NCBI GenBank assembly: GCA_963708185.1
Contig: OY970195.1
Span: 256,001-320,000, forward strand
Length of the DNA: 64,000 nucleotides
Direction of reading: 5' to 3'
Source of the DNA: Candidatus Peregrinibacteria bacterium
GTDB taxonomy: Bacteria; Patescibacteriota; Gracilibacteria; UBA1369
Shown: piece by piece, positions 1 through 64,000 of the stretch
Layout: the number at the start of each line of letters is the position of its first letter
Numbering within the stretch: the stretch's first letter is position 1
Made by a program: the position numbers and the translations under genes
The notes under the pieces: model-generated
What the model was told of the DNA's origin: nothing
The model's database searches: none
What the model saw: the letters and a program-made list of their open reading frames with translations, nothing else

Positions 1-97
1 AGCGTTCGATCCAGTCGCAAAAAAGCATCTGGTATACACGGTTTATTGCTTCATTGTTATAGGGATCGACGTTGCTTTCGTGATTGGCGTTGGTCAT
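1..97 (-). CDS. Hypothetical protein, 5' end only (runs off window start)
   Basis: My translation of the minus strand from ATG at 97 is open to position 1: MTNANHESNVDPYNNEAINRVYQMLFCDWIER. An in-frame TAA lies just upstream of the ATG. Too short for the ORF track. Confidence 0.5.
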   Translation of the reverse strand, partial: MTNANHESNVDPYNNEAINRVYQMLFCDWIER

Positions 98-417
98 GGC
101 TTAACGTGAATCAATGCGTAGGATCATCGTACTGTTTTTTTGTTTTTGAGCCAATGGCTGGCGTGGCGATCGTTTTGCCAATTGACAATCTGTCTGATTG
201 CAGTAGGATGGCAATTCCGGAAGGAATGATGATCTTTGACATACAATACGAAATCCGCAGGGAGTTATCTGTCGGCTTAAATCATCCGTCTTCAAGGGAC
301 CGGAGAAATTTACCGGCAGATATTCTCTCTGCTTGCGTTGAACAATGCTGCCGATCCAACACTATTGACCGGGCAACCGGTTTCAGGCCTCAACAATTTA
401 TGAAAGGACCTCGAACA

Positions 418-834
418 ATGAATAAGAGTGAATGTACAGTTTTGTGGGAAGAGGCGCAGCGTTTCAATGGTGACCTTGCGAGGCACTACGAGACGCTGAA
501 CTCGGCGCTGCGGAAGGGGGGATTCGTCAATGTGACGATTCTCGAGCGTATGGGGAAGGCTCAGGCCACCCTCTATGCGGCCGTGGATATTCTCTATGAG
601 AACCACCAGAGCGATAAGAGGTTGACTGCCGAGCAGTGGACCGAGGCGGAGAAGGCGGTCATGGCCTTTTCCGATACTCTCCTGGATGTTTCGCAGGAGC
701 TTCCGCCCGATTCTTGTCATCTTGATCTTCTTCAGAACATGGGCAGGTGTCACGAACACATGGCTATGAGGCTGGAGAAGCTTCAAAATGCTCAGGATCG
801 TTCACAGAAAAACGGAGCAGCAACCCTCAACTGA
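418..834 (+). CDS. Hypothetical helical protein (~138 aa)
   Basis: 3' part of ORF 46..834. ATG at 418 is preceded by AAAGGA (403-408). Codon usage looks gene-like only from here, and a strong hairpin follows. Confidence 0.65.
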   Translation: MNKSECTVLWEEAQRFNGDLARHYETLNSALRKGGFVNVTILERMGKAQATLYAAVDILYENHQSDKRLTAEQWTEAEKAVMAFSDTLLDVSQELPPDSCHLDLLQNMGRCHEHMAMRLEKLQNAQDRSQKNGAATLN

Positions 835-851
835 ATCAATGCATGCAGAGC

Positions 852-881
852 GCGGGGCCGACGATACGTCGTCGGCCCCGC
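852..881 (+). terminator. GC-rich hairpin, probable terminator
   Basis: GCGGGGCCGACGA-TACG-TCGTCGGCCCCGC, perfect 13-bp stem. The U-tract is weak. Confidence 0.6.
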
Positions 882-916
882 TTCTCGCTATAAGGAAATT
901 CCCGGAGAGTTGATTT

Positions 917-943
917 TTAGCACTTGACCGTTCCGGGTGCTAA
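917..943 (+). promoter_or_regulatory. CIRCE (HrcA operator) 1, overlapping a putative -35 TTGACC
   Basis: TTAGCACTT-N9-GGGTGCTAA vs consensus TTAGCACTC-N9-GAGTGCTAA, upstream of groES. Confidence 0.9.
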
Positions 944-957
944 AATGTATCATGGTA

Positions 958-984
958 TTAGCAGTCTTTTTTGGAGAGTGCTAG
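958..984 (+). promoter_or_regulatory. CIRCE (HrcA operator) 2
   Basis: TTAGCAGTC-N9-GAGTGCTAG, one mismatch per arm, correct 9-nt spacer. Confidence 0.88.
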
Positions 985-1039
985 TTGAAAAACGGTTCAC
1001 ATATATGTCAAATTTTATTTTTTAATCAATATAAAACCT

Positions 1040-1348
1040 ATGTCAGACACAAAGTCTCATAAACTCCGCCCGTTGGAGGATCGTATCGTGGTAGAGCCGA
1101 TGAGTGAAATGGAAACCACCGCGTCGGGCATCATTATTCCGGACACCGTTTCCAAGGGAAAACCCAAGAAAGGGAAAGTAGTCGCCGTCGGGGAAGGGAA
1201 GTTTGATAACAATGGAAAACGTATTCCCATGGACGTTAAAGTCGGCGATGTTGTTCTTCTTGAAGACTGGGGAGCAACTGAGGTGAAGGTTGAGGGAAGG
1301 GAACTTTATGTTGTGGATGCTGGTCGTGTTTTGGCGATCCTTGAATAG
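1040..1348 (+). CDS. groES: Co-chaperonin GroES
   Basis: LRPLEDRIVV, TASGIIIPDT, GKVVAVGEG, VKVGDVV motifs; precedes groEL. Confidence 0.98.
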   Translation: MSDTKSHKLRPLEDRIVVEPMSEMETTASGIIIPDTVSKGKPKKGKVVAVGEGKFDNNGKRIPMDVKVGDVVLLEDWGATEVKVEGRELYVVDAGRVLAILE

Positions 1349-1430
1349 TGGCGCCGCTTTTTTGCAAGCCATTTCAATGCATGGTCGTATAAATTATTTA
1401 TACAATTAATTTCTAACTTTTACATCTATT

Positions 1431-3080
1431 ATGTCAAAACAAATTATCTTCGGTGACAACTCCCGACAGAAAATTATTTCCGGAGTGAATCAACTCGCCC
1501 AGGCGGTGCGGATCACTCTCGGTCCCAAGGGACGCAACGTGATTCTGGATAGAAAATATGGTGCTCCCATGATCACCAACGACGGCGTGACCATTGCCAA
1601 GGAGATTGATCTCAAAGATCCCTATGAAAATATGGGTGCCCAGCTGGTCAAAGAAGTGGCTACCAAGACCAATGACGTCGCGGGTGACGGAACGACGACC
1701 GCGACGGTACTTGCCGCGGCGATTATTGCGGAAGGTCTGCGTAACGTGACCGCCGGTGCCAATCCGGTCCAGCTGAAAAGGGGGATAGATATGGCTACGG
1801 CAAAGGTTTGCGAAGAACTCGACAACATGAAAGTCGAGATCGGTGATTCCAAGGAGAAGATCGCCCAGGTCGCGACGATTTCGGCCCAGGATCCTGAGGT
1901 CGGCAAATTGATCGCCGACGTGCTCGATGAGGTCGGTCATGACGGCGTCATCACGGTTGAAGAATCCCAGGCCATGGGTTTGAGCAAGGAGGTCGTGAAG
2001 GGGATGCAGTTCGACAACGGATATCTTTCCGCCTATATGGTTACCGATGCCGCCCGCATGGAGGCCGTATATGAAGACGTGAAGATTTTGATCACCGACA
2101 AGAAACTTTCTTCGATCCAGGAACTGCTGCCGCTCATCGAAAAAATGGCGCAGGCAGGATATAAAGAGCTCGTCATTATTGCCGAAGACGTCGAAGGTGA
2201 GGCTCTTGCCACTTTTGTGCTGAACAAACTGAAAGGTGTTTTCAACGTTCTTGCCATCAAGGCTCCGGCCTACGGCGACCGCCGCAAGGAGATGCTCCGG
2301 GACATTGCCGCGTTGACCGGTGGAACCGTGATCACGGAAGAGCTCGGTAGAAAAATGGAGAGCGTTGAACTGTCTGATCTTGGTGAAGCCCGCAAAGTGA
2401 TCGCGGATAAAGACAAGACGATCATCGTGGAAGGCAAGGGGGATAAGAAAGACGTGCAGGCTCGCGTTGACGAGATCAAGGTTCTTTTGGAAAAGAGCAG
2501 TTCTGATTTCGACAAAGAAAAACTGCTCGAACGTATGGCCAAGTTGTCCGGGGGGGTCGGCGTGATCAAAGTCGGTGCCGCCACTGAAACCGAGCTCAAG
2601 GAAAAGAAACTTCGCATCGAAGACGCTGTGTCCGCCACCAAAGCCGCCGTTGAGGAAGGCATCGTGCCGGGCGGCGGAGTTTCGCTGCTTCATGCTTCAA
2701 AGGTTCTTGAAAAACTCGAAGGTGATGCCGACGAAACAACCGGTATCCAGATTGTGAAACGAGCGCTTTCTTCTCCGCTTCAGCAGATTGCCGTTAATGC
2801 GGGCAAAGACGGAGCGGTGGTCGTTCATAAAGTCGAGGAATCCAAGCCTGGTATTGGCTACGATGCCGCCAAGGATGAATATGTCGATATGGTCAAAGCC
2901 GGGATCATTGATCCGAAGAAGGTGACGCGTTCCGCATTGCAGAATGCGGCTTCGATCGCGGGAATCTTCCTGACCACCGAGGCAGCCATTACCGATCTTC
3001 CCGAAGAAAAGCCTGAAACTCCGGTCATGCCGGGAGGCATGGGTGGCATGGGAGGCATGGGCGGAATGGGGATGATGTAA
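1431..3080 (+). CDS. groEL: Chaperonin GroEL
   Basis: [33 protein letters not shown] motifs and C-terminal GGM tail. Confidence 0.99.
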
Positions 3081-3098
3081 AGAGATTTGTGATATCCT

Positions 3099-3128
3099 AA
3101 AAGGAGATCTGAAAGGGTCTCCTTTTTT
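3099..3128 (+). terminator. Rho-independent terminator of groESL
   Basis: AAAAGGAGATCT-GAAA-GGGTCTCCTTTTTT. Confidence 0.85.
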
Positions 3129-3180
3129 ATTCCATTTTGCTTGCGGGAGTTTTGTGGTATATTTTCATGTAGCAAATTAC

Positions 3181-3699
3181 ATGAACATTTCTATGGCCAT
3201 TTCGCAGAAAAAATCTTCTTCATCCAGTAAATCCAAAAGGGGCAGCGGGTCGGTCCGCGACATTACCGTCAAGAAGATCAAGCGCGAAGACGAAGCCTTC
3301 CGTGTTCACCATATCCATAACGATTCTTCAGATATGCCTTCTGTTGAGCCACTCGTCAGCCCCGCGGCTATTAATAACGAAAAAAAGAGCGTCGAATCCG
3401 AAGTGGAGGAAGCGCTGGCAAGTATCGACAGCGCCCAGGAGAAAGAACAGAACATCGCGGATGTTGAACCGAGAGATTTTGTGAAGGTAAAGTTTGCGAA
3501 ATTCGTTCAGCTCGTCACGAGCCGCGACTGCAGCGACGTGGTCGATGCCAACATCGACGAGGACGTGGTGATGAGTTCGAACCTGCTGACGGAACTTGCC
3601 GGTGCGCATGACGAACGTGAAGAGAAAAAAATTCCCCTGGTTTTTCTGGTTGGCCTCGCCATCGGCGTGGTTCTTACGTACATTTTGATCATGAAATAA
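3181..3699 (+). CDS. Hypothetical tail-anchored membrane protein
   Basis: Basic Ser/Lys N-terminus, acidic middle, single C-terminal TM (IPLVFLVGLAIGVVLTYILIMK). Extended -10 TGGTATATT at 3155-3163. Stop is 1 nt before the pyrH ATG. Confidence 0.8.
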   Translation: MNISMAISQKKSSSSSKSKRGSGSVRDITVKKIKREDEAFRVHHIHNDSSDMPSVEPLVSPAAINNEKKSVESEVEEALASIDSAQEKEQNIADVEPRDFVKVKFAKFVQLVTSRDCSDVVDANIDEDVVMSSNLLTELAGAHDEREEKKIPLVFLVGLAIGVVLTYILIMK

Positions 3700-3700
3700 C

Positions 3701-4417
3701 ATGGCTAAGAAGCTGAAGTATAAACGCATCCTGTTGAAGCTGTCAGGGGAGGTTCTCCAAGGCGGCAGAGACGGCGGTATTGACTTTAAAGTTGTCCGGG
3801 AACTCTGTAAGGAGGTCGCGGAAGTGAAGAAGCTCGGCGTGGAGATCGCCATCGTCATCGGCGGCGGGAACATCTGGCGCTACCGCGATTCCAAAGATTC
3901 CGGGGTGGACCGCGTGACATCGGATTATATGGGTATGCTCGCCACGATCATGAATTCGATGGCTTTGCAGGATCAGTTCGAAAAGATAGGCATCGGAGCG
4001 CCGATCGGTTCTGCCATCAGCATGCCGATCGTTGTCGGTACCTATTTGAGACCCAAAGCTCTGGATTACCTTAAGAAAGGAAAAGTTTTGATTTGCGCCG
4101 GTGGAACCGGAAACCCTTATTTTACGACGGATACCGCGGGAGCTTTACGAGCCATGGAATTGAATTGCGACATCATGCTCAAAGCCACGAAGGTGGATTT
4201 TGTTTACGATAAAGATCCCATGAAATATAAGGACGCCAAAAAGTTTAAGCATCTCAGCTATCATGAGGTGTTAAGCCGTGAACTCGGCGTGATGGATCTG
4301 GCGGCCGTATCGTTGTGCATGGAGAAGAAACTTCCGATTATGGTCTTTAATCTCCATAAGAAAGGAAACATCGCCCGCGTGGTCAAAGGGGATCAGGTCG
4401 GTACACTTATCAGTTAA
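3701..4417 (+). CDS. pyrH: Uridylate kinase
   Basis: RILLKLSGE, IVIGGGNIWR, DYMGMLAT, GTGNPYFTTDT. Confidence 0.98.
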   Translation: MAKKLKYKRILLKLSGEVLQGGRDGGIDFKVVRELCKEVAEVKKLGVEIAIVIGGGNIWRYRDSKDSGVDRVTSDYMGMLATIMNSMALQDQFEKIGIGAPIGSAISMPIVVGTYLRPKALDYLKKGKVLICAGGTGNPYFTTDTAGALRAMELNCDIMLKATKVDFVYDKDPMKYKDAKKFKHLSYHEVLSRELGVMDLAAVSLCMEKKLPIMVFNLHKKGNIARVVKGDQVGTLIS

Positions 4418-4429
4418 TTTTTTACGTCT

Positions 4430-4987
4430 ATGGCCGCAGATATTATTGCCCAGGGTGAAGTTGAAATGAAAAAAGTCATCGAACATCTGAAGACAGAATA
4501 TTCCCATCTGCAGATCGGACGTGCCAGCGCTTCCCTCGTTGAAGGCGTCATGGTTGAAGCCTACGGAACGCATCAGTCTTTGAAAGGGTTGGCCCACATC
4601 TCCGTTCCCGACGCCAAAACCATCCAGATCCAACCTTGGGATAAAAGTACCCTTCAGCCGATCGAAAAGGCCATCATGATGGCGAATATCGGTCTGACTC
4701 CGAATAATGACGGTATCGTCATCCGCATCAATATTCCTCCTCTTACTGAAGAGCGCCGCAAGGATCTCACCAAGGTTGTCCACAAACTTGCCGAGGATGC
4801 CCGCATCAGCGTCCGTCATGCCCGTCAGGGGGTCATGGACAAGATCAAGGCACAGGAAAAGGCCAAGGAGCTCAGTGAAGATGCAGCCGGAGGCCTGGAA
4901 AAGAAACTTCAGGACAAAGTTGATTCCATGAATAAAGAGATTGAGACGTTGGCCAAAAACAAAGAGCATGATGTGATGACGGTCTAG
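4430..4987 (+). CDS. frr: Ribosome recycling factor
   Basis: IGRAS, IQPWD, GLTPNNDG, IPPLTEERRKDL; follows pyrH. Confidence 0.98.
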   Translation: MAADIIAQGEVEMKKVIEHLKTEYSHLQIGRASASLVEGVMVEAYGTHQSLKGLAHISVPDAKTIQIQPWDKSTLQPIEKAIMMANIGLTPNNDGIVIRINIPPLTEERRKDLTKVVHKLAEDARISVRHARQGVMDKIKAQEKAKELSEDAAGGLEKKLQDKVDSMNKEIETLAKNKEHDVMTV

Positions 4988-5015
4988 TCCGGCTCAACAC
5001 GGTATTTCCTCCAGT

Positions 5016-6635
5016 ATGAATTTTTTTCTTACAGCGGTCGCGTTTATCATCATTTTTTCCGTACTCGTGCTTATTCACGAGTTTGGTCATTATATTGTGG
5101 CCAAGAAAAGCGGTATTAAGGTCGAAGAGTTCGGATTCGGTTTGCCGCCGAGGATTTGGGGCGTTCGCAAAGGAGAAACGATCTATTCCATCAATGCAAT
5201 TCCTTTCGGCGGTTTCGTGAGACTTTTGGGTGAAGATGCCCGTGACGCGAAGGTTGCAAAAAATCCGAGAAGTTTCGTCAGCAAGCCGGCGCGAGTCCGT
5301 ATTCTGGTCATCGTTGCCGGGGTCATCATGAATTTTATTCTGGCATGGCTGTTGCTGACAATCGGGTTTATTTTCGGTATCCAACCTTTGATTTTAAGTC
5401 CGGATGACGTTTTGAATTCGATCCAGGACGGGACGATCCAGATTCAGCCCGGGATCATCGTTCAGGACGTTCAGGCCGGCGGTGTCGCGGAACAGGCGGG
5501 CATGCAGGCGGGAGACCAGATTGTTCAGGTCAACGGCAAGGATGTTTTTTCTCCCGATGATCTTCAGAGTACGATTACCAATACCAAGAACGCTGCGGTG
5601 GTGGTTGAGATCGACCGCGGCGGGACCCATGATTTTTTGCGGCTCCAGGCTGAAGATAAGGGAGGATTGGGGTTCACTCCGGATCAATTGATTTTTCTGC
5701 CGAGGCTGGTGGTTCAGAACGTGAACCCCGCGCTCAACTATGAAAGCGGGGACATCCAGCCGGGAGACGTGGTCTTGAATCTCAACAATCAAAATATTTA
5801 TAGTTATGATGATTACGTCGCGGCTTTGAGCCAATCGAAACAGGTGACGCTCATGTTGTGGCGTCAGGATAAGGTTGTTAACACGGTCGTTGATCTCCCG
5901 GTCAAACAGCGTGTGGTGATTTCTGACGTGTTTCCCGACAGCCCCGCGGAAAAAGCGAACTTTCAGTCCGGAGACATCGTCTTAAGCGTGAACGGTCAGG
6001 ATATCGTTCTTCCTGATGACGTCCTCGCCATCACCAAACAAAGCCAGGGTAAAGCGTTGACCTACGACGTGCTTCGCAACGGAGAACAGAAGGCCATTCA
6101 GGTCCAGCCCGATCAGAACGGTTTGATCGGCGTGGGACTTTCCTTACTTTATCCGAGTGAAAACCAGTTCATGACCTTGTATGACAAAGATGAACCGACG
6201 TCGGTGTTGAAGATCCAGGATGTTCATTATCCCGTATGGATCGCGCCGGTGAAGGCCGTGGAGGAATCGGTCCGGCTCTCGGGCCTCACCGTGCAGATGT
6301 TCGGGAATGTACTGCGTTCGTTTTTTACCAAGTTTACGATTCCCGAAGGCGTGGCCGGACCAGTCGGCATTGCCCAACTCACCTACACGTTCGTACAACA
6401 GGGCATCTTGTCGGTGTTGCGTTTCATGGCGCTGCTTTCGTTGAGTCTGGCCATCATTAACGTGCTTCCTTTTCCCGCTTTGGATGGAGGAAGACTGTTC
6501 TTTATTTTGGTGGAACTCGCGATCGGCAGAAGGGTCAACGGTAAATGGGAAGCGGTCATTCACACCATCGGATTTTTCCTGTTGATGGCCCTGATTGTGG
6601 CCGTGACCTATAGCGATATTCTGAAATTATTTTAA
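5016..6635 (+). CDS. rseP: RIP metalloprotease RseP (M50) with three PDZ-like domains
   Basis: HEFGH zinc motif, FGFGLPP, IPFGGFV, AGVIMNF, NVLPFPALDGG; three GD-x-I/V-xx-V/L-N PDZ-like units. Confidence 0.95.
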   Translation: MNFFLTAVAFIIIFSVLVLIHEFGHYIVAKKSGIKVEEFGFGLPPRIWGVRKGETIYSINAIPFGGFVRLLGEDARDAKVAKNPRSFVSKPARVRILVIVAGVIMNFILAWLLLTIGFIFGIQPLILSPDDVLNSIQDGTIQIQPGIIVQDVQAGGVAEQAGMQAGDQIVQVNGKDVFSPDDLQSTITNTKNAAVVVEIDRGGTHDFLRLQAEDKGGLGFTPDQLIFLPRLVVQNVNPALNYESGDIQPGDVVLNLNNQNIYSYDDYVAALSQSKQVTLMLWRQDKVVNTVVDLPVKQRVVISDVFPDSPAEKANFQSGDIVLSVNGQDIVLPDDVLAITKQSQGKALTYDVLRNGEQKAIQVQPDQNGLIGVGLSLLYPSENQFMTLYDKDEPTSVLKIQDVHYPVWIAPVKAVEESVRLSGLTVQMFGNVLRSFFTKFTIPEGVAGPVGIAQLTYTFVQQGILSVLRFMALLSLSLAIINVLPFPALDGGRLFFILVELAIGRRVNGKWEAVIHTIGFFLLMALIVAVTYSDILKLF

Positions 6636-6886
6636 AGGAAAAATAAATTTTCTTGCGCTCCAAACTTTTTTAGTTTGGGGTCGTTATTGATGGAATTTTA
6701 TAAATATTTTTTAGTAAAGGTTTTTCCCAAGATCTAGTATGTTCGTGGTGTCAAGGTCGCTAGGTGTTGTGTAGTGAAGGTTTGATTTTTTTGACTTGTG
6801 GAAGCCAAAAAAAGTCTTTAGTATTCAGCGTGTTTTCACGGTCATTTTTTAATGACTTTTTAAAACTTTTTCATTTGCTCGGAACG

Positions 6887-8308
6887 ATGGATAAGAAACT
6901 CTTCTGGGAAAAAGTGCTTATGACATTGGCCCCAAAAGCCGGGAAAGCGCATCTCCTCACATTTTTCAAGGATACGATCGTTGCCGGTTACGTTGACGGT
7001 GTCCTCACGATCGGAGTTTCGGGAATCGTTTCCAGAGACAACATCCGCCATCGTTACCATACGAAACTTCTGGAAATCACCAAGTCGTTCGATGCCAACG
7101 TCACCCATATCGAATATGAAGTCATTTCCACGCTTTTGAGCGAAGATCATCCTGACAAGGTTGATCTGAAGAACATTCTGAGCGACGAAACCCCGAAGAT
7201 CCGCAAAGTGCCCAATAAGCAGGAGGTGTTTGTCGACGGCATGCGCAGCAAAATGATGAAGTACACGCTGGACAGCTATATCCCCGGCGCGGACAACCGT
7301 CTCGTCCATGCGGCATGTCTTGCCGTCGCCGCCAAACCCGGCAGCATTTACAATCCACTCTATATTTACGGCGGCGTTGGACTCGGGAAAACGCACCTTT
7401 TACAGGCGACCGGTAACCAGATCCATAAAAACTATCCCAACCTCCGCGTCGTTTACATGACTTCGGAAACTTTCACCAACGAGATCATTGAAGCCATTGG
7501 CAAGCGCCACACCAAACCTTTTAAAGACAAGTATCGAAACGTGGATTGTCTCATCGTTGACGATATCCAGTTTTTTGCCAACAAAGCCACTTCTGAACAG
7601 GAGTTTTTCCATACCTTCAATGAACTTTACGATGCTGGAAAGCAGATCATCATGAGCGCGGACCGTCCTCCTCGCGAACTTGGAGGTCTCGACGACCGTC
7701 TGCGCAGTCGTTTTGCGATGGGCATGGTCATTGAAGTCTGCGTGCCGGAGTTTGAAACGCGTTTTGCCATTCTTCAAAGCAAATGCCAGGAGTACGGCGA
7801 ACTTATCGATCCGGAAATCTTGACGTTGATCGCCAACAACGTCACGAGCAGCGTCCGTGAAATGATCGGCGTGCTGGTCAACGTCATCGCCCAATCGCAA
7901 CTCGAGAATGCGACACCCACCGTGAATTCGGTAACGCATATTCTTCAAAAACTTAACAAGGCCCAGCAAATCATCGGCAAGGCCATGGACCCCCAGGCCG
8001 GGCAGCAGGAACGTCATGTCGTCAGAACACTCGATGACGTCATCGACACCGTCGCGCACTATTACAAGATCGACCGTCAGGTTCTTACCGGTCTGGAACG
8101 CCGCCGCGAAGTCATTATTCCGCGACAGATTTGCATGTATCTCATCCGCGAACTGCTCAACCAGTCTTACGAAACCATCGGCGAAAATTTCGGCGGAAAG
8201 AATCACACAACCGTACTTCATTCCTGCAACAAGATCATGGCCCAGATCAAGGAAGATCAACGGCTCATGCGTGACGTGAACGCCCTGAAGAGAGAGATGG
8301 GCTTTTAG
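6887..8308 (+). CDS. dnaA: Chromosomal replication initiator DnaA
   Basis: YNPLYIYGGVGLGKTHLL, LIVDDIQF, EFFHTFN, RLRSRF, domain IV PRQICMYL...FGGKNHTTV. ATG 6887 (MDKKLFWEKVL) chosen as start. Confidence 0.96.
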   Translation: MDKKLFWEKVLMTLAPKAGKAHLLTFFKDTIVAGYVDGVLTIGVSGIVSRDNIRHRYHTKLLEITKSFDANVTHIEYEVISTLLSEDHPDKVDLKNILSDETPKIRKVPNKQEVFVDGMRSKMMKYTLDSYIPGADNRLVHAACLAVAAKPGSIYNPLYIYGGVGLGKTHLLQATGNQIHKNYPNLRVVYMTSETFTNEIIEAIGKRHTKPFKDKYRNVDCLIVDDIQFFANKATSEQEFFHTFNELYDAGKQIIMSADRPPRELGGLDDRLRSRFAMGMVIEVCVPEFETRFAILQSKCQEYGELIDPEILTLIANNVTSSVREMIGVLVNVIAQSQLENATPTVNSVTHILQKLNKAQQIIGKAMDPQAGQQERHVVRTLDDVIDTVAHYYKIDRQVLTGLERRREVIIPRQICMYLIRELLNQSYETIGENFGGKNHTTVLHSCNKIMAQIKEDQRLMRDVNALKREMGF

Positions 8309-8380
8309 TCCGCTTTTTTCTTTACATGGGGGCCATTCTTGTTATACTTTGGTCGGTTTTATTTTTAGCAGATTTTTGCT

Positions 8381-9979
8381 ATGCGCCGTGTTTACCGCCG
8401 CAAACGTCCATTCGAATATTTGCTGCCTTTCCTCATTTTTGTCGGGATCGGTGTCATTGTCGTCCTGGGATTCCAGCTCTGGAATAATTTGCAGGGCGTG
8501 AAAGGCGACGTGTATTTTTACGTTGCCAGCGGCAAGGCCAAGATGCTTCAGTACGGGCTTACTGAATGGGATAATGCCTACAGTGGTACCAAACTTCTTT
8601 TGGGTGATTCTGTAAAAACCAGCCAGGACAGCCGTGGCGTTCTGCAGTTTTTTAACGGGACGATCGTCCGTCTCGGCGATGATACGGAAGTGACGATTAC
8701 CGATATCACCAAACGCAGTGACGTGGAAAAAATCGGTCTGACCCTTACTCACGGAAGTGTCTGGATCGACAAGAAACAGACCGAGGGCGTGGACCAGTCC
8801 GATTTCCAGGTCAGAACTTCACATATGCTCGTCAGTGACGTCGGAACGGTTTTTGAGGTGGAAAGTGATACCGATGAAACGGTTCGCGTGATGAAAGGCA
8901 ACGTGAAAGCCCAGATTTTAGGCAATCCGACCGATGTAACTTCCATTCTCGACAGCGTCCAGGTCGGTGTAGGGCAGGAAATGACTCTCAATGCGGCGAT
9001 TTTGAAATCTTTCCAGAATCACGAGACTCCTTCGGTCCTCATGGCGCTGAGTGACGATTTTAAGCTTTCCGACTGGTATTTGTGGAACAGCCGCGAGGAT
9101 GAAAGTCCTTCGGATTTCAGCATTTCCAGCGGGATTGAAACGTCCGGCAGTTCCGAGGCCATGACCTCGATTGAACCGACATCACTTGATACCGAACAGT
9201 CCGCGACTCCATCGACCGAGCAGATCGTCACTCCCGCGCCGACGGGATCAACTTCGACGACGCTTCAGCCTCCGGTCATCAGCCAGCCGAGTCCCGCCGT
9301 CGTCACGACCGACAAGAATAAAATGACGATCAGCGGAACGGTCGGAGCCGGAACGGCAAAAATCGTCATCAGCGAAACGATCGGCGGCAATACCGATGAG
9401 TATACCCTGGGCAAGTTCAAATCGGGAGATACCTCCTTCAGTTATAATGTTTCTGACGCCTTGGGCAACTACAAGTCCGGTGAGAATATTTATCGTGTGT
9501 TTGCGGTCGATGCCGACGGTAAACGCAGCGATTCGTCTGACGTGCATATTACCTATAGCAAACCCGAGGTGACGATCACCGATGCCTTGTCCGCTCCTCA
9601 GGTCAGTACCTATAACGGTTCGCCGTCCTCGACGGTGACCGTTGGGGTGGTGAAAGTCGAAGGAACGGTCGCCGGCGCGAAGAGCGTCGTCGTGAACGGT
9701 TATACGTTAAGCCAGTTCCAGCCGGGGGATAAAACCTGGGTCTATTATGCCAACGAAAGCGCCGGCAATCTGACTCCCGGAGAGAACAGTTATCAAGTCT
9801 ATGCTGTCGATCCACAGGGGAACAAAAGCGATACGACGACCTTTGCGATCACCTATAATAAAACCGCATCTGCTCAAACGCAGGCTTCGTCCGGTTCGAC
9901 GACTTCAAGTTCAACGACAACGTCAACCACTCAAACGACAGGCGGAAGTTCAACCGAAGCGGTTCCGGAAGGGTTTTAA
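8381..9979 (+). CDS. Membrane-anchored FecR-domain protein with two Ig-like repeats
   Basis: N-terminal TM; FecR-like LLLGDSVKT...LQFFNGTIVRLGDDTEV...GSVW...VGTVFEV; two repeats YTLxxFxxGD...GN...GENxYxVxAVD; Ser/Thr tail. Confidence 0.8.
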   Translation: MRRVYRRKRPFEYLLPFLIFVGIGVIVVLGFQLWNNLQGVKGDVYFYVASGKAKMLQYGLTEWDNAYSGTKLLLGDSVKTSQDSRGVLQFFNGTIVRLGDDTEVTITDITKRSDVEKIGLTLTHGSVWIDKKQTEGVDQSDFQVRTSHMLVSDVGTVFEVESDTDETVRVMKGNVKAQILGNPTDVTSILDSVQVGVGQEMTLNAAILKSFQNHETPSVLMALSDDFKLSDWYLWNSREDESPSDFSISSGIETSGSSEAMTSIEPTSLDTEQSATPSTEQIVTPAPTGSTSTTLQPPVISQPSPAVVTTDKNKMTISGTVGAGTAKIVISETIGGNTDEYTLGKFKSGDTSFSYNVSDALGNYKSGENIYRVFAVDADGKRSDSSDVHITYSKPEVTITDALSAPQVSTYNGSPSSTVTVGVVKVEGTVAGAKSVVVNGYTLSQFQPGDKTWVYYANESAGNLTPGENSYQVYAVDPQGNKSDTTTFAITYNKTASAQTQASSGSTTSSSTTTSTTQTTGGSSTEAVPEGF

Positions 9980-9997
9980 ACCCGGGTTCAAACGATT

Positions 9998-11038
9998 CTA
10001 TTGGAGATATTTCGCCTTGTTGGCGTTCTGTTCGTCGTTGGTTTTGGCGTAGACCATTTCGCCGGTATCCGGCTTTGTGAGATAATAGAAGTACGGCGAA
10101 TCCTGCGGTTCCAGAGCGGCGGTGATCGCTTTTAACCCGGGATTATCGATCGGGCCGGGAGGAAGCCCCTGGTTCTTGCGGGTATTGTATGGAGAGTCGG
10201 TCTGGAGGTCCTGATAATCGATGGTGTTGTCGTTTTTAAGGTAGAGCAACGTCGCGTCCGCTCCCAGCAGCCAGTGGTTGTCGAGACGTTTCCAGAGGAT
10301 GCCGGAGACGATGGGGCGGTCGGTATCGGTGCTGACTTCCTTTTCGATGATGGACGCCATGGTGATGACGTCATAAAGCGTGTGTCCCTGTTGTTGTGCA
10401 AGTTCGTCGGCGTTGTCGGGAAGGCGTTTCTGGAAGTCCTTCAGCATGAGGTCAATCATGTCCTTGTTGTTGTAATGTGTGAGATCGATATAGTAAGTGT
10501 CGGGAAAAAGGTAGCCTTCGAGAGGATGGGGGAGCTGTTTCATTTTTTGTTGATCCAGGAAGGGATATTTTGCGTAATTGTCGAAATCCTTTACCGCCTG
10601 GACGAACTCTCCGGCCTGGATCGCCCCTAGTCCGGCAAGGCGTTCGTCGATCCCTTCGATCGTTGTGCCTTCGGGAATGGTCAGGGTGAGTTCTCCCTGG
10701 TCGGGATTGATGATCTTTTCGGCGATTTGGGGAATCGTCAGCGCCTGGTTCAGGAGGAATTTCCCGGCAATGATTTTACGGTCGTATCCGCTTTGTTTGG
10801 CGTAATTTTTAAAGGCGTCTTCATCAAGAATAAGGTCCTTGTCATGGAGATTCGTTGCGATGGTGGCGATGGAGTCTCCCTTTTTGATGAGGAACGCCGT
10901 ATCAATGGCATTGTTGGGATTGACCGGCGTGCTGATGAAGTACTGGTAGCGGCTTGAGGTATACCAGAAGTATCCGACGGCAAGGATAACAACGGCTCCG
11001 ATAACGAGGAACACACGTGAACTTCGACGTTTATGCAT
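9998..11038 (-). CDS. mltG: Endolytic transglycosylase MltG
   Basis: TIPEG, LEGYLFPDTY, MASIIEKE, SPYNT, GLPPGPIDNPG. Confidence 0.96.
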   Translation of the reverse strand: MHKRRSSRVFLVIGAVVILAVGYFWYTSSRYQYFISTPVNPNNAIDTAFLIKKGDSIATIATNLHDKDLILDEDAFKNYAKQSGYDRKIIAGKFLLNQALTIPQIAEKIINPDQGELTLTIPEGTTIEGIDERLAGLGAIQAGEFVQAVKDFDNYAKYPFLDQQKMKQLPHPLEGYLFPDTYYIDLTHYNNKDMIDLMLKDFQKRLPDNADELAQQQGHTLYDVITMASIIEKEVSTDTDRPIVSGILWKRLDNHWLLGADATLLYLKNDNTIDYQDLQTDSPYNTRKNQGLPPGPIDNPGLKAITAALEPQDSPYFYYLTKPDTGEMVYAKTNDEQNANKAKYLQ

Positions 11039-11054
11039 GAAGAATCAATTAAAA

Positions 11055-11348
11055 TTACGCTCCCGGAAGTCCCAGGTCGCCCATGACGCCTTTCATTTTG
11101 TCGGCGGCGATTTGTTGAGATTTTTTGATGGCCTTGTTCAAAGCCTTGATGAGGTTTTCCTGAAGTTTTCCCGGATTCTGGTGCGCCTCTTCCGGAATGG
11201 TGATGGATACGACTTCCTGCTCCCCGTCGATGACGACGACGATTCCGTCGACTTCGGCTTCGATATGCGTATTGCGGAGGTCTTTCTTGATCTCTTTGGC
11301 CTGTCGCTGAAGCTGATAAAGGTTTTTGGCCTGATCGAACATTCCCAT
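11055..11348 (-). CDS. ybaB: YbaB/EbfC nucleoid-associated protein
   Basis: 97 aa; QAKxxxxLQ, VVVIDGEQEV, LIKALNKA, terminal GLPG. Confidence 0.9.
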   Translation of the reverse strand: MGMFDQAKNLYQLQRQAKEIKKDLRNTHIEAEVDGIVVVIDGEQEVVSITIPEEAHQNPGKLQENLIKALNKAIKKSQQIAADKMKGVMGDLGLPGA

Positions 11349-11421
11349 GGGTGTTTTGTTAGTAAATAGTGCTTTATGGCTTTTTTAGGCCGGTATCGGC
11401 GCAATTCCATGCTGCTTTTTG

Positions 11422-11488
11422 ATTGTACGGAAGCCTTCCCCGGGCGTCAATAAAAAACGTTGCTTTCCGCCATTTGTTCGGGTAAACT
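11422..11488. promoter_or_regulatory. Back-to-back sigma70 promoters for ybaB-mltG (-) and rplY (+)
   Basis: Minus: TTGACG(11450-11445)-N17-TACAAT(11427-11422). Plus: TTGCTT(11460-11465)-N17-TAAACT(11483-11488). Confidence 0.6.
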
Positions 11489-11532
11489 GCTCGTGCTTTT
11501 GTCTTCAATGAAATTTATTATATTTTAATATT

Positions 11533-12207
11533 ATGGAAAAGATTCTTTTGGACGCCAAGGTCCGCGATGTAAAGATTTCGCCAAGCTACCTTCGCAAACA
11601 ACGCAAGATTCCCGCAATTTATTACGGACACAAAGAGGAAAACATGGCTTTGGAACTTGATTATCAGCCATTCCGTAAAGCTTTCGATAAAGCCGGAAGC
11701 AACCAGATCATCGAACTGAACATTGACGGAAAGACCAAGCCGGTCCTGGTTCATGACGTGCAGTATAATCCTTTGACCGACACGTTTGATCATATCGATT
11801 TTGTTCACGTCAACATGAATGAAGAGGTGAGAGCCGATATTCCCGTCGTCATCATTGGGGTCGCTCCGGCCGTGAAGAACCTCGGAGGTATTTTGACGAC
11901 ACTCCGTCACGAACTTGAAGTGAAATGTCTTCCCGCCGATCTTCCTCATGAGATTCAAGTCGACGTTTCTTCTCTTGAGGAACTCCACAGTTCCATCCAT
12001 ATCCGCGATTTGAATGTTCCGAAAGGTGTGAAAATTTCCGCCAGTCCCGACGATGTTATCGTGACGGTTTCCGTCGTGAAACAGGAAGTCGAAGAAACTC
12101 CTGCGACTGAAGCAGTTGTTGAAGGTGCAGAAGGAGCAGCTCCGGCTGAAGGCGCGGCACCAGCCGAGGGAGCAGCAGCTCCGGCGGCCGCTGAGGAAAA
12201 GAAGTAA
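11533..12207 (+). CDS. rplY: 50S ribosomal protein L25 (Ctc type)
   Basis: LRKQRKIPAIYYG, VLVHDVQYNP, HIDF, LPHEIQVDVSSL; (EGAAPA)n tail. Confidence 0.96.
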   Translation: MEKILLDAKVRDVKISPSYLRKQRKIPAIYYGHKEENMALELDYQPFRKAFDKAGSNQIIELNIDGKTKPVLVHDVQYNPLTDTFDHIDFVHVNMNEEVRADIPVVIIGVAPAVKNLGGILTTLRHELEVKCLPADLPHEIQVDVSSLEELHSSIHIRDLNVPKGVKISASPDDVIVTVSVVKQEVEETPATEAVVEGAEGAAPAEGAAPAEGAAAPAAAEEKK

Positions 12208-12233
12208 GAAGTTCTCCATTGACCTTGTATTGC

Positions 12234-12266
12234 AAGAGACCCGCTGCGAGCAGCGGGTCTCTTTTT
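12234..12266 (+). terminator. Rho-independent terminator after rplY
   Basis: AAGAGACCCGCTG-CGAG-CAGCGGGTCTCTTTTT. Confidence 0.85.
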
Positions 12267-12291
12267 GAATCCTTTGAATATACTGTTGGTT

Positions 12292-12834
12292 TTATTTTTT
12301 TGCAGCTATCTTCAGGACGGTGTTCCAGTTGCGGGTGGTCACGTGTTTCCCGAACGTTTTTCCGATGATCTCCATGGCATCAACGGTACGGTTTCCGGGA
12401 ATGATCGTGAGTACGCTGATGAGCGCGTTATCTTTTATCGCCAGGATAGTGAAGTTTTTTTGGGGAGAGACATACGGCAGTTTCATGCTTTGTTCCGGTT
12501 TGCTTTTCAAAAAAGTGATGTACAGGCGCGTATCTTTGGTTATGGGGATGTTCTTAAAAGGGGCCGAAGCGATGAGGGAGTCGATTTGATCCATCGATCT
12601 CAAGATCACTTCGATTTCATGGCCGAACGTTTTTTCCAGTTTTTTTTCGATGATGCCGGTAAGCTCTATCGGGTCGGTTTCCTGCGTTTCGAAAATGGCG
12701 TTCCCGCTTGCGAGAAGCGTCGCCACGTTTTTGAATTTGAGGCTTTGGAGCGTTTTACGAAGGTCTTCCATTTTGACCATTTTGTTTCCGCCAACATTGA
12801 TGCCGCGGAGAAATGCCACGTATTTTGCCATCAT
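12292..12834 (-). CDS. DUF1697 family protein
   Basis: YVAFLRGINVGGNKMVKM...LASGNAIF...TTRNWNTV signature. Confidence 0.93.
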   Translation of the reverse strand: MMAKYVAFLRGINVGGNKMVKMEDLRKTLQSLKFKNVATLLASGNAIFETQETDPIELTGIIEKKLEKTFGHEIEVILRSMDQIDSLIASAPFKNIPITKDTRLYITFLKSKPEQSMKLPYVSPQKNFTILAIKDNALISVLTIIPGNRTVDAMEIIGKTFGKHVTTRNWNTVLKIAAKK

Positions 12835-12840
12835 GTCGGG

Positions 12841-13122
12841 TCAGTTGATCAAACTTTCGAGCAGCTTGCGCTGCTGGTCGAGATCTTTGTTTCCTTTTTT
12901 TGATTTTTCTTTTTCGAGGACCTGTTGGATTGCGGTCACCGGGTGATCTTTCAGTTCGAGAAGAATTTTTTCTCCCACCTGAATGTCCCGATCAAGCATG
13001 TTGAGCGGCCACTGGAACGTCTCATAACTTCCGGCGAGTTGAAGCTCTGCGCAGTTTCCGTTGATGGAAGATATGACGGCTTCAACTTGTGAGATGAGCT
13101 GGTTGTTGACGGGATTTTCCAT
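12841..13122 (-). CDS. Hypothetical protein, DUF3006-like
   Basis: VISSINGNCAEL...FQWPLNML...VGEKILL followed by a helical tail; resemblance judged by eye only. Confidence 0.6.
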   Translation of the reverse strand: MENPVNNQLISQVEAVISSINGNCAELQLAGSYETFQWPLNMLDRDIQVGEKILLELKDHPVTAIQQVLEKEKSKKGNKDLDQQRKLLESLIN

Positions 13123-13151
13123 GGTGTGATTCGAGTGGGGGAAGAGTGTTG

Positions 13152-13179
13152 AAAAGGCGGCCCCGTACGGGGCCGCCTT
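13152..13179 (-). terminator. Terminator after hppA
   Basis: Perfect palindrome AAGGCGGCCCC-GTAC-GGGGCCGCCTT with a T-run on the minus strand. Confidence 0.75.
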
Positions 13180-13184
13180 GGTGG

Positions 13185-15254
13185 TTATTTCATGAGAAGA
13201 GCGGCAAGCATCGGAGCCATGATGAGGGCGATGGTGTTGACCACTTTGATGAGCGAGTTGATGGCGGGACCGGCCGTGTCCTTGAACGGGTCGCCGACGG
13301 TGTCACCGACAACAGCGGCTTTGTGGGCGTCGGAACCTTTCCCCCCGAAATGTCCGGATTCAATGTATTTTTTGCCGTTGTCCCAGGCGCCGCCTCCGGT
13401 GCACATCATGAGGGCGAGGAGGAATCCCGAGACGATAAGTCCTCCAAGCATTCCGCCGAGGGCGAGAGGTCCGAGGACATATCCGGTAAAAATGGTCGTA
13501 AAGACCGCCATGAGGGCGGGATAGATCATTCTGCTGAGAGCTGCTTTGGTGACGATGTCCACGCATTGGCCGTAATCAGGTTTTTCTTTTCCGGACATGA
13601 TACCTTTGATCTCTTTGAACTGACGGCGTACTTCTTCCACAACCTTGTAGGCCGTTTTTCCTACGGATTCCATGAGAGAAGCTGCAAAGATGAACGGCAG
13701 TAAACCCCCGATGAACAGTCCCATCAGGACGGCGGGGTTGGTGATGTCGAAAACGAAATGCGCGGTCGGAGCATGAGCGGTGAGTTCCTCGGTATACGCC
13801 TGGAAGAGGACGAGTGCGGCAAGTGCGGCCGAAGCGATGGCGTATCCTTTGGTCACGGCTTTCGTGGTGTTGCCAACGGCGTCGAGTGCGTCGGTGTGGT
13901 TGCGGACTTTTTCAGGGAGTCCGGCCATTTCGGCGATGCCTCCGGCGTTGTCGGTGATTGGACCGTAGGAGTCCGTTGCGATGACCATGCCGGTCGTCGA
14001 CAACATGGCGACCGCCGCGATGGCGATGCCGTAGATCCCGTTCCCGAGGACGGAGTTCTGTCCGAAGTAGTATGCGAGGAAAATCGCCACGAGCACGAGG
14101 ACGACCGGCGCGGCGGTGCTTTCAAGCCCGACGGCGAGACCGGTAATGACGTTGGTCCCTGCTCCGGTTTCGGAAGATTTGGCGATTTTTTTCACGGGAT
14201 CGTATTCCGTTGAAGTGTAGTATTCGGTGATGATGTTAATAAAGAAAGTCACGCCGAGCCCGACGAGAGACGCGTAGTAGATGTTGATGTCTCCGATGAA
14301 AGACTGGTTGATGAAGTAAAATCCGACGGCCGCGAGAATTCCGGTGACGAGCATGCCTTTATACATGGCCATCATAATATTTTTCTTGGGGCCGAGTTTT
14401 ACAAAAAGTGTTCCGATGATGGAAGTGATGACGGCGAGGGATCCGAGGGCGAGGGGGTATTCAACCCCTTTGGCTCCGATGGTGTCGGTGAGCGTTGAAG
14501 CGGCAAGGATCATGGCTGCTATAAGCGTCACGGCGTATGTCTCAAAAAGATCTGCTCCCATGCCTGCACAGTCACCGACGTTGTCTCCGACGTTATCGGC
14601 GATGACCGCCGGATTGCGAGGATCGTCCTCAGGAATGTTTTTTTCGACTTTCCCCACGATGTCCGCTCCCACGTCGGCGGCTTTGGTGAAAATGCCTCCA
14701 CCGATACGGGCAAAGAGTGAAATGAGGGATGCTCCGAATCCGAAGCCGATGAGAAGTTTCGGTGCCTGGTCGACGGATATCCCGAGATTATTCGTGAAGA
14801 TGAAATAGAATCCGCTGACACCAAGAAGGGCCAGCCCCACGACGGCGAGTCCGGTGACCGAACCACCGCGGAAAGCTACGGACAGCGCGTCCTGAAGTGA
14901 GTTTTTTGCCGCTTCGGTGGTGCGCACGTTGGCACGGACCGAAACGTTCATGCCGATATAACCGGCAAGACCGGAAAAAAACGCACCGACGATAAATCCG
15001 ATCGCCGTGAGAATGTTGTCATGGTGTTGCCCCTGAGGAAGAATGTACGCCATCGCGATGAAAATAAGCGTTGCGATGACAATGATCGTCAAAGACTGAC
15101 GGTTCAGATACGCCATGGCACCTTCCTGGATTGATTTGGCAATTTCCTGCATTTTTTCGTTTCCCGGAGATCGCTTCAGGATCGTGACGATAAGCGCAAC
15201 GGCATAAAGAAGGGCAAAAATACTTACAATCATTGCCACTACAGCGACTTGCAT
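13185..15254 (-). CDS. hppA: Membrane-bound proton-translocating pyrophosphatase, K+-independent type
   Basis: [35 protein letters not shown] (Lys at the K+-determinant site), [10 protein letters not shown]. Confidence 0.96.
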
Positions 15255-15396
15255 AGAAAAATAAATTAAGAATTAATCCGGTGTGAAATTGTAGCGAAGA
15301 TCGGGGGATGGAGAAATGTTTATCTTGCACTTTGATTTGATAGATTGTCACTTTTGTGTTTTGGCTATTTTCTCGGCAATTTATTGTGAAGGGTCA

Positions 15397-15425
15397 TTGC
15401 TTTTTTTGATATTTTTCCTTACAAT
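15397..15425 (+). promoter_or_regulatory. Putative sigma70 promoter
   Basis: TTGCTT-N17-TACAAT, 36 nt before ATG 15462. Confidence 0.55.
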
Positions 15426-15461
15426 TGTGCATGTTTTACTTTTTAATATTACCCTTTCCAT

Positions 15462-16139
15462 ATGATGGATGAACATCACTCCGAACATTCTGAACACTCA
15501 GAACACAAACATGATAACGGCAGCATGCCGGAAATTCCAAAGGTAGACATGAAAAAAATGAATCCCGATGCCCTGAAAGGGGGATTCGGAGATATTATTG
15601 AAATTCTCAAACTCAACAAGGGTGCCATGGAAAAGGTTGCTGCCAGAGATTCAGAAGGCATCAATCTTGCCATCGTTTACCTTGCCGTCGGTGCCATTGG
15701 CGCTCCTCTCGGTGGTATGATTCTTGGATATACTTTCTTGGGAGTGACCGTCCGCACACCGATCGTGAATGGACTTATCGGGGCAGTGCTCGCTGTTGTC
15801 ATGGGTGTTTTGGTCTACTATGTCACCAACCTCGTCGCAGAAAAGATGTTTCACGGCAAGGCAAAATTTGCTGAGTATTTCCGTGTCATGGGCTACGCTT
15901 CACTTTTGAACGTTCTCGGATTTTTGACCGTTGTTCCGATTATCAGCACTTTGGCTGCGCTCTGGATTCTCGTCATTAACTATTTTGCCCTGACGACCGT
16001 TCATAAGTTGAATGCAACCAATGCGGTCTTGACGATCATCGTTACGATCGTTGTTTTCATAGCTTTGACAGCGGTTATCGGCGCTCTCGGTCTTTCAGCC
16101 GCCGGTCTCGGTGGAGCTTCTTTCTCATTGAGCAGCTAA
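15462..16139 (+). CDS. YIP1-family membrane protein
   Basis: About five TM segments, FHGKAKFAEYFRVMGYA pattern, His-rich N-terminus. Confidence 0.75.
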   Translation: MMDEHHSEHSEHSEHKHDNGSMPEIPKVDMKKMNPDALKGGFGDIIEILKLNKGAMEKVAARDSEGINLAIVYLAVGAIGAPLGGMILGYTFLGVTVRTPIVNGLIGAVLAVVMGVLVYYVTNLVAEKMFHGKAKFAEYFRVMGYASLLNVLGFLTVVPIISTLAALWILVINYFALTTVHKLNATNAVLTIIVTIVVFIALTAVIGALGLSAAGLGGASFSLSS

Positions 16140-16170
16140 GAAAAGCCGTTTTTTATTGATACGAACCTTT

Positions 16171-16199
16171 AAAAGCCCCGTTTTCAAACGGGGCTTTTT
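16171..16199 (+). terminator. Rho-independent terminator
   Basis: AAAAGCCCCGTTT-TC-AAACGGGGCTTTTT. Confidence 0.8.
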
Positions 16200-16232
16200 G
16201 TGCTAAAATATAAGGATTATAAGGTTTTTCGT

Positions 16233-18128
16233 ATGGCAGAAGGAGACGCATCTCAAAATCAGGGGCAAAAAGGACAAAATGACCTCTCAAAAGAGGTCAA
16301 ATCCGAAGCTGCGGACCCGAAGAAGCTTGAACGTGCAGCGAAAGAGCGCGAACGCCGTCGCCGTCGTCGACGGAAAAAGGCCGAGCTGCGGCGTTTGGCG
16401 AAAGAGGCCCCGGGACCGGTTCCGTCTTCCGATGAAGTCCCTCAGAAAAAGCCGAGATCCAAATCCAGTCCGCCGAAATCCGAGCAACCGAAAAAGACGG
16501 GAACTGCTCCCGTGCCTTCTGGAGAACCCCAAATGCCTCGTTCTGAAGAGCCCGTCGCGCGTTCAAAAAACATTGTTCCACAGGCTGAACCGGAAAAAGA
16601 GTCCGTTCCGGGTGAGCAGAAAAACGTAGAACACCCTATGGCTCATAAAACGCACAGTTTTGCCGGACCTTTGATTCAACCCAAACAGCCGACAAAGAAG
16701 GAAGAGCCGAGGGAAGAGCCTGTTTCCGAACCTGAGCCTCAACCTGTTTCCCAACCGGTCACCGAACCTGAACCGGAATCAGTCGTCGAACCCGAACCGA
16801 CCCCCGAACCCGTGCAGTCGATTCCGGAACCTGAACCAGAACCCGCTCCCGCACAGCCGTCCCAGCCGCCATCGGAAGATATCGTCATCCGTGGGGAACA
16901 TGAGGACCGTCGTCCGCAGGTTGAAATGCGCCAGCCACATCCGGAGGAGGAAGAAGAAGTCCATGAAGTACCGTCAATTTTTCCCGAAGATGAGGAAGAG
17001 CCGACAGAGGTTCATCCTCCCGAACAACACACGGAAGAACCCGAACAGCATAATGAGGAAGTTCCGGCTGAAGTCATTGAATCCGCCCCGCACGAAGAAG
17101 TGAAACCGGGAGAGCAGAAGGTTCATGAACAACCTGAGCAAAACGAAACTTCAAAAGAGCTCCTGGAGGGATCTGAAGGCTTGCAGGAACGGAAGCCGGC
17201 ATGGCAGTCAGCGGGCAGTTTCTTTTCGGGTTTTTTTAAAAACGTCGGATCGGCGATCCTGAAATTCAGATTGAAGTTCGATTTCCGCAAGCTGGGGGTG
17301 TTCGTCGTCCTGGTCATTCTGGGAGGAGCGCTGTATGCCGGATATGTCTTCAAGGTTCATGAAAAAGTTTACAACTACGTTGCGGGATTTTTTAAGGCTC
17401 CGGTCCCTGTTGAAATCAATGTTGATGAAGAACTTTTACGCGAGTGGGGGATTACGACAGCACTTGTTTTCGGCGATAACCGGGGGAACAGCCAGGATCT
17501 TCTGGCGTCGCAGATTTATAACGCTTACTACTTCGGTTTCCTGAAAGAACCGAAGGTCCAGGGAGAGACGGGCATTACGCCGGCATATTATTATGGAACC
17601 GGCGCCGACCAGGTTGCGCAAACCAACCAGTTCATCGATGACATCAGCAATCTTCGTGAACTGGTGAGCCTCTATGACGTGGATGTCTATCGGATGCTCG
17701 ATCAGACCACGGACCGCGAAAAAGCTCTGGACGGTTATGTGACGAAACTTCATGCAACCATGGATAAAAGCCAGACCATCTCCGACCAGCTCAAGACGGA
17801 GATCGACGACCTGAAGGTTTCCTACGACAGCCTGACGCCCGACAAGACCCAGTTTGAAAGTGATTTCTTCACGGCGCTCCAGGGGCTTGCCGGGGAAAAG
17901 TCCGACTTTCTTTTGAAGAGTTTTATCGACGTTACACAAAAACAGGCGGCTTTGAAAGCAAGGTACTCCGCACTCCAGCAGCTTGCCACGTACTACGATT
18001 CGGCCATGCAGAAACTTTCGGTCCGCATTACCGCTGTTGAACAGAATCACCAGGCGCTCGTGCAGGGGATTCACGTGGTGGATATTCCGGGCGCCAACCT
18101 GGATATCATCCTCCAATCGAACCAGTAA
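16233..18128 (+). CDS. Hypothetical bitopic membrane protein with long Pro/Glu-rich disordered N-region
   Basis: ERERRRRRRRKK run, (EP)n tracts, TM (LGVFVVLVILGGALYAGYVF), helical C-domain. ATG 16233 chosen because the TTG at 16200 abuts the terminator. Confidence 0.8.
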   Translation: MAEGDASQNQGQKGQNDLSKEVKSEAADPKKLERAAKERERRRRRRRKKAELRRLAKEAPGPVPSSDEVPQKKPRSKSSPPKSEQPKKTGTAPVPSGEPQMPRSEEPVARSKNIVPQAEPEKESVPGEQKNVEHPMAHKTHSFAGPLIQPKQPTKKEEPREEPVSEPEPQPVSQPVTEPEPESVVEPEPTPEPVQSIPEPEPEPAPAQPSQPPSEDIVIRGEHEDRRPQVEMRQPHPEEEEEVHEVPSIFPEDEEEPTEVHPPEQHTEEPEQHNEEVPAEVIESAPHEEVKPGEQKVHEQPEQNETSKELLEGSEGLQERKPAWQSAGSFFSGFFKNVGSAILKFRLKFDFRKLGVFVVLVILGGALYAGYVFKVHEKVYNYVAGFFKAPVPVEINVDEELLREWGITTALVFGDNRGNSQDLLASQIYNAYYFGFLKEPKVQGETGITPAYYYGTGADQVAQTNQFIDDISNLRELVSLYDVDVYRMLDQTTDREKALDGYVTKLHATMDKSQTISDQLKTEIDDLKVSYDSLTPDKTQFESDFFTALQGLAGEKSDFLLKSFIDVTQKQAALKARYSALQQLATYYDSAMQKLSVRITAVEQNHQALVQGIHVVDIPGANLDIILQSNQ

Positions 18129-18220
18129 GGCCCTCGATAGGCTAAAAAGCTGATCAGCTTAAGAAAAAGTTGCTATTTTTGAAAGTGGATGATAGTATTG
18201 TGAATCCCTGAGCTATTTTT

Positions 18221-20480
18221 ATGGTCACGATCGATCAGCTTATCGAAAAAATTCAGGCGTATAAGCCGAAAGTTGACGTTGCGCGAGTGAGGGAAGCTTA
18301 TGACTACGCAAAGCTGCATTTTAAAGGAATGTATCGGGTTTCGGGTGACCCGATGGTGATTCACGCCCTGATGGTGACGGATAATCTTTTGGCGTTTAAA
18401 CCCGACGAAAACAGTATTCTGGCGGCGTTGATGCACGATCTGTGCAAGGTTGCCGACTACAACCCGAAGGAAGTGAAGGAGAAGTTCGGTGAGGACGTGG
18501 CTTCGCTTATTGCCGGCATGGAAAAACTCCAGAGCGTCCATCTGAAAGGAGGCAGAAGCGATCTTGAGGCTTTCCGGAGAATGCTTTTGTCCCTGGCGAG
18601 CGATTTGCGTCTGGTACTGATCCGCCTTTCCGATCTGCTCCATGACGTGGAATCGTTGGATTACGTTCCGTTGGTGCGCAGGAAAGAGGTCGCACGTGAA
18701 ATGCTCGACGTCTACGCCCCCATTGCTTCGCGTTTGGGAATTTATTCCATCAAGTGCCGTCTTGAAGACCTCGCTTTCAAATATCTCTATCCGTCCAAGT
18801 ATGAAGATTTGCAGTCCCAGCTCGAGGAATATATCCGCCGGCAGGAAAAGTTTCTTGACCGGGTCAAAAAAGAATTGAGTGATTTCCTGCAGAAACAGGG
18901 CGTTAATGGACGCGTTGAGGGCCGTTTGAAAAATCTCTACAGCATTTACCGCAAGATGCGGAAAAAAAGTAAAGCTTCCCTTAACGAGATTTACGATATT
19001 TTCGCTTTCAGGATTATTCTTCCCACCCAGTTTCATCGCAGCGGACTTGAGAATACGGAAAAGCTATATACCCTGCTCGGTCTTATTCATAGCCGCTGGA
19101 CCCCTCTTCCTGACCGTTTCAAGGATTATATCGCCGTTCCCAAACCGAACGGCTATCGCAGTCTTCACACGACGCTGATCGGCGACGGGAAGGGGAGTTT
19201 CGATCAGCCTTTCGAGGTACAGATCCGTTCGGAAGCCATGCATCAGCAGTCTGAGTTCGGATTTGCCGCGCACTGGCTGTACGAAGACACCCGTGGGTAC
19301 TCCCCGAAAATTGAAGAGAAAGGTTTTACCCACACTGAAATTCAGGAAATGAAGAACAAGAAATACCAGCAGTGGCTTGATGGACTCGTGAGCATCCAGC
19401 AGGAGCTTCTCCCAGGGAAAAGATATGGGAAAAAAAGTGAAACTGGACATGTTCCATGACCATATTTTCGTGTTTACTCCGGACGGTGAAGTCAAAGATC
19501 TCCCCAAGGGGTCGACACCGGTGGATTTCGCCTACGCGGTCCATACCGATATCGGGCACCGGTGTCAGGGCGCCAAAGTGAATGGTTCGATCGTGCCGCT
19601 CGATTACCAACTGAAAAACGGCGATCACGTTGAAATTTTGACGAGGAACAAAGCCGAACCCAAACCGCATTGGCTTTCTTTCGTGAAGTCTCCGAACACC
19701 AAGTCAAAGATCAAAAGCTACTTTAAAGGATTGGATAACGAAGACAGCTATAAGGAAGGGAAGGAGCTCGTGAATAAATACCTTTCCAGCATGGGGCGCC
19801 CGCAGCTCGATGAAAATTTGTCGATTTTCCGCAAGTACGGAAGACAGAAGCTTTCGCTTAAGGAAAGGCAGGCCCTGCTTGAAGACATCGGGAACGGGGC
19901 AGTCAACGTCGGCGCCGTGCTGAAGAAGGTTTTTGCTTCGCCCGAAAGCACTCCCCGCAAAAAACGTGTTTCCGAAACCAATTTCGTGAAGAAAAGCGCG
20001 TTTGTCTCCGAGCAGAAAAAGGATGAAGTACTTATCGCAGGGGCGGCGGACGTGCCGTATAAACTTTCTTCATGCTGTAAACCGAAACGCGGCGACAGTA
20101 TCGTCGGATACGTGACGCGCGGCAACGCCGTCCGCATTCACAAACAGGGCTGTAAGTTTCTGGCTCACGCCGATCGCAACCGTATGCTTGAGGCCAGCTG
20201 GGGATATCAGATTCACAAGCAGCGGCTGATCCCTGCCGTTATTGATTTGAAGGCGATCGATCGTGTAGGGCTTATCAGTGACGTTGCGTCCACTATTGCC
20301 GGTTTCAACGTCAATATCATCGATTTCGTGCTCAAGGAGCGTCGCGATAACCTTATTCACCGGCAGTTCGTCATCGAGATTTTCAACGATGAGCAGTGCC
20401 AGAACATCGTCAAACGCCTCCGGCAGGTCCGCAACGTGCTTGAAGTCGCGAGGGTCGCCGAGAAAAACGTTTCCGCTTAG
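18221..20480 (+). CDS. rel: RelA/SpoT long RSH with +1 frameshift at ~19418-19436 (probable sequencing indel)
   Basis: ORF 18221..19459 has the HD/synthetase half (GRLKNLYSI, KPNGYRSLHT, EVQIRS, AAHWLY). ORF 19425..20480 has TGS (FVFTPDG, PVDFAYAVHT), CCKP and ACT. Removing one A joins them into ~752 aa. Confidence 0.9.
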
Positions 20481-20501
20481 ACGCTGGGAAGCCGGAAGCC
20501 T

Positions 20502-21254
20502 CTAGATCAGTTCCATGAGGATTTTTTCACTGATGATTTCACGGTCCAGGAAGTGCTGGAGGAAGAACCGCGTGATGTGTTGAAGCTGCTCTTTTTGTTC
20601 GGGAGTGCAGGAGATTTTTTGGACCTGCGCGGCCAGCGGCTGTACAAGATGATGGATGAGTTTGATGATGTTGAACTGGATCTGTTTGGCCGGCGCGTGG
20701 GAAGACACACATTCTCTGCAGCGGAGATGTCCTTCTGGTTCGAGCCAGATGGTGTCGTCGCTGCGCCAGCGCCGGTGGCATGCGTCGCAGTTTTCAAGGT
20801 CGGGCAGGACGCCGATATTGAGCAGAAGGTTGAGTTTGAACCGTTCCACGGTCAGAAAATGCTGGCTGTTCATGCTCAGCTGGCCGAGACTTTGCTCCAG
20901 CAGATCGTAAAGTTCCGGTGAATGTTCGCTGCTGTGCGTGCTTTTATGGAAGATTTCCATGATCAGGCCCGCGATGAGCATCCGGTTGAAGTCGTTGCGG
21001 ATGTTTTTGAAGTTTTCGATGATCTGGCATTGGACGATGGTGTATCGGGCGGGACTTTTGTAAAGTTGGACACTGCAAATATTGAGACTTTCAAGATGTC
21101 CCGAAAATGAACTGGTTATTTTGCGCGCTCCTTTCGCGGTCGCCTGGATTTTTCCGAGGTCCGGGGAATAGAGCGTCACCGAAAAATCGTTTTCACCGAG
21201 CGGGTGTTTTTTGATGATGATGCCCCGGGTATGGATGTTTCTTTGTTCAGCCAT
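20502..21254 (-). CDS. recO: DNA repair protein RecO
   Basis: GIIIKK..LGEND...GKIQATAKGARKITSSFSGHLE; CxxC...CxxC zinc finger. Confidence 0.95.
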   Translation of the reverse strand: MAEQRNIHTRGIIIKKHPLGENDFSVTLYSPDLGKIQATAKGARKITSSFSGHLESLNICSVQLYKSPARYTIVQCQIIENFKNIRNDFNRMLIAGLIMEIFHKSTHSSEHSPELYDLLEQSLGQLSMNSQHFLTVERFKLNLLLNIGVLPDLENCDACHRRWRSDDTIWLEPEGHLRCRECVSSHAPAKQIQFNIIKLIHHLVQPLAAQVQKISCTPEQKEQLQHITRFFLQHFLDREIISEKILMELI

Positions 21255-21266
21255 GATGGACCTTGT

Positions 21267-22232
21267 TTAGGACGTCATGATTTTACCATGAAGGTACTGT
21301 TCCACGGCAGCGAAACTGCTGATCGTTCCAAGAATGATCGTTATGGCGAGCTCGGTGATGAAGACTTTGTTGAGCTCGAGGCTGTTGTAGTAACTCCACA
21401 TCGTCGTCGAGTCGATCTCGATCGTCTTGCCCAAAATGAAAAGAAAAAGAAAACTTGCCAGGACTGCGCAGCTTCCGTAGAGGATGCCCTCAATGATGAA
21501 CGGCATGCGGATGAAGGTCGGCGTCGCTCCGACGAGACGCATGATGGAAATTTCCTGGCGGCGGGTGTAAATGGTGAGCTGGATGGCGTTGAGGATAACG
21601 AGCGTTCCTCCGAGAACGAAAACCAGGACGAGCCAGAAAATGATCTGACGGACGAACTGGCTGATGTTGAGAAGATTCTGTGCGACATTGGAAAGAATGA
21701 TGCTGTCACTGCCGCTGCCTTCTGCGATAAAGTTTTGCATGAAGGTTTTGTACTGGCCCTCTTCAAGAAAATTCTGGACCGTCTTGTAGTCTTCGGGAGT
21801 CTGGGTGGTGATGCTCACGCTCGGAGGGAGGGGGTTGGTGAGGTTGTATTTTCTGAGGAACTCTGCGGTTTTGGGATGGGTTTTGGCCACGATATCCAAG
21901 GCCTGTTCCTTGGAAGTGTAGGTGACGGTTTTGACCCCGGGAATATTCTGCAAAGCCTGCACGAGATTCTGGGCGTCGTACCACTGGATGTCGTCACGCA
22001 GGTAGATGACGATGTCTACCCGCGCGCTCATGGCCTGGAGAGCCTGGTTGCCGATGAAATGGACGGCGAGGATGACGTTGAAAATAAAAAGGATGACGGC
22101 GATGACGCCGATGGTGGCTATCGAGAGGAATTTGTTTCTCCAGAAATTGGTGAGTCCCAGCATGAGGCTCCTGTAAAAAGCAACGAAAATGTTGCTATTG
22201 AAATCCTGGACTTTAAGTTTTGTTTGGGCCAT
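21267..22232 (-). CDS. ftsX: Cell division permease-like protein FtsX
   Basis: NFWRNKFLSIA, YTSKEQAL, NPLPPS, RRQEISIMRLVGATPTFIRMPFIIEG. Confidence 0.93.
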   Translation of the reverse strand: MAQTKLKVQDFNSNIFVAFYRSLMLGLTNFWRNKFLSIATIGVIAVILFIFNVILAVHFIGNQALQAMSARVDIVIYLRDDIQWYDAQNLVQALQNIPGVKTVTYTSKEQALDIVAKTHPKTAEFLRKYNLTNPLPPSVSITTQTPEDYKTVQNFLEEGQYKTFMQNFIAEGSGSDSIILSNVAQNLLNISQFVRQIIFWLVLVFVLGGTLVILNAIQLTIYTRRQEISIMRLVGATPTFIRMPFIIEGILYGSCAVLASFLFLFILGKTIEIDSTTMWSYYNSLELNKVFITELAITIILGTISSFAAVEQYLHGKIMTS

Positions 22233-22238
22233 CGGGTT

Positions 22239-22736
22239 TTAAGGAAGAACGTTGGTTTTAGGTTCGAGAGCTGCCGGCTGAGCCAACTCTTCTTTGTCGT
22301 TTTGGTCGTTTTGAAGTCCTTTGCGCAGGAGCGAAGATTTGTATATTTGGGGGTAGTACGGCTGGAGACGGACGACCTCCGCTCCGAGTTTGAGGTCGAT
22401 GAGGGTTTTTTCCAGTCTTTGCGTAAACACGAACTGGTCGTAGCCGAGAGCTATGACGTTGGGGCGGAATTTTCTGAGCACTTTGTGCTTGTCGCCTTTG
22501 TAGCCGAGGACGACTTTGTCGGCGATTTCGGATATTTTTACGTTCTTGAGGCGCTGGCGTTCGTTGTGGCTCGGGGCGCGTCCTTTGATTTTCTGGACGG
22601 TTTCGTCACGCGCGATAATGACGATGAGATAATCTCCGAGTTCTTTGGCCTGGCGGAGGTAGTTTTCATGTCCGGCGTGAAAAAGATCGAAGGTTCCAAA
22701 TGCCATCACGGTTTTGAGGTTTTCCTGTTTTTGCAT
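22239..22736 (-). CDS. ribL: Archaeal-type FAD synthetase (RibL)-like cytidylyltransferase-family protein
   Basis: VMAFGTFDLFHAGH...AKELGDYLIVIIARDETV..IKGR.P...ERQR...PNVIALGYDQ, matching archaeal RibL. Confidence 0.75.
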   Translation of the reverse strand: MQKQENLKTVMAFGTFDLFHAGHENYLRQAKELGDYLIVIIARDETVQKIKGRAPSHNERQRLKNVKISEIADKVVLGYKGDKHKVLRKFRPNVIALGYDQFVFTQRLEKTLIDLKLGAEVVRLQPYYPQIYKSSLLRKGLQNDQNDKEELAQPAALEPKTNVLP

Positions 22737-22739
22737 AAA

Positions 22740-23051
22740 TTAAACGGTTATTTTGTCAGGGACGAAGATGTTAATATAGATCAGTCCCGCGAAAATGAGA
22801 AGGGCAAATGTAATAAAGAGAATATTGATAATTTTATTCCCTCCGTCCTTGAATCCCGCCTTGATGCTTGATAGTCCGTAAATGAGGGCGATCATGGCAA
22901 AGGGGATGTCCATGATGTGGTTCACGATGAAGGTGTAGGGCAATCCGATGTTGCTTGTCATCAGGAACCCGGTCAGGATGTGGATAAGTCCCAGGACGAT
23001 AAAGAGGATCAGCGAAACTTTTTTGAGATTTTCTGCGGTTTTTGCGGCCAT
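22740..23051 (-). CDS. Small hypothetical membrane protein (3 TM)
   Basis: Three hydrophobic segments; tightly coupled to the ribL-ftsX-recO run; ATG 23051. Confidence 0.75.
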   Translation of the reverse strand: MAAKTAENLKKVSLILFIVLGLIHILTGFLMTSNIGLPYTFIVNHIMDIPFAMIALIYGLSSIKAGFKDGGNKIINILFITFALLIFAGLIYINIFVPDKITV

Positions 23052-23124
23052 GGTTGTTGGAAAGTGGCTTGTTGTATTATAGCGGTCTTTCATCTATACT
23101 GCTAGCGTTGTTTCTTCCAACGCC

Positions 23125-23415
23125 ATGATTACTCAAGAACAAGTAAAACATATCGCCAAGCTGGCACGTTTGGGATTGAAGGACGAGGACGTCGAGAAGT
23201 TTTCCAAACAACTCAGCAGCATTATGGAGTACGTTGAAAAGCTCAATGAGGTCGACGTCAAAGACGTTGAACCGACTTCCCAGGTTACGGGGCTTGAAAA
23301 CGTCATGCGCGAAGACACGGAAGAACGTTTTTCAAACCGCGAGGACCTTTTGAAGTGTACTGAACTGCCCGTTCAGAACGACCAGATAGAGGTCCAATCC
23401 GTTATTACGATGTAA
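23125..23415 (+). CDS. gatC: Asp/Glu-tRNA amidotransferase subunit C
   Basis: VKHIAKLARL...LSSIMEYVEKLNEVD...NVMRED. Confidence 0.96.
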   Translation: MITQEQVKHIAKLARLGLKDEDVEKFSKQLSSIMEYVEKLNEVDVKDVEPTSQVTGLENVMREDTEERFSNREDLLKCTELPVQNDQIEVQSVITM

Positions 23416-23418
23416 GTT

Positions 23419-24879
23419 ATGCTGCATACTTTAACGCTTGCCGAAGCGTCGGAAGGTCTCAAAAACAAGAAGTTTTCATCCAGAGAGCTGGCGAAAGATC
23501 TGCTGACGCGTATCAAAGACCTCAACGGTTCTTTGAACGTCTATGTGACGGTTGACGAAGAAAATGCGATGAAAATGGCCGAAGAGGCCGATCAGCGTCT
23601 GAAGGACGGCAAAAACGTTACACCTTTGACCGGTGTTCCGGTCGGCATCAAGGATATTTTCAATACTCAAGGAATCAAAACCACCTGTGCCTCGCCATTT
23701 TTGAAAAATTTCGTTCCTCCGTATGATGCCACCGTCGTTACCAAGCTGAAGGAAGCCGGCTACGTACTTACCGGCAAACAGAATATGGATGAGTTCGCCT
23801 GCGGAGGTTCCACCGAACACTCCTGTTTCGGGCCAACCAAGAATCCGTGGGATACCAGCCGCGTTGCCGGAGGTTCATCCGGCGGTTCGGCGGCCGCCGT
23901 CGCTGCAGACATGAGTTTTTACGCTCTTGGAACGGATACCGGCGGCTCGATCCGTGAACCTGCTTCGTTTTGCGGCGTCGTGGGTTTGAAGGTCACCTAT
24001 GGGCGTGTGTCGCGCAGCGGTGTCACTTCCATGGCCTCTTCATGGGATACGATCGGCCCTCTGGGGAAGACGGTACGCGACGTGGCCACTGTTTTGCAGT
24101 ACATCGCCGGGAAGGACGTCCGTGACGCTACCACTCCTCCGGTAGACGTCCCTGATTATTCAAAAGCGCTTGGACAGTCCGTGAAGGGGTTGAAAATCGG
24201 TGTTCCCAAAGAGTATTTCGGTGAAGGAATCGATCCGCAGGTTGAGAAAAGCGTCCGCGACGTCCTCAAGGAATACGAAAAGATGGGAGCCGAGATCGTT
24301 GACATCAGTCTTCCCTATACGTCCTATGCCATCGCCGTCTACTACGTGGCGATGCCCGCGGAGCTTTCTGCCAATCTGGCCCGTTTTGACGGTATCCGTT
24401 TCGGTTCGAAACCCAAAGCGGAAGCGAAAGACATCATCGATTACTACTATCAGGCCCGCAGCGAAGGGTTCGGTGATGAGATCAAACGGCGCATCATGAT
24501 CGGGACGTACGTGCTTTCGGCCGGTTATTATGACGCTTATTACGTACGCGCCCAAAAGGTTCGAACCCTTATCCGAAAAGATTTTGACGAAGCATTTAAA
24601 AATGTCGACGTGATCGTCGCTCCGGTTTCGCCATTCCCTGCTTTCAAGATCGGAGAGAAAAAGGATGATCCGCTTTCGATGTACCTGGCCGACGCTTTTA
24701 CCATTCCGGTGAACTGTGCCGGACTTCCGGCGGTCAGCCTTCCGTGCGGTTTTACCAATGAAAAACTTCCGGTGGGATTTCAGGTCATCGGTCCGCAATT
24801 CAGTGAAGACAGGATTTTGAAGGTGGCTTCCGCGTACGAGCAAGCGACGGAATGGCACAAGATGAAACCGGGTGTGTAA
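23419..24879 (+). CDS. gatA: Asp/Glu-tRNA amidotransferase subunit A
   Basis: Amidase signature GGSSGGSAAAVA, GTDTGGSIR, EIKRRIMIGTYVLSAGYYDAYY. Confidence 0.98.
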   Translation: MLHTLTLAEASEGLKNKKFSSRELAKDLLTRIKDLNGSLNVYVTVDEENAMKMAEEADQRLKDGKNVTPLTGVPVGIKDIFNTQGIKTTCASPFLKNFVPPYDATVVTKLKEAGYVLTGKQNMDEFACGGSTEHSCFGPTKNPWDTSRVAGGSSGGSAAAVAADMSFYALGTDTGGSIREPASFCGVVGLKVTYGRVSRSGVTSMASSWDTIGPLGKTVRDVATVLQYIAGKDVRDATTPPVDVPDYSKALGQSVKGLKIGVPKEYFGEGIDPQVEKSVRDVLKEYEKMGAEIVDISLPYTSYAIAVYYVAMPAELSANLARFDGIRFGSKPKAEAKDIIDYYYQARSEGFGDEIKRRIMIGTYVLSAGYYDAYYVRAQKVRTLIRKDFDEAFKNVDVIVAPVSPFPAFKIGEKKDDPLSMYLADAFTIPVNCAGLPAVSLPCGFTNEKLPVGFQVIGPQFSEDRILKVASAYEQATEWHKMKPGV

Positions 24880-24947
24880 CAATCGTCCCGGGTTTGTCGT
24901 TATAGTTTTCAGCAATCAGGAAATTCCTTATTTCTTAATTTCTCACT

Positions 24948-26786
24948 ATGAAAAAGCTTCTCGCTTATTTTTCAGGTGTGGCGATTCTGTTCACGACTTT
25001 CGTGAGCAGCAGTTTTGCCGCGCTTCCACCGGTGTATCTGAACTGTCATATCGTCCAGAGTTGCGCCGTTTACGTTGACGATGGGGCAGCTCCCGGAGGC
25101 GACGGTTCAAAATCCACCCCATTCCAAACCATTACCGATGCGGTCAGTTTCCTGACGAATCCGGCAAACGCCGACTTCACCACCGTTTATGTCGCAGGAG
25201 GAAACTACAGTTCAGAGTCATTGCCTTTGAGTCTCGACGGAAGTTCATATTCAAAAGGTTTTAACATCTACGGAAGTTATAATTCTTCTTTCAGCACCAG
25301 GGATTACGCTTCGACTCCGACCAATATCCAGGGGGGGAGCGTCAGCGGCGTTTTGAGTCTTAAATCAGTGGCCGGGAACGTGGACGGACTTAATATTTCA
25401 GGGACAAACGGTCCTGCGATTTCCGTTGATAACGAAGGAGCAACCACTTTGGCCGTGACTCTCAGCAACAACACCATCCACAACAACACCATGGACAGCA
25501 CCGTTGCCATGCCGATTCTCTTGAGCGGCTCCAATACCGCAACCGTGAGCAATAACGTTTTCTATAACAATGCCGTCACCAACGGGATCGTTTCCAACTT
25601 TAAAGGGAAGGTAAACGCTTATCTGAATCGTTATTACGGAAACAACGGAGGCAGTTTGAAGTGCAGTAACGGCGCGTTCGTCTATAACAACTATATTCTG
25701 GCCGATCAGGCGGATTATCTCGTTACGGCTGGTGGATCCTGTACCTTCGAAAACAACACGGTTGCCCGCAATGACATCAACGGAGGAACGAACCACGGGG
25801 TCGTCGTCATGCAAAATAACGCCAATACTGTTGCCAACAACGTCATCGCCTATAACGCAGGAGGCGATACCGTCGTCCATATCAGCGGGGACACGTCGCT
25901 TTTTGAGTATAACGCGTTGTTTTCCAACTCCAATGATCCGGCACTTGCCGATAACAATGTGAACTGCGATCCGCTCTTTTCTACGTCCGGGGGGACCGAT
26001 CCGGCAAACCACAAGCTCGGAGACGGTTCGACGTGTATCGATAAGGGCATGGACGTCGGCGGTATTTCCAAAGATTATTTTGGGAACAGCAGACCGCTTG
26101 ACGGTGACGGTGACGGCACGGCCCAGTACGATCCGGGTGCTTATGAAGCCCCGAAAGTCACTCCGCCTCCACCGGCTCCAAGCCCATCACCGAGTCCAAG
26201 TCCTTCACCAAGCCCGTCACCTTCGGCCTGCGCCGGCTTTAGTGACGTTCCGGCTTCCTACAGTGACTGTGATGCCATCACCTACGTGAAAAGCATCGGT
26301 GCCATGACCGGAAATCCGGATGGCACGTTTGCTCCAAACGGAGTACTTCAGCGTGACCAGGTTGCCAAAATCGTCCTGGAGACCTTCAATAAATACGTGG
26401 ACGGCACAAATTACTGCAATAGCTCCAATCCATTCCCGGATGTGACCTCCAGTGAATGGTCATTCCAGTATATCTGCCGCGGGAAAACCCTCGGTATCAT
26501 TACCGGATACCTTGGAGGCGCTGACGCCGGGTACTATCGTCCTGGACGTTCGGTGAATCGCGCCGAGTTCCTGGCTTTGCTGCTCCGCAATCTGAGTGAT
26601 ACGATGCCGGACATCAGCAGTTCGTCCTACATGGATGTTTCCGCGGGTCAGTGGTACAGCGGTTATGCAAAATATTCCTACGATAATTCGCTTTTCAGCG
26701 GGACGAATCTGTATCCGACCCAGGCGACGACAAGAGACGAAGTCGCTGTCGTCATCTACAAACTCCATAATCTGGGCAAAATCTAA
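24948..26786 (+). CDS. Secreted parallel beta-helix (choice-of-anchor Q-like) protein with three C-terminal SLH domains
   Basis: Signal peptide; YVD...GDGSKSTPFQTITDAV; Asn-rich NN repeats; DYFGNSRPLDGDGDG..YDPGAYE; SLH units FSDV...GNPDGTFAP...RDQ, FPDV...YRPGRSVNRAE, YMDV...TRDE. Confidence 0.85.
   Translation: MKKLLAYFSGVAILFTTFVSSSFAALPPVYLNCHIVQSCAVYVDDGAAPGGDGSKSTPFQTITDAVSFLTNPANADFTTVYVAGGNYSSESLPLSLDGSSYSKGFNIYGSYNSSFSTRDYASTPTNIQGGSVSGVLSLKSVAGNVDGLNISGTNGPAISVDNEGATTLAVTLSNNTIHNNTMDSTVAMPILLSGSNTATVSNNVFYNNAVTNGIVSNFKGKVNAYLNRYYGNNGGSLKCSNGAFVYNNYILADQADYLVTAGGSCTFENNTVARNDINGGTNHGVVVMQNNANTVANNVIAYNAGGDTVVHISGDTSLFEYNALFSNSNDPALADNNVNCDPLFSTSGGTDPANHKLGDGSTCIDKGMDVGGISKDYFGNSRPLDGDGDGTAQYDPGAYEAPKVTPPPPAPSPSPSPSPSPSPSPSACAGFSDVPASYSDCDAITYVKSIGAMTGNPDGTFAPNGVLQRDQVAKIVLETFNKYVDGTNYCNSSNPFPDVTSSEWSFQYICRGKTLGIITGYLGGADAGYYRPGRSVNRAEFLALLLRNLSDTMPDISSSSYMDVSAGQWYSGYAKYSYDNSLFSGTNLYPTQATTRDEVAVVIYKLHNLGKI
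26178..26225 (+). repeat. (Pro-Ser)8 linker
   Basis: CCA AGC CCA TCA CCG AGT ... CCT TCG; synonymous codons vary between units. Confidence 0.9.
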
Positions 26787-26812
26787 ACGATTTTCAATAG
26801 GTATGTTTACAG

Positions 26813-26847
26813 AAAACCCCCGGCTCAATGTTGAACCGGGGGTTTTT
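26813..26847. terminator. Bidirectional terminator between the SLH gene and holA
   Basis: AAAACCCCCGG...CCGGGGGTTTTT between convergent genes. Confidence 0.8.
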
Positions 26848-26865
26848 CAATCCGGGCAATTTCAT

Positions 26866-27848
26866 TCAGCGCACGCAGATTTCGGTGATGAGTTTTTCCA
26901 GAGCCAGCCGCAGTTCAGTATTGTCGCCGGAGGCCAGGCGGATTTTTCCGCTCTTCATGCCGGTATCAATGGCGAGGAGTTTGCCGTAGGTCGAGGTAAG
27001 AAGATCCGGCGTGAAATTTTTGCTTTGGCCCATCGCGGTCATGATGACAAAAGGATGTTCCTTGAGTTTCTGGTTGATGGCGTTTTTGTCCATGCGGCGT
27101 CCCAGGCAGTCCTTGACCTGGATGAGGATGCGGAAGTGGCGCACGATCATAAAGAGGCTTTTAACGATGTCTTCGCCGCTGCCGAGCAGTACGTCAAGCG
27201 TTTTCAATGCCGCTTTGGCGTTGCGTTGGCCCAGATAATCGGTCAGTTTGAAGATGGAGGTGGTAAGGTTGGGCTCGTCAGGTTTTCTACGGCTTCGGAG
27301 GGGATGGGTGTGCCGTTTGCGTAGAGGACGAGTTTGTCGATTTCCTGGGTCATCTGCCAGAGGTTGGGGCCGACGGTATCGGCGAGCTGTCTGGCTTCAC
27401 GCTGGCCGATGCTGCCATTGCGCTGTTGAACCTGTTCCTGGACCCACGTGCTCAGGTTCGGCCCCACGAGCGGTTCGAACTGCTGGATTGATGCGATCTT
27501 TTTAAGTTTTTTGAAAAGGGTCGTCCGGGCATCCGGTTTGTCCTGTTCCAAAAAGAGCACGAAACTGAAATCCGCGATGTCATCAAGTTTTTCGGCCACG
27601 GTTTTTTGGTCGGCCTCCTTGCCGTCGCGCAGGAAGTCGCGCACGAGGATGAATTTTTTCTCGCCGAGGAAGGGAACGGAGTCCACGGCTTCACGGAAAT
27701 CCGCGGCGGTCATGCTCTGGCCTTCCAGCGTGAGCACGTTGAAGTCGCCGTACTTTTTTTCAAACTCCTGGCGCCAGAAGCGGCTTTTGTTCCAGGCGGA
27801 CCAGGTGTCTTCGCCGTAAAAAAGATGGATGTTGGCTTTTGCTGGCAT
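26866..27848 (-). CDS. holA: DNA polymerase III delta subunit with 1-nt deletion at ~27271-27273 (probable sequencing indel)
   Basis: HLFYGED, SVPFLGEKK, DARTTLFKKL, EIDKL, then HPFV and IDTGMKSG in the next frame. Adding one C restores TSPNLTTSIFKLTDYLG, ~327 aa. Confidence 0.9.
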
Positions 27849-27940
27849 GGGATTTGTTGAAACATTCCGGTGGAGGTTCCGGACCTCCAGGAACTTTACT
27901 GTAGCAGGAACTCTCACCTCCTGCCATATGTTTATAGAAC

Positions 27941-27968
27941 AAAAACCCCTCGTTGCCGAGGGGTTTTT
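27941..27968 (-). terminator. Terminator ending the 28003-39538 locus
   Basis: AAAAACCCCTCG-TTGC-CGAGGGGTTTTT. Confidence 0.85.
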
Positions 27969-28002
27969 ACAGACACATTTGGGGGGAGAGGCGAATCAGG
28001 GT

Positions 28003-31000
28003 CTACTGCGCGACCTGGTTTTCATTGAGTTGAAGCAGATCGGTCAGTCCCGGCGGAGTATTGAGGATGATGCGTTCGTCGAAGCGGATGACCACGGAAC
28101 CCTGGTTGGCGGACGGATCACCGGCGAATTTGCGATGGGTGAAGAGGTCCTGGATGTCTCCGTAGATGGATCCGTAGAAGGTGATGTTGGTGTAGGCATC
28201 GCCGCCGTTCAAGGAAAGCAGTTTTCCGGTTCCGGCTATGTCGCCCTGCTGGACGAAGATGACGCCGGAGACGTCGGTCACCCCCGGGTCGATCTTGACG
28301 TTGCCGTTCAAAACAATGAAGGCAAGAGAAGCGGTATCGCGGACGGTGCACGGTTCGTTCTTGTTGCAGTCGCCGTACTTGATGTTGTTTTTGATGATGA
28401 GATCGCCGTTTTCAACGATGAAGGTCTTGGCTCCCTGACCGTCGTGGAGGACAAGATCCGATCCGCTGCCGAGAGTGAGGTTGGCGTTGCTCAGGTGGTA
28501 GACGCCCGTGTTCGAAGCCGGGAGACTGTCGAAGGAATTAATGACATGGCTCCAGTTGTTGAGGTTCGGTTCCCAGCGGGATACGCGCGTTTTGTTTTCC
28601 TGGATCGTTGCGGAGATGTTGCTGGAGCTCCAGCTTTCACCCGGTCTGAGTTTGACTTCACAGATCTGGCTGGAAAGGTTCGGAGCGACGGTGTTGCCGT
28701 AGAGGGTTTCGTTGCCTGTTCCCTGGAGGTTCACGTTGAATCCGGTGTTGCAGATTTCATGGCCGATCGGAACGGTGAAGCCCTGACCGGTGCTCGGGAA
28801 GGTCTGTTCCGGTGGAGCACCCGGAGTCACGATAAGGCCGGTGCTGCTTTTGTATTGTGAACATTGTGAGATGTCTTTGCCGAAGTTGAGGTCGGTTTCC
28901 AGATAGATGTCGCCCGACGCGCGGGTCAGAATGTACTGGCAGAAGCTCTGGACGACGGCGCTTTGCTGAATGCTGCCGTTGTCGACCAGGTTGGCGTTCT
29001 GCAGGTCAGGGGAGTCGTATACCGAATAGTTGGAGTTGGCTGTGTTCGGATATTTTTCCTGACAGATTTCGCTGTTGTTGCCGAGACAGTTGGCGTCGTC
29101 AATCAGGCTTCCTTGGACTTTGCCGTGATAGGTGATGGTGATGAGCTGTGTTCCTACTCTGGTTAATGTAATAACCGGTAGTGAGGAACCGTTCGGGGCG
29201 TGATCGAGTGAGTAGCAGTTTGTTTTTACGCTACTTCCATCGCACTGCGCGACGCCCTGGATGTTGAAGGAGTCGTTGTAAACGATTTTTCCTCCGGTCT
29301 GGCTGGTGCTGCCGTTGACGTAGCCTTGGACGTAACCGCTGTTCATCGTATCGGTGAGAGTGGCGTCGGTGTTCGGTGCGGTTGCGGTGAAGGTCATGGT
29401 ATAAAGGACATCTTTGTTGTCGATGGTGCCGGTCTTGCCGTTGGCGTTGTTGCTCGGGACGAGGGTCAGTGGGTTGTTGACTCCTGATTTCACGCCGTAG
29501 CTTTTTTCCGGAGCCGCGGTTGCCTGGACCGTTTTGGTGAAGTGCGGCGGCTCGGAGGCGTCTTGTAGTTTGAGATGTCACAGCTGTTCGGTCCGTTGAC
29601 GTTGACGGTCGCTCCAAGTGGGACATGTTCGCAGGAATCGCCGTTGGTATAGACGTTGGTGCCGTTGATGGTCCAGTTGAACTGACCGTTGTAATTGTTG
29701 GCAGGTGATGGGTTCAAGCACAACTCGTTGGTGTTGATGTCGTAGCTTGGGCTCACGTTCTGGCAGACCGGTGGTTGAGGCTGGAACGGAATGTTACAGG
29801 AGTTCGGTGAACTGACGGCTTCCACCTTGGTAATGAAAAGACCGGAAGGAGGAGCGTAGCAAGTGCCGTTGGTCACGTTGGTTCCGTCGCTCAGGTACCA
29901 GCGGTAGGTGTCGCTGTAGGAACTTGGGTTCGGTTGGACGCAGTATCCTCCGTTGACGTATGGCGTGCTGGAAAGAGAGTTACACTGGCTGTTCTGTGGG
30001 GGATTGTTGTAGCTGATGTCTCTTCTACAAGCGTCTTTCGAACCCAGGTTTGGTGATGCTTCAATGTGGACTGATCCTTTTGTCCCTTGTACTGATGATG
30101 TTTGATAATAGTACTGACATGCTGCTGGCACTTGCATTGATCCTGGAGAGTACAGTGATGGACAAAGCGGAGTTCCGTTCGGCCATGGCCCAAAGGTGTT
30201 GTTTATCAATGCTCCGTTTCCGGTGAGTGTCCAAGTGACATTAGCCGGAGGAGGAGGATTCGTGTTTTGCGGATTTGCTGTTAAAAATTGCGATGCTCCT
30301 CCGCTGACTGTTGATCCAACGTAGTTCAGGTTCAGGTTGCTGCAGACGTTATTTTGCTGCTGTTGGGTCATATTGAATGACGCACTGCATCCTGATTGGG
30401 GTTCTTTTGTGGCCGGATTTATTGCCGTCACGGATACAACCGTTCCGTTGCCGCCGCCGGTATAGTTTTCTACATCTGACGGTTTGTCTGTGGTTGCCGG
30501 ATTTCCTGAAGCAACTCCATTGAAAGAGCCATCTGGCGTTGCGCTCCACAAATAGTCGAGATCAGTATTTACATTTTTACCCGGGGCAATAACACTTACA
30601 GTTAGTCCATTTGTTGAATCTCCAACGTTTAATGTGCTGCCTGATATGGGCGTACCGTTGCGGAGAATCTGCAGGTTGGTACAGACGTTGCCACCGGAGG
30701 GAGTAAAGGTTATTGTTTTTTGGCAAGTTGATGGGAATTCTTGGTTGTAATTGGCCTTGTTCACACCGGTAACCGTTACAGTTACTGGAGAAGTAATAGG
30801 TCCGGTTTTGGTCAGGTTTGTGTTTGTGTTGGTATCGTAATATGTTGACGAGTTTCCATCAAAATTAATGAGTCCAGGAATACTGGCTGTCCATTTATAA
30901 TCCAGTGCAAGGCCTCCCTTTGTGGTTGGAGTGACGGTGATGTTTTTAGGAAGATCAGTATCCTGGTAAGTTGTGGTTGATGGAGTAATCGTGAGGTTTG

Positions 31001-32537
31001 TACAGTCAGGAACCTCCGGTGGCGCTACGACATCGAGATAGCCGTCACATCCGCCGCCGACCACGGTGTTCGTTCCTTTCAGGACTGCTTTAACGGTAAT
31101 ATGCGTTCCCGCGCTGCCGCCTGTATAGTACGTTTGTACGTCGTTGGCGGGAGAGCCGTTATCGCTATCGCGGTCGGTATAGGGGTTTCCTTTGCTGGTC
31201 GAGTTTTTAAAGTCCTCAAACGTCCCAGGGTCAAGAATGGTGAAATTCTGGACCGGAGTTCCAAGATTTACGTTACTGGACGATTGAACGTTGCTTTGTA
31301 CGAGTGCCGCGAGCATATTGGCTTCCATGACCTGTGCCGATCCGTTGGACGTTGCTTCCCACTTATAGTCGAGATCCGGTGGTGTTCCTGCTCCGCTGAA
31401 ATTCGGAGTAACGGTAAATGTTGTATCAGTGTTTGCTTCAAGCGTATGAGCCGTTGCGTTGTATTTTGCCGTATCTGCGGTCACCGTGAGGCTTGTACAG
31501 ACGGCGGGAGGAGTGTTTGATTTTCTCCATACCACGGCTGTGGTACCGATGGGGAACCAGTGGTAGTTGGCTTTTGATCCCCCATACGGATAGTCCTTCT
31601 GGTAACTTGAAGGGACCTGGTTGTCGACGGAACACCAGTAGGTGTAATCGCCGGCGACACTACAGAATTTATTTTCGTTGAGTTTGCTCAGGTCTGTTGT
31701 TTTTTTGATGGCGAAATCACGGATCAAGACTCTGGATGTGGTGGTCGAGCTCCAGAGGTCGGCGGCGATGTTGGTTTTGGTCGGGAGCTGGACTTTACCG
31801 AAAAATTCCCGGTTGACGTCGAGGTTCGAGTTGAATCCGCCGCCGATAATCGGGTCCAGATCCGGATTTTTCCCGAAAATTCTCGGTTTGTCGCCGGGGG
31901 TGTCGATGCCGAATGTCCAAACGACGCCGCTGGCGCTTTTTGAAACGGTTGTACCTCCCCATAATCCCGGGACGTAGCCGTCACAATCGGCGATTGCCGC
32001 GACACTTCCGCCCCAACCCGGTGGGAGATCTGTAATACAGGTGATGTTGTTGAGATCTATATTTTGTGCAACGTCCGGGGCAAAGTCGATGGCGAATTTT
32101 GCCACGTAAGATTTATAGAAATACTGCTGTCCGGAAGTTTCTTCATAGGAATCGTTGTAGTAGTAATGCTCATGTTTCCCAATAGGGACATAGTGGTTTT
32201 GGGCTCCCGATTTGAGCGGAATGTCCCCGGTATCAGTGACCGGGTTGTGGTTATAGGACTGAGCGGTGTATGGCGTGGATCCGGGAATCGTCAGATGGTT
32301 TTTACAGATGAAATCCGTAATGGTTCCACCCGGAAATTCCGCAGCTTTTCCGTTGATATACGGCGTTGCGCTTGAGCCGTAGAGTGCTGTTGCCGCCAGG
32401 TCGAACGGGAAGATCGCCAAATCGCAAAGCTGTCGCGAAATAGGATTATACGCAGCCGAAGCCGTGAGCGGTGCCACCATGAACGAGGCGATAGTGGAGA
32501 GGACAATGAGCCCGGTTGTTAAGTGTTTGTTTTTCAT
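28003..32537 (-). CDS. Large secreted adhesin-like protein (~1511 aa), split by a 1-nt deletion at ~29554
   Basis: Signal peptide ending TASA. Six Cys-led modules. ORF 29490..32537 ends in an off-composition basic tail, and adding one base reads TPPEPPHFTKTVQATAAPEKSYGVKSG into ORF 28003..29493. C-terminal beta-rich domain ends RFDERIILNTPPGL. Confidence 0.8.
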
Positions 32538-32561
32538 TTGGGTGGAGTTGTAAATTTTTAT

Positions 32562-32753
32562 TTACGGGACGAGGTCCGGACTCACTGATGGTCCGGAGGA
32601 AGCCTGGCTGGTGATGGTATTCGGAATGGTCCCTTGTTCACCGCCTCCCGGCTGTGGCTGGTTGGTCGGATTCTGTGACATCACGAGGATGACCGCGACG
32701 ACGATGACGACGATAATTCCAATGATCCAAGCTGTGGTTTTGTTGTTTTTCAT
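32562..32753 (-). CDS. Small single-pass membrane protein (63 aa)
   Basis: MKNNK + WIIGIIVVIVVAVILVM + Pro/Gln/Ser tail; fills the gap between two co-oriented genes. Confidence 0.7.
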   Translation of the reverse strand: MKNNKTTAWIIGIIVVIVVAVILVMSQNPTNQPQPGGGEQGTIPNTITSQASSGPSVSPDLVP

Positions 32754-32779
32754 GGTTTAGTTTTTTAAAAGTGTTGCTT

Positions 32780-35700
32780 TTACGGTGCTTCGTCGGGATT
32801 GCCAGATGGCGTGTTGTCTGGGTTCCCGCTGCCGGTATCCCCACCGATCTTTCCGGGGACTGTTCCGTGTTCGCCGCCGCCTGTTTTTTCGCCAGCATTG
32901 ACAATGGATTTGCCGCCCGGTCCGCCGCCCGGTTTGTTTTCTTTCGGTGGGGGAGGTATTTTATGCGGTGGAGGAGGAGCCTCTTCGTGTCCCACTTCGA
33001 TGGTGACGACGCCGGCGAGGCCGAAGCTGACGAACTTGGCGGTCGTTTCCGGAGAAACGGTCGCGACGTTTTCTTTTCCTGCGGCCACGAGCATGCCTTC
33101 GCCCGGTTTGATGCGGGCAAAGATCTGGATGCCTTCGTTGACGCCGAACGATGCGTTCCCGCAGCGTGCGTGCGCTGCATCGGCGACTTTGGTGTCGAGT
33201 CTGAATTCAAATGAGTTGCCGTTCGGCGCGTTGTAAATAAAGGCATTGCCTCCGCTCAACTGAGTGTCGCGTATGCCTTTGAGGATTTTTTTGAACTCCT
33301 GGAATCCGGCGTTGTTCGGGTCGATGGTTTCACCGTTCAAAGCTTTCTGCATGCCCTCTACAGCCTGGTTAGCCATAGTATCTCCAAGGACGAACCACAT
33401 GCCGGGCATGGCGATGAGTTTTTTTGCGAGCGGTGATTCGGCCATTGTTTTGTCGTTGTTGCGGTCGAGAGGGCTTTCCATTTCCAGAATAACTTTTGCC
33501 AGGTCGCCTTCAACTCCCGATTTGCTCAGGTCTTCCTCATGAAGACCAAGTACGCCGTATTTGTCCTGGGTGATGTACCCCGGTACTCCGCGCAAACCTG
33601 TTCCTACGGCACCGGCGACCGAACTGAATAACCAGTTGGGGCCGAGCTGTTGTCCGGGTTTGCCAAGATCCTGATCCTGAACGTTAGAGAGTAATCTTTT
33701 GACCAGAAGGTCGGTGAGTTGTTCCGGCGTGCTGGTGATGTTGTAGCCCTGCGCCTGAAGTTCCGGGATTTTTTTGCGGAAGAAGGGCAGCAGGACGGCA
33801 TTTTTGGACCATTCAAGGTTCTGTTCAAAGCGGGCCCGTTTGTCGGGAGCTTTTTCAAGTTCTGTAAAGCTCAGATCCATGAGTTCCGACATCACGAAGT
33901 TCATCTGCAGGTCGTTGAGTTCCGTTCCAAGACCTTTCGGCGCTTTTTCCTTGGCATTGAGCTGGATAAGCGCAGCCAGGTTTTTGCGTTTGGTATTGAT
34001 GGTTTCTTCGGAATCGTTCGGGGTGACGGTGGTGTACTCCTTGTATTTCTGGAGATTGGTCCAGTTCTTGAGGAATTTTTTGCTGAAATCCTTGAGTTCC
34101 TTGACGTTTTCTGCGGTGAGATCCGGATCGGCTTCCTTGACGAAAGGAAGTCCGTTGATTTTTGCTTCGTAGGCTTTCCACTGGGCGTCGTTGAAGCCGG
34201 GAACGTTTTCGTGGAAGGTCTCCAGATTGGCTTTGTTCTGGTTGTAGTTCGCTTCGTACATCGTATTGCCGATTTGGGAGTTCGGAGCCTGGACAAGTTC
34301 CCACTGTTTACCGGATTTACGGTAGAGATAGGAACCGGACTGGCTGACTTCGTCACTGATAACGGAACGGGTTCTTTTCGGAGTGTCGGTAATCGTCACG
34401 ATGGTGTTCATCGGCGAACCTTTCTTCGGGAACGGTGTGTAAAAATCTTCACGGGTAATGAAGAGTTCTGGATTTGCTCCGGGAGCGAGGTAGACTTTGT
34501 TCCCCTTGAGGACGAGGCCGCGTTTTTCCATGCCGGGGTCCATAAGGATTTGCAAGTTGCCCAATGCTCCGAAGACCTGGAACTCCAGGAGTCCGGTTGC
34601 AGCATCGGGGACGAGCTTCATGTCGTACGGTTTGAGCGCTTCGTTATATTTTTCGAGGCTCGGCTGTTCTTTGAACGGAGCAAGATCGACCTGCGCGTTT
34701 CTTTTGCGGATGGCGATGTTGCCTTCGGCGTCAACCATGACGTCGCCGCTTTGGCCGGCCATGACTTCCTTGAATTGTACATTTGTACCGGGATTTTTCT
34801 TCTTGGCGTCGGCAACGATAGCTTCCTGGATCTGGGCTTCCGAGACTTTGTCCATGTCTTTGGAAGATTCCGATTGGCGTCGGTAGACGAGTGTGGTTTT
34901 GCTGACTGTAAAGGTAAGATAAGGCCCTACGAACGGTACCGGAACTCCGCCGACTTCGGCGAAACCTGCAACGATGCCTCCGCCGGAAATGAACGGAGCG
35001 GAGTTTTCTTTTGCAGCTTCTGTTCCGACGCTGGAGCGCCATGCCTGGTACAGGTCGAGGACGACTTTTTTCTGGGATTCAATGTCTGAAAATTGAGATG
35101 CCGCGGATCTGAAGTACGGACCGACCTTGGGGTTGTTGATGATCATCATGTACTTCTTGTCCGGATCTTTTTCGGCGTCGATCTCCTTGGTATCCACGCC
35201 TCCGATCTGGGTTTCGAGGTTTTTCTGGGCGGCTTCGAAGTTTTTACCGATTCCAATGCCTCCACCGACTCCGGCGACGAGGATTCCTGCGCTGCCTCCG
35301 GCAAACGCTTTCATGTCGAGACTGCTGGAGACCGGCCAGGTAAAGTCGATAGCTCCGCCGATGCTTGGGCCGGTAAGACCGACTCCGACACCTCCGGATA
35401 CACCGATTTCAGTTCTCTTGGCTTCGTCGAGTTTCCATCCTTTGCGGATGGCGACTCCGAGCATGGGGTTGGGGTGCGGACCAATCTGGTCGACGCCCAC
35501 TCCGACCATCAACGTGAATCCTTGGCCGAGGTCGATGCCTGTTCCAAGACCAACTCCGAATGCCTGATTGAGAGGTTTGGTGGTGTCGATCTTCAGGCCG
35601 ATTCCTCCGAGGAAAATGCTCTCGATTTTTTTGGCGTCTCCGGCCGGATAGCCTTTGGCGATGGCGTCTTCCTGGATCTTGCGGATCATCGGGTTCATCG

Positions 35701-38700
35701 AAAGCTGGGGGCCGGCTTCTTTTGATTCGGTGAGACCTTTTTCTTCATCGCGGGAATCAAAGTAGTAGCCCATGCGGATGAGGTCCTTGCGGTCCTGGAT
35801 TCTTTGTTTGTAAGCTTCGGGAGAATCTTTTTCCAGCTGCAGGTCTCCAAAGTTATTGATTTTGAGGTTTTGAAATGCGCTTTCGACGGACTGGGTCAGC
35901 ATCGGGGCGACGCGTGTCGCGTAGGCCTCGTCGGTTTCTCCGGAATTTTTTGCCGGAAGATTGACTTTGGTGGATTCGGAAGCGTATCTGTTGATGAACT
36001 CAGCTGCCGCGGTGGGGTTGTTCTTCCAGGCAATCAAACGCAGGAGCGCTTTGTGCATCAAACGGTTGAGTTCCTGGCAGGTGTCTTTTTCATTCATGCG
36101 TTCAACGCCGTCGAGTTCGCCTTTTTCGTTGGTGTATTTGTTGAGGCGGCTTCGTTCGCGCAGGACCGGGGCGTTTTCGTCGAAATATTTACCGAACGCC
36201 GTCGTGTCGGATTCGTCTTGGGACGTCCCGGCCACGACATCTTCCCAGGCAAAGGAGCGGCCGTTGGGATGGTCTTTTCTCCATGCGTCCTTGTCGCTGT
36301 CGTGGAAAACGTCGGCGAGGACTGCCGCGCATTTTCCGGTTTCCGGAGTCATTTTTTCCGGGGTGGCTGTCGCGGCTTCCTTGAACTGTTTCATCTGGAG
36401 CTGGCCGAGCGCCTGGAGGAGCATGCCACCTTCTTCAAGAACATAATTGAGGTATCCCATACGTACGGACGCCAGCCGGTATTTGTCCCATTGCTGGTAG
36501 TCCGGATCATTTTTGACTTCGTCGAGGGCTTTGACGGCCGCGACGTACTGTTTGGCCTGGTCTTTGGTCACCAGGCTGTACGGTTCCAGACCCTGCGCTT
36601 CGGCAAGTCGCATTTTTTCCTGGACCACTTTGACGATTTCAGTCTGTTTCAAGATGCCTGAACCTTTTTTGGCTTCAAAGGCCTGCATGCCCTTTTCGTT
36701 CTCTTTCATGATTTTGGTGTTTTCTTCGACTTCATCTTTATAATCACCAAGTTTTCCCGGTTCTCCGTCCTTTTTTATATAGATCTTGAAGGAATCGAGG
36801 ACATCTTCAAAATCCACGCGATCGTTTTTTCCTTCCTGGATGAGATCGAGGATTTTTTCGCGGGCGTTTTGTTCGGTAATGCCGGCTTCAACGAAGATCG
36901 GATGTTTGAGAACGGAAATGAGGTTGTCGAGTCCGGCAATTTCGGTGCTGCCTTCACCGTTCCACGCTTTTTTCCAAAGTTCGTCGTCGTTGACGGCATC
37001 AAGCATGCTTTTTCTTAAAATGACCTGGTTTTCCAGATACTGGTGCATGCTGCCGCGGAAAGCTTTTTCCGTGGCTTCGCGGTTTTTGCGGAATTTTTCG
37101 GCGTACTGATCGGCTTTGCTGGTGTAGCGTTCCTCGGCAAGCGCTTCCGCCGTCGGGATGCCGGCTTCGGTCGGGTTCGGGATGACGAGATAGAGTTCGT
37201 TTCCGGTCTGATATTTCTTCAAAAGTGCGGCGTAAGCGTCGAGTTTTTCCTGGCTCGAGAATTTGGAACCTTCAAAAGCTTTCTTGATCGCCGGAAGGAA
37301 CATGGCCTCCTGTGCAATCGACTGGTAGGTTTCACCTTCCTTGATGGTTCTCTTTTCAACATAGGAGCGTTTTTCTTGGTCGGCGAGAGATTCGCCGGTT
37401 CCTTCTTTCTCCCATGCCGGGAGGATAACGTCGCCGTCCCAGATTTCAACGCGCTGGCCGTTTTTGTAAAAGAAGGTCCCTTTGTGTTTTTCCATTTTTC
37501 CTTTGATCCATCGTACGTACTCTTTATCGGGATTGTAAAAAGCTTCCATGCTTTTTCCGCCGGAAGCGTGTTTGATGCGGATCTTGTCTCCTTCTTTGGC
37601 GTTGGGGAAAAGATCGCTGATGGTAATGAGTTTTTCGGCCTGTTTATCTCCGTTGAAGTGCACTTTGCCCGTTTCACGGTCGTAGTATTTCGCGACCATG
37701 GCTTCATCAGCGCGTTCTTCGGTCGGAGCTTTGAAAGCGACCTCTTCCGCCTTTTTCTCAGTTGCGGCGGACATGACGGTTTCTTTTCTGACCCATCCTA
37801 CGTCTTTGGAGCCGTTTTTTTCAAAAGTAGCGTAGACATATTCTTCATCGCCGACCATGCGAACGCGTTCGCTGGCAACCGTGATCCGGTCGCCTTTTTC
37901 GATCATGCGGAGCATTGTTCCCGCGAGTTTCCCTTTTCCGCTATAAAGGACGGTGTTGCTCAATACCGGGTATGTTCCTTTATTCACTTTTTCAGCGGTA
38001 TATTCTTCCTTGGTCCAGGCGTTTTCCGTTTTTAACACTTCGTCGTGGTTTTGGGCGTTCCTGAGTTTTCCGACCTCAACCCATCCGTTAAATTCGCTTT
38101 TTCCTCCGACGTATTGGTCGGCCGACATTTTAACGTAAACGAATTTTCCCATGACGCCGTTTTTCTTCGGAGCTTCAACCACGAATCCCTGCATGACTTC
38201 AGCAGGAACGTATGCCCCGCCTCTCAAATTGTCCGGCTGGAGGAATCTCCCCTGGCCCGCATCATTATAATAGTCGGGGTCCTGGATTGTCCCCATATAG
38301 CTGCTCAGATAGAGCGCACCTTTTTGTCCCGTGCCGATGGTTTCGGTCGGGCTGATACGGATCTGGTCAGGTTTGGCCTGGGGAAAAGCTTTCTTGAAAT
38401 ATTCGAGCGCCGCTTTCTGTTCGGGAGTCATCTCCGCTTTTTCTTTTTTTTCCGGAGCTACGACCGGCGCGGCCGGCTGGCCCTCCTTTTTTTCAGGGGG
38501 CTGTCCGGGAACTTCCGGTGTGGTGATGCGGGTGGCCGGTGTCGGAAGTTTGATTTCATTTTGCGCTTCGAACTTGTCGTTTTTGTAAAATTTCAGCTGA
38601 CCTTCTTCAAGACGGACGTATTTGCAGTCCGCTTCGGAAAGTTTTGAAGCATTCTGGGCGCGTGCCGCTCCGTCTCCGAAAGCGTTATCAAGCGTGTTTT

Positions 38701-38974
38701 TGGCGAATTCCTGTTTGGCGGGATTATCCGGGTAAAGTTTTTTGGCGAGTTTGTCGAAATTATCGCTCGGACCTTTTCCTGTATCCCATTCGGAAGATTC
38801 AGTTCGTTTGAGCAGGTCGCTGAGAACTTCGTTCCTTTGCTGCGGTGTCAGTTTTTCCTTGGATTCCGGAGCTGCGGCCGGTTTTTCCGGTCCTGCATAG
38901 GCCCATCGTTTCCCGCGGAAGCTCACGTCAACCTGGTGGTTGAGGAACAGTAATGTGCGTTTTTCGTTGAACAT
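32780..38974 (-). CDS. Giant hypothetical protein (2064 aa), no Sec signal; SH3-like, LysM-like and Gly-rich beta regions
   Basis: Uninterrupted 6.2-kb ORF. Domain resemblances are by eye (see findings). Confidence 0.9.
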   Translation of the reverse strand: MFNEKRTLLFLNHQVDVSFRGKRWAYAGPEKPAAAPESKEKLTPQQRNEVLSDLLKRTESSEWDTGKGPSDNFDKLAKKLYPDNPAKQEFAKNTLDNAFGDGAARAQNASKLSEADCKYVRLEEGQLKFYKNDKFEAQNEIKLPTPATRITTPEVPGQPPEKKEGQPAAPVVAPEKKEKAEMTPEQKAALEYFKKAFPQAKPDQIRISPTETIGTGQKGALYLSSYMGTIQDPDYYNDAGQGRFLQPDNLRGGAYVPAEVMQGFVVEAPKKNGVMGKFVYVKMSADQYVGGKSEFNGWVEVGKLRNAQNHDEVLKTENAWTKEEYTAEKVNKGTYPVLSNTVLYSGKGKLAGTMLRMIEKGDRITVASERVRMVGDEEYVYATFEKNGSKDVGWVRKETVMSAATEKKAEEVAFKAPTEERADEAMVAKYYDRETGKVHFNGDKQAEKLITISDLFPNAKEGDKIRIKHASGGKSMEAFYNPDKEYVRWIKGKMEKHKGTFFYKNGQRVEIWDGDVILPAWEKEGTGESLADQEKRSYVEKRTIKEGETYQSIAQEAMFLPAIKKAFEGSKFSSQEKLDAYAALLKKYQTGNELYLVIPNPTEAGIPTAEALAEERYTSKADQYAEKFRKNREATEKAFRGSMHQYLENQVILRKSMLDAVNDDELWKKAWNGEGSTEIAGLDNLISVLKHPIFVEAGITEQNAREKILDLIQEGKNDRVDFEDVLDSFKIYIKKDGEPGKLGDYKDEVEENTKIMKENEKGMQAFEAKKGSGILKQTEIVKVVQEKMRLAEAQGLEPYSLVTKDQAKQYVAAVKALDEVKNDPDYQQWDKYRLASVRMGYLNYVLEEGGMLLQALGQLQMKQFKEAATATPEKMTPETGKCAAVLADVFHDSDKDAWRKDHPNGRSFAWEDVVAGTSQDESDTTAFGKYFDENAPVLRERSRLNKYTNEKGELDGVERMNEKDTCQELNRLMHKALLRLIAWKNNPTAAAEFINRYASESTKVNLPAKNSGETDEAYATRVAPMLTQSVESAFQNLKINNFGDLQLEKDSPEAYKQRIQDRKDLIRMGYYFDSRDEEKGLTESKEAGPQLSMNPMIRKIQEDAIAKGYPAGDAKKIESIFLGGIGLKIDTTKPLNQAFGVGLGTGIDLGQGFTLMVGVGVDQIGPHPNPMLGVAIRKGWKLDEAKRTEIGVSGGVGVGLTGPSIGGAIDFTWPVSSSLDMKAFAGGSAGILVAGVGGGIGIGKNFEAAQKNLETQIGGVDTKEIDAEKDPDKKYMMIINNPKVGPYFRSAASQFSDIESQKKVVLDLYQAWRSSVGTEAAKENSAPFISGGGIVAGFAEVGGVPVPFVGPYLTFTVSKTTLVYRRQSESSKDMDKVSEAQIQEAIVADAKKKNPGTNVQFKEVMAGQSGDVMVDAEGNIAIRKRNAQVDLAPFKEQPSLEKYNEALKPYDMKLVPDAATGLLEFQVFGALGNLQILMDPGMEKRGLVLKGNKVYLAPGANPELFITREDFYTPFPKKGSPMNTIVTITDTPKRTRSVISDEVSQSGSYLYRKSGKQWELVQAPNSQIGNTMYEANYNQNKANLETFHENVPGFNDAQWKAYEAKINGLPFVKEADPDLTAENVKELKDFSKKFLKNWTNLQKYKEYTTVTPNDSEETINTKRKNLAALIQLNAKEKAPKGLGTELNDLQMNFVMSELMDLSFTELEKAPDKRARFEQNLEWSKNAVLLPFFRKKIPELQAQGYNITSTPEQLTDLLVKRLLSNVQDQDLGKPGQQLGPNWLFSSVAGAVGTGLRGVPGYITQDKYGVLGLHEEDLSKSGVEGDLAKVILEMESPLDRNNDKTMAESPLAKKLIAMPGMWFVLGDTMANQAVEGMQKALNGETIDPNNAGFQEFKKILKGIRDTQLSGGNAFIYNAPNGNSFEFRLDTKVADAAHARCGNASFGVNEGIQIFARIKPGEGMLVAAGKENVATVSPETTAKFVSFGLAGVVTIEVGHEEAPPPPHKIPPPPKENKPGGGPGGKSIVNAGEKTGGGEHGTVPGKIGGDTGSGNPDNTPSGNPDEAP

Positions 38975-38983
38975 AGACGTTTC

Positions 38984-39538
38984 TTAGGAAATTTTATTAG
39001 GCGGGACATCGGGGAGCTCTCCTTTGAGAGCCTGGAGCGCTTGCATCGTCTGGTTCATCATTTCCTGTCTGCGCAGAAGGTATTCGTGGGTAACGGTACC
39101 TTCGCGGTCGATTTTCATTTCAAGAGGTTTGTAAAGTTCGGAAAGCATGATTTCATTGGAGCCTTTCGGTCCGGCAAAGAAGCGGAGGTCACCGTTGATG
39201 ATGGCGATAGTTTTGCAGTTTTTGCTTTGAAGGAACGCCCAGGCGTCTTCCACCGTTTTTCCCTCGGCCAGGTTGCTCTGGAGATTCTGTTTGATGCTTT
39301 CAGCGTTGAGCAGATTGTTTTTTTCCTGGGCCTTTTTGCCGAGATCGTTCAAGGCGAGGTTGAGGTCAGGATTAAAATTCGATTCAACGTTGAGATTGGT
39401 GTTGAATTTCTTCTCGATACGTTCCGCCAGGCTTCCGGGAGCCGGCGGTTGGGCCGAAGGTTTTTCCATTTTCTGGAAAACAAATTTTGCCTTCGTGAAG
39501 CTTGTTTCTTTGTTTTTGAGATACAGCAGGTTGTGCAT
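38984..39538 (-). CDS. Hypothetical protein (184 aa), paralog of the N-terminal domain of the 2064-aa protein
   Basis: Shared LL[FY]L...SF...EKP leader and L....CK......G.L.F core; stop 9 nt before the next ATG. Confidence 0.8.
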   Translation of the reverse strand: MHNLLYLKNKETSFTKAKFVFQKMEKPSAQPPAPGSLAERIEKKFNTNLNVESNFNPDLNLALNDLGKKAQEKNNLLNAESIKQNLQSNLAEGKTVEDAWAFLQSKNCKTIAIINGDLRFFAGPKGSNEIMLSELYKPLEMKIDREGTVTHEYLLRRQEMMNQTMQALQALKGELPDVPPNKIS

Positions 39539-39669
39539 AATTTTTGGGGTTTGTTTGTGTTTTTGAGTTTTTTGGTTTTAGTTAATCATAAAATTATAGC
39601 AAAAAACGCTAAAACTTGCAACGGTTTCGTGCCTTCGGTTAAAGTGGGGGTACCTTCAATTTTTACGTT

Positions 39670-40380
39670 ATGGAAAAACCGATCATTATCGTCAATTTTA
39701 AAGCCTATGAAAATGCCCATGGACAAAGGGCTCTTGAACTCGCCAGAATTCATGAGAAGGTCGCCAAAAAGACCGGGGTGGCTTTTGCAATCGCCGTCCA
39801 GCCGACCGACCTGCGCATGATCGCCGCCGAAGTGGATATTCCGGTACTGGCCCAGCATTTTGATCCCGTTGAGTTCGGGGCTTACACCGGCAATCTGTCA
39901 CTGCATGTTCTCAAGGAAGCGGGTGCTGTCGGGTCACTTTTGAACCATGCGGAACGCAAGCTTCCGCTGGACGTCATCGAAAAATCCGTTGAACTGGCAA
40001 GGAATAACGGTTTTTTTACTGTTCTCTGCGCCGACACCCCCTACGCCGGTAAAGCTCTTTCGGAGTTCGATCCGGATCTTATCGCCGTGGAACCTCCGGA
40101 ATTGATCGGCGGGTGTGTTTCCGTGGCGACGGCCAATCCGCAGCTGATTTCCGATGTTGTGGACATGGTGGGGAAGGGGAAAGTTCTCGTCGGTGCGGGC
40201 ATCAAGACCAAACAGGACGTGCACCGTTCTCTGGAACTCGGGGCAAGCGGCGTTCTTCTTGCTTCCGGTGTGACCAAATCATTGATGCCTGAAGAAGTAT
40301 TGATGGATCTCGCCCAGGGCGTCCTGGAGTTCAAGATGCACAAGAAAGATTCCCATGATTACGTGGAAAATTGCGATTAG
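39670..40380 (+). CDS. tpiA: Triosephosphate isomerase, archaeal type
   Basis: IVNFKAY, VLAQHFDP, LLNHAER, IAVEPPELIG, VLVGAGI, GVLLASGV. Confidence 0.95.
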   Translation: MEKPIIIVNFKAYENAHGQRALELARIHEKVAKKTGVAFAIAVQPTDLRMIAAEVDIPVLAQHFDPVEFGAYTGNLSLHVLKEAGAVGSLLNHAERKLPLDVIEKSVELARNNGFFTVLCADTPYAGKALSEFDPDLIAVEPPELIGGCVSVATANPQLISDVVDMVGKGKVLVGAGIKTKQDVHRSLELGASGVLLASGVTKSLMPEEVLMDLAQGVLEFKMHKKDSHDYVENCD

Positions 40381-40449
40381 TTCCCGCTCATTGTTTTAGC
40401 CAGACAAACGTTCTATAATAATTTTGATTTATTTCTTTAAAAGGTTTTT

Positions 40450-41022
40450 ATGCAGGTTTCGATCATTCAAAAACATATCAATTTGAGCGACAGCCAGAAG
40501 GACTACATCCAGGAAAAAATTGAACATCTCAAACACTTGGGGCAGCGCGTCGACGACGAGTCGACCCAGGTCCGCGTCGATATTGAACATAACAACGAGA
40601 AAACCACCAACAAGAACATTTCGCTGCAGGTCACGATGTTTGTTCCGCATGCCGTGGTACGCGCAGAGGTCCTCGGTATTTCACCGGAGGAAGCCATAGA
40701 TCTCGCGGTGGAGAAACTGAAAAAACAGATCGAACGATACAAGAACAAGCAGCATCGCCGCGACCAGTCCGGCAAATGGATCCCTTCCTCGACACTCGAA
40801 GAAATCTCATCGACGCAGGAGGCGACGGCACCTGTTCCAAAAATCACCAAACGTAAAAGTTTTTCCGACATCAAACCCATGCACGAGGAAGAGGCCGTGG
40901 AGCAGATGGAATTGCTCGGGCATGATTTTTTTGCCTTTCTCAACGAGGAAAACGGGAAATTTGGAGTTGTCTACAAACGTGAAGACGGTACCTACGGACT
41001 CCTTGAACTGGAGAATAAGTAA
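40450..41022 (+). CDS. hpf: Ribosome hibernation promoting factor, long form
   Basis: YIQEKIEHL, AIDLAVEKLKKQIERYK, KPMHEEEAVEQMELLGHDFF, VVYKREDGTYGLL. Confidence 0.96.
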   Translation: MQVSIIQKHINLSDSQKDYIQEKIEHLKHLGQRVDDESTQVRVDIEHNNEKTTNKNISLQVTMFVPHAVVRAEVLGISPEEAIDLAVEKLKKQIERYKNKQHRRDQSGKWIPSSTLEEISSTQEATAPVPKITKRKSFSDIKPMHEEEAVEQMELLGHDFFAFLNEENGKFGVVYKREDGTYGLLELENK

Positions 41023-41063
41023 AAATGTGAAAATTGTATTTTGAACATTTTTTAGCTTTTCGT

Positions 41064-42476
41064 ATGGAAATTCTACTTCCACTCTTGGGCCTCGCTTATT
41101 TTGTTTTTGCTTTGACCAACTTGAGGTTTGCGGTTCTGCTTTTGCCGCTTTTTTTTCCTGCATATCTTCTGAAGTTTGACGTCGGAGGGGTTCCTTTCCC
41201 TCTCGTGGAGGTTTTTATCTATGCGACGACTCTGGCTTGTGTTTTGCGGACGGTCTACGACCTTGTCAAGAAAAAATTGTCGTGGAAAGAGCTTTTCGCG
41301 CCTTATAAAAGCAGTTTGTTATGGGCCGTAGCCGGCATTGTCGTTGCCGCGGTGGTTTCAACCGTCATCACGCCCCAGTCAGTCGTGATGATGGACGGCA
41401 ATACCGTTTTTTACGGGAGAAAAGTCGCTTTGGGGATTCTTAAGAGTTGGATCATCGCCCCGCTCTTGATGTTGGGCCTTTTTGCCTGGATTATGAAAAC
41501 CAGTGAAGACATGGAGTTTGCGTTGAACAGTTACACCGTTTCAGCTGTGGTCTTGGCTGGATGGGGGATTTATCAGGTTTTAACCGGCCGGTACATCACT
41601 CCGGACGGCAGAGCGTCCGGGCCTTTCAACTCGGCCAATTATCTGGCGCTCTTTATCGCGCCGGCTTTATTTTATGCTTTGGTGCGTGCGAAGGATTGTA
41701 TCGTGACGCATGAAAACTCCTGGTTCCAGAGAATTTTGCATATTTTCCGCCGTCCGCAGGAACAACGGGAAAGGTTCATGTATGCCCTTGCCTGGAGCGG
41801 AGGTTTCCTGTTGTTGTTGTTCGGACTTTTGTTTACCAAATCGTATGCCGCTTTTCTTGCCGTCTTCGTAGTGTGTCTCATGTGGGGAGCGGTTCAGGTC
41901 AAAAACTGGAAAAAGTTTCCATGGAAAGTTTTGTTGATCCTTGTGGGAATCGTTGTTTTGTTGGGCATTGGACTGATAGCGTTGGACCCGGTCAAATGGC
42001 AGAAGTTTTTTGAACTGACGACGCGAACGTCTTCGGGTGTGAGAGTCGAAATTTATACGATTGCATCGGGGCTGCTGCTGCAACACCCTTTCCTGGGCAT
42101 TGGGCTGGGAATGTTCCCTGCGGCGTATCAGCTCCAAGGGCCCGTTATTCTCGGGCATAACCCCTATGAGTGGAACATGCTTCATCCCCATAACGAATTT
42201 CTGGCTTTCTGGCTGAATCTGGGGCTGATCGGCTTCGCAAGCTTTCTCTGGGTCATAAAGGTGTGTTTTCAAAAAGCCTGGAACTCTTTCAGGAACTTCA
42301 GGCATTTACAGCAAAACGGCCTTCAATGGTTCCAGGCGGTCGGATTCCTGATGTTCCTTATCGTTCTTTTCCACGGACTTGTGGACACGCCTTTCTTTAA
42401 AAACGATCTCGCCTTGATGTTCTGGCTGATCGTGAGCGTGATCGTCCTTCCCGTTTCGCGCAAGAAGGACTCGTGA
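41064..42476 (+). CDS. O-antigen ligase/Wzy_C family membrane protein
   Basis: RASGPFNSANYLAL, TKSYAA, R-VEIY, PFLGIGLGMF, HPHNEFL..W..LGLIG. Confidence 0.88.
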   Translation: MEILLPLLGLAYFVFALTNLRFAVLLLPLFFPAYLLKFDVGGVPFPLVEVFIYATTLACVLRTVYDLVKKKLSWKELFAPYKSSLLWAVAGIVVAAVVSTVITPQSVVMMDGNTVFYGRKVALGILKSWIIAPLLMLGLFAWIMKTSEDMEFALNSYTVSAVVLAGWGIYQVLTGRYITPDGRASGPFNSANYLALFIAPALFYALVRAKDCIVTHENSWFQRILHIFRRPQEQRERFMYALAWSGGFLLLLFGLLFTKSYAAFLAVFVVCLMWGAVQVKNWKKFPWKVLLILVGIVVLLGIGLIALDPVKWQKFFELTTRTSSGVRVEIYTIASGLLLQHPFLGIGLGMFPAAYQLQGPVILGHNPYEWNMLHPHNEFLAFWLNLGLIGFASFLWVIKVCFQKAWNSFRNFRHLQQNGLQWFQAVGFLMFLIVLFHGLVDTPFFKNDLALMFWLIVSVIVLPVSRKKDS

Positions 42477-42479
42477 GGT

Positions 42480-43313
42480 TTATTTTTGTGGTTTATCGCT
42501 TTTTCTTTTTGCCATGGGGCCCGATGGAATTGTCGGGCGGTCATTTTGGTCCGGGTTTTCTTCCGTGGCCGGAGGATAAGGGGGCGGGAGCATGGCGTGA
42601 CTCGCGGCTTGTGAGACGGAAGCTCTGATTTTTGATATTTTCGCGGAAGCGGCCTCGGGGGTTCCGTACTGTTGTGAGAGTTCAACGATTTTTGCGCGGA
42701 TTTTGTTAAGAACCTCGCGTCTTGTTTCCTCAACTAATTCATTGTGATTCGAAGGTTTTTTTTCGGGAGCGTGAGGCGCCAAAAGGAGATCCATGTTGTC
42801 GGGTTCGTATGTCGGGATATTCCTGAATTCTCGATGATCCTGATTGATGAATGAAATAATTTCCGGTTCGAGAATGAACAGTGTTGAGGGTTCCAACGCG
42901 GACCACTCGTCAATTTCGTCCAGTACAAGACGCGCAAGTTCAATATTGATTGCCTCCGGGCTCGGCAGAGGTCCGTACAATGTGCCGCCGGATCTATCGA
43001 GGATTTTTCCTGAAATGAAAGTGAGCATGCTCCTGCGTTCGCTGGAATCGGTTTCGGTTATTTTCAAAGGCAGCAGTTTCCACGTATCGAAAGCCTTCAG
43101 CAGTGTCCCCCCGATTTCCCAGACGATTCTTTTTTCGCCCGGCATTTTTTCGAACCGTTGGTGCGTCTTCGCGAGTTCCAGCCTTTTTTTCGCGTCGATG
43201 CGATAGGTACCCGTAATTTTCCCTCTGTTTTCCGGGGGGATGGTTTGAGAATAGCGAGGCTTAGGGGCTTCGGATATTTTTTTCCTTAAGCGCTTTTTAA
43301 GGCGTTCGAACAT
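42480..43313 (-). CDS. Hypothetical protein (277 aa)
   Basis: Long ORF filling the gap between two plus-strand units; no recognisable family. Confidence 0.7.
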   Translation of the reverse strand: MFERLKKRLRKKISEAPKPRYSQTIPPENRGKITGTYRIDAKKRLELAKTHQRFEKMPGEKRIVWEIGGTLLKAFDTWKLLPLKITETDSSERRSMLTFISGKILDRSGGTLYGPLPSPEAINIELARLVLDEIDEWSALEPSTLFILEPEIISFINQDHREFRNIPTYEPDNMDLLLAPHAPEKKPSNHNELVEETRREVLNKIRAKIVELSQQYGTPEAASAKISKIRASVSQAASHAMLPPPYPPATEENPDQNDRPTIPSGPMAKRKSDKPQK

Positions 43314-43474
43314 AAAAACTCAAAGTTGGGGGTCGAGAATGTAAGAGGGTTCGAAGGGTTTATTTTTTGATTTTATAACATGGGGATTTTACACGAAATT
43401 CTCTCATATAGAAAACTTTTCTTTAAAATGATACAGTATCATTGCAAAAATATTGTGATACTTCCGTGAAATTT

Positions 43475-43852
43475 ATGGAGATTCTGACGACAATTTCCGG
43501 CACCGTGATGAAAGGCGTGCTGATGGGACGCAAAATGGGTTTTCCGACCATCAATGTTGCTTTCGATTCAACGGATCTGCCTTTTGGGGTTTATGCCGTG
43601 AGGGTGTATACTTCTGATGGTGTCTATAAAGGAGCGCTTCATTTTGGGCCCCGCAAAGTTTTGGGACTGATGGAGCCTTCGCTTGAAGTCCATCTTTTGG
43701 ATTTTTCCGGTGATCTTTACGGGCAGAAAGTGAAAATCGACGTGTTTGAAAAAATAAGGGACACAAAGGATTTTGATGATATGGATGCCATGAAGCGGCA
43801 AATCCGGTTCGATGTCGACGCGGTGAGGGCTACCGATATACCATTGCAGTGA
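43475..43852 (+). CDS. Stand-alone riboflavin kinase (RibF C-terminal domain only)
   Basis: GTVMKG...GRKMGFPTIN, GVYAV, LEVHLLDFSGDLYG, KIRDTKDF. Confidence 0.92.
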   Translation: MEILTTISGTVMKGVLMGRKMGFPTINVAFDSTDLPFGVYAVRVYTSDGVYKGALHFGPRKVLGLMEPSLEVHLLDFSGDLYGQKVKIDVFEKIRDTKDFDDMDAMKRQIRFDVDAVRATDIPLQ

Positions 43853-43855
43853 CGT

Positions 43856-45208
43856 ATGATCATTTCTTACCTCAGGAAAAAAATATCTCCGAATAATCCT
43901 TTGCGTCTCTTGTACCATCAGGTGATGGCTTTTTTTGCAGCCACGTATTACCGGTTTCCTTCCAAGTATTTGAACGTTATCGGTGTTACCGGAACGAAAG
44001 GCAAGACGACAACGACGAACCTTATCGCGGCCGTTCTTTCGGAGGCGGGATACAAGGTTGGAATGACCTCCACCATTCTTTTCCAGGTCGGCGATACCAA
44101 GTGGACCAATCTGACCAAGCAGACGACGCTCGGTCCTTTTTTTCTGCAAAAAATGCTCAGACAAATGGTCGATCAAGGCTGTACTCACGCAGTACTTGAA
44201 GTTTCGTCACATGCCATTCACCAGAACCGCATCTGGGGAATCAATTTTGATACGGCGGTTTTGACGAATATCGGCGAAGACCATCTTGAATATCACGGCG
44301 GGTTTGATCAATACCTCCACACGAAGGGAGTTTTATTTTCGCGTCTCAACCGGTCCCCGCGGAAATCCCATATTCCCAAAGTGGCGGTGTTGAATAAAGA
44401 CGACGCGCATTTTGTCTATTTCGATCAATTCCTCGTTGATCGAGAATATACTTACGGCATGGGGGGCGGCACGTGTTACGGTTCCGACGTTCATCTGACG
44501 CCTTCGGGTTGTGATTTTACGCTGCACGTTCCCAACAATCAGATCGATATCCAGTTGAAAATTCCCGGAGAGTTCAACGTCTATAATTCTTTGGCGGCTG
44601 CCACGGTCGGGCTAGTCAACAACATCAATCTTAACGTCATCAAGTCCGCCCTGGAAAAGGCTTCGGCCATTCCCGGAAGGTTTGAGGCGATCGACTGCGG
44701 ACAGAAATATACGATTATCGTGGATTATGCCCATACCCACGAATCCCTGGATAAACTTCTGTCTTTATATAAGAAGCTGACCAAAGGGAAACTTTACGTT
44801 GTTTTCGGGGCAACAGGAGGCGGGAGAGATAAGGCCAAGCGGCCCAAAATGGGAGCGGTGGCGGATAAGTACGCCGATTATGTGATTGCGACGAATGACG
44901 ATCCTTACGAGGAAGACCAGTGGAAAATCATCGAAGACATTGCCGGGGGAATCAAACGTAAGGAAGGCGACAGGTTCTGGAAGATTCCCCACAGGCTTGA
45001 AGCCATCAAACTTGCTTTAACGATGGCGGAAGCAGGAGATACGGTCATTGTCGCCGGGAAGGGTTCGGAAGAGATCCAGATGATCGGGGACGAGAAGATT
45101 CCCTGGGATGACCGTAAAGTCGTCCGCGAACTTCTTGCCCGAGAGATGCGAGTGGAGATCAAACCCGGGAGGTTCGAGGAAAAGCAGAACGTTTACATGA
45201 AAAATTAG
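43856..45208 (+). CDS. murE: UDP-MurNAc-tripeptide ligase MurE
   Basis: GVTGTKGKTTT, LEVSSH, TNIGEDHLEYH, IPGRFE, VDYAHT, FGATGGGRDKAKR, AGKGSE. Confidence 0.93.
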   Translation: MIISYLRKKISPNNPLRLLYHQVMAFFAATYYRFPSKYLNVIGVTGTKGKTTTTNLIAAVLSEAGYKVGMTSTILFQVGDTKWTNLTKQTTLGPFFLQKMLRQMVDQGCTHAVLEVSSHAIHQNRIWGINFDTAVLTNIGEDHLEYHGGFDQYLHTKGVLFSRLNRSPRKSHIPKVAVLNKDDAHFVYFDQFLVDREYTYGMGGGTCYGSDVHLTPSGCDFTLHVPNNQIDIQLKIPGEFNVYNSLAAATVGLVNNINLNVIKSALEKASAIPGRFEAIDCGQKYTIIVDYAHTHESLDKLLSLYKKLTKGKLYVVFGATGGGRDKAKRPKMGAVADKYADYVIATNDDPYEEDQWKIIEDIAGGIKRKEGDRFWKIPHRLEAIKLALTMAEAGDTVIVAGKGSEEIQMIGDEKIPWDDRKVVRELLAREMRVEIKPGRFEEKQNVYMKN

Positions 45209-45210
45209 TT

Positions 45211-46116
45211 ATGGCTGTTCGTTCCAACCGGGATGATTTTGGGTTTTTGCTCATCGATAAACCAAAAGAGGTGAGTTCTTTTTACGTTGTCCGGACTTTG
45301 CGGAAGCTCTTGGACATGAAACGGATCGGGTATGCCGGAACGCTCGATCCGCTGGCCACAGGGTTGATGATCGTGGCGGTGGGAGAAGCGACGAAGCTTT
45401 TGAATGCGCTTGAGCAGACCGATAAAGTTTATGACGTGGTTATCCGTCTCGGCGCAAGGTCGGAAACGTATGACGCTGAAGGACCTGTCGTAATGTCGGA
45501 TGTTTCTCCGGAAGTTCCAAGAGAAGTGATCGAAAAAGTCATCAGAGCGGATTTCCTGGGGAAACGCCGGCAGATTCCACCGCGTTATTCCGCGGTGAAG
45601 ATCGGAGGGAAGCATGCGTATGAACTGGTGAGAAAAGGGAAAGAAGTCAATATTCCCGCCAAGGACGTGGAGTTTTTCGACGTTCAGGTTCGATCGTTTG
45701 AATATCCCTTGCTTGAATGCTCGGTGCATTGCAGCGCGGGCACCTATATAAGAAGTTTTGCCAGTGACCTTGGCGAGAAGCTGGGGTGCGGCGCTTACGT
45801 GGCCGAACTCCGCCGTACCAAAATCGGGGAACACCTTCTGGCCGATGCCGTGGCTTTGGATAAACTGACGCCGCAGAACTGCCGGGAACATATTGTCCCT
45901 CCGGAAAAATTCTTGAAGGACTGGAGACAATGCGAGGTTGATGCCAAGGAGTACGGATTGCTTTGTCACGGCGGATTCATTCCCAATCGCTGGAAGGAAA
46001 AGCTTCGTGATGTTTCGTCGGCCCTGGCCGTTTTTGAAGGAAAAACCGTGGGTCTTCTCGAGCCGTGCGAAGAGGGACGTTCGTTAAAATTCGCGAAGAA
46101 ATTCAATTTAGGTTAA
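45211..46116 (+). CDS. truB: tRNA pseudouridine(55) synthase
   Basis: LIDKP, GYAGTLDPLATG, PPRYSAVK, CSAGTYIRS, LRRTKIG. Confidence 0.97.
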   Translation: MAVRSNRDDFGFLLIDKPKEVSSFYVVRTLRKLLDMKRIGYAGTLDPLATGLMIVAVGEATKLLNALEQTDKVYDVVIRLGARSETYDAEGPVVMSDVSPEVPREVIEKVIRADFLGKRRQIPPRYSAVKIGGKHAYELVRKGKEVNIPAKDVEFFDVQVRSFEYPLLECSVHCSAGTYIRSFASDLGEKLGCGAYVAELRRTKIGEHLLADAVALDKLTPQNCREHIVPPEKFLKDWRQCEVDAKEYGLLCHGGFIPNRWKEKLRDVSSALAVFEGKTVGLLEPCEEGRSLKFAKKFNLG

Positions 46117-46144
46117 AATGGGTCGCGTCATTCAGATTTCAGCT

Positions 46145-47215
46145 ATGAATCAGTATATTGTTCCGGCAATTTTTGCTTTTCTGGCCACGATCGTTCTGGT
46201 GAAACTCGCCCTGAAGTTTTTTCCGAAATTCGGACTGATGGACAGACCTGAGCGTTACGGATTGAGACGTAAGCCGATCCCTTATTATGGAGGACTTGTC
46301 ATCGTCACGGTGTTTTTCCTTTCGGTCGTTTTGTTCGTTCCGCTCGACGCTCATGTTCTGGCGATGATTTTTGGTGCACTGCTCATCGCGAGCGTGAGTT
46401 TTGCCGACGACATGTTCAGTTTGAGTCCGTATTTTCGTCTTTTTATCCAGATTTTGGCTGCTTTGATTCTCGTGATCGCCGGAGTCGGCATTACTTCGAT
46501 TTCCAATCCGTTCGGTGCGGCGATCGTCCTGGACGCCCAGAAGTTCACGATGAATTTCGGCAGCGGAGGCGTGTTGAGTATTTCTCTGTTGGTGGCTTTG
46601 TTTACCATTGTATGGGTGGTGGCGATCGTAAATACGATGAATTTTCTGGACGGACTGAACGGTCTCCCCAGCGGAGTCTCGGCCATCGCAGCGTTGACGT
46701 TGTTTTTTTTGAGTGTGAGACCGGGGATCCACTATGACGCTTCCAACCAGGTTTCCGTTGCCATGATCAGTATTATTTTTTTTGCAACGACTGCTGCTTT
46801 CGCCATTTTCGATTTTTATCCGGCAAAAATTTTGATGGGGGATACGGGGAGTATGTTCTTGGGTTTCGTCATAGCGACCCTGGCAATTTTTTCGGGTGGA
46901 AAGGTCGCAACCGCTTTCCTGGTCTTGGGATTCCCGATTCTTGATGCCGTATGGGTCATCACCCGCCGTATTGTGGAAGGACGGTCTCCTTTTAAAGGAG
47001 ATCTGAAGCATCTGCACCACCGTTTGGTGACGATGGGATTGAGCCAGCGTAAAGCGGTATTGCTCATGTACGGTCTCAGTGCGCTGTTCGGACTTTCGGC
47101 AGTTTTCCTGGATACCCAGCAGAAACTTTATGCCATGGGGCTTCTCGTTTTGGCCATGGTGGCTCTCGGTGGTTATGCGGTCTATCTTGGAAAGGATAAA
47201 ATACCATTAAAATAG
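46145..47215 (+). CDS. WecA/TagO-like undecaprenyl-phosphate GlcNAc-1-phosphate transferase (MraY/GT4 family)
   Basis: PIPYYGG, FADD, NTMNFLDGLNGL, PAKILMGDTGS, GDLKHLHHRL (WecA-type HHH motif). Confidence 0.9.
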   Translation: MNQYIVPAIFAFLATIVLVKLALKFFPKFGLMDRPERYGLRRKPIPYYGGLVIVTVFFLSVVLFVPLDAHVLAMIFGALLIASVSFADDMFSLSPYFRLFIQILAALILVIAGVGITSISNPFGAAIVLDAQKFTMNFGSGGVLSISLLVALFTIVWVVAIVNTMNFLDGLNGLPSGVSAIAALTLFFLSVRPGIHYDASNQVSVAMISIIFFATTAAFAIFDFYPAKILMGDTGSMFLGFVIATLAIFSGGKVATAFLVLGFPILDAVWVITRRIVEGRSPFKGDLKHLHHRLVTMGLSQRKAVLLMYGLSALFGLSAVFLDTQQKLYAMGLLVLAMVALGGYAVYLGKDKIPLK

Positions 47216-47292
47216 GCTTTAGCAAACGCAGGGGGAGTCTTGCATTTCAAAGGTTTTTAGGGGTATAACATATTGCCCGGTAAAAGTTTTTT

Positions 47293-49065
47293 ATGGTTGA
47301 TGCAGTTCAGGAAATCAAGGCAAAACTCTCAATTGAGGATGTTGTTCGGCAGTATGTCCAGCTCAAAAAAGCCGGGAGGAGTCTCAAGGGACTGTGTCCT
47401 TTTCATGCTGAAAAATCTCCGAGTTTTGTCGTATCACCCGAGCGGGGCATAGCGTATTGTTTCGGCTGTCATAAGGGAGGAGATATTTTTGCTTTCATTC
47501 AGGAAATCGAAGGCGTGGATTTCGTGGATGCTCTGAAGATGTTCGCCGAGCGCACAGGAGTCGAGCTCCAGCAATATGAAGCGCAGCGGAGCGTTCCAAA
47601 GAGTGAAAAGGATCAGCTTTTTCACGTTCATGATCTCGTGGCGAAATTTTACCAGAAACATCTCTGGGAAACTGCCGACGGGCAGAAGGTTCTTGAATAC
47701 CTTCATAAAAGGGGAATGAGCGACGAAACGATCAGGCTTTTTCATGTCGGCTTCGCTCCCGATTCGTTCGATGCAACGCACACGATGCTGCTCAAGGAAG
47801 GCTTCACGAAAAAAATGCTGGTGTCTTCAGGACTCGCCCTCACGCAGGAGACCACCGTTGATAAGATTTACGACCGTTTTCGAGGGAGACTGATGTTTCC
47901 CATCATGGACCATATGGGTCGCATCGTCGGTTTCGGCGGACGAGCCCTGAAAAAAGATCAGGAACCGAAATATCTCAATTCGCCCGAAACCGCGATTTAC
48001 CATAAAGGGAACGTTCTGTACGGTTTTTCTTATTCCAAGCCCGCCATCAAAGAAAAAAGATCCGTCATCTTGGTGGAAGGCTATATGGACATGATTGCAG
48101 CATTTCAGTCCGGGCTCACCAACGTGGTGGCGACCTCCGGTACCGCCATGACGATTCAGCAGTTGCGACACCTTCAGCCTTTCGTGACAACGGTTTATCT
48201 GGCTTTTGATATGGACAATGCTGGCCAGGAAGCCGCAAAACGCGCTTTCGATTTGATGCAGGAGTATGATTTTACCGTTCGGGTGATCACTCTTCCCGAA
48301 GGGAAAGATATTGCCGAATACGCCAAGACCCATGCCGCTGAACTGCCAAAAGTTCTTGAGGGGGCAGTGACTTACGGGGACTATTTTTATCAAAAACTTC
48401 TCAATACCTACGGTACGGAAGACATCGTGAATAAAAGGAAGATTCTCCAGGAGTTTTTTCCTTTTTTGGGATCGTTGAAGAGTGCGATCCAGAAAGACGA
48501 GTACGTAAGGCGTTTTGCCCATGATCTTCATCTTGATGAGAAGCAGATTTACGACGAGATGAAGAGTTTCAAGTTGCCTTTTCATCATCCCGCCCGGAAA
48601 TACAGCGGTCTGGATACTCCGGTTGAGCCGAAAACGAGAAAGTTTTCCGCAGACAGTCTGTTGATGGGTTTTTTGATCGAATTTCCAAGAATCGGGCAGC
48701 TTTTTTCTGACCGATTGACTGAAGAGTATTTTTCTGACGAATTAAAACCTATTTACAAGGTTTTTAGCGATCAGTATAATGGGCAAGGTATTCAAGAGGT
48801 GAAGGATTTTTTGGCGTCTTTGCCTCATGAACAAGCCGAAAAAGCGTCTCTCCTTTCACTCTATATTCATGAGATTTATGGTGAAGTGGGGGAAGAAGCT
48901 GCGGAACATGAGATAAAGGTATTGATTGACAAAATTGTAAAAACTGATGTTCGTAATAAAAGAAACGAGCTACAGTTCAAGATTGAAACCGCGGAAAAAG
49001 AGGGACGTAAAGATGAATATCTTCTGCTCCTCCAGGAGCTTCACAATCTGAACAGCAAGGTTTAA
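47293..49065 (+). CDS. dnaG: DNA primase
   Basis: CPFHAEKSPSF zinc finger, DRFRGRLMFPI, KYLNSPET, VEGYMD, FDMDNAG. Confidence 0.98.
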   Translation: MVDAVQEIKAKLSIEDVVRQYVQLKKAGRSLKGLCPFHAEKSPSFVVSPERGIAYCFGCHKGGDIFAFIQEIEGVDFVDALKMFAERTGVELQQYEAQRSVPKSEKDQLFHVHDLVAKFYQKHLWETADGQKVLEYLHKRGMSDETIRLFHVGFAPDSFDATHTMLLKEGFTKKMLVSSGLALTQETTVDKIYDRFRGRLMFPIMDHMGRIVGFGGRALKKDQEPKYLNSPETAIYHKGNVLYGFSYSKPAIKEKRSVILVEGYMDMIAAFQSGLTNVVATSGTAMTIQQLRHLQPFVTTVYLAFDMDNAGQEAAKRAFDLMQEYDFTVRVITLPEGKDIAEYAKTHAAELPKVLEGAVTYGDYFYQKLLNTYGTEDIVNKRKILQEFFPFLGSLKSAIQKDEYVRRFAHDLHLDEKQIYDEMKSFKLPFHHPARKYSGLDTPVEPKTRKFSADSLLMGFLIEFPRIGQLFSDRLTEEYFSDELKPIYKVFSDQYNGQGIQEVKDFLASLPHEQAEKASLLSLYIHEIYGEVGEEAAEHEIKVLIDKIVKTDVRNKRNELQFKIETAEKEGRKDEYLLLLQELHNLNSKV

Positions 49066-49086
49066 CGTTAACCCCACTCTCTTTAT

Positions 49087-50219
<1,133 letters not shown>

Positions 50220-50257
50220 AGTTCGTCATTTCATTACTTATTAATAATTCCCGACCC

Positions 50258-50764
50258 ATGGCAGACGCAAAAACTCAAAATCCGCCGGTTGAAGAAAAAT
50301 CCATTCTTGTAACCAAGGAGGGTTTGAAAAAACTTACCGAAGAACTGGATGACCTCAGAAACGTCAAACGCAGAGAGGTTGCTGAACGCATCAAGGAAGC
50401 CATTTCCTACGGCGATCTTTCGGAAAATTCGGAATACGAGGAAGCCAAGAACGAACAGGCTTTCGTGGAAGGCAGAATCATTGAACTCGAAGAAAAGGTC
50501 AAATATGCCAAGATCATTACAGAAAAGCATCAGGTGGCTTCCGTCCAGCTCGGGACCAAGGTTATCGTCAAGAACATGAGCAGACGCAACGCTCAGCCCG
50601 AGGAATATACCATCGTCGGTTCAACGGAAGCGGACCCTCTTTTCCATAAAATTTCGAACGAGTCACCGGTGGGCCGCGCTCTTTTGGACAGGAAAGTTGG
50701 GGAGAAGGTGAAGGTTCACATTCCTGCAGGATCGGTGGAATATGAAATTCTCAAGTTAGAATAA
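50258..50764 (+). CDS. greA: Transcription elongation factor GreA
   Basis: GDLSENSEYEEAK, YTIVGSTEADP, ISNESPVGRALL. Confidence 0.97.
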   Translation: MADAKTQNPPVEEKSILVTKEGLKKLTEELDDLRNVKRREVAERIKEAISYGDLSENSEYEEAKNEQAFVEGRIIELEEKVKYAKIITEKHQVASVQLGTKVIVKNMSRRNAQPEEYTIVGSTEADPLFHKISNESPVGRALLDRKVGEKVKVHIPAGSVEYEILKLE

Positions 50765-52101
50765 TGGCATCAAAAACTTTTGGCAGGCTACTTCTCAAGA
50801 CATTCGGTGTTTTGGCATTTTGCACCGTTTCCGCCTACGCGCTTTTTTTAGCATACGGATATAACGTCGATCTCGCGAATCGTCATATTGAAAAAACGAG
50901 CATCATTGACGTTGCAAGCCGTTATCCCGACGTCCGCGTCTATCTCGACGACAAGCTGGTCGGCAACAGCATTCCTCTCCAGATGAAGGACCTTTTGCCG
51001 GGGTTTTACGATCTTACGATGAGCAAACTGGGTTACCTTCCCTGGAGCCGGAAACTGGAGGTCCAGACCGACATCGTAACGAAAGTGGATGACGTTCTCT
51101 TGGTCCCTGATCATCCGGACACGCTTGTCCAGCAGCTGGCCCATTTTCCGCTGCAAAGCAAATATTATTTTAGTAAGGACTTTTTTATCGTTTTAACGCC
51201 CGACAGCGATTACCTCACGCTGGTGTATCTGCTTGATAACGGAGCCATGAAGGAAGAGGAACTCAAACTTTCAAAACAGGATATCCAGGACATCCAGATT
51301 TTTAATCCCCAACAGTATCTCATCACATTTCATGACGGAAGTTACGAGTGGGTTGAATTCAACGGTCCAAGGTTTATCGATTTTTCTCTTCCCAAAGGTT
51401 CAAGTCAGCTCCAGCTTGTTCCCGAACAGAACGTTTCGTATTTCCTGTCGGAAGGAAACCTTTACAGTGTTCCGATTGATCTTCTCTCAACGCTTACCGT
51501 CAAGAATCTTGCGACGTTCCTGTTGATCAAGAACGTTGACCAGTTCGACGTTCACGCCAACAGGCTCGTCTACGTTTCCAAAGGGATGGCCTATGCCGCG
51601 GACACCCATGGTAAAAACATCAGGCTTCTGGATCGTTCATATACCGTTTCGTATATACGATATGTGCCTTTTACGGCTTTCCCAGGAGGTCTTTACGTGG
51701 TCCGTGCCGTTGACGATAAAAGGTTTTTGTATTCGGTTGATGACCGCGGGAATTCGACGCTCCTCACGCCTCAATTGAAAGACGATGTTTTCCAGGATAA
51801 CTCCGGAAGGGTGCTTTTTAGCGATGAAAGCGGGAACGTTTTTATCTATAGACCCCTTCTCAAGAAGAAAAGTCTCGTGACCACGCTGCCGCCGGACTTC
51901 ACGCTGCTGGGGTTCCTTTTCGATGACGGACATTTCCTGTATGTGAAGCAGCAACAACTTTTTTTGGCCGACAGTTCGTATACAAATGTGTATCCTTTAT
52001 TGGATACGGTGGAAAACACCCGATATTTTCTTCAGAAAGGTGCGGTCTTTTCCCTCGTCGACAATAAGTTCAAATCGTTCTTTCTTCTGCCAAGGAACTA
52101 G
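50764..52101 (+). CDS. PEGA-domain membrane-anchored protein
   Basis: TM + AYGY..D......KTSII, VYLDD, LLPGFYDLTMSKLGYLPWSRKL; beta-rich C-terminus. Confidence 0.8.
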   Translation: MASKTFGRLLLKTFGVLAFCTVSAYALFLAYGYNVDLANRHIEKTSIIDVASRYPDVRVYLDDKLVGNSIPLQMKDLLPGFYDLTMSKLGYLPWSRKLEVQTDIVTKVDDVLLVPDHPDTLVQQLAHFPLQSKYYFSKDFFIVLTPDSDYLTLVYLLDNGAMKEEELKLSKQDIQDIQIFNPQQYLITFHDGSYEWVEFNGPRFIDFSLPKGSSQLQLVPEQNVSYFLSEGNLYSVPIDLLSTLTVKNLATFLLIKNVDQFDVHANRLVYVSKGMAYAADTHGKNIRLLDRSYTVSYIRYVPFTAFPGGLYVVRAVDDKRFLYSVDDRGNSTLLTPQLKDDVFQDNSGRVLFSDESGNVFIYRPLLKKKSLVTTLPPDFTLLGFLFDDGHFLYVKQQQLFLADSSYTNVYPLLDTVENTRYFLQKGAVFSLVDNKFKSFFLLPRN

Positions 52102-52514
52102 CGTTTTTTCTTGTGTTTCCTGGGAAGATACCTGTTAAGTTTAAGCTGCTCTTCGTGGTGTTTTTTGTCAGCCGGGTAGACTTTAAAATAAAGCTGGGCG
52201 TAGTGGAAAGCCACGTAAGCGGCGTAAGCAAAAATGAGGTAGTTGAGGAAACGCATAGAAAGGTAGGGCATCCGTTCAAAACGTACCAGAACGTAAATCG
52301 CTTCCATGAAAGCAATGGCGAAGAGTTTTCCCGGAAGATCGCGGAAGAGTTTCCTGAAAATTTTGTCCTCCTTGTGTTTTTTCAGGAATATTTTCAGCGC
52401 GATCGCTCCGGCGACGAGGAGGACGACGGCCGCGATGAATACATAGAGAAATTTGAAAGGTCCGGTTGGGTTTGAAGCAAAAAAGTACTGGTAGACGGTC
52501 GAGAGAAATGACAT
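52098..52514 (-). CDS. Hypothetical membrane protein (3 TM)
   Basis: Hydrophobic segments, PYLSMRF motif, basic tail RYLPRKHKKKR. Confidence 0.8.
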   Translation of the reverse strand: MSFLSTVYQYFFASNPTGPFKFLYVFIAAVVLLVAGAIALKIFLKKHKEDKIFRKLFRDLPGKLFAIAFMEAIYVLVRFERMPYLSMRFLNYLIFAYAAYVAFHYAQLYFKVYPADKKHHEEQLKLNRYLPRKHKKKR

Positions 52515-52537
52515 GATTCGGATGTTTTAATGAATAA

Positions 52538-53335
52538 TTAAGGGGATGAGGTTGTTTCCTGCTTTGAAGGTTCCTTTTTCTTCCTGTCGCGGAGATAAAA
52601 TAACGTACCTGCGGCGATCAATGCAATGATACAAAAAATCTGGGCTTCACGCAGGCCGAGCAAGTAATTGCTTTCGTCTCCGCGTAAGAACTCTTCGAGA
52701 AAATGGAAAATAGCATAGACCGATGCCCCGGCCAGCGTGATGTTGCCTTCTTTTTTCCCGAAGGGGCTGTTTCTGAGGTTCCAAAGCACGATCGTTATTC
52801 CCAGGGTATAGATCACGGCGTAAATCTGCGTCGGGTGAATGGGGACGGCAAATCGTGAATTTTCGATGATGATGCCCCAGGGGAGATCGGTAGGGTTGCC
52901 GTAGTTGCTGCCGTCGAGAAATGTACCAAGATTCCCAAAAACAAGACCTCCCATGATCCCGATGGTCGTGATATCGAACCACTTCCAGACGTTTTCTTTG
53001 CCTTTCCAGCAAAAATAACCAAGCGTCAGCGCCAATCCGAGCAAGCCTCCCCAGAAGGAGAGTCCCTTGTCCCAGATGAAGAGAATCTGGAGCATGTGTT
53101 CCAGATCGATCTTGCTGAAGTACACCATGAAGTTTTCAGCCACGAAGGTTATTCTCGCGACGAGTATCGCCCCGAAAAGAATGGCCAGGCTGTGTTCAGC
53201 CAGAAAGTTTAAACGGGGACGGTCCTTCTGAAGGATTTTATAGATGATAAGGAAAGAGACGAAGAACCCGATTGCCACGCAAACCCACAATGCATAGATC
53301 GTAATCGGTCCAAGTTGAACAAGAATCGGATACAT
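52538..53335 (-). CDS. lgt: Prolipoprotein diacylglyceryl transferase homolog (divergent active site)
   Basis: MYPIL...GPITIY, ILVARI, IWDKGLSFWGG, YGNPTDLPWG, HPTQIY, EFLRGD; several catalytic residues substituted. Confidence 0.8.
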   Translation of the reverse strand: MYPILVQLGPITIYALWVCVAIGFFVSFLIIYKILQKDRPRLNFLAEHSLAILFGAILVARITFVAENFMVYFSKIDLEHMLQILFIWDKGLSFWGGLLGLALTLGYFCWKGKENVWKWFDITTIGIMGGLVFGNLGTFLDGSNYGNPTDLPWGIIIENSRFAVPIHPTQIYAVIYTLGITIVLWNLRNSPFGKKEGNITLAGASVYAIFHFLEEFLRGDESNYLLGLREAQIFCIIALIAAGTLFYLRDRKKKEPSKQETTSSP

Positions 53336-53399
53336 AAATTGAGATGGGAATTCGAAAGGATTGTACCCAACTTGAACTCTCTAAACAAGCCGTGATGTC

Positions 53400-54794
53400 C
53401 TAGAAATTCAAGAGAATGACCGCGGTTGCCAGAAGGAAAAACGGCGTGATGACCAGCGTCGCAACGTCGTTGCGGCGGAAGAAGTTTATTTTTACGCTCA
53501 ACGCCGAATGGAAGAGGAAAAGCGTCGTCAGGAAATATTTCAGGAAGTTGGTTTTGTAAACGGGAAACGTCCCGGAAAAGGGGAGCGCTCCGAGGTCTTT
53601 TGTGTTGAGGTAGATTGACGCGAAATAGTAGATGAGATAGAACGCCAGCAGCCACCCCGTAAAATTGAGCAGCTCCTGTGAGAACGCTTCGAATTGGGTA
53701 ACTTCGCCGCTTTTTTTATATTCTTCTCGTAAACGTTTTTTGGCTTCTTTCAACTGCATTTTGAGTTTTTTCTTATCCTGGGCGAGCTTCTTGCGACTGG
53801 TCATCGCTTCTTTTTTGTATTCAGGAGTTGTCGCCTGAAAGTAGATGACCCAGTATTGCCTGATTTGCTGATCGATGATGGCTATGTTGTGCTGGATTTC
53901 CCGTATCTCATCGTTTTCGGGGGTAAATCCGATGACGACCCCTACAAAAAAGTTGAGGAATTTTTCGAATGCTGAGGGATGTTTGTTTTCAAGAATATGC
54001 TCCTTCCTCCACCTGGAAAGTGTTTCGGTCACGCTCAGACTGGATTTGCTCTTGCTGCTGTGGAGCTGCATCATCATGCTTTTTGCCTGGAGGATCATCT
54101 GGGTACGTTCTTTCATGTTCGCTTCTTCATGAAGAAACAGCTCTTCTTTTTGGAGATACGTTAAAAGTTCTTCGCATGTTTTGCGGATATAATCGAGATT
54201 GGTACTGCTTTTGATGCGCAGGATCTTGTCGACGTATTTGCGGATTTCTTCCTTGGTTTCCGGTTTCATCTGTTTTTCATACTCGTCGAGCATGTCCTTG
54301 ACCTTTTTGAGCACGAATTCGACCTGGGCCTTCAAAACGTCCTGTTTTTGTTCGAACTCCTTGAGATCCAGTTTTTCTCCCGTCATCTTTTTCGCCAGCT
54401 CCTGGGCTTCCTCGTCGACGCGGTTTTGGAGCTCGAAAACCCCTTTGGCTTTTTCGTCGGCTTTCTGGTCTTCGGGAAGGCTTTTGTCCACAAGGTATTC
54501 CACTTCGAAGGCGTATTCGCTGATAAGCCTTTTATAGGCGCTGTAACGGTCTTCCGACTGGATGGTTCCGACAATATGCTTCTGGTTTTTATCGATGGCG
54601 GCGAACTCAAAAGTCGGAAGAGCCTGGCCCTGTTGGGCTTCGGTCTCTCCGTTTTCCGGAATTTCCGTAATGCCGATCACGGAAAAACCGAGCTGGTTCA
54701 GTTCCGCCCTGGCGCTTTTTTCGTCGGGAGCGCTGATTGTTCCGCTGAGTGGTTTGTTTTCCTGATTTACAACGTTATAGTTGTATTTTGGCAT
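53400..54794 (-). CDS. Hypothetical membrane protein with two PilC/GspF N-terminal-like domains and coiled coils
   Basis: MPKYNYNVVNQENKPLSGTISAPDEKSARAEL and LPTFEFAAIDKNQKHIVGTIQSEDRYSAYKRL; three C-terminal TMs. Confidence 0.75.
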   Translation of the reverse strand: MPKYNYNVVNQENKPLSGTISAPDEKSARAELNQLGFSVIGITEIPENGETEAQQGQALPTFEFAAIDKNQKHIVGTIQSEDRYSAYKRLISEYAFEVEYLVDKSLPEDQKADEKAKGVFELQNRVDEEAQELAKKMTGEKLDLKEFEQKQDVLKAQVEFVLKKVKDMLDEYEKQMKPETKEEIRKYVDKILRIKSSTNLDYIRKTCEELLTYLQKEELFLHEEANMKERTQMILQAKSMMMQLHSSKSKSSLSVTETLSRWRKEHILENKHPSAFEKFLNFFVGVVIGFTPENDEIREIQHNIAIIDQQIRQYWVIYFQATTPEYKKEAMTSRKKLAQDKKKLKMQLKEAKKRLREEYKKSGEVTQFEAFSQELLNFTGWLLAFYLIYYFASIYLNTKDLGALPFSGTFPVYKTNFLKYFLTTLFLFHSALSVKINFFRRNDVATLVITPFFLLATAVILLNF

Positions 54795-54849
54795 TTCGGA
54801 CGTGTAATGCTTTTCTTTCTTTTATTTTACCAGAAAAATGCACTTTTGG

Positions 54850-56484
54850 CTATTTCCTTGAGCGTGTCCGTTTTGAGCTGGCCTCGATCAAGCCTTTGAA
54901 TAATGGATGCGGGTGGTTCGGTCTGGAGAGGAATTCCGGGTGGAACTGGCAGCCGATCATGAAAGGATGACCCTTGAGTTCGACGATTTCGACGAGGTTG
55001 CCTTCCGTAAATATCCCGGCGGTCAGGAGTCCGTCTTTTTCAAATTTTTTGCGGAAGTCGTTATTGTATTCGTAACGGTGACGGTGGCGTTCATGGATGG
55101 TCTCTTTTTTGTAGAGGGCGTAGGTTTTTGTGCCCTTGGTCAGTTTGCAGGGATAGGTTCCGAGTCTCAGCGTCCCCCCTTTGTCGCGTTCTTTATATTG
55201 ACCCGGCATAAAGTGGATGACGTAAAAATCGGGACTTAATTTATTGTGCTCGTCGAACTCTTCCGAGGTGAAGCGTTCATCCTGAAAGACGTGACGGGCG
55301 TATTCGATCGTCTGTATCTGCATGCCCAGGCACAGTCCCAGATACGGAATTTTGTTTTCTCGGCAGTATTTCGCCGCCATGATCATGCCTTCGGTTCCTC
55401 TGATGCCGAAACCGCCCGGAACGATCACTCCGTGGGCGCTCTTGAGTTCGTCCCAGGTTTTCTTGTCGTTTTTCTCGAGTTTTTCTGAGTCGATCCAGAT
55501 GAGATCAAGATCTTTTTTCTGGTGATAGCAGGCTATTTTGAGTGATTCGATTACGCTCAGGTATGAGTCGTCCAGTCCGGTGTATTTCCCGACGAGGGCG
55601 ATGGTGAGTTTTTCTCTTTTTGCTTTGATTTTCCTGTTGAGTTCGATCCAGTCCTTGAGGTTCGGTTTGATTTTTCCGAGATGGAGTTTTTTGGCGATAA
55701 GTTCGGCAAGATGGTGTTCCTGGAATTTGAGCGGAACTTCGTAAATGGAAGGAACGGTCGGAGCCGGAACGACGCAGTCCTCATCGACGTCGCAGAACAA
55801 AGCGATTTTTTTGAGTAAATCTTTGGTAATGGGATGATCCGCGCGCGCCAGGATGAAGTCAGGCTGAATACCTGTTGCGCGAAGTTCGCGGACCGAAGCC
55901 TGCGTCGGCTTGGTTTTCAGTTCTTTTGAGCCCGCAAGGTAGGGGAGCAGTGTCAGATGCACAAACAAGGTATTAGTGTGTCCAAGTTCATGACGGAGCT
56001 GGCGCAGCGATTCAAGAAACGGCAGCCCTTCGATGTCTCCGGTGGTTCCACCGATTTCGATCAACACAAGGTCCGCGCCGCTTTGTTTGCCCGCGTCCTT
56101 GATGCGTTTTTTGATGGCGTTGGTGATGTGCGGAATAATCTGGATGGTCCCGCCCAGGTAGCTGCCTTTGCGCTCTTCGGCGATAACGTGCGAGTAAATT
56201 TTTCCCGTGGTAACCGAGGAAATTTCCGTCAGGTTTTCACCGACGAAACGTTCATAGTGTCCAAGATCGAGATCGGTTTCCGCCCCGTCGCTCAGGACGT
56301 AAACTTCACCGTGCTGAAAGGGATTCATAGTCCCGGGGTCCACGTTCAAATAAGGATCCAACTTTTGTGTGAAGACCTTAAATCCTGAAGCTTTGAGGAG
56401 AGCACCGATCGAGGCAGTTGCAATGCCCTTACCTAATGACGAACATACTCCGCCCGTGACGAAGATGTATTTGGTCTCCTTCAT
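54850..56484 (-). CDS. pyrG: CTP synthase
   Basis: KYIFVTGGVCSSLGKG, KLDPYLNVDPGTM, GLCLGMQ, ERHRHRYE, QFHPEF. Confidence 0.99.
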   Translation of the reverse strand: MKETKYIFVTGGVCSSLGKGIATASIGALLKASGFKVFTQKLDPYLNVDPGTMNPFQHGEVYVLSDGAETDLDLGHYERFVGENLTEISSVTTGKIYSHVIAEERKGSYLGGTIQIIPHITNAIKKRIKDAGKQSGADLVLIEIGGTTGDIEGLPFLESLRQLRHELGHTNTLFVHLTLLPYLAGSKELKTKPTQASVRELRATGIQPDFILARADHPITKDLLKKIALFCDVDEDCVVPAPTVPSIYEVPLKFQEHHLAELIAKKLHLGKIKPNLKDWIELNRKIKAKREKLTIALVGKYTGLDDSYLSVIESLKIACYHQKKDLDLIWIDSEKLEKNDKKTWDELKSAHGVIVPGGFGIRGTEGMIMAAKYCRENKIPYLGLCLGMQIQTIEYARHVFQDERFTSEEFDEHNKLSPDFYVIHFMPGQYKERDKGGTLRLGTYPCKLTKGTKTYALYKKETIHERHRHRYEYNNDFRKKFEKDGLLTAGIFTEGNLVEIVELKGHPFMIGCQFHPEFLSRPNHPHPLFKGLIEASSKRTRSRK

Positions 56485-56518
56485 AGCTTATGGAGTCTGG
56501 CTCCAAGAAGTTAGATAA

Positions 56519-57502
56519 TCAGTTTTTTAAAGAAAGTCCTGTTTTTGCCCTTACGCCGGCCATTGTTTTGGTTGCTTCGGCTTGTGCTCTCTGGGCGCCT
56601 TTTTTCAATACTGATTTAACATAGCTTAAATCTTTTTGGAGTTCAAATCTTTTTTTTCTGGCGCCGCCGAAATAGTCCAAAAGTTTGGCCAGAAGAATTT
56701 TTTTTGCGTCTCCGTAGCCCATGCCTCCCTTTTTGTATTTTTCGGCGAGAGTTTTTTGTTCTGCCGGTGAGGCGAGATGGCAATAGAGTTTGTAGATCGC
56801 CGAAGCATCGGGGTCTTTCGGCGATTCAACCGGGGTCGAATCGGTTTTGATGCCCATGACCTGTTTTTTCAACGTCGCTTCATCGGCGAAGATTTCGATG
56901 ACGTTTCCGTAACTTTTGCTCATTTTGTGTTCGCCGTCAGTGCCGATGATGGTGGCCACATTTTCGGGGATGTACGGTTCCGGCATCTTGAAGGTCTCAC
57001 CGAAGGTGTCATTGAATTTTACCGCTATGTCGCGCGCGATTTCGATGTGCTGCTTCTGGTCTTTGCCGACCGGCACCAGATCAGGTTTATACATGAGGAT
57101 GTCGGCGGCCATGAGGACGGGGTAGATGAAAAGTCCGGCTGTTTTGTCCTTCATGCCTTTGGCGGTGGCGTCCTTGTAGGCGTGAGCTCTTTCCAGAAGG
57201 CCCATCGGGGTGATGCAGCTTAAAATCCACGCAAGTTCGCTGTGATCCGCAATGTCGCTCTGGCGGAAGAAAACGGTCTTTTCTGGATCAAGTCCCAACG
57301 CAAGATAGTCCATGGCCAGCTCCAAGGAAAGTTCATGCAGCTTTTTGGGGTCGCGGACGGTGGTCAGGGCATGGAGATCAGCGATGAAAATAAAGCAGTC
57401 GTACTGGTCCTGCATGGCGATGTGGTTTTTCATCGCGCCGAGATAGTTCCCCAGGTGGGGGTTCCCGCTTGGCTGGACTCCGGAAAGGATGCGTTTTCTC
57501 AT
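56519..57502 (-). CDS. trpS: Tryptophan--tRNA ligase
   Basis: SGVQPSG.PHLGNY, YPVLMAADI, VPVGKDQKQH, KMSKS. Confidence 0.98.
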   Translation of the reverse strand: MRKRILSGVQPSGNPHLGNYLGAMKNHIAMQDQYDCFIFIADLHALTTVRDPKKLHELSLELAMDYLALGLDPEKTVFFRQSDIADHSELAWILSCITPMGLLERAHAYKDATAKGMKDKTAGLFIYPVLMAADILMYKPDLVPVGKDQKQHIEIARDIAVKFNDTFGETFKMPEPYIPENVATIIGTDGEHKMSKSYGNVIEIFADEATLKKQVMGIKTDSTPVESPKDPDASAIYKLYCHLASPAEQKTLAEKYKKGGMGYGDAKKILLAKLLDYFGGARKKRFELQKDLSYVKSVLKKGAQRAQAEATKTMAGVRAKTGLSLKN

Positions 57503-57555
57503 AAGTTCGGAATATAACGTTCAACAGTATATCAAATGTTGCCGACGGCAAAAAG

Positions 57556-59583
57556 CTAGCTGGAAGATATCGGGTCCACATCGATCCTGATCCCGATGTC
57601 GTTCCAGGCTTCCGGACTGTTTTTGTGCGCTCGTTTGAGCAGGAGGGAGGGATTGTTTCCGGTCAGCAGGATGTTCCAGCGGTATTTGTTTTGCAGTTTA
57701 TGGATGAACGCGGGATACATGGCCACGGTTGTCGGCATGTTGTTGAGTTCCGGCGACGTGTTTTCACGATTGAGGATTTCGAAAAGTTCTTTGGCCGTCT
57801 GGCGGGCTTTTTCGTCTTTGGCGTGAACGACGGTTATTTTGACAAGTTTACTGAAGGGAGGGTAATTGAAGGCCTTACGGATTTTCATCTCCTCTTCAAA
57901 AAATCCTTCGTAATCATGGGCCGCCGAAGCACGGATGGCGTAATGGTCGGGAAGATAAGTCTGGATGATGACTTCGCCCGTCGACCCCTGACGCCCGGCT
58001 CTCCCGGCGACCTGGGTGATGATTTGAAAGGTTCGTTCTGCACTGCGGAAGTCCGGTATGGTCAAGCTGAGATCGGCGAGGACGACGCCGACGAGATTCA
58101 CCTGGGGAAGATGCAACCCCTTGCCGATCATTTGCGTCCCAATGAGGATGTCGGCCTGGTGGTGTTTAAAAGCGTTGTAAATTTCGAGAAAGCTGTCGCG
58201 GTGGAGGATGGTGTCTCGATCGGCTCTGAGTATACGGGCCTTGGGGTAGTTTTGCATGGCAGTTTCTTGGATTTTTTGCGTCCCGAGGCCGATGTAACGA
58301 ATAAACGTGCTTCCGCATGCTGGACAGACTACTGGGACGTTTTTGATCTTTCCGCAGTGATGGCAGATCAGCCGTTCCGCCGGGAGGTTGATGTTTTCAA
58401 CGGAGAGGTGTTTATGGTAGGTCATGGCGACGTCGCATTGTTCGCACTTTTCAATATGTCCGCACTCGCGGCACAGCACTGCCGATGCAGCCCCTCGACG
58501 GTTTAGAAATAAGATAATCTGTTCGTGCTGTTCAATTTTTTTATTCATTGTTTCCGTGAGAGTGTCACTGAAGATGGAGTAGTTTTTTTTCTTCATTTCA
58601 TCACGAAGATCGACGATGGTTACCCGGGGAAGGGACGTGGGGCCTGAGTGCTGGATGCGCTGTTTCAGTTCGACCAGTTCATAGTTCCCGAGCTTGGCCT
58701 GATAATAGCTTTCAAATGATGGTGTCGCGCTGCCAAGGATAACCTTGATGTCGAGAAGTTTTGCCATTTGCTGGGCGACCTCCGTGGCGTGGTAACGGGG
58801 TGACTGGTCCTGTTTATAGGAAGGTTCGTGCTCTTCGTCGAGAATCACCGCTCCGAGGTTTTGAAACGGTGCAAAAAGTGCCGATCGGGACCCGATGATG
58901 ATCTTGGTTTCCCCGTGGAAGATACGGTACCAGTAGTCTTCTTTCTGTTTGGAGGTCAGCTGGCTGTGGAGGATGGCGATATTGTCTCCGAACTCTTGTT
59001 GGAAGTTATGGAATGTCTGAGGGGTCAGCGTGATTTCAGGAACGAGAATGAGTATCTGCCGGTCCTTTTTGAGTGCGTTTTCAGCAATGCGTCGGTAGAT
59101 TTCGGTTTTGCCCGAACCCGTGATGCCGTGGAGGAGAATCGTCTGTTTTTCGGTTTTGAAGATAGAATCGACCGCGTTTTCCTGATCTTTGGTCAGGGTA
59201 AGTTTTTTGTGGGTTTCAACCTCGGTTTCTTCCAGAGGGATCCACTCGTGAAGTTTCTTTTTCTTGGTGATGCTTGCCGGGAAAAAGAGCTTCAGGACCT
59301 TGTATGGAGGGCAAAAATAGTAATCGCTCATCCAAAAAAGCAGTTTCACCTGCCAGGGGCGAAGGTGAGGTGCTTTGGCGGCGATATCGAGGATTTCTTT
59401 GGTTTGGTAGCTCGGTTCGTGATCGTGGAATTTCGCAATGATGCCGCGAGTTTTACGGTTTCTCAGTTGGATTTCGACGATACTGCCAAGATCCACGCTC
59501 GAGCTGAGGGATTCTGGAATTTTGTAAGTCAAAGTGTCCTTGTCTTTTCCTACTTTTTGATCGAGGAGGACTTCTGCGTACAT
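57556..59583 (-). CDS. priA: Primosomal protein N'
   Basis: LHGITGSGKTEIY, DEEHEPSYKQ, LNRRG, four CxxC, GTQMIGKG, QVAGRAGR, IDVDP. Confidence 0.98.
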   Translation of the reverse strand: MYAEVLLDQKVGKDKDTLTYKIPESLSSSVDLGSIVEIQLRNRKTRGIIAKFHDHEPSYQTKEILDIAAKAPHLRPWQVKLLFWMSDYYFCPPYKVLKLFFPASITKKKKLHEWIPLEETEVETHKKLTLTKDQENAVDSIFKTEKQTILLHGITGSGKTEIYRRIAENALKKDRQILILVPEITLTPQTFHNFQQEFGDNIAILHSQLTSKQKEDYWYRIFHGETKIIIGSRSALFAPFQNLGAVILDEEHEPSYKQDQSPRYHATEVAQQMAKLLDIKVILGSATPSFESYYQAKLGNYELVELKQRIQHSGPTSLPRVTIVDLRDEMKKKNYSIFSDTLTETMNKKIEQHEQIILFLNRRGAASAVLCRECGHIEKCEQCDVAMTYHKHLSVENINLPAERLICHHCGKIKNVPVVCPACGSTFIRYIGLGTQKIQETAMQNYPKARILRADRDTILHRDSFLEIYNAFKHHQADILIGTQMIGKGLHLPQVNLVGVVLADLSLTIPDFRSAERTFQIITQVAGRAGRQGSTGEVIIQTYLPDHYAIRASAAHDYEGFFEEEMKIRKAFNYPPFSKLVKITVVHAKDEKARQTAKELFEILNRENTSPELNNMPTTVAMYPAFIHKLQNKYRWNILLTGNNPSLLLKRAHKNSPEAWNDIGIRIDVDPISSS

Positions 59584-59674
59584 GGAATTTTCTTTATAAA
59601 TGAGTGGTTTCACTATAGGTTTCGACGTGGAAAAGTCAATAAAGCTGGTAAAAAATTTACGTTTCGGTTAATAC

Positions 59675-59702
59675 TTGACAAATTGTTTAAAATATGTAAA
59701 AT
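59675..59702 (+). promoter_or_regulatory. Putative sigma70 promoter
   Basis: TTGACA-N16-TAAAAT in an AT-rich gap before ATG 59727. Confidence 0.55.
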
Positions 59703-59726
59703 AAACATCCTTTGTTTTATCAACCT

Positions 59727-60311
59727 ATGATGCGATTTGACCAGTATTCAACCGAAGAACAGGCTCTCAAGGCTATGATCGTGGAACGGCTTGAAGGGAA
59801 GGAAGAACGTCTCTTAAAGATGTTTATTCAACACGGACCTGAAGCCCTGCGCGAGAACCTTAACGTGCCAAATGATTTTGTCTGGACGGTTGTTTTTGAT
59901 CATCTGGTCTTTAACCTGGATGTCCTGAAACGCTGCGTTGAAATATTTTTCCCGTTTTTCCAGGAGTACGTTTTGAAAAACGGCCCCCAGGCTTTGCGTG
60001 AACTTTTCGGTATTCAGGATGCCCGTTATGATGGCGTTTTCGAGAAGCTCGTCGATGATCTTATTATCGCCCGTGGTCTTTTGTTTGAACACGTTCACCG
60101 TCACGTTAACGCTTACTTAAAAGCTTTGAAAGAAGGGCGGGGGAGCGATATTCGTTTCCAGCTCGGCCTGGCCAATGAAAAATACCAGCCTTTGTGGGAA
60201 GAGGTCGTCGATTTTCTTTTGGACGCCTTCACGCGTGAAAAGGTTACATCAAAACAGAAGGAGGAAACCCAAACCTTGCTTAATTTATTGCAATCCCTTC
60301 TTTCAGAGTAA
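59727..60311 (+). CDS. Hypothetical protein with three internal helical repeats
   Basis: HGPEALRENLNV / NGPQALRELFGI / GRGSDIRFQLGL units about 48-50 aa apart. Confidence 0.8.
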   Translation: MMRFDQYSTEEQALKAMIVERLEGKEERLLKMFIQHGPEALRENLNVPNDFVWTVVFDHLVFNLDVLKRCVEIFFPFFQEYVLKNGPQALRELFGIQDARYDGVFEKLVDDLIIARGLLFEHVHRHVNAYLKALKEGRGSDIRFQLGLANEKYQPLWEEVVDFLLDAFTREKVTSKQKEETQTLLNLLQSLLSE

Positions 60312-60600
60312 TCTGGAAGTAGAAATCCTTGGTCGAACCGTCGTTATGGATGATGTGGACGTGGTAAGCCACTTTGCGGTCCGGAAGGAATTTATATTTG
60401 CAGATATCGATGACCTGGGTGTCTTTCCCCAGACGTTCTTCATTCAGGTGGTTGTCGCTGTCGTCGCGTTCGCTGCGTTCAATGGCTTCGTACTGTTTTT
60501 TTGACAGGTTTTCCCAGTCTGAAGACCGGTCCGTGTAAATGTTTTTCAGTTCTTTCCAGTACTCTTTGATGCTGTCGGCGTTGATATATTCTCCTGCCAT
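60280..60600 (-). CDS. Hypothetical protein (106 aa)
   Basis: ATG-started ORF co-oriented downstream of the FAD enzyme; 32-nt convergent overlap with 59727..60311. Confidence 0.65.
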   Translation of the reverse strand: MAGEYINADSIKEYWKELKNIYTDRSSDWENLSKKQYEAIERSERDDSDNHLNEERLGKDTQVIDICKYKFLPDRKVAYHVHIIHNDGSTKDFYFQITLKEGIAIN

Positions 60601-60663
60601 AATGCGAAAAGGTTAGTTTGTTGAATGATGCCTTCCGGAGGCCGGCTTGTCAAAATTTTGGCG

Positions 60664-61847
60664 TCAATGTTTGTATTTTTCAAATACGCTGCGTACTCCA
60701 AAAAAAACGAACGTTTTGCTCAGGAACAGCCGGCTGAACATCAGTTTCGTGACGAGGGTCCTGAACCAGGGCCGGGATTTTTGTGTCGGTACGAATATTT
60801 TGGCCAGTCTTGCCGCTTCTTTTTGTTTTTTCACCACAAAGGGTTTGAGGAATTTTTCGTAGGCACTGAAGGCTTTTTCGAAGTCCCCGTGATGTTTTTT
60901 CAGCTCGTTGCTTATGACGTAAGCTCCGGTCATGGCCATGTGGGATCCCTGCCCCGCAAGGAGAGTGAGACAGCCGCAGGCGTCTCCGATGAGGGCCACA
61001 CGACCTTTATGCCATGACGGGGTGACGATCTGGGTGACAGAATCAAAAAATACCGGTTCGTTTTTTGGGAAATCTTTGAGGACTTTTTCGGCGATCCAGC
61101 CCGCTCCCTTGAACTGTCTTTTAATGAAGTCGAGTCTTTTATCGGGAGGTACGTAGCCGACATCTTTGTGCCGGAAGACGAGCGTCGCGTCCATGCGGTG
61201 TTTGTCCAAAGGATAAAAAGCGGCGACACGGTCTTTTTCCTCATAGAGTTTAAAAGATCTGCCGAGATCGTAGTTATGGTTCTCAAGATGAAACGCGGCG
61301 ACGTAATATCCCAGGAAACGGTCAAACTGCTTCTCTGGTCCAAAAAGCAGTTCTCGGATTCTGGAATGGATGCCGTCGGCTCCAAAAACCAGTGCAAAGC
61401 TGTGTTTCGTCCCGTCGTTGAAGACGACGTCGACATTATCGTCGTTTTGATGAAGTTTTTCGACGGTGGTACCGAAACGGATCTTCACGTCCTCTTTGAG
61501 GGCTCTATCATAAAGAATCCTTTCGAGGTCGGATCTGCGCAGAAAGGTATAACAATTTTTGAGGGCGTAACGAACCCGGTCGATGGGGATCTTGGCGAAT
61601 CTTTCAGCCCATCCTTGTCCACGAATTCCAGATAGTCGATGGGATAGTGAATTTTCTTGATATCGTCCAGCAGGCCCATTTTTTTTGCCGTGTCCCAGCC
61701 GCTGCCGAAGAAATCCATCATGTAGCCTTCGGTCCTCATACGGGGCGTTTTTTCGATGATGAGGGGGTCCCATCCCTGCTCCTTGAGCAGGATCCCGAGC
61801 GAAAGTCCGGCGATGCCGCCTCCCGATATCAATACTTTTTTTTCCAT
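60664..61847 (-). CDS. FAD-dependent monooxygenase/oxidoreductase (group A) with 1-nt deletion at ~61602-61604
   Basis: KVLISGGGIAG, GADGIHS, GRVALIGDA...AGQG. Adding one A gives DKDGLKRFAKIPID and joins the two ORFs (~394 aa). Confidence 0.88.
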
Positions 61848-61868
61848 GGTGATGTTTTTTTATTTAAA

Positions 61869-61945
61869 TGGTGCGCCAAGAGGGATTCGAACCCCCGACA
61901 CCCAGTTCCGAAGACTGGTGCTCTATCCAGCTGAGCTATTGGCGC
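61869..61945 (-). tRNA. tRNA-Arg (anticodon UCG)
   Basis: GCGCCAA-TA-GCTCAGCTGGATAGAGC-A-CCAGT-CTTCGGA-ACTGG-GTGTC-GGGGG-TTCGAAT-CCCTC-TTGGCGC-ACCA; full cloverleaf with encoded CCA. Confidence 0.96.
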
Positions 61946-61978
61946 TCGGCTCTTTTTATTATACATCAGTTCTTTTAA

Positions 61979-62015
61979 AAAATCCCGCTGGAACCCTGGG
62001 GTGCAGCGGGATTTT
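61979..62015 (-). terminator. Hairpin/terminator between secDF and tRNA-Arg
   Basis: AAAATCCCGCTG...CAGCGGGATTTT, with a T-run on the minus strand. Confidence 0.7.
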
Positions 62016-62035
62016 GCTTCAAGATCAAAGGGTGA

Positions 62036-64000
62036 TTACTCTTTTTTCTTTTTTTGCTTCTGTGAGTACTCCTGCCAGTCGACGAGGATCGGGGAAGCCA
62101 CGAAGATCGAGGAGTAGGTACCGGCGATGATACCTACGATCAGCGCCAGGACAAAGAAGCGGATGCTTTCGCTGCCGAAGATGGCAAGTGCGGCGAGCGT
62201 GAGGAATACCGAGAAAGAGGTGTTAATCGAGCGGGCGATGGTTTCATTGACGGCCTGATTGGCAACATCGGCGAAAGTTTCGTCGCGTTTCTGGTATTTG
62301 AGTTTTTCGCGGATACGGTCGAAGACGACGATGGTATCGTGTACAGAGAAGCCAAGCACCGTCAGCATGGCCGTGATAAACAGCGCGTCAATTTCAACCC
62401 CGAATATCACGCCAAAGTAGACGTAGATTCCGAGCATGATGCCCAGGTCGTGCAGCAGGGCCACGATGGCCGACAGACCGAATCTCCACTGTCCCACGTG
62501 GCGTGGAACCTTACGGAAGGCGAAGGCGATGTAGAGCACGATCATCAAGCTGGCGATGAGGACGGCAAAGATGGCGCGGTATCGGAGGCTTTCTCCAACG
62601 GTCGGTCCCACGGTGTTGAAGCGTGTTTCTTCGAAATCACCGAGGATTTTTTTCAGTTCCGGAATCATCTGGTCGTGGGCGTCGGAGCTGATGTGGCGGG
62701 TCTTGATGATGAAGCTGCCCTGGTCGCTCGGGACGACGTGAGGAGTTCCAATGTCGATGAGTCCGTTGCCGTCGGCGGCTGAAAGGGTCGGAGTCGTAGC
62801 GGCGGCAGCGTCGACGCTCGTAACGGTGAGGTCACCGAATTGCTGGGTCGCTCCTGAATCAGCCTGTTGCGTTGAAGGAGCGATACCGCCTTCTTTGTTG
62901 AGCTTGTCGGCGACGGTCGTGAAGGCCTGTTCAATTTGCTGAGGAGTCACATCCGTTTTGGCAAACTTGAATTCCATCAACGTTCCACCGGTGAAATCCA
63001 GGCCAAGTTTCAAGCCGAAAACAGGGATTCCGATGATGGCGAGGATGAGCAGGGTTCCGGAGATGTAGTAGGTGAGCTTGCGGTTTTTGATGATCGGAAC
63101 GAGCTTGTCTTCTTTTTTCTTCGGTGCGCCGAATAACCAGAGGTTGTTGGACAACTTGGTGTTGATCAGTGCGGCGATAAGCGTCTTGGTGACGGTGATG
63201 GCCGTAAACATCGAGACGAGAATACCCGCGGCGAGGTTGAAGGCAAAACCCTGGATGATAGAGCTTCCGAAATAGAAGAGGATGCCGCAGGTGATGAGCG
63301 ACGAGAAGTTTGAGTCGCGGATACTGCTCCAGGCGCGGTCGAACCCGATTTCAATGGCGGAAGCAAGGGTGCGCCCGTCACGGAGCTCTTCTTTGATTCT
63401 TTCAAAGATAAGAATGTTGGCGTCGACGGCCATACCGATGGAGAGGACCACGCCGGCGATACCGGCAAGAGTCATGACGATCGGGGTGGAGAGGATGAAG
63501 CTTATGAAGAAAAGGATGAAACAGGACAGCACGAGGCCGATGGCTTTTTCAGGGCCTGAATCGCGCGAGTTGATGACTTTCATTACGATGAACACGAATA
63601 TGCCGAGTGCCAGCACGATGGATACCCAGAGCGGCAGCGCCATTTTGATGAGGAAGAGCATGATCATCGAATAGACCGCGAGAGCGATTGTCGCCAGCAC
63701 GCCCGGGATGCGGTAGTACAGGATCATGAACAACGCGACGAGCAGGAAGCCGATCAGACCGGCCCATAAACTTTTCGTCAGTGCATCCTGACCGAGGGTC
63801 GCGCCGATGGTATATTGACCGGCGAGGACAATCGGAGCCGGGATGGCGCCGGTGTTGAGGTCACGGGCGAGGTTTGTTGCCTGGTCTACGGTGAAGTTTC
63901 CGGAAATCTGGGCTTTTCCTCCCGTGATTTTTTCGTTGACGACCGGGGCTGAAATGAGCTGGCCGCCGACAAAAATGGCAACCTGTTTGCCGACGTTCCT
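62036..64000 (-). CDS. secDF: Protein translocase SecDF fusion (5'-truncated by window end)
   Basis: Frame open from 64000 (RNVGKQVAIFVGGQLISAP). SecD IGMAVDANILIFERIKEE and SecF LGLDFTGGT, GFSVHDTIVVFDRIRE, GTYSSIFVA lie in one ORF. Confidence 0.96.
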   Translation of the reverse strand, partial: RNVGKQVAIFVGGQLISAPVVNEKITGGKAQISGNFTVDQATNLARDLNTGAIPAPIVLAGQYTIGATLGQDALTKSLWAGLIGFLLVALFMILYYRIPGVLATIALAVYSMIMLFLIKMALPLWVSIVLALGIFVFIVMKVINSRDSGPEKAIGLVLSCFILFFISFILSTPIVMTLAGIAGVVLSIGMAVDANILIFERIKEELRDGRTLASAIEIGFDRAWSSIRDSNFSSLITCGILFYFGSSIIQGFAFNLAAGILVSMFTAITVTKTLIAALINTKLSNNLWLFGAPKKKEDKLVPIIKNRKLTYYISGTLLILAIIGIPVFGLKLGLDFTGGTLMEFKFAKTDVTPQQIEQAFTTVADKLNKEGGIAPSTQQADSGATQQFGDLTVTSVDAAAATTPTLSAADGNGLIDIGTPHVVPSDQGSFIIKTRHISSDAHDQMIPELKKILGDFEETRFNTVGPTVGESLRYRAIFAVLIASLMIVLYIAFAFRKVPRHVGQWRFGLSAIVALLHDLGIMLGIYVYFGVIFGVEIDALFITAMLTVLGFSVHDTIVVFDRIREKLKYQKRDETFADVANQAVNETIARSINTSFSVFLTLAALAIFGSESIRFFVLALIVGIIAGTYSSIFVASPILVDWQEYSQKQKKKKE

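Follow-up and report, generated by a model that had tools for sequence, protein, structure and literature searches.

A small protein resembling the N-terminus of its giant neighbour and a leader peptide recurring on otherwise unrelated proteins in a Peregrinibacteria genome

In the window analysed here, that is a stretch of 64,000 nucleotides from the 1.44-Mb, 99% complete genome of an uncultured bacterium of the Peregrinibacteria (CPR), two adjacent genes on the minus strand encode a small protein of 184 amino acids (P0001, 38984..39538) and a giant protein of 2064 amino acids (P0002, 32780..38974). The small protein is a paralogue, standing on its own, of the giant's first ~150 residues. Both proteins begin with a leader that also heads several other unexplained proteins of the lineage and that, for this reason, has the look of an address label not described before, with export as one possible use. 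The overall reading that we favour, and to which we give about an even chance, is that of a conserved pair set in a conserved cassette and predicted to form a heterodimer, the leader of which would be a lineage-specific address tag that most probably sends proteins out of the cell, to its surface or to a host.

The two open reading frames are separated by 9 nt. A hand alignment of the adjacent proteins, proposed in an earlier note on this DNA together with reading frames and coordinates that proved correct, is reproduced by BLASTP, which finds 33 identities over 141 positions (26.2 bits, E 0.003 as a single comparison) in a collinear alignment extending from residues 2 and 6 to residues 132 and 143 of P0001 and P0002, respectively. 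Taken alone, this pairwise similarity is marginal, as the raw pair reaches an E-value of about 0.5 by genome-wide tblastn. Shuffle statistics, the check suggested in the earlier note, give P0001 against residues 1-200 of P0002 an SW score of 78, compared with 34.7 +/- 5.8 for shuffled sequences (Z 7.5, 0/2000 shuffles), and remain high when the leader (Z 7.5, 0/2000) or the core (Z 5.6, 0/2000) is considered separately. Moreover, a profile built from 19 orthologues of the small protein and run against the 18,801 six-frame ORFs of at least 40 aa of the same genome matches only P0001 (165.5 bits) and the N-terminal region of the giant (ORF residues 65-207; 25.3 bits, E 1.2e-5), the next-best match having an E-value of 0.26; the giant is still recovered when the three own-genus rows are removed from the profile (21.1 bits, E 2.2e-4). 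When the alignment of small proteins is compared by hhalign with that of giant N-termini, 127 columns covering both leader and domain are aligned (Prob 98.6, E 5.2e-16). Among 20 giants, 12 are matched at E<=1e-5, the best stretch of each lying inside residues 26-204, and the remaining 8 are matched more weakly or missed. In addition, AlphaFold places the secondary-structure elements in the same order in P0001 and in the giant N-terminus. Since shuffle tests, genome-wide profile search and hhalign agree, the similarity is more than chance, and the earlier view of the small protein as a free-standing copy of the module at the giant's N-terminus is borne out.

Downstream of the leader, the AF2 models of both proteins contain a domain of ~85 residues composed of a strand, three helices and a beta-hairpin. 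In P0001 the domain occupies residues ~46-135 (39134..39403, minus strand), where AF2 and hhalign delineate strands at 50-54, 110-114 and 117-121 and helices at 59-73, 79-89 and 96-105; the core, residues 46-140, is modelled with a pLDDT of 85-93. In P0002 it is found at residues ~41-150 (38525..38854, minus strand), with helices at 44-56, 69-80, 85-99 and 102-114, strands at 59-62, 119-123 and 126-130 and a pLDDT of 88-95. The small protein ends with a long C-terminal helix (residues 148-174, 39017..39097, minus strand; AF2), conserved in the orthologue alignment and absent from the aligned region of the giant.

The distribution of this domain is narrow. Only 2 of the 18,801 ORFs of the genome match it, and the small-protein profile finds 88 matches at E<=1e-3 among 1.84e9 representative proteins, consisting of 77 proteins with lengths of 51-321 aa, 10 giants (1729-2283 aa, matched at residues ~14-197) and the repeat protein P0070. 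The latter (2168 aa) matches through 9-10 weak pieces of 2.6-8.8 bits, all at profile positions 93-136, and is taken as unrelated. Orthologues of P0001 occur in 18 of the 24 other family genomes searched, and a search of a genome contig collection with P0001 found no relative. No family of Pfam, NCBIfam or PHROGs is assigned to P0001 or P0002, and Foldseek against pdb returns no clear fold for the domain (best E 0.85). Among the 48,161 chains compared by VIA-align, the best scores are a Z of 4.3 for P0001 (3zzi_A, rmsd 3.2, 64 aligned) and of 3.9 for the giant N-terminus (4psn_A, rmsd 3.7, 75 aligned); as judged from models, the domain is thus one for which Foldseek against pdb and VIA-align over those chains detect no structural relative. 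The domain being found only in the small/giant pair, both in this genome and among the 1.84e9 proteins, the trafficking domain that had been proposed finds no support as a domain of general use.

Modelling suggests that the two copies of the domain bind each other. Three complex runs with the small protein and the giant N-domain score 0.82, 0.82 and 0.00 (median 0.82), with 0.01 for the best of three controls; a mark of 0.82 is attained for 58 of the 80 solved complexes and for 2 of 110 mismatched pairs, a calibration that is only rough because custom alignments were used. Contact agreement between runs is at least 0% and partner pLDDT at least 56, and the run at 0.00 counts against the complex. 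The predicted arrangement is a pseudo-symmetric heterodimer, in which the segment just past each domain would pack against the hairpin and helices of the other, with the leaders staying free. The small protein may, in other words, act as the cognate partner or targeting factor of the giant.

The leader comprises ~35 residues and follows the pattern F-x3-R-hydrophobic-[V/I/A]-aromatic and then a Gly/Pro/Glu/Lys-rich stretch. Specifically, an aromatic residue is followed four residues on by an almost invariant Arg, then by the hydrophobic-[V/I/A]-aromatic core, by Gly/Pro/Glu/Lys-Pro and by a Pro/Glu/Lys-rich linker, and the Arg persists while the rest of the sequence diverges. A model built from relatives only recognises the leader of P0001 (residues 1-32, 39443..39538, minus strand; E 3.6e-4), which is disordered in the structural model (pLDDT <50), and that of P0002 (residues 1-36, 38867..38974, minus strand; E 1.8e-8), whose ATG lies three codons downstream of an in-frame stop. 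With this model, six proteins of the genome score at E<=0.01, all at the initiating Met, and the best reversed-ORF decoy has an E-value of 0.38. A first-round model also matches further N-termini. Counting four proteins that rest on a model with own-genome rows or on reading by eye, the genome has as many as 10 candidates. Across the family, matches at E<=0.05 occur in 22 of 26 genomes, with no more than 9 per genome, and all 20 non-training matches checked in relatives start 0-13 codons after an in-frame stop. The leader is dispensable on the small partner, given that 11 of 23 orthologues lack it.

The proteins behind the leader are of differing kinds, including GDSL hydrolases, HEAT/LRV repeat proteins and giants. 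No pair among nine of them exceeds Z 5 beyond residue 60 (60 shuffles each, a rough test), and a GDSL/SGNH hydrolase domain is present above the Pfam cut-off in 3 of 20 leader proteins of relatives, with one more below it. Pfam assigns no family to eight other proteins of the genome (six leader proteins, a leaderless 1139-aa protein of the leader-gene island and one small helical partner). In a PDB sequence search, the 573-aa leader protein retrieves only apolipoprotein A-I (E 0.01), a match taken to be due to coiled-coil composition. The upstream DNA of ten leader genes has no common motif except A-rich stretches, and no description of the leader was found in the literature covered, which includes passages of PMC4736985, PMC8080830, PMC12857230, PMC12102498 and PMC13622651. 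The recurrence of the leader on unrelated proteins, which the earlier note had named as support, is borne out for several proteins by the six matches at E<=0.01 and by the 20 N-terminal matches in relatives. Of the lineage-specific targeting peptide that had been postulated together with a domain, the lineage-restricted N-terminal signature stands; the ~85-aa domain, confined to the pair, does not share in it.

As to the remainder of the giant, an alignment of 20 giants spans their whole length and retains invariant residues as far as position 1940 of 2064. A glycine-rich, moderately hydrophobic central region (residues ~1115-1260, 35195..35632, minus strand) with conserved Gly columns contains the hydropathy peak of the protein, below the threshold for a TM segment, and a Pro/Gly-rich low-complexity tail (32783..32977, minus strand) closes it, with partial conservation (P2010, G2033). 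P0002 has no match in a PDB sequence search, in which the profile of giants reaches a best E-value of 0.27; Pfam yields two single weak matches on the 20 giants (E 0.0074 and 0.01); and the best ESM Atlas score for residues 151-2064, 0.76, is under the usable level.

Judging from gene order, the small protein and the giant are part of a cassette kept across a family of Peregrinibacteria, the third member of which is a Sec-exported Cys-rich protein. In the window this is a 1015-aa protein (29490..32537, minus strand) with a classical signal peptide (KD 1.86 at residue 10) and 24 Cys (2.4%); in all 15 primary cassettes of relatives that reach that far, the giant is followed by a signal-peptide protein that shares its N-terminal Cys-x-Leu...Pro-aromatic-Asn motif with the 1015-aa protein. 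A 496-aa ORF rich in Asn, Thr, Ser and Cys and without family (28003..29493, minus strand), which overlaps the preceding stop by 4 nt, is a probable fourth member. Searches of Pfam, NCBIfam and PHROGs with these four proteins give only a match to LAETG that stays below threshold (14.8 bits, cut-off 30 bits). The sequence that comes closest to a promoter in the region, TTGCAA-17-TATAAT with TG (39593..39621, minus strand), identified by consensus match only, lies ~55 nt upstream of P0001, and no terminator-like site is found on the minus strand before 27576. Giant and signal-peptide protein would hence appear to share an operon. The cassette lies in fixed housekeeping synteny across genera, beside TIM and HPF, and in G017/G018 another cassette of small and large protein comes after a PilX-like gene.

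The known routes of export offer no evident reader for the leader. The 10 leader proteins contain no 19-residue window above KD 1.6, which excludes a Sec signal peptide; the maximal Kyte-Doolittle mean is 0.42 in P0001 and 1.57 in P0002, the latter at residue 1224 and not at the N-terminus. A Tat signal is rejected on the same lack of an h-region and on a best TatC match of 16.7 bits (cut-off 25.1) with two stops inside. A double-glycine/PCAT leader is rejected as well, Peptidase_C39 (PF03412) being found in 0 of 1 genome, with the control positive in 7 of 14 genomes. True pilins with a prepilin motif are encoded elsewhere in the genome; the leader proteins possess neither the G|F(T/S)L(I/L)E motif nor a hydrophobic alpha1-N helix. 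The earlier description of the leader as lacking a hydrophobic h-region, and as being neither Sec, Tat nor prepilin-like, was thus accurate. A T7SS substrate of the WXG100/LXG type is not indicated either, as the AF2 models give a strand, three helices and a hairpin and no helical bundle. FtsK_SpoIIIE (PF01580) has one match over cut-off, in a 758-aa frame, and a second of 18.7 bits in a VirD4-like gene; with a single such gene over cut-off, a second EssC-like candidate appears to be absent from the genome. Three membrane-anchored TraG-D_C/VirD4-like proteins score over cut-off, and a VirB4-like match of 18 bits falls under its own. VirD4-like ATPases are present in all 26 family genomes, including the four without a leader match, so that their occurrence does not follow that of the leader. 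None of the leader genes has a secretion ATPase or channel beside it.

From these observations we infer that the leader is an address tag of the lineage, whose reader is neither Sec nor Tat nor a C39 ABC exporter, and that it most probably sends Cys-poor proteins without TM segments to export, surface display or host-cell delivery. For the translocation motor, the three VirD4-like ATPases and the type IV pilus machinery are no more than candidates. A more specific version, possible rather than probable, is that the leader directs proteins into a route of export or host delivery that does not depend on Sec and has not been described, in Peregrinibacteria and neighbouring CPR lineages. Genomes would then reveal its substrates directly, namely giants, repeat proteins and GDSL hydrolases together with the small partners of each, and the route may use the type IV pilus or VirD4-like ATPases of the orphan kind. 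The GDSL hydrolase domains, the operon with a signal-peptide protein and the leader gene by the minor pilins are a cargo and context compatible with export.

A reading without export, which we regard as rather unlikely, is that the leader acts as a short linear motif docking on a hub inside the cell; FtsA/FtsZ, peptidoglycan-bridge synthesis and the pilus basal body would be examples. The leader proteins would then be cytoplasmic, with a scaffold or regulatory role, and a disordered linker would tether them. The largest leader-gene island is in fact conserved by ftsA, ftsZ and a FemAB-like gene, here and in three other genera, a position that could mean a role in the divisome or in envelope synthesis, and another leader gene adjoins a minor-pilin operon and a PilT-like ATPase. 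The leader proteins have 0-0.5% Cys, 23-34% charged residues and no TM segment, a composition that fits cytoplasmic as well as injected proteins, and no dedicated exporter was found near their genes. On the other hand, the GDSL/SGNH hydrolases among the relatives' leader proteins and the apparent co-transcription of the giant with a Sec-exported Cys-rich protein argue against docking, and ten unrelated bodies of up to 2064 aa on one hub would be unusual. In the same island, a family of helical proteins of ~105-130 aa is interleaved with the leader proteins, here and in the three other genera, and may provide these with small partners of their own; two small ORFs upstream of other leader proteins have no pairwise similarity to their large neighbours (Z 0.2 and 1.6).

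It is improbable that the leader is simply the best-kept remnant of a fast-evolving paralogous family, or a nascent-peptide element of co-translational or regulatory nature, in either case without a part in addressing, with the small protein as a duplicated fragment of unrelated structural role. The bodies are low-complexity, helix-rich and fast-evolving, so that common ancestry could be hidden from pairwise scores, and the genes cluster as tandem paralogues do; however, the leader sits at the exact N-terminus in all 20 cases checked, on bodies of differing kinds and with its Arg almost invariant amid divergence, and the small protein, with its confidently modelled domain, is widely kept in the family. 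Far less probable still is a polymorphic toxin/immunity or effector/immunity pair, with the giant as a toxin that carries a trafficking domain at its N-terminus, and with the small protein as either the immunity protein or an N-terminal cassette that has been displaced. Such a pair would fit the adjoining genes, the N-terminal module common to both and a glycine-rich segment that could insert in membranes. The giants, however, have invariant C-terminal residues and no variable toxin tips, contrary to the analogy with polymorphic effectors drawn previously; Pfam assigns a toxin family to none of the 20; it is the N-terminal domain, and not a C-terminal toxin domain, that the small protein resembles and by model binds; and the synteny by TIM and HPF is fixed across genera. 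A chance or compositional similarity between ORFs that are no functional pair, for which the marginal tblastn value could be invoked, is refuted by the profile results, alongside the hhalign, shuffle and 1.84e9-protein searches and the conserved synteny, and retains practically no weight.

How epibionts of the CPR/Patescibacteria act on their hosts is an open question on which the leader may bear; T4SS and type IV pili are essential in one genetically tractable case, according to the relevant parts of PMC12857230 and PMC12102498. If the address-tag reading is right, the leader marks 6-10 unannotated proteins per genome as a concrete list of candidate substrates, comprising the giant, lipase-like enzymes and small partners, and its near-invariant Arg offers a one-residue handle on targeting. 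If the intracellular docking motif is true instead, a block of 'dark' proteins would be tied to one hub near the division genes.

Among known systems, the leader recalls the Tat n-region in its basic residue and hydrophobic/aromatic core (K/R-R-x-V-F), and a GG cleavage site in the Gly-Gly/Gly-Ala found 2-4 residues past that core; it has no h-region, and in the genome no TatC over cut-off and no Peptidase_C39 was found. The T7SSb LXG effectors are encoded alongside small Lap/WXG100-like targeting partners. This arrangement of effector and small partner is described in PMC13622651. The pair is similar in having an N-terminal module on large diverse proteins, an adjoining small partner gene, a predicted heterodimer and no Sec signal; it differs in that the N-domain is alpha/beta and not a helical bundle, its signature is a disordered leader right at the start of the chain, and the PDB sequence, Foldseek and VIA-align searches give no clear match among solved chains. 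In Patescibacteria, VirD4-like genes mostly lie away from virB4 and may be exapted, and the substrates of the T4SS of CPR bacteria are unknown, as stated in sections of PMC12102498 and PMC12857230. Three membrane-anchored VirD4-like ATPases are encoded here as well. Known protein substrates of T4SS have C-terminal signals, whereas the signature described here is N-terminal and the VirD4-like genes are neither adjacent to nor co-varying with leader genes. TcpF and CofJ, secreted in a type IVb-pilus-dependent manner, bind a minor pilin through a flexible N-terminal segment after crossing the membrane by a Sec signal. The leader proteins lack the latter, and they resemble TcpF/CofJ in their flexible N-terminal peptide and in a genomic tie to minor pilins, through the leader gene by the operon and the PilX-like gene of G017/G018. 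Finally, MIX, FIX and RIX are N-terminal delivery motifs of type VI effectors. The leader differs from them in motif sequence and in its hosts, CPR bacteria being monoderm (PMC12857230, in the passage concerned); like them, it is a short N-terminal signature on otherwise unrelated proteins of one lineage, whose set of substrates can be enumerated from genomes.

The small protein P0001 (184 aa by ORF reading, window positions 38984-39538, minus strand) and the adjacent giant P0002 (2064 aa, 32780-38974, minus strand), whose ORF begins 9 nt past the end of the P0001 ORF, have homologous N-termini with a two-part anatomy, that is, a disordered leader of about 35 residues followed by an alpha/beta domain of about 85 residues. 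This feature is real, conserved and wider than first reported. The alignment of the two proteins made by hand in the earlier note was reproduced by BLASTP (33/141 identities, 26.2 bits, pairwise E 0.003), a raw similarity that is non-significant alone at genome scale (tblastn E about 0.5). In shuffle tests the module as a whole and the leader alone each have Z 7.5 and the core has Z 5.6; in none of the three did any of 2000 shuffles score as high as the real alignment. Moreover, among the 18,801 six-frame ORFs of the genome (G000), a profile built from 19 small-protein orthologues matches only P0001 and the N-terminal region of the giant (25.3 bits, E 1.2e-5; next E 0.26), and the giant is still matched when own-genus rows are removed (E 2.2e-4). 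The same profile matches 12 of 20 giants of relatives at E<=1e-5, within N-terminal residues 26-204, the other 8 being matched more weakly or missed, and when the profile of 23 small proteins is aligned to that of 20 giant N-termini, 127 columns pair with Prob 98.6 and E 5.2e-16. Homology is accepted because the shuffles, the genome-wide profile search, the relatives' giants and the profile-profile comparison settle a marginal BLASTP result, and the claim that the two proteins share a module is thereby borne out.

The shared domain is restricted to the small/giant pair. Specifically, the small-protein profile retrieves 88 proteins at E<=1e-3 from 1.84 billion representative proteins. Of the 88, 77 have lengths of 51-321 aa, 10 belong to the giants (1729-2283 aa, aligned at residues ~14-197), and one is a repeat protein of 2168 aa (P0070) with weak piecewise matches only. 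In this last protein just the hairpin part of the profile is matched, in 9-10 weak pieces, and it is probably unrelated. The AlphaFold models show the same order of elements in P0001 (E50-54, H59-73, H79-89, H96-105, E110-114, E117-121) and P0002 (E59-62, H69-80, H85-99, H102-114, E119-123, E126-130), with core pLDDT of 85-95 and disordered leaders in both; element order and profile alignment together point to one predicted fold. What is new is the leader as a signature and the shared domain as an apparent fold-level orphan.

The leader recurs beyond the pair, always at the N-terminus. A first model, made from N-terminal stretches of 50-60 residues of the giants and of those small proteins that have the leader, matches the N-termini of further G000 ORFs, which start at Met and carry an almost invariant Arg, with an aromatic residue some 4 positions ahead of it and, after it, hydrophobic-[V/I/A]-aromatic, Gly/Pro/Glu/Lys-Pro and a Pro/Glu/Lys/Gln-rich stretch. 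The model was rebuilt from 44 sequences of relatives only, against circularity. The earlier note had named the leader's presence on many unrelated large proteins as support for its reading, and the rebuilt model does find it on six G000 proteins at E<=0.01, all at the start Met: the giant (E 1.8e-8), proteins of 537 aa (9.9e-7) and 373 aa (7.1e-6), P0001 (3.6e-4), and proteins of 710 aa (0.009) and 293 aa (0.01), the best reversed-ORF decoy having E 0.38. Four more candidates (1086, 573, 864 and 82 aa) come from a model that contained own-genome rows, or were recognised by eye. Each of the best 20 non-training matches, in ORFs of 48-1960 aa, starts 0-13 codons past an in-frame stop. The distribution narrows with phylogenetic distance and the leader is restricted to the lineage: within the family, 22 of 26 genomes have matches at E<=0.05, as many as 9 in a single genome, and 20 have them at E<=1e-3; at this latter threshold the leader is matched in 9/55 genomes from the order's remaining families and in 5/74 from the remaining orders in the class.

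Beyond residue 60, no pair among nine own-genome proteins (eight with the leader plus a 1139-aa protein from a leader-gene island) reaches Z>5 in a rough comparison of 60 shuffles each. Most bodies have no known family. Among 20 leader proteins of relatives, three have a GDSL/SGNH lipase-acylhydrolase domain above the Pfam cut-off and one more below it; LRV/HEAT repeats are present in one, and one matches TPR weakly. Two leader proteins, of 573 and 864 aa, are adjacent on the genome's contig (G000:C1 550399-554719, minus strand); the C-terminal part of the former resembles an alpha/beta hydrolase by eye, and Pfam gives it no family. Leader proteins contain 0-0.5% Cys and 23-34% charged residues, the Sec-exported neighbour of the giant 2.4% Cys.

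This neighbour is a 1015-aa ORF with a classical signal peptide (29490-32537, minus strand), and a 496-aa ORF with a GTG start (28003-29493, minus strand) overlaps its stop by 4 nt; the two may represent a single surface protein split over two frames, or else separate genes. The sequence of the 1015-aa protein contains 24 Cys and repeated units rich in Asn, Thr and Ser, and its C-terminal tail is basic. By consensus scan only, the region's best promoter-like site (TTGCAA-17-TATAAT) lies about 55 nt upstream of P0001, and the first minus-strand terminator-like site after the P0001 start comes only at 27576. Triosephosphate isomerase, ribosome hibernation factor and a Wzy_C-like protein are encoded divergently upstream. 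A 612-aa protein at 24948-26786 (plus strand) combines a right-handed beta-helix with two S-layer homology domains.

Relatives of P0001 occur in 18 of the 24 other family genomes searched; among 16 genomes from the order's other families, 1 has such a relative. The order of small protein (150-225 aa), giant (1790-2280 aa) and signal-peptide protein holds in all 15 primary loci of relatives that reach far enough, the third protein having a signal peptide of the classical type and, at its start, the conserved pattern Cys-x-Leu...Pro-aromatic-Asn; upstream stands a triosephosphate isomerase/hibernation factor or Wzy_C-like gene. In two genera there is a second, shorter cassette of a pseudopilin-like gene, the small protein and a 1145-1316-aa protein, then the MetRS gene. 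The cassette proteins have no Pfam, NCBIfam or PHROGs family and no PDB sequence match. The leader is missing from 11 of 23 small-protein orthologues (alignment A1), whose giants mostly retain it; in such genera the giant alone of the pair bears the tag. In the C-terminal part of 20 giants, Arg1902, Cys1938 and Asn1940 are invariant and Glu1947 near-invariant; residues 1902-1947 may form a catalytic or metal site.

As to the biological role of the leader and the pair, we infer, with about an even chance of being right, an address tag: the leader would mark proteins for Sec-independent delivery to the surface, into the medium or into a host cell, and P0001 would act as the giant's partner or targeting factor. 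A heterodimer is predicted, and the complex model supports binding. Giant residues 1-165 with P0001 scored 0.82 in two of three runs and 0.00 in the third (median 0.82), the best of three controls 0.01; 58 of 80 solved complexes attain the mark for such scores, as do 2 of 110 mismatched pairs, a calibration that is rough here, with own alignments. The runs share at least 0% of contacts, with partner pLDDT of at least 56. The best run shows a reciprocal interface, residues 142-153 of the giant packing on the P0001 hairpin (113-119) and helices (70-89), and P0001 residues 131-148 on the giant's hairpin (125-128); both leaders lie outside it.

The main rival, somewhat unlikely in our judgement, holds that the leader is a motif for docking inside the cell, linked to division or pilus machinery. 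This view agrees with the leader-gene island at G000:C1 1132746-1145756, which adjoins a FemAB-like gene, ftsZ and ftsA in a layout that recurs in three other genera (genomes G019, G023 and G024). Here four leader proteins (1086, 293, 537 and 373 aa) are interleaved with four helical proteins of ~107-125 aa from one family (model E 1.5e-17, 1.1e-13, 7.4e-11 and 5.9e-4; best decoy 0.027), next to the 1139-aa protein, which has a Gly-rich hydrophobic segment. The cytoplasm-like composition of leader proteins also suits a docking motif, whereas the GDSL/SGNH hydrolase cargo and the giant's operon with a secreted protein fit it less well. Two island ORFs directly upstream of leader proteins (1132746-1133108 and 1142305-1142661 of the contig) are the only 2 of 18,801 ending in [IL]L[KR]K[LI]; this common C-terminal end may be a tail for docking.

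For the address-tag reading, T4SS or VirD4-like ATPases might provide the route. G000, a single contig of 1.437 Mb estimated to be 99% complete, whose positions 256001-320000 make up the window, encodes three membrane-anchored VirD4/TraG-like paralogues (TraG-D_C, 826-908 aa; G000:C1 420609-423335, 509835-512396 on the minus strand, and 535213-537693), together with a sub-threshold VirB4-like match; no clear VirB4 lies near these ATPases, and none of them adjoins a leader gene, the nearest being ~13 kb off. They occur in 26 of 26 family genomes, in about 3 copies, and are therefore non-discriminating. Passages of published work describe for Patescibacteria VirD4 homologues in the thousands, most of them distant from virB4 and possibly exapted (PMC12102498), and a T4SS essential for epibiotic growth (PMC12857230). 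The genome also has one FtsK_SpoIIIE-family gene above cut-off and three T2SS-E/PilB/PilT-type ATPases. At G000:C1 191730-201527 a type IV pilus operon for minor pilins (three pilin-like genes, a PilX-like gene) is followed by MetRS and the 710-aa leader protein; at the equivalent site of two relatives (G017, G018) a small/large cassette stands between the PilX-like gene and MetRS.

In the passages of the literature searched there is no description of this leader. Sec-, Tat- and PCAT-type features are absent from the system: leader proteins have no TM-like window, and G000 has no Peptidase_C39 and no TatC above cut-off. The reading of the leader as not Sec-, Tat- or prepilin-like thus holds, and membership of the T7SS, Tat, PCAT, prepilin and Sec systems is rejected, the system failing the features tested for each. 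The likeness to known systems would lie in substrate-plus-partner working, as in T7SSb LXG/Lap, the N-terminal motifs of T6SS and the effector/chaperone pairs of T3SS.
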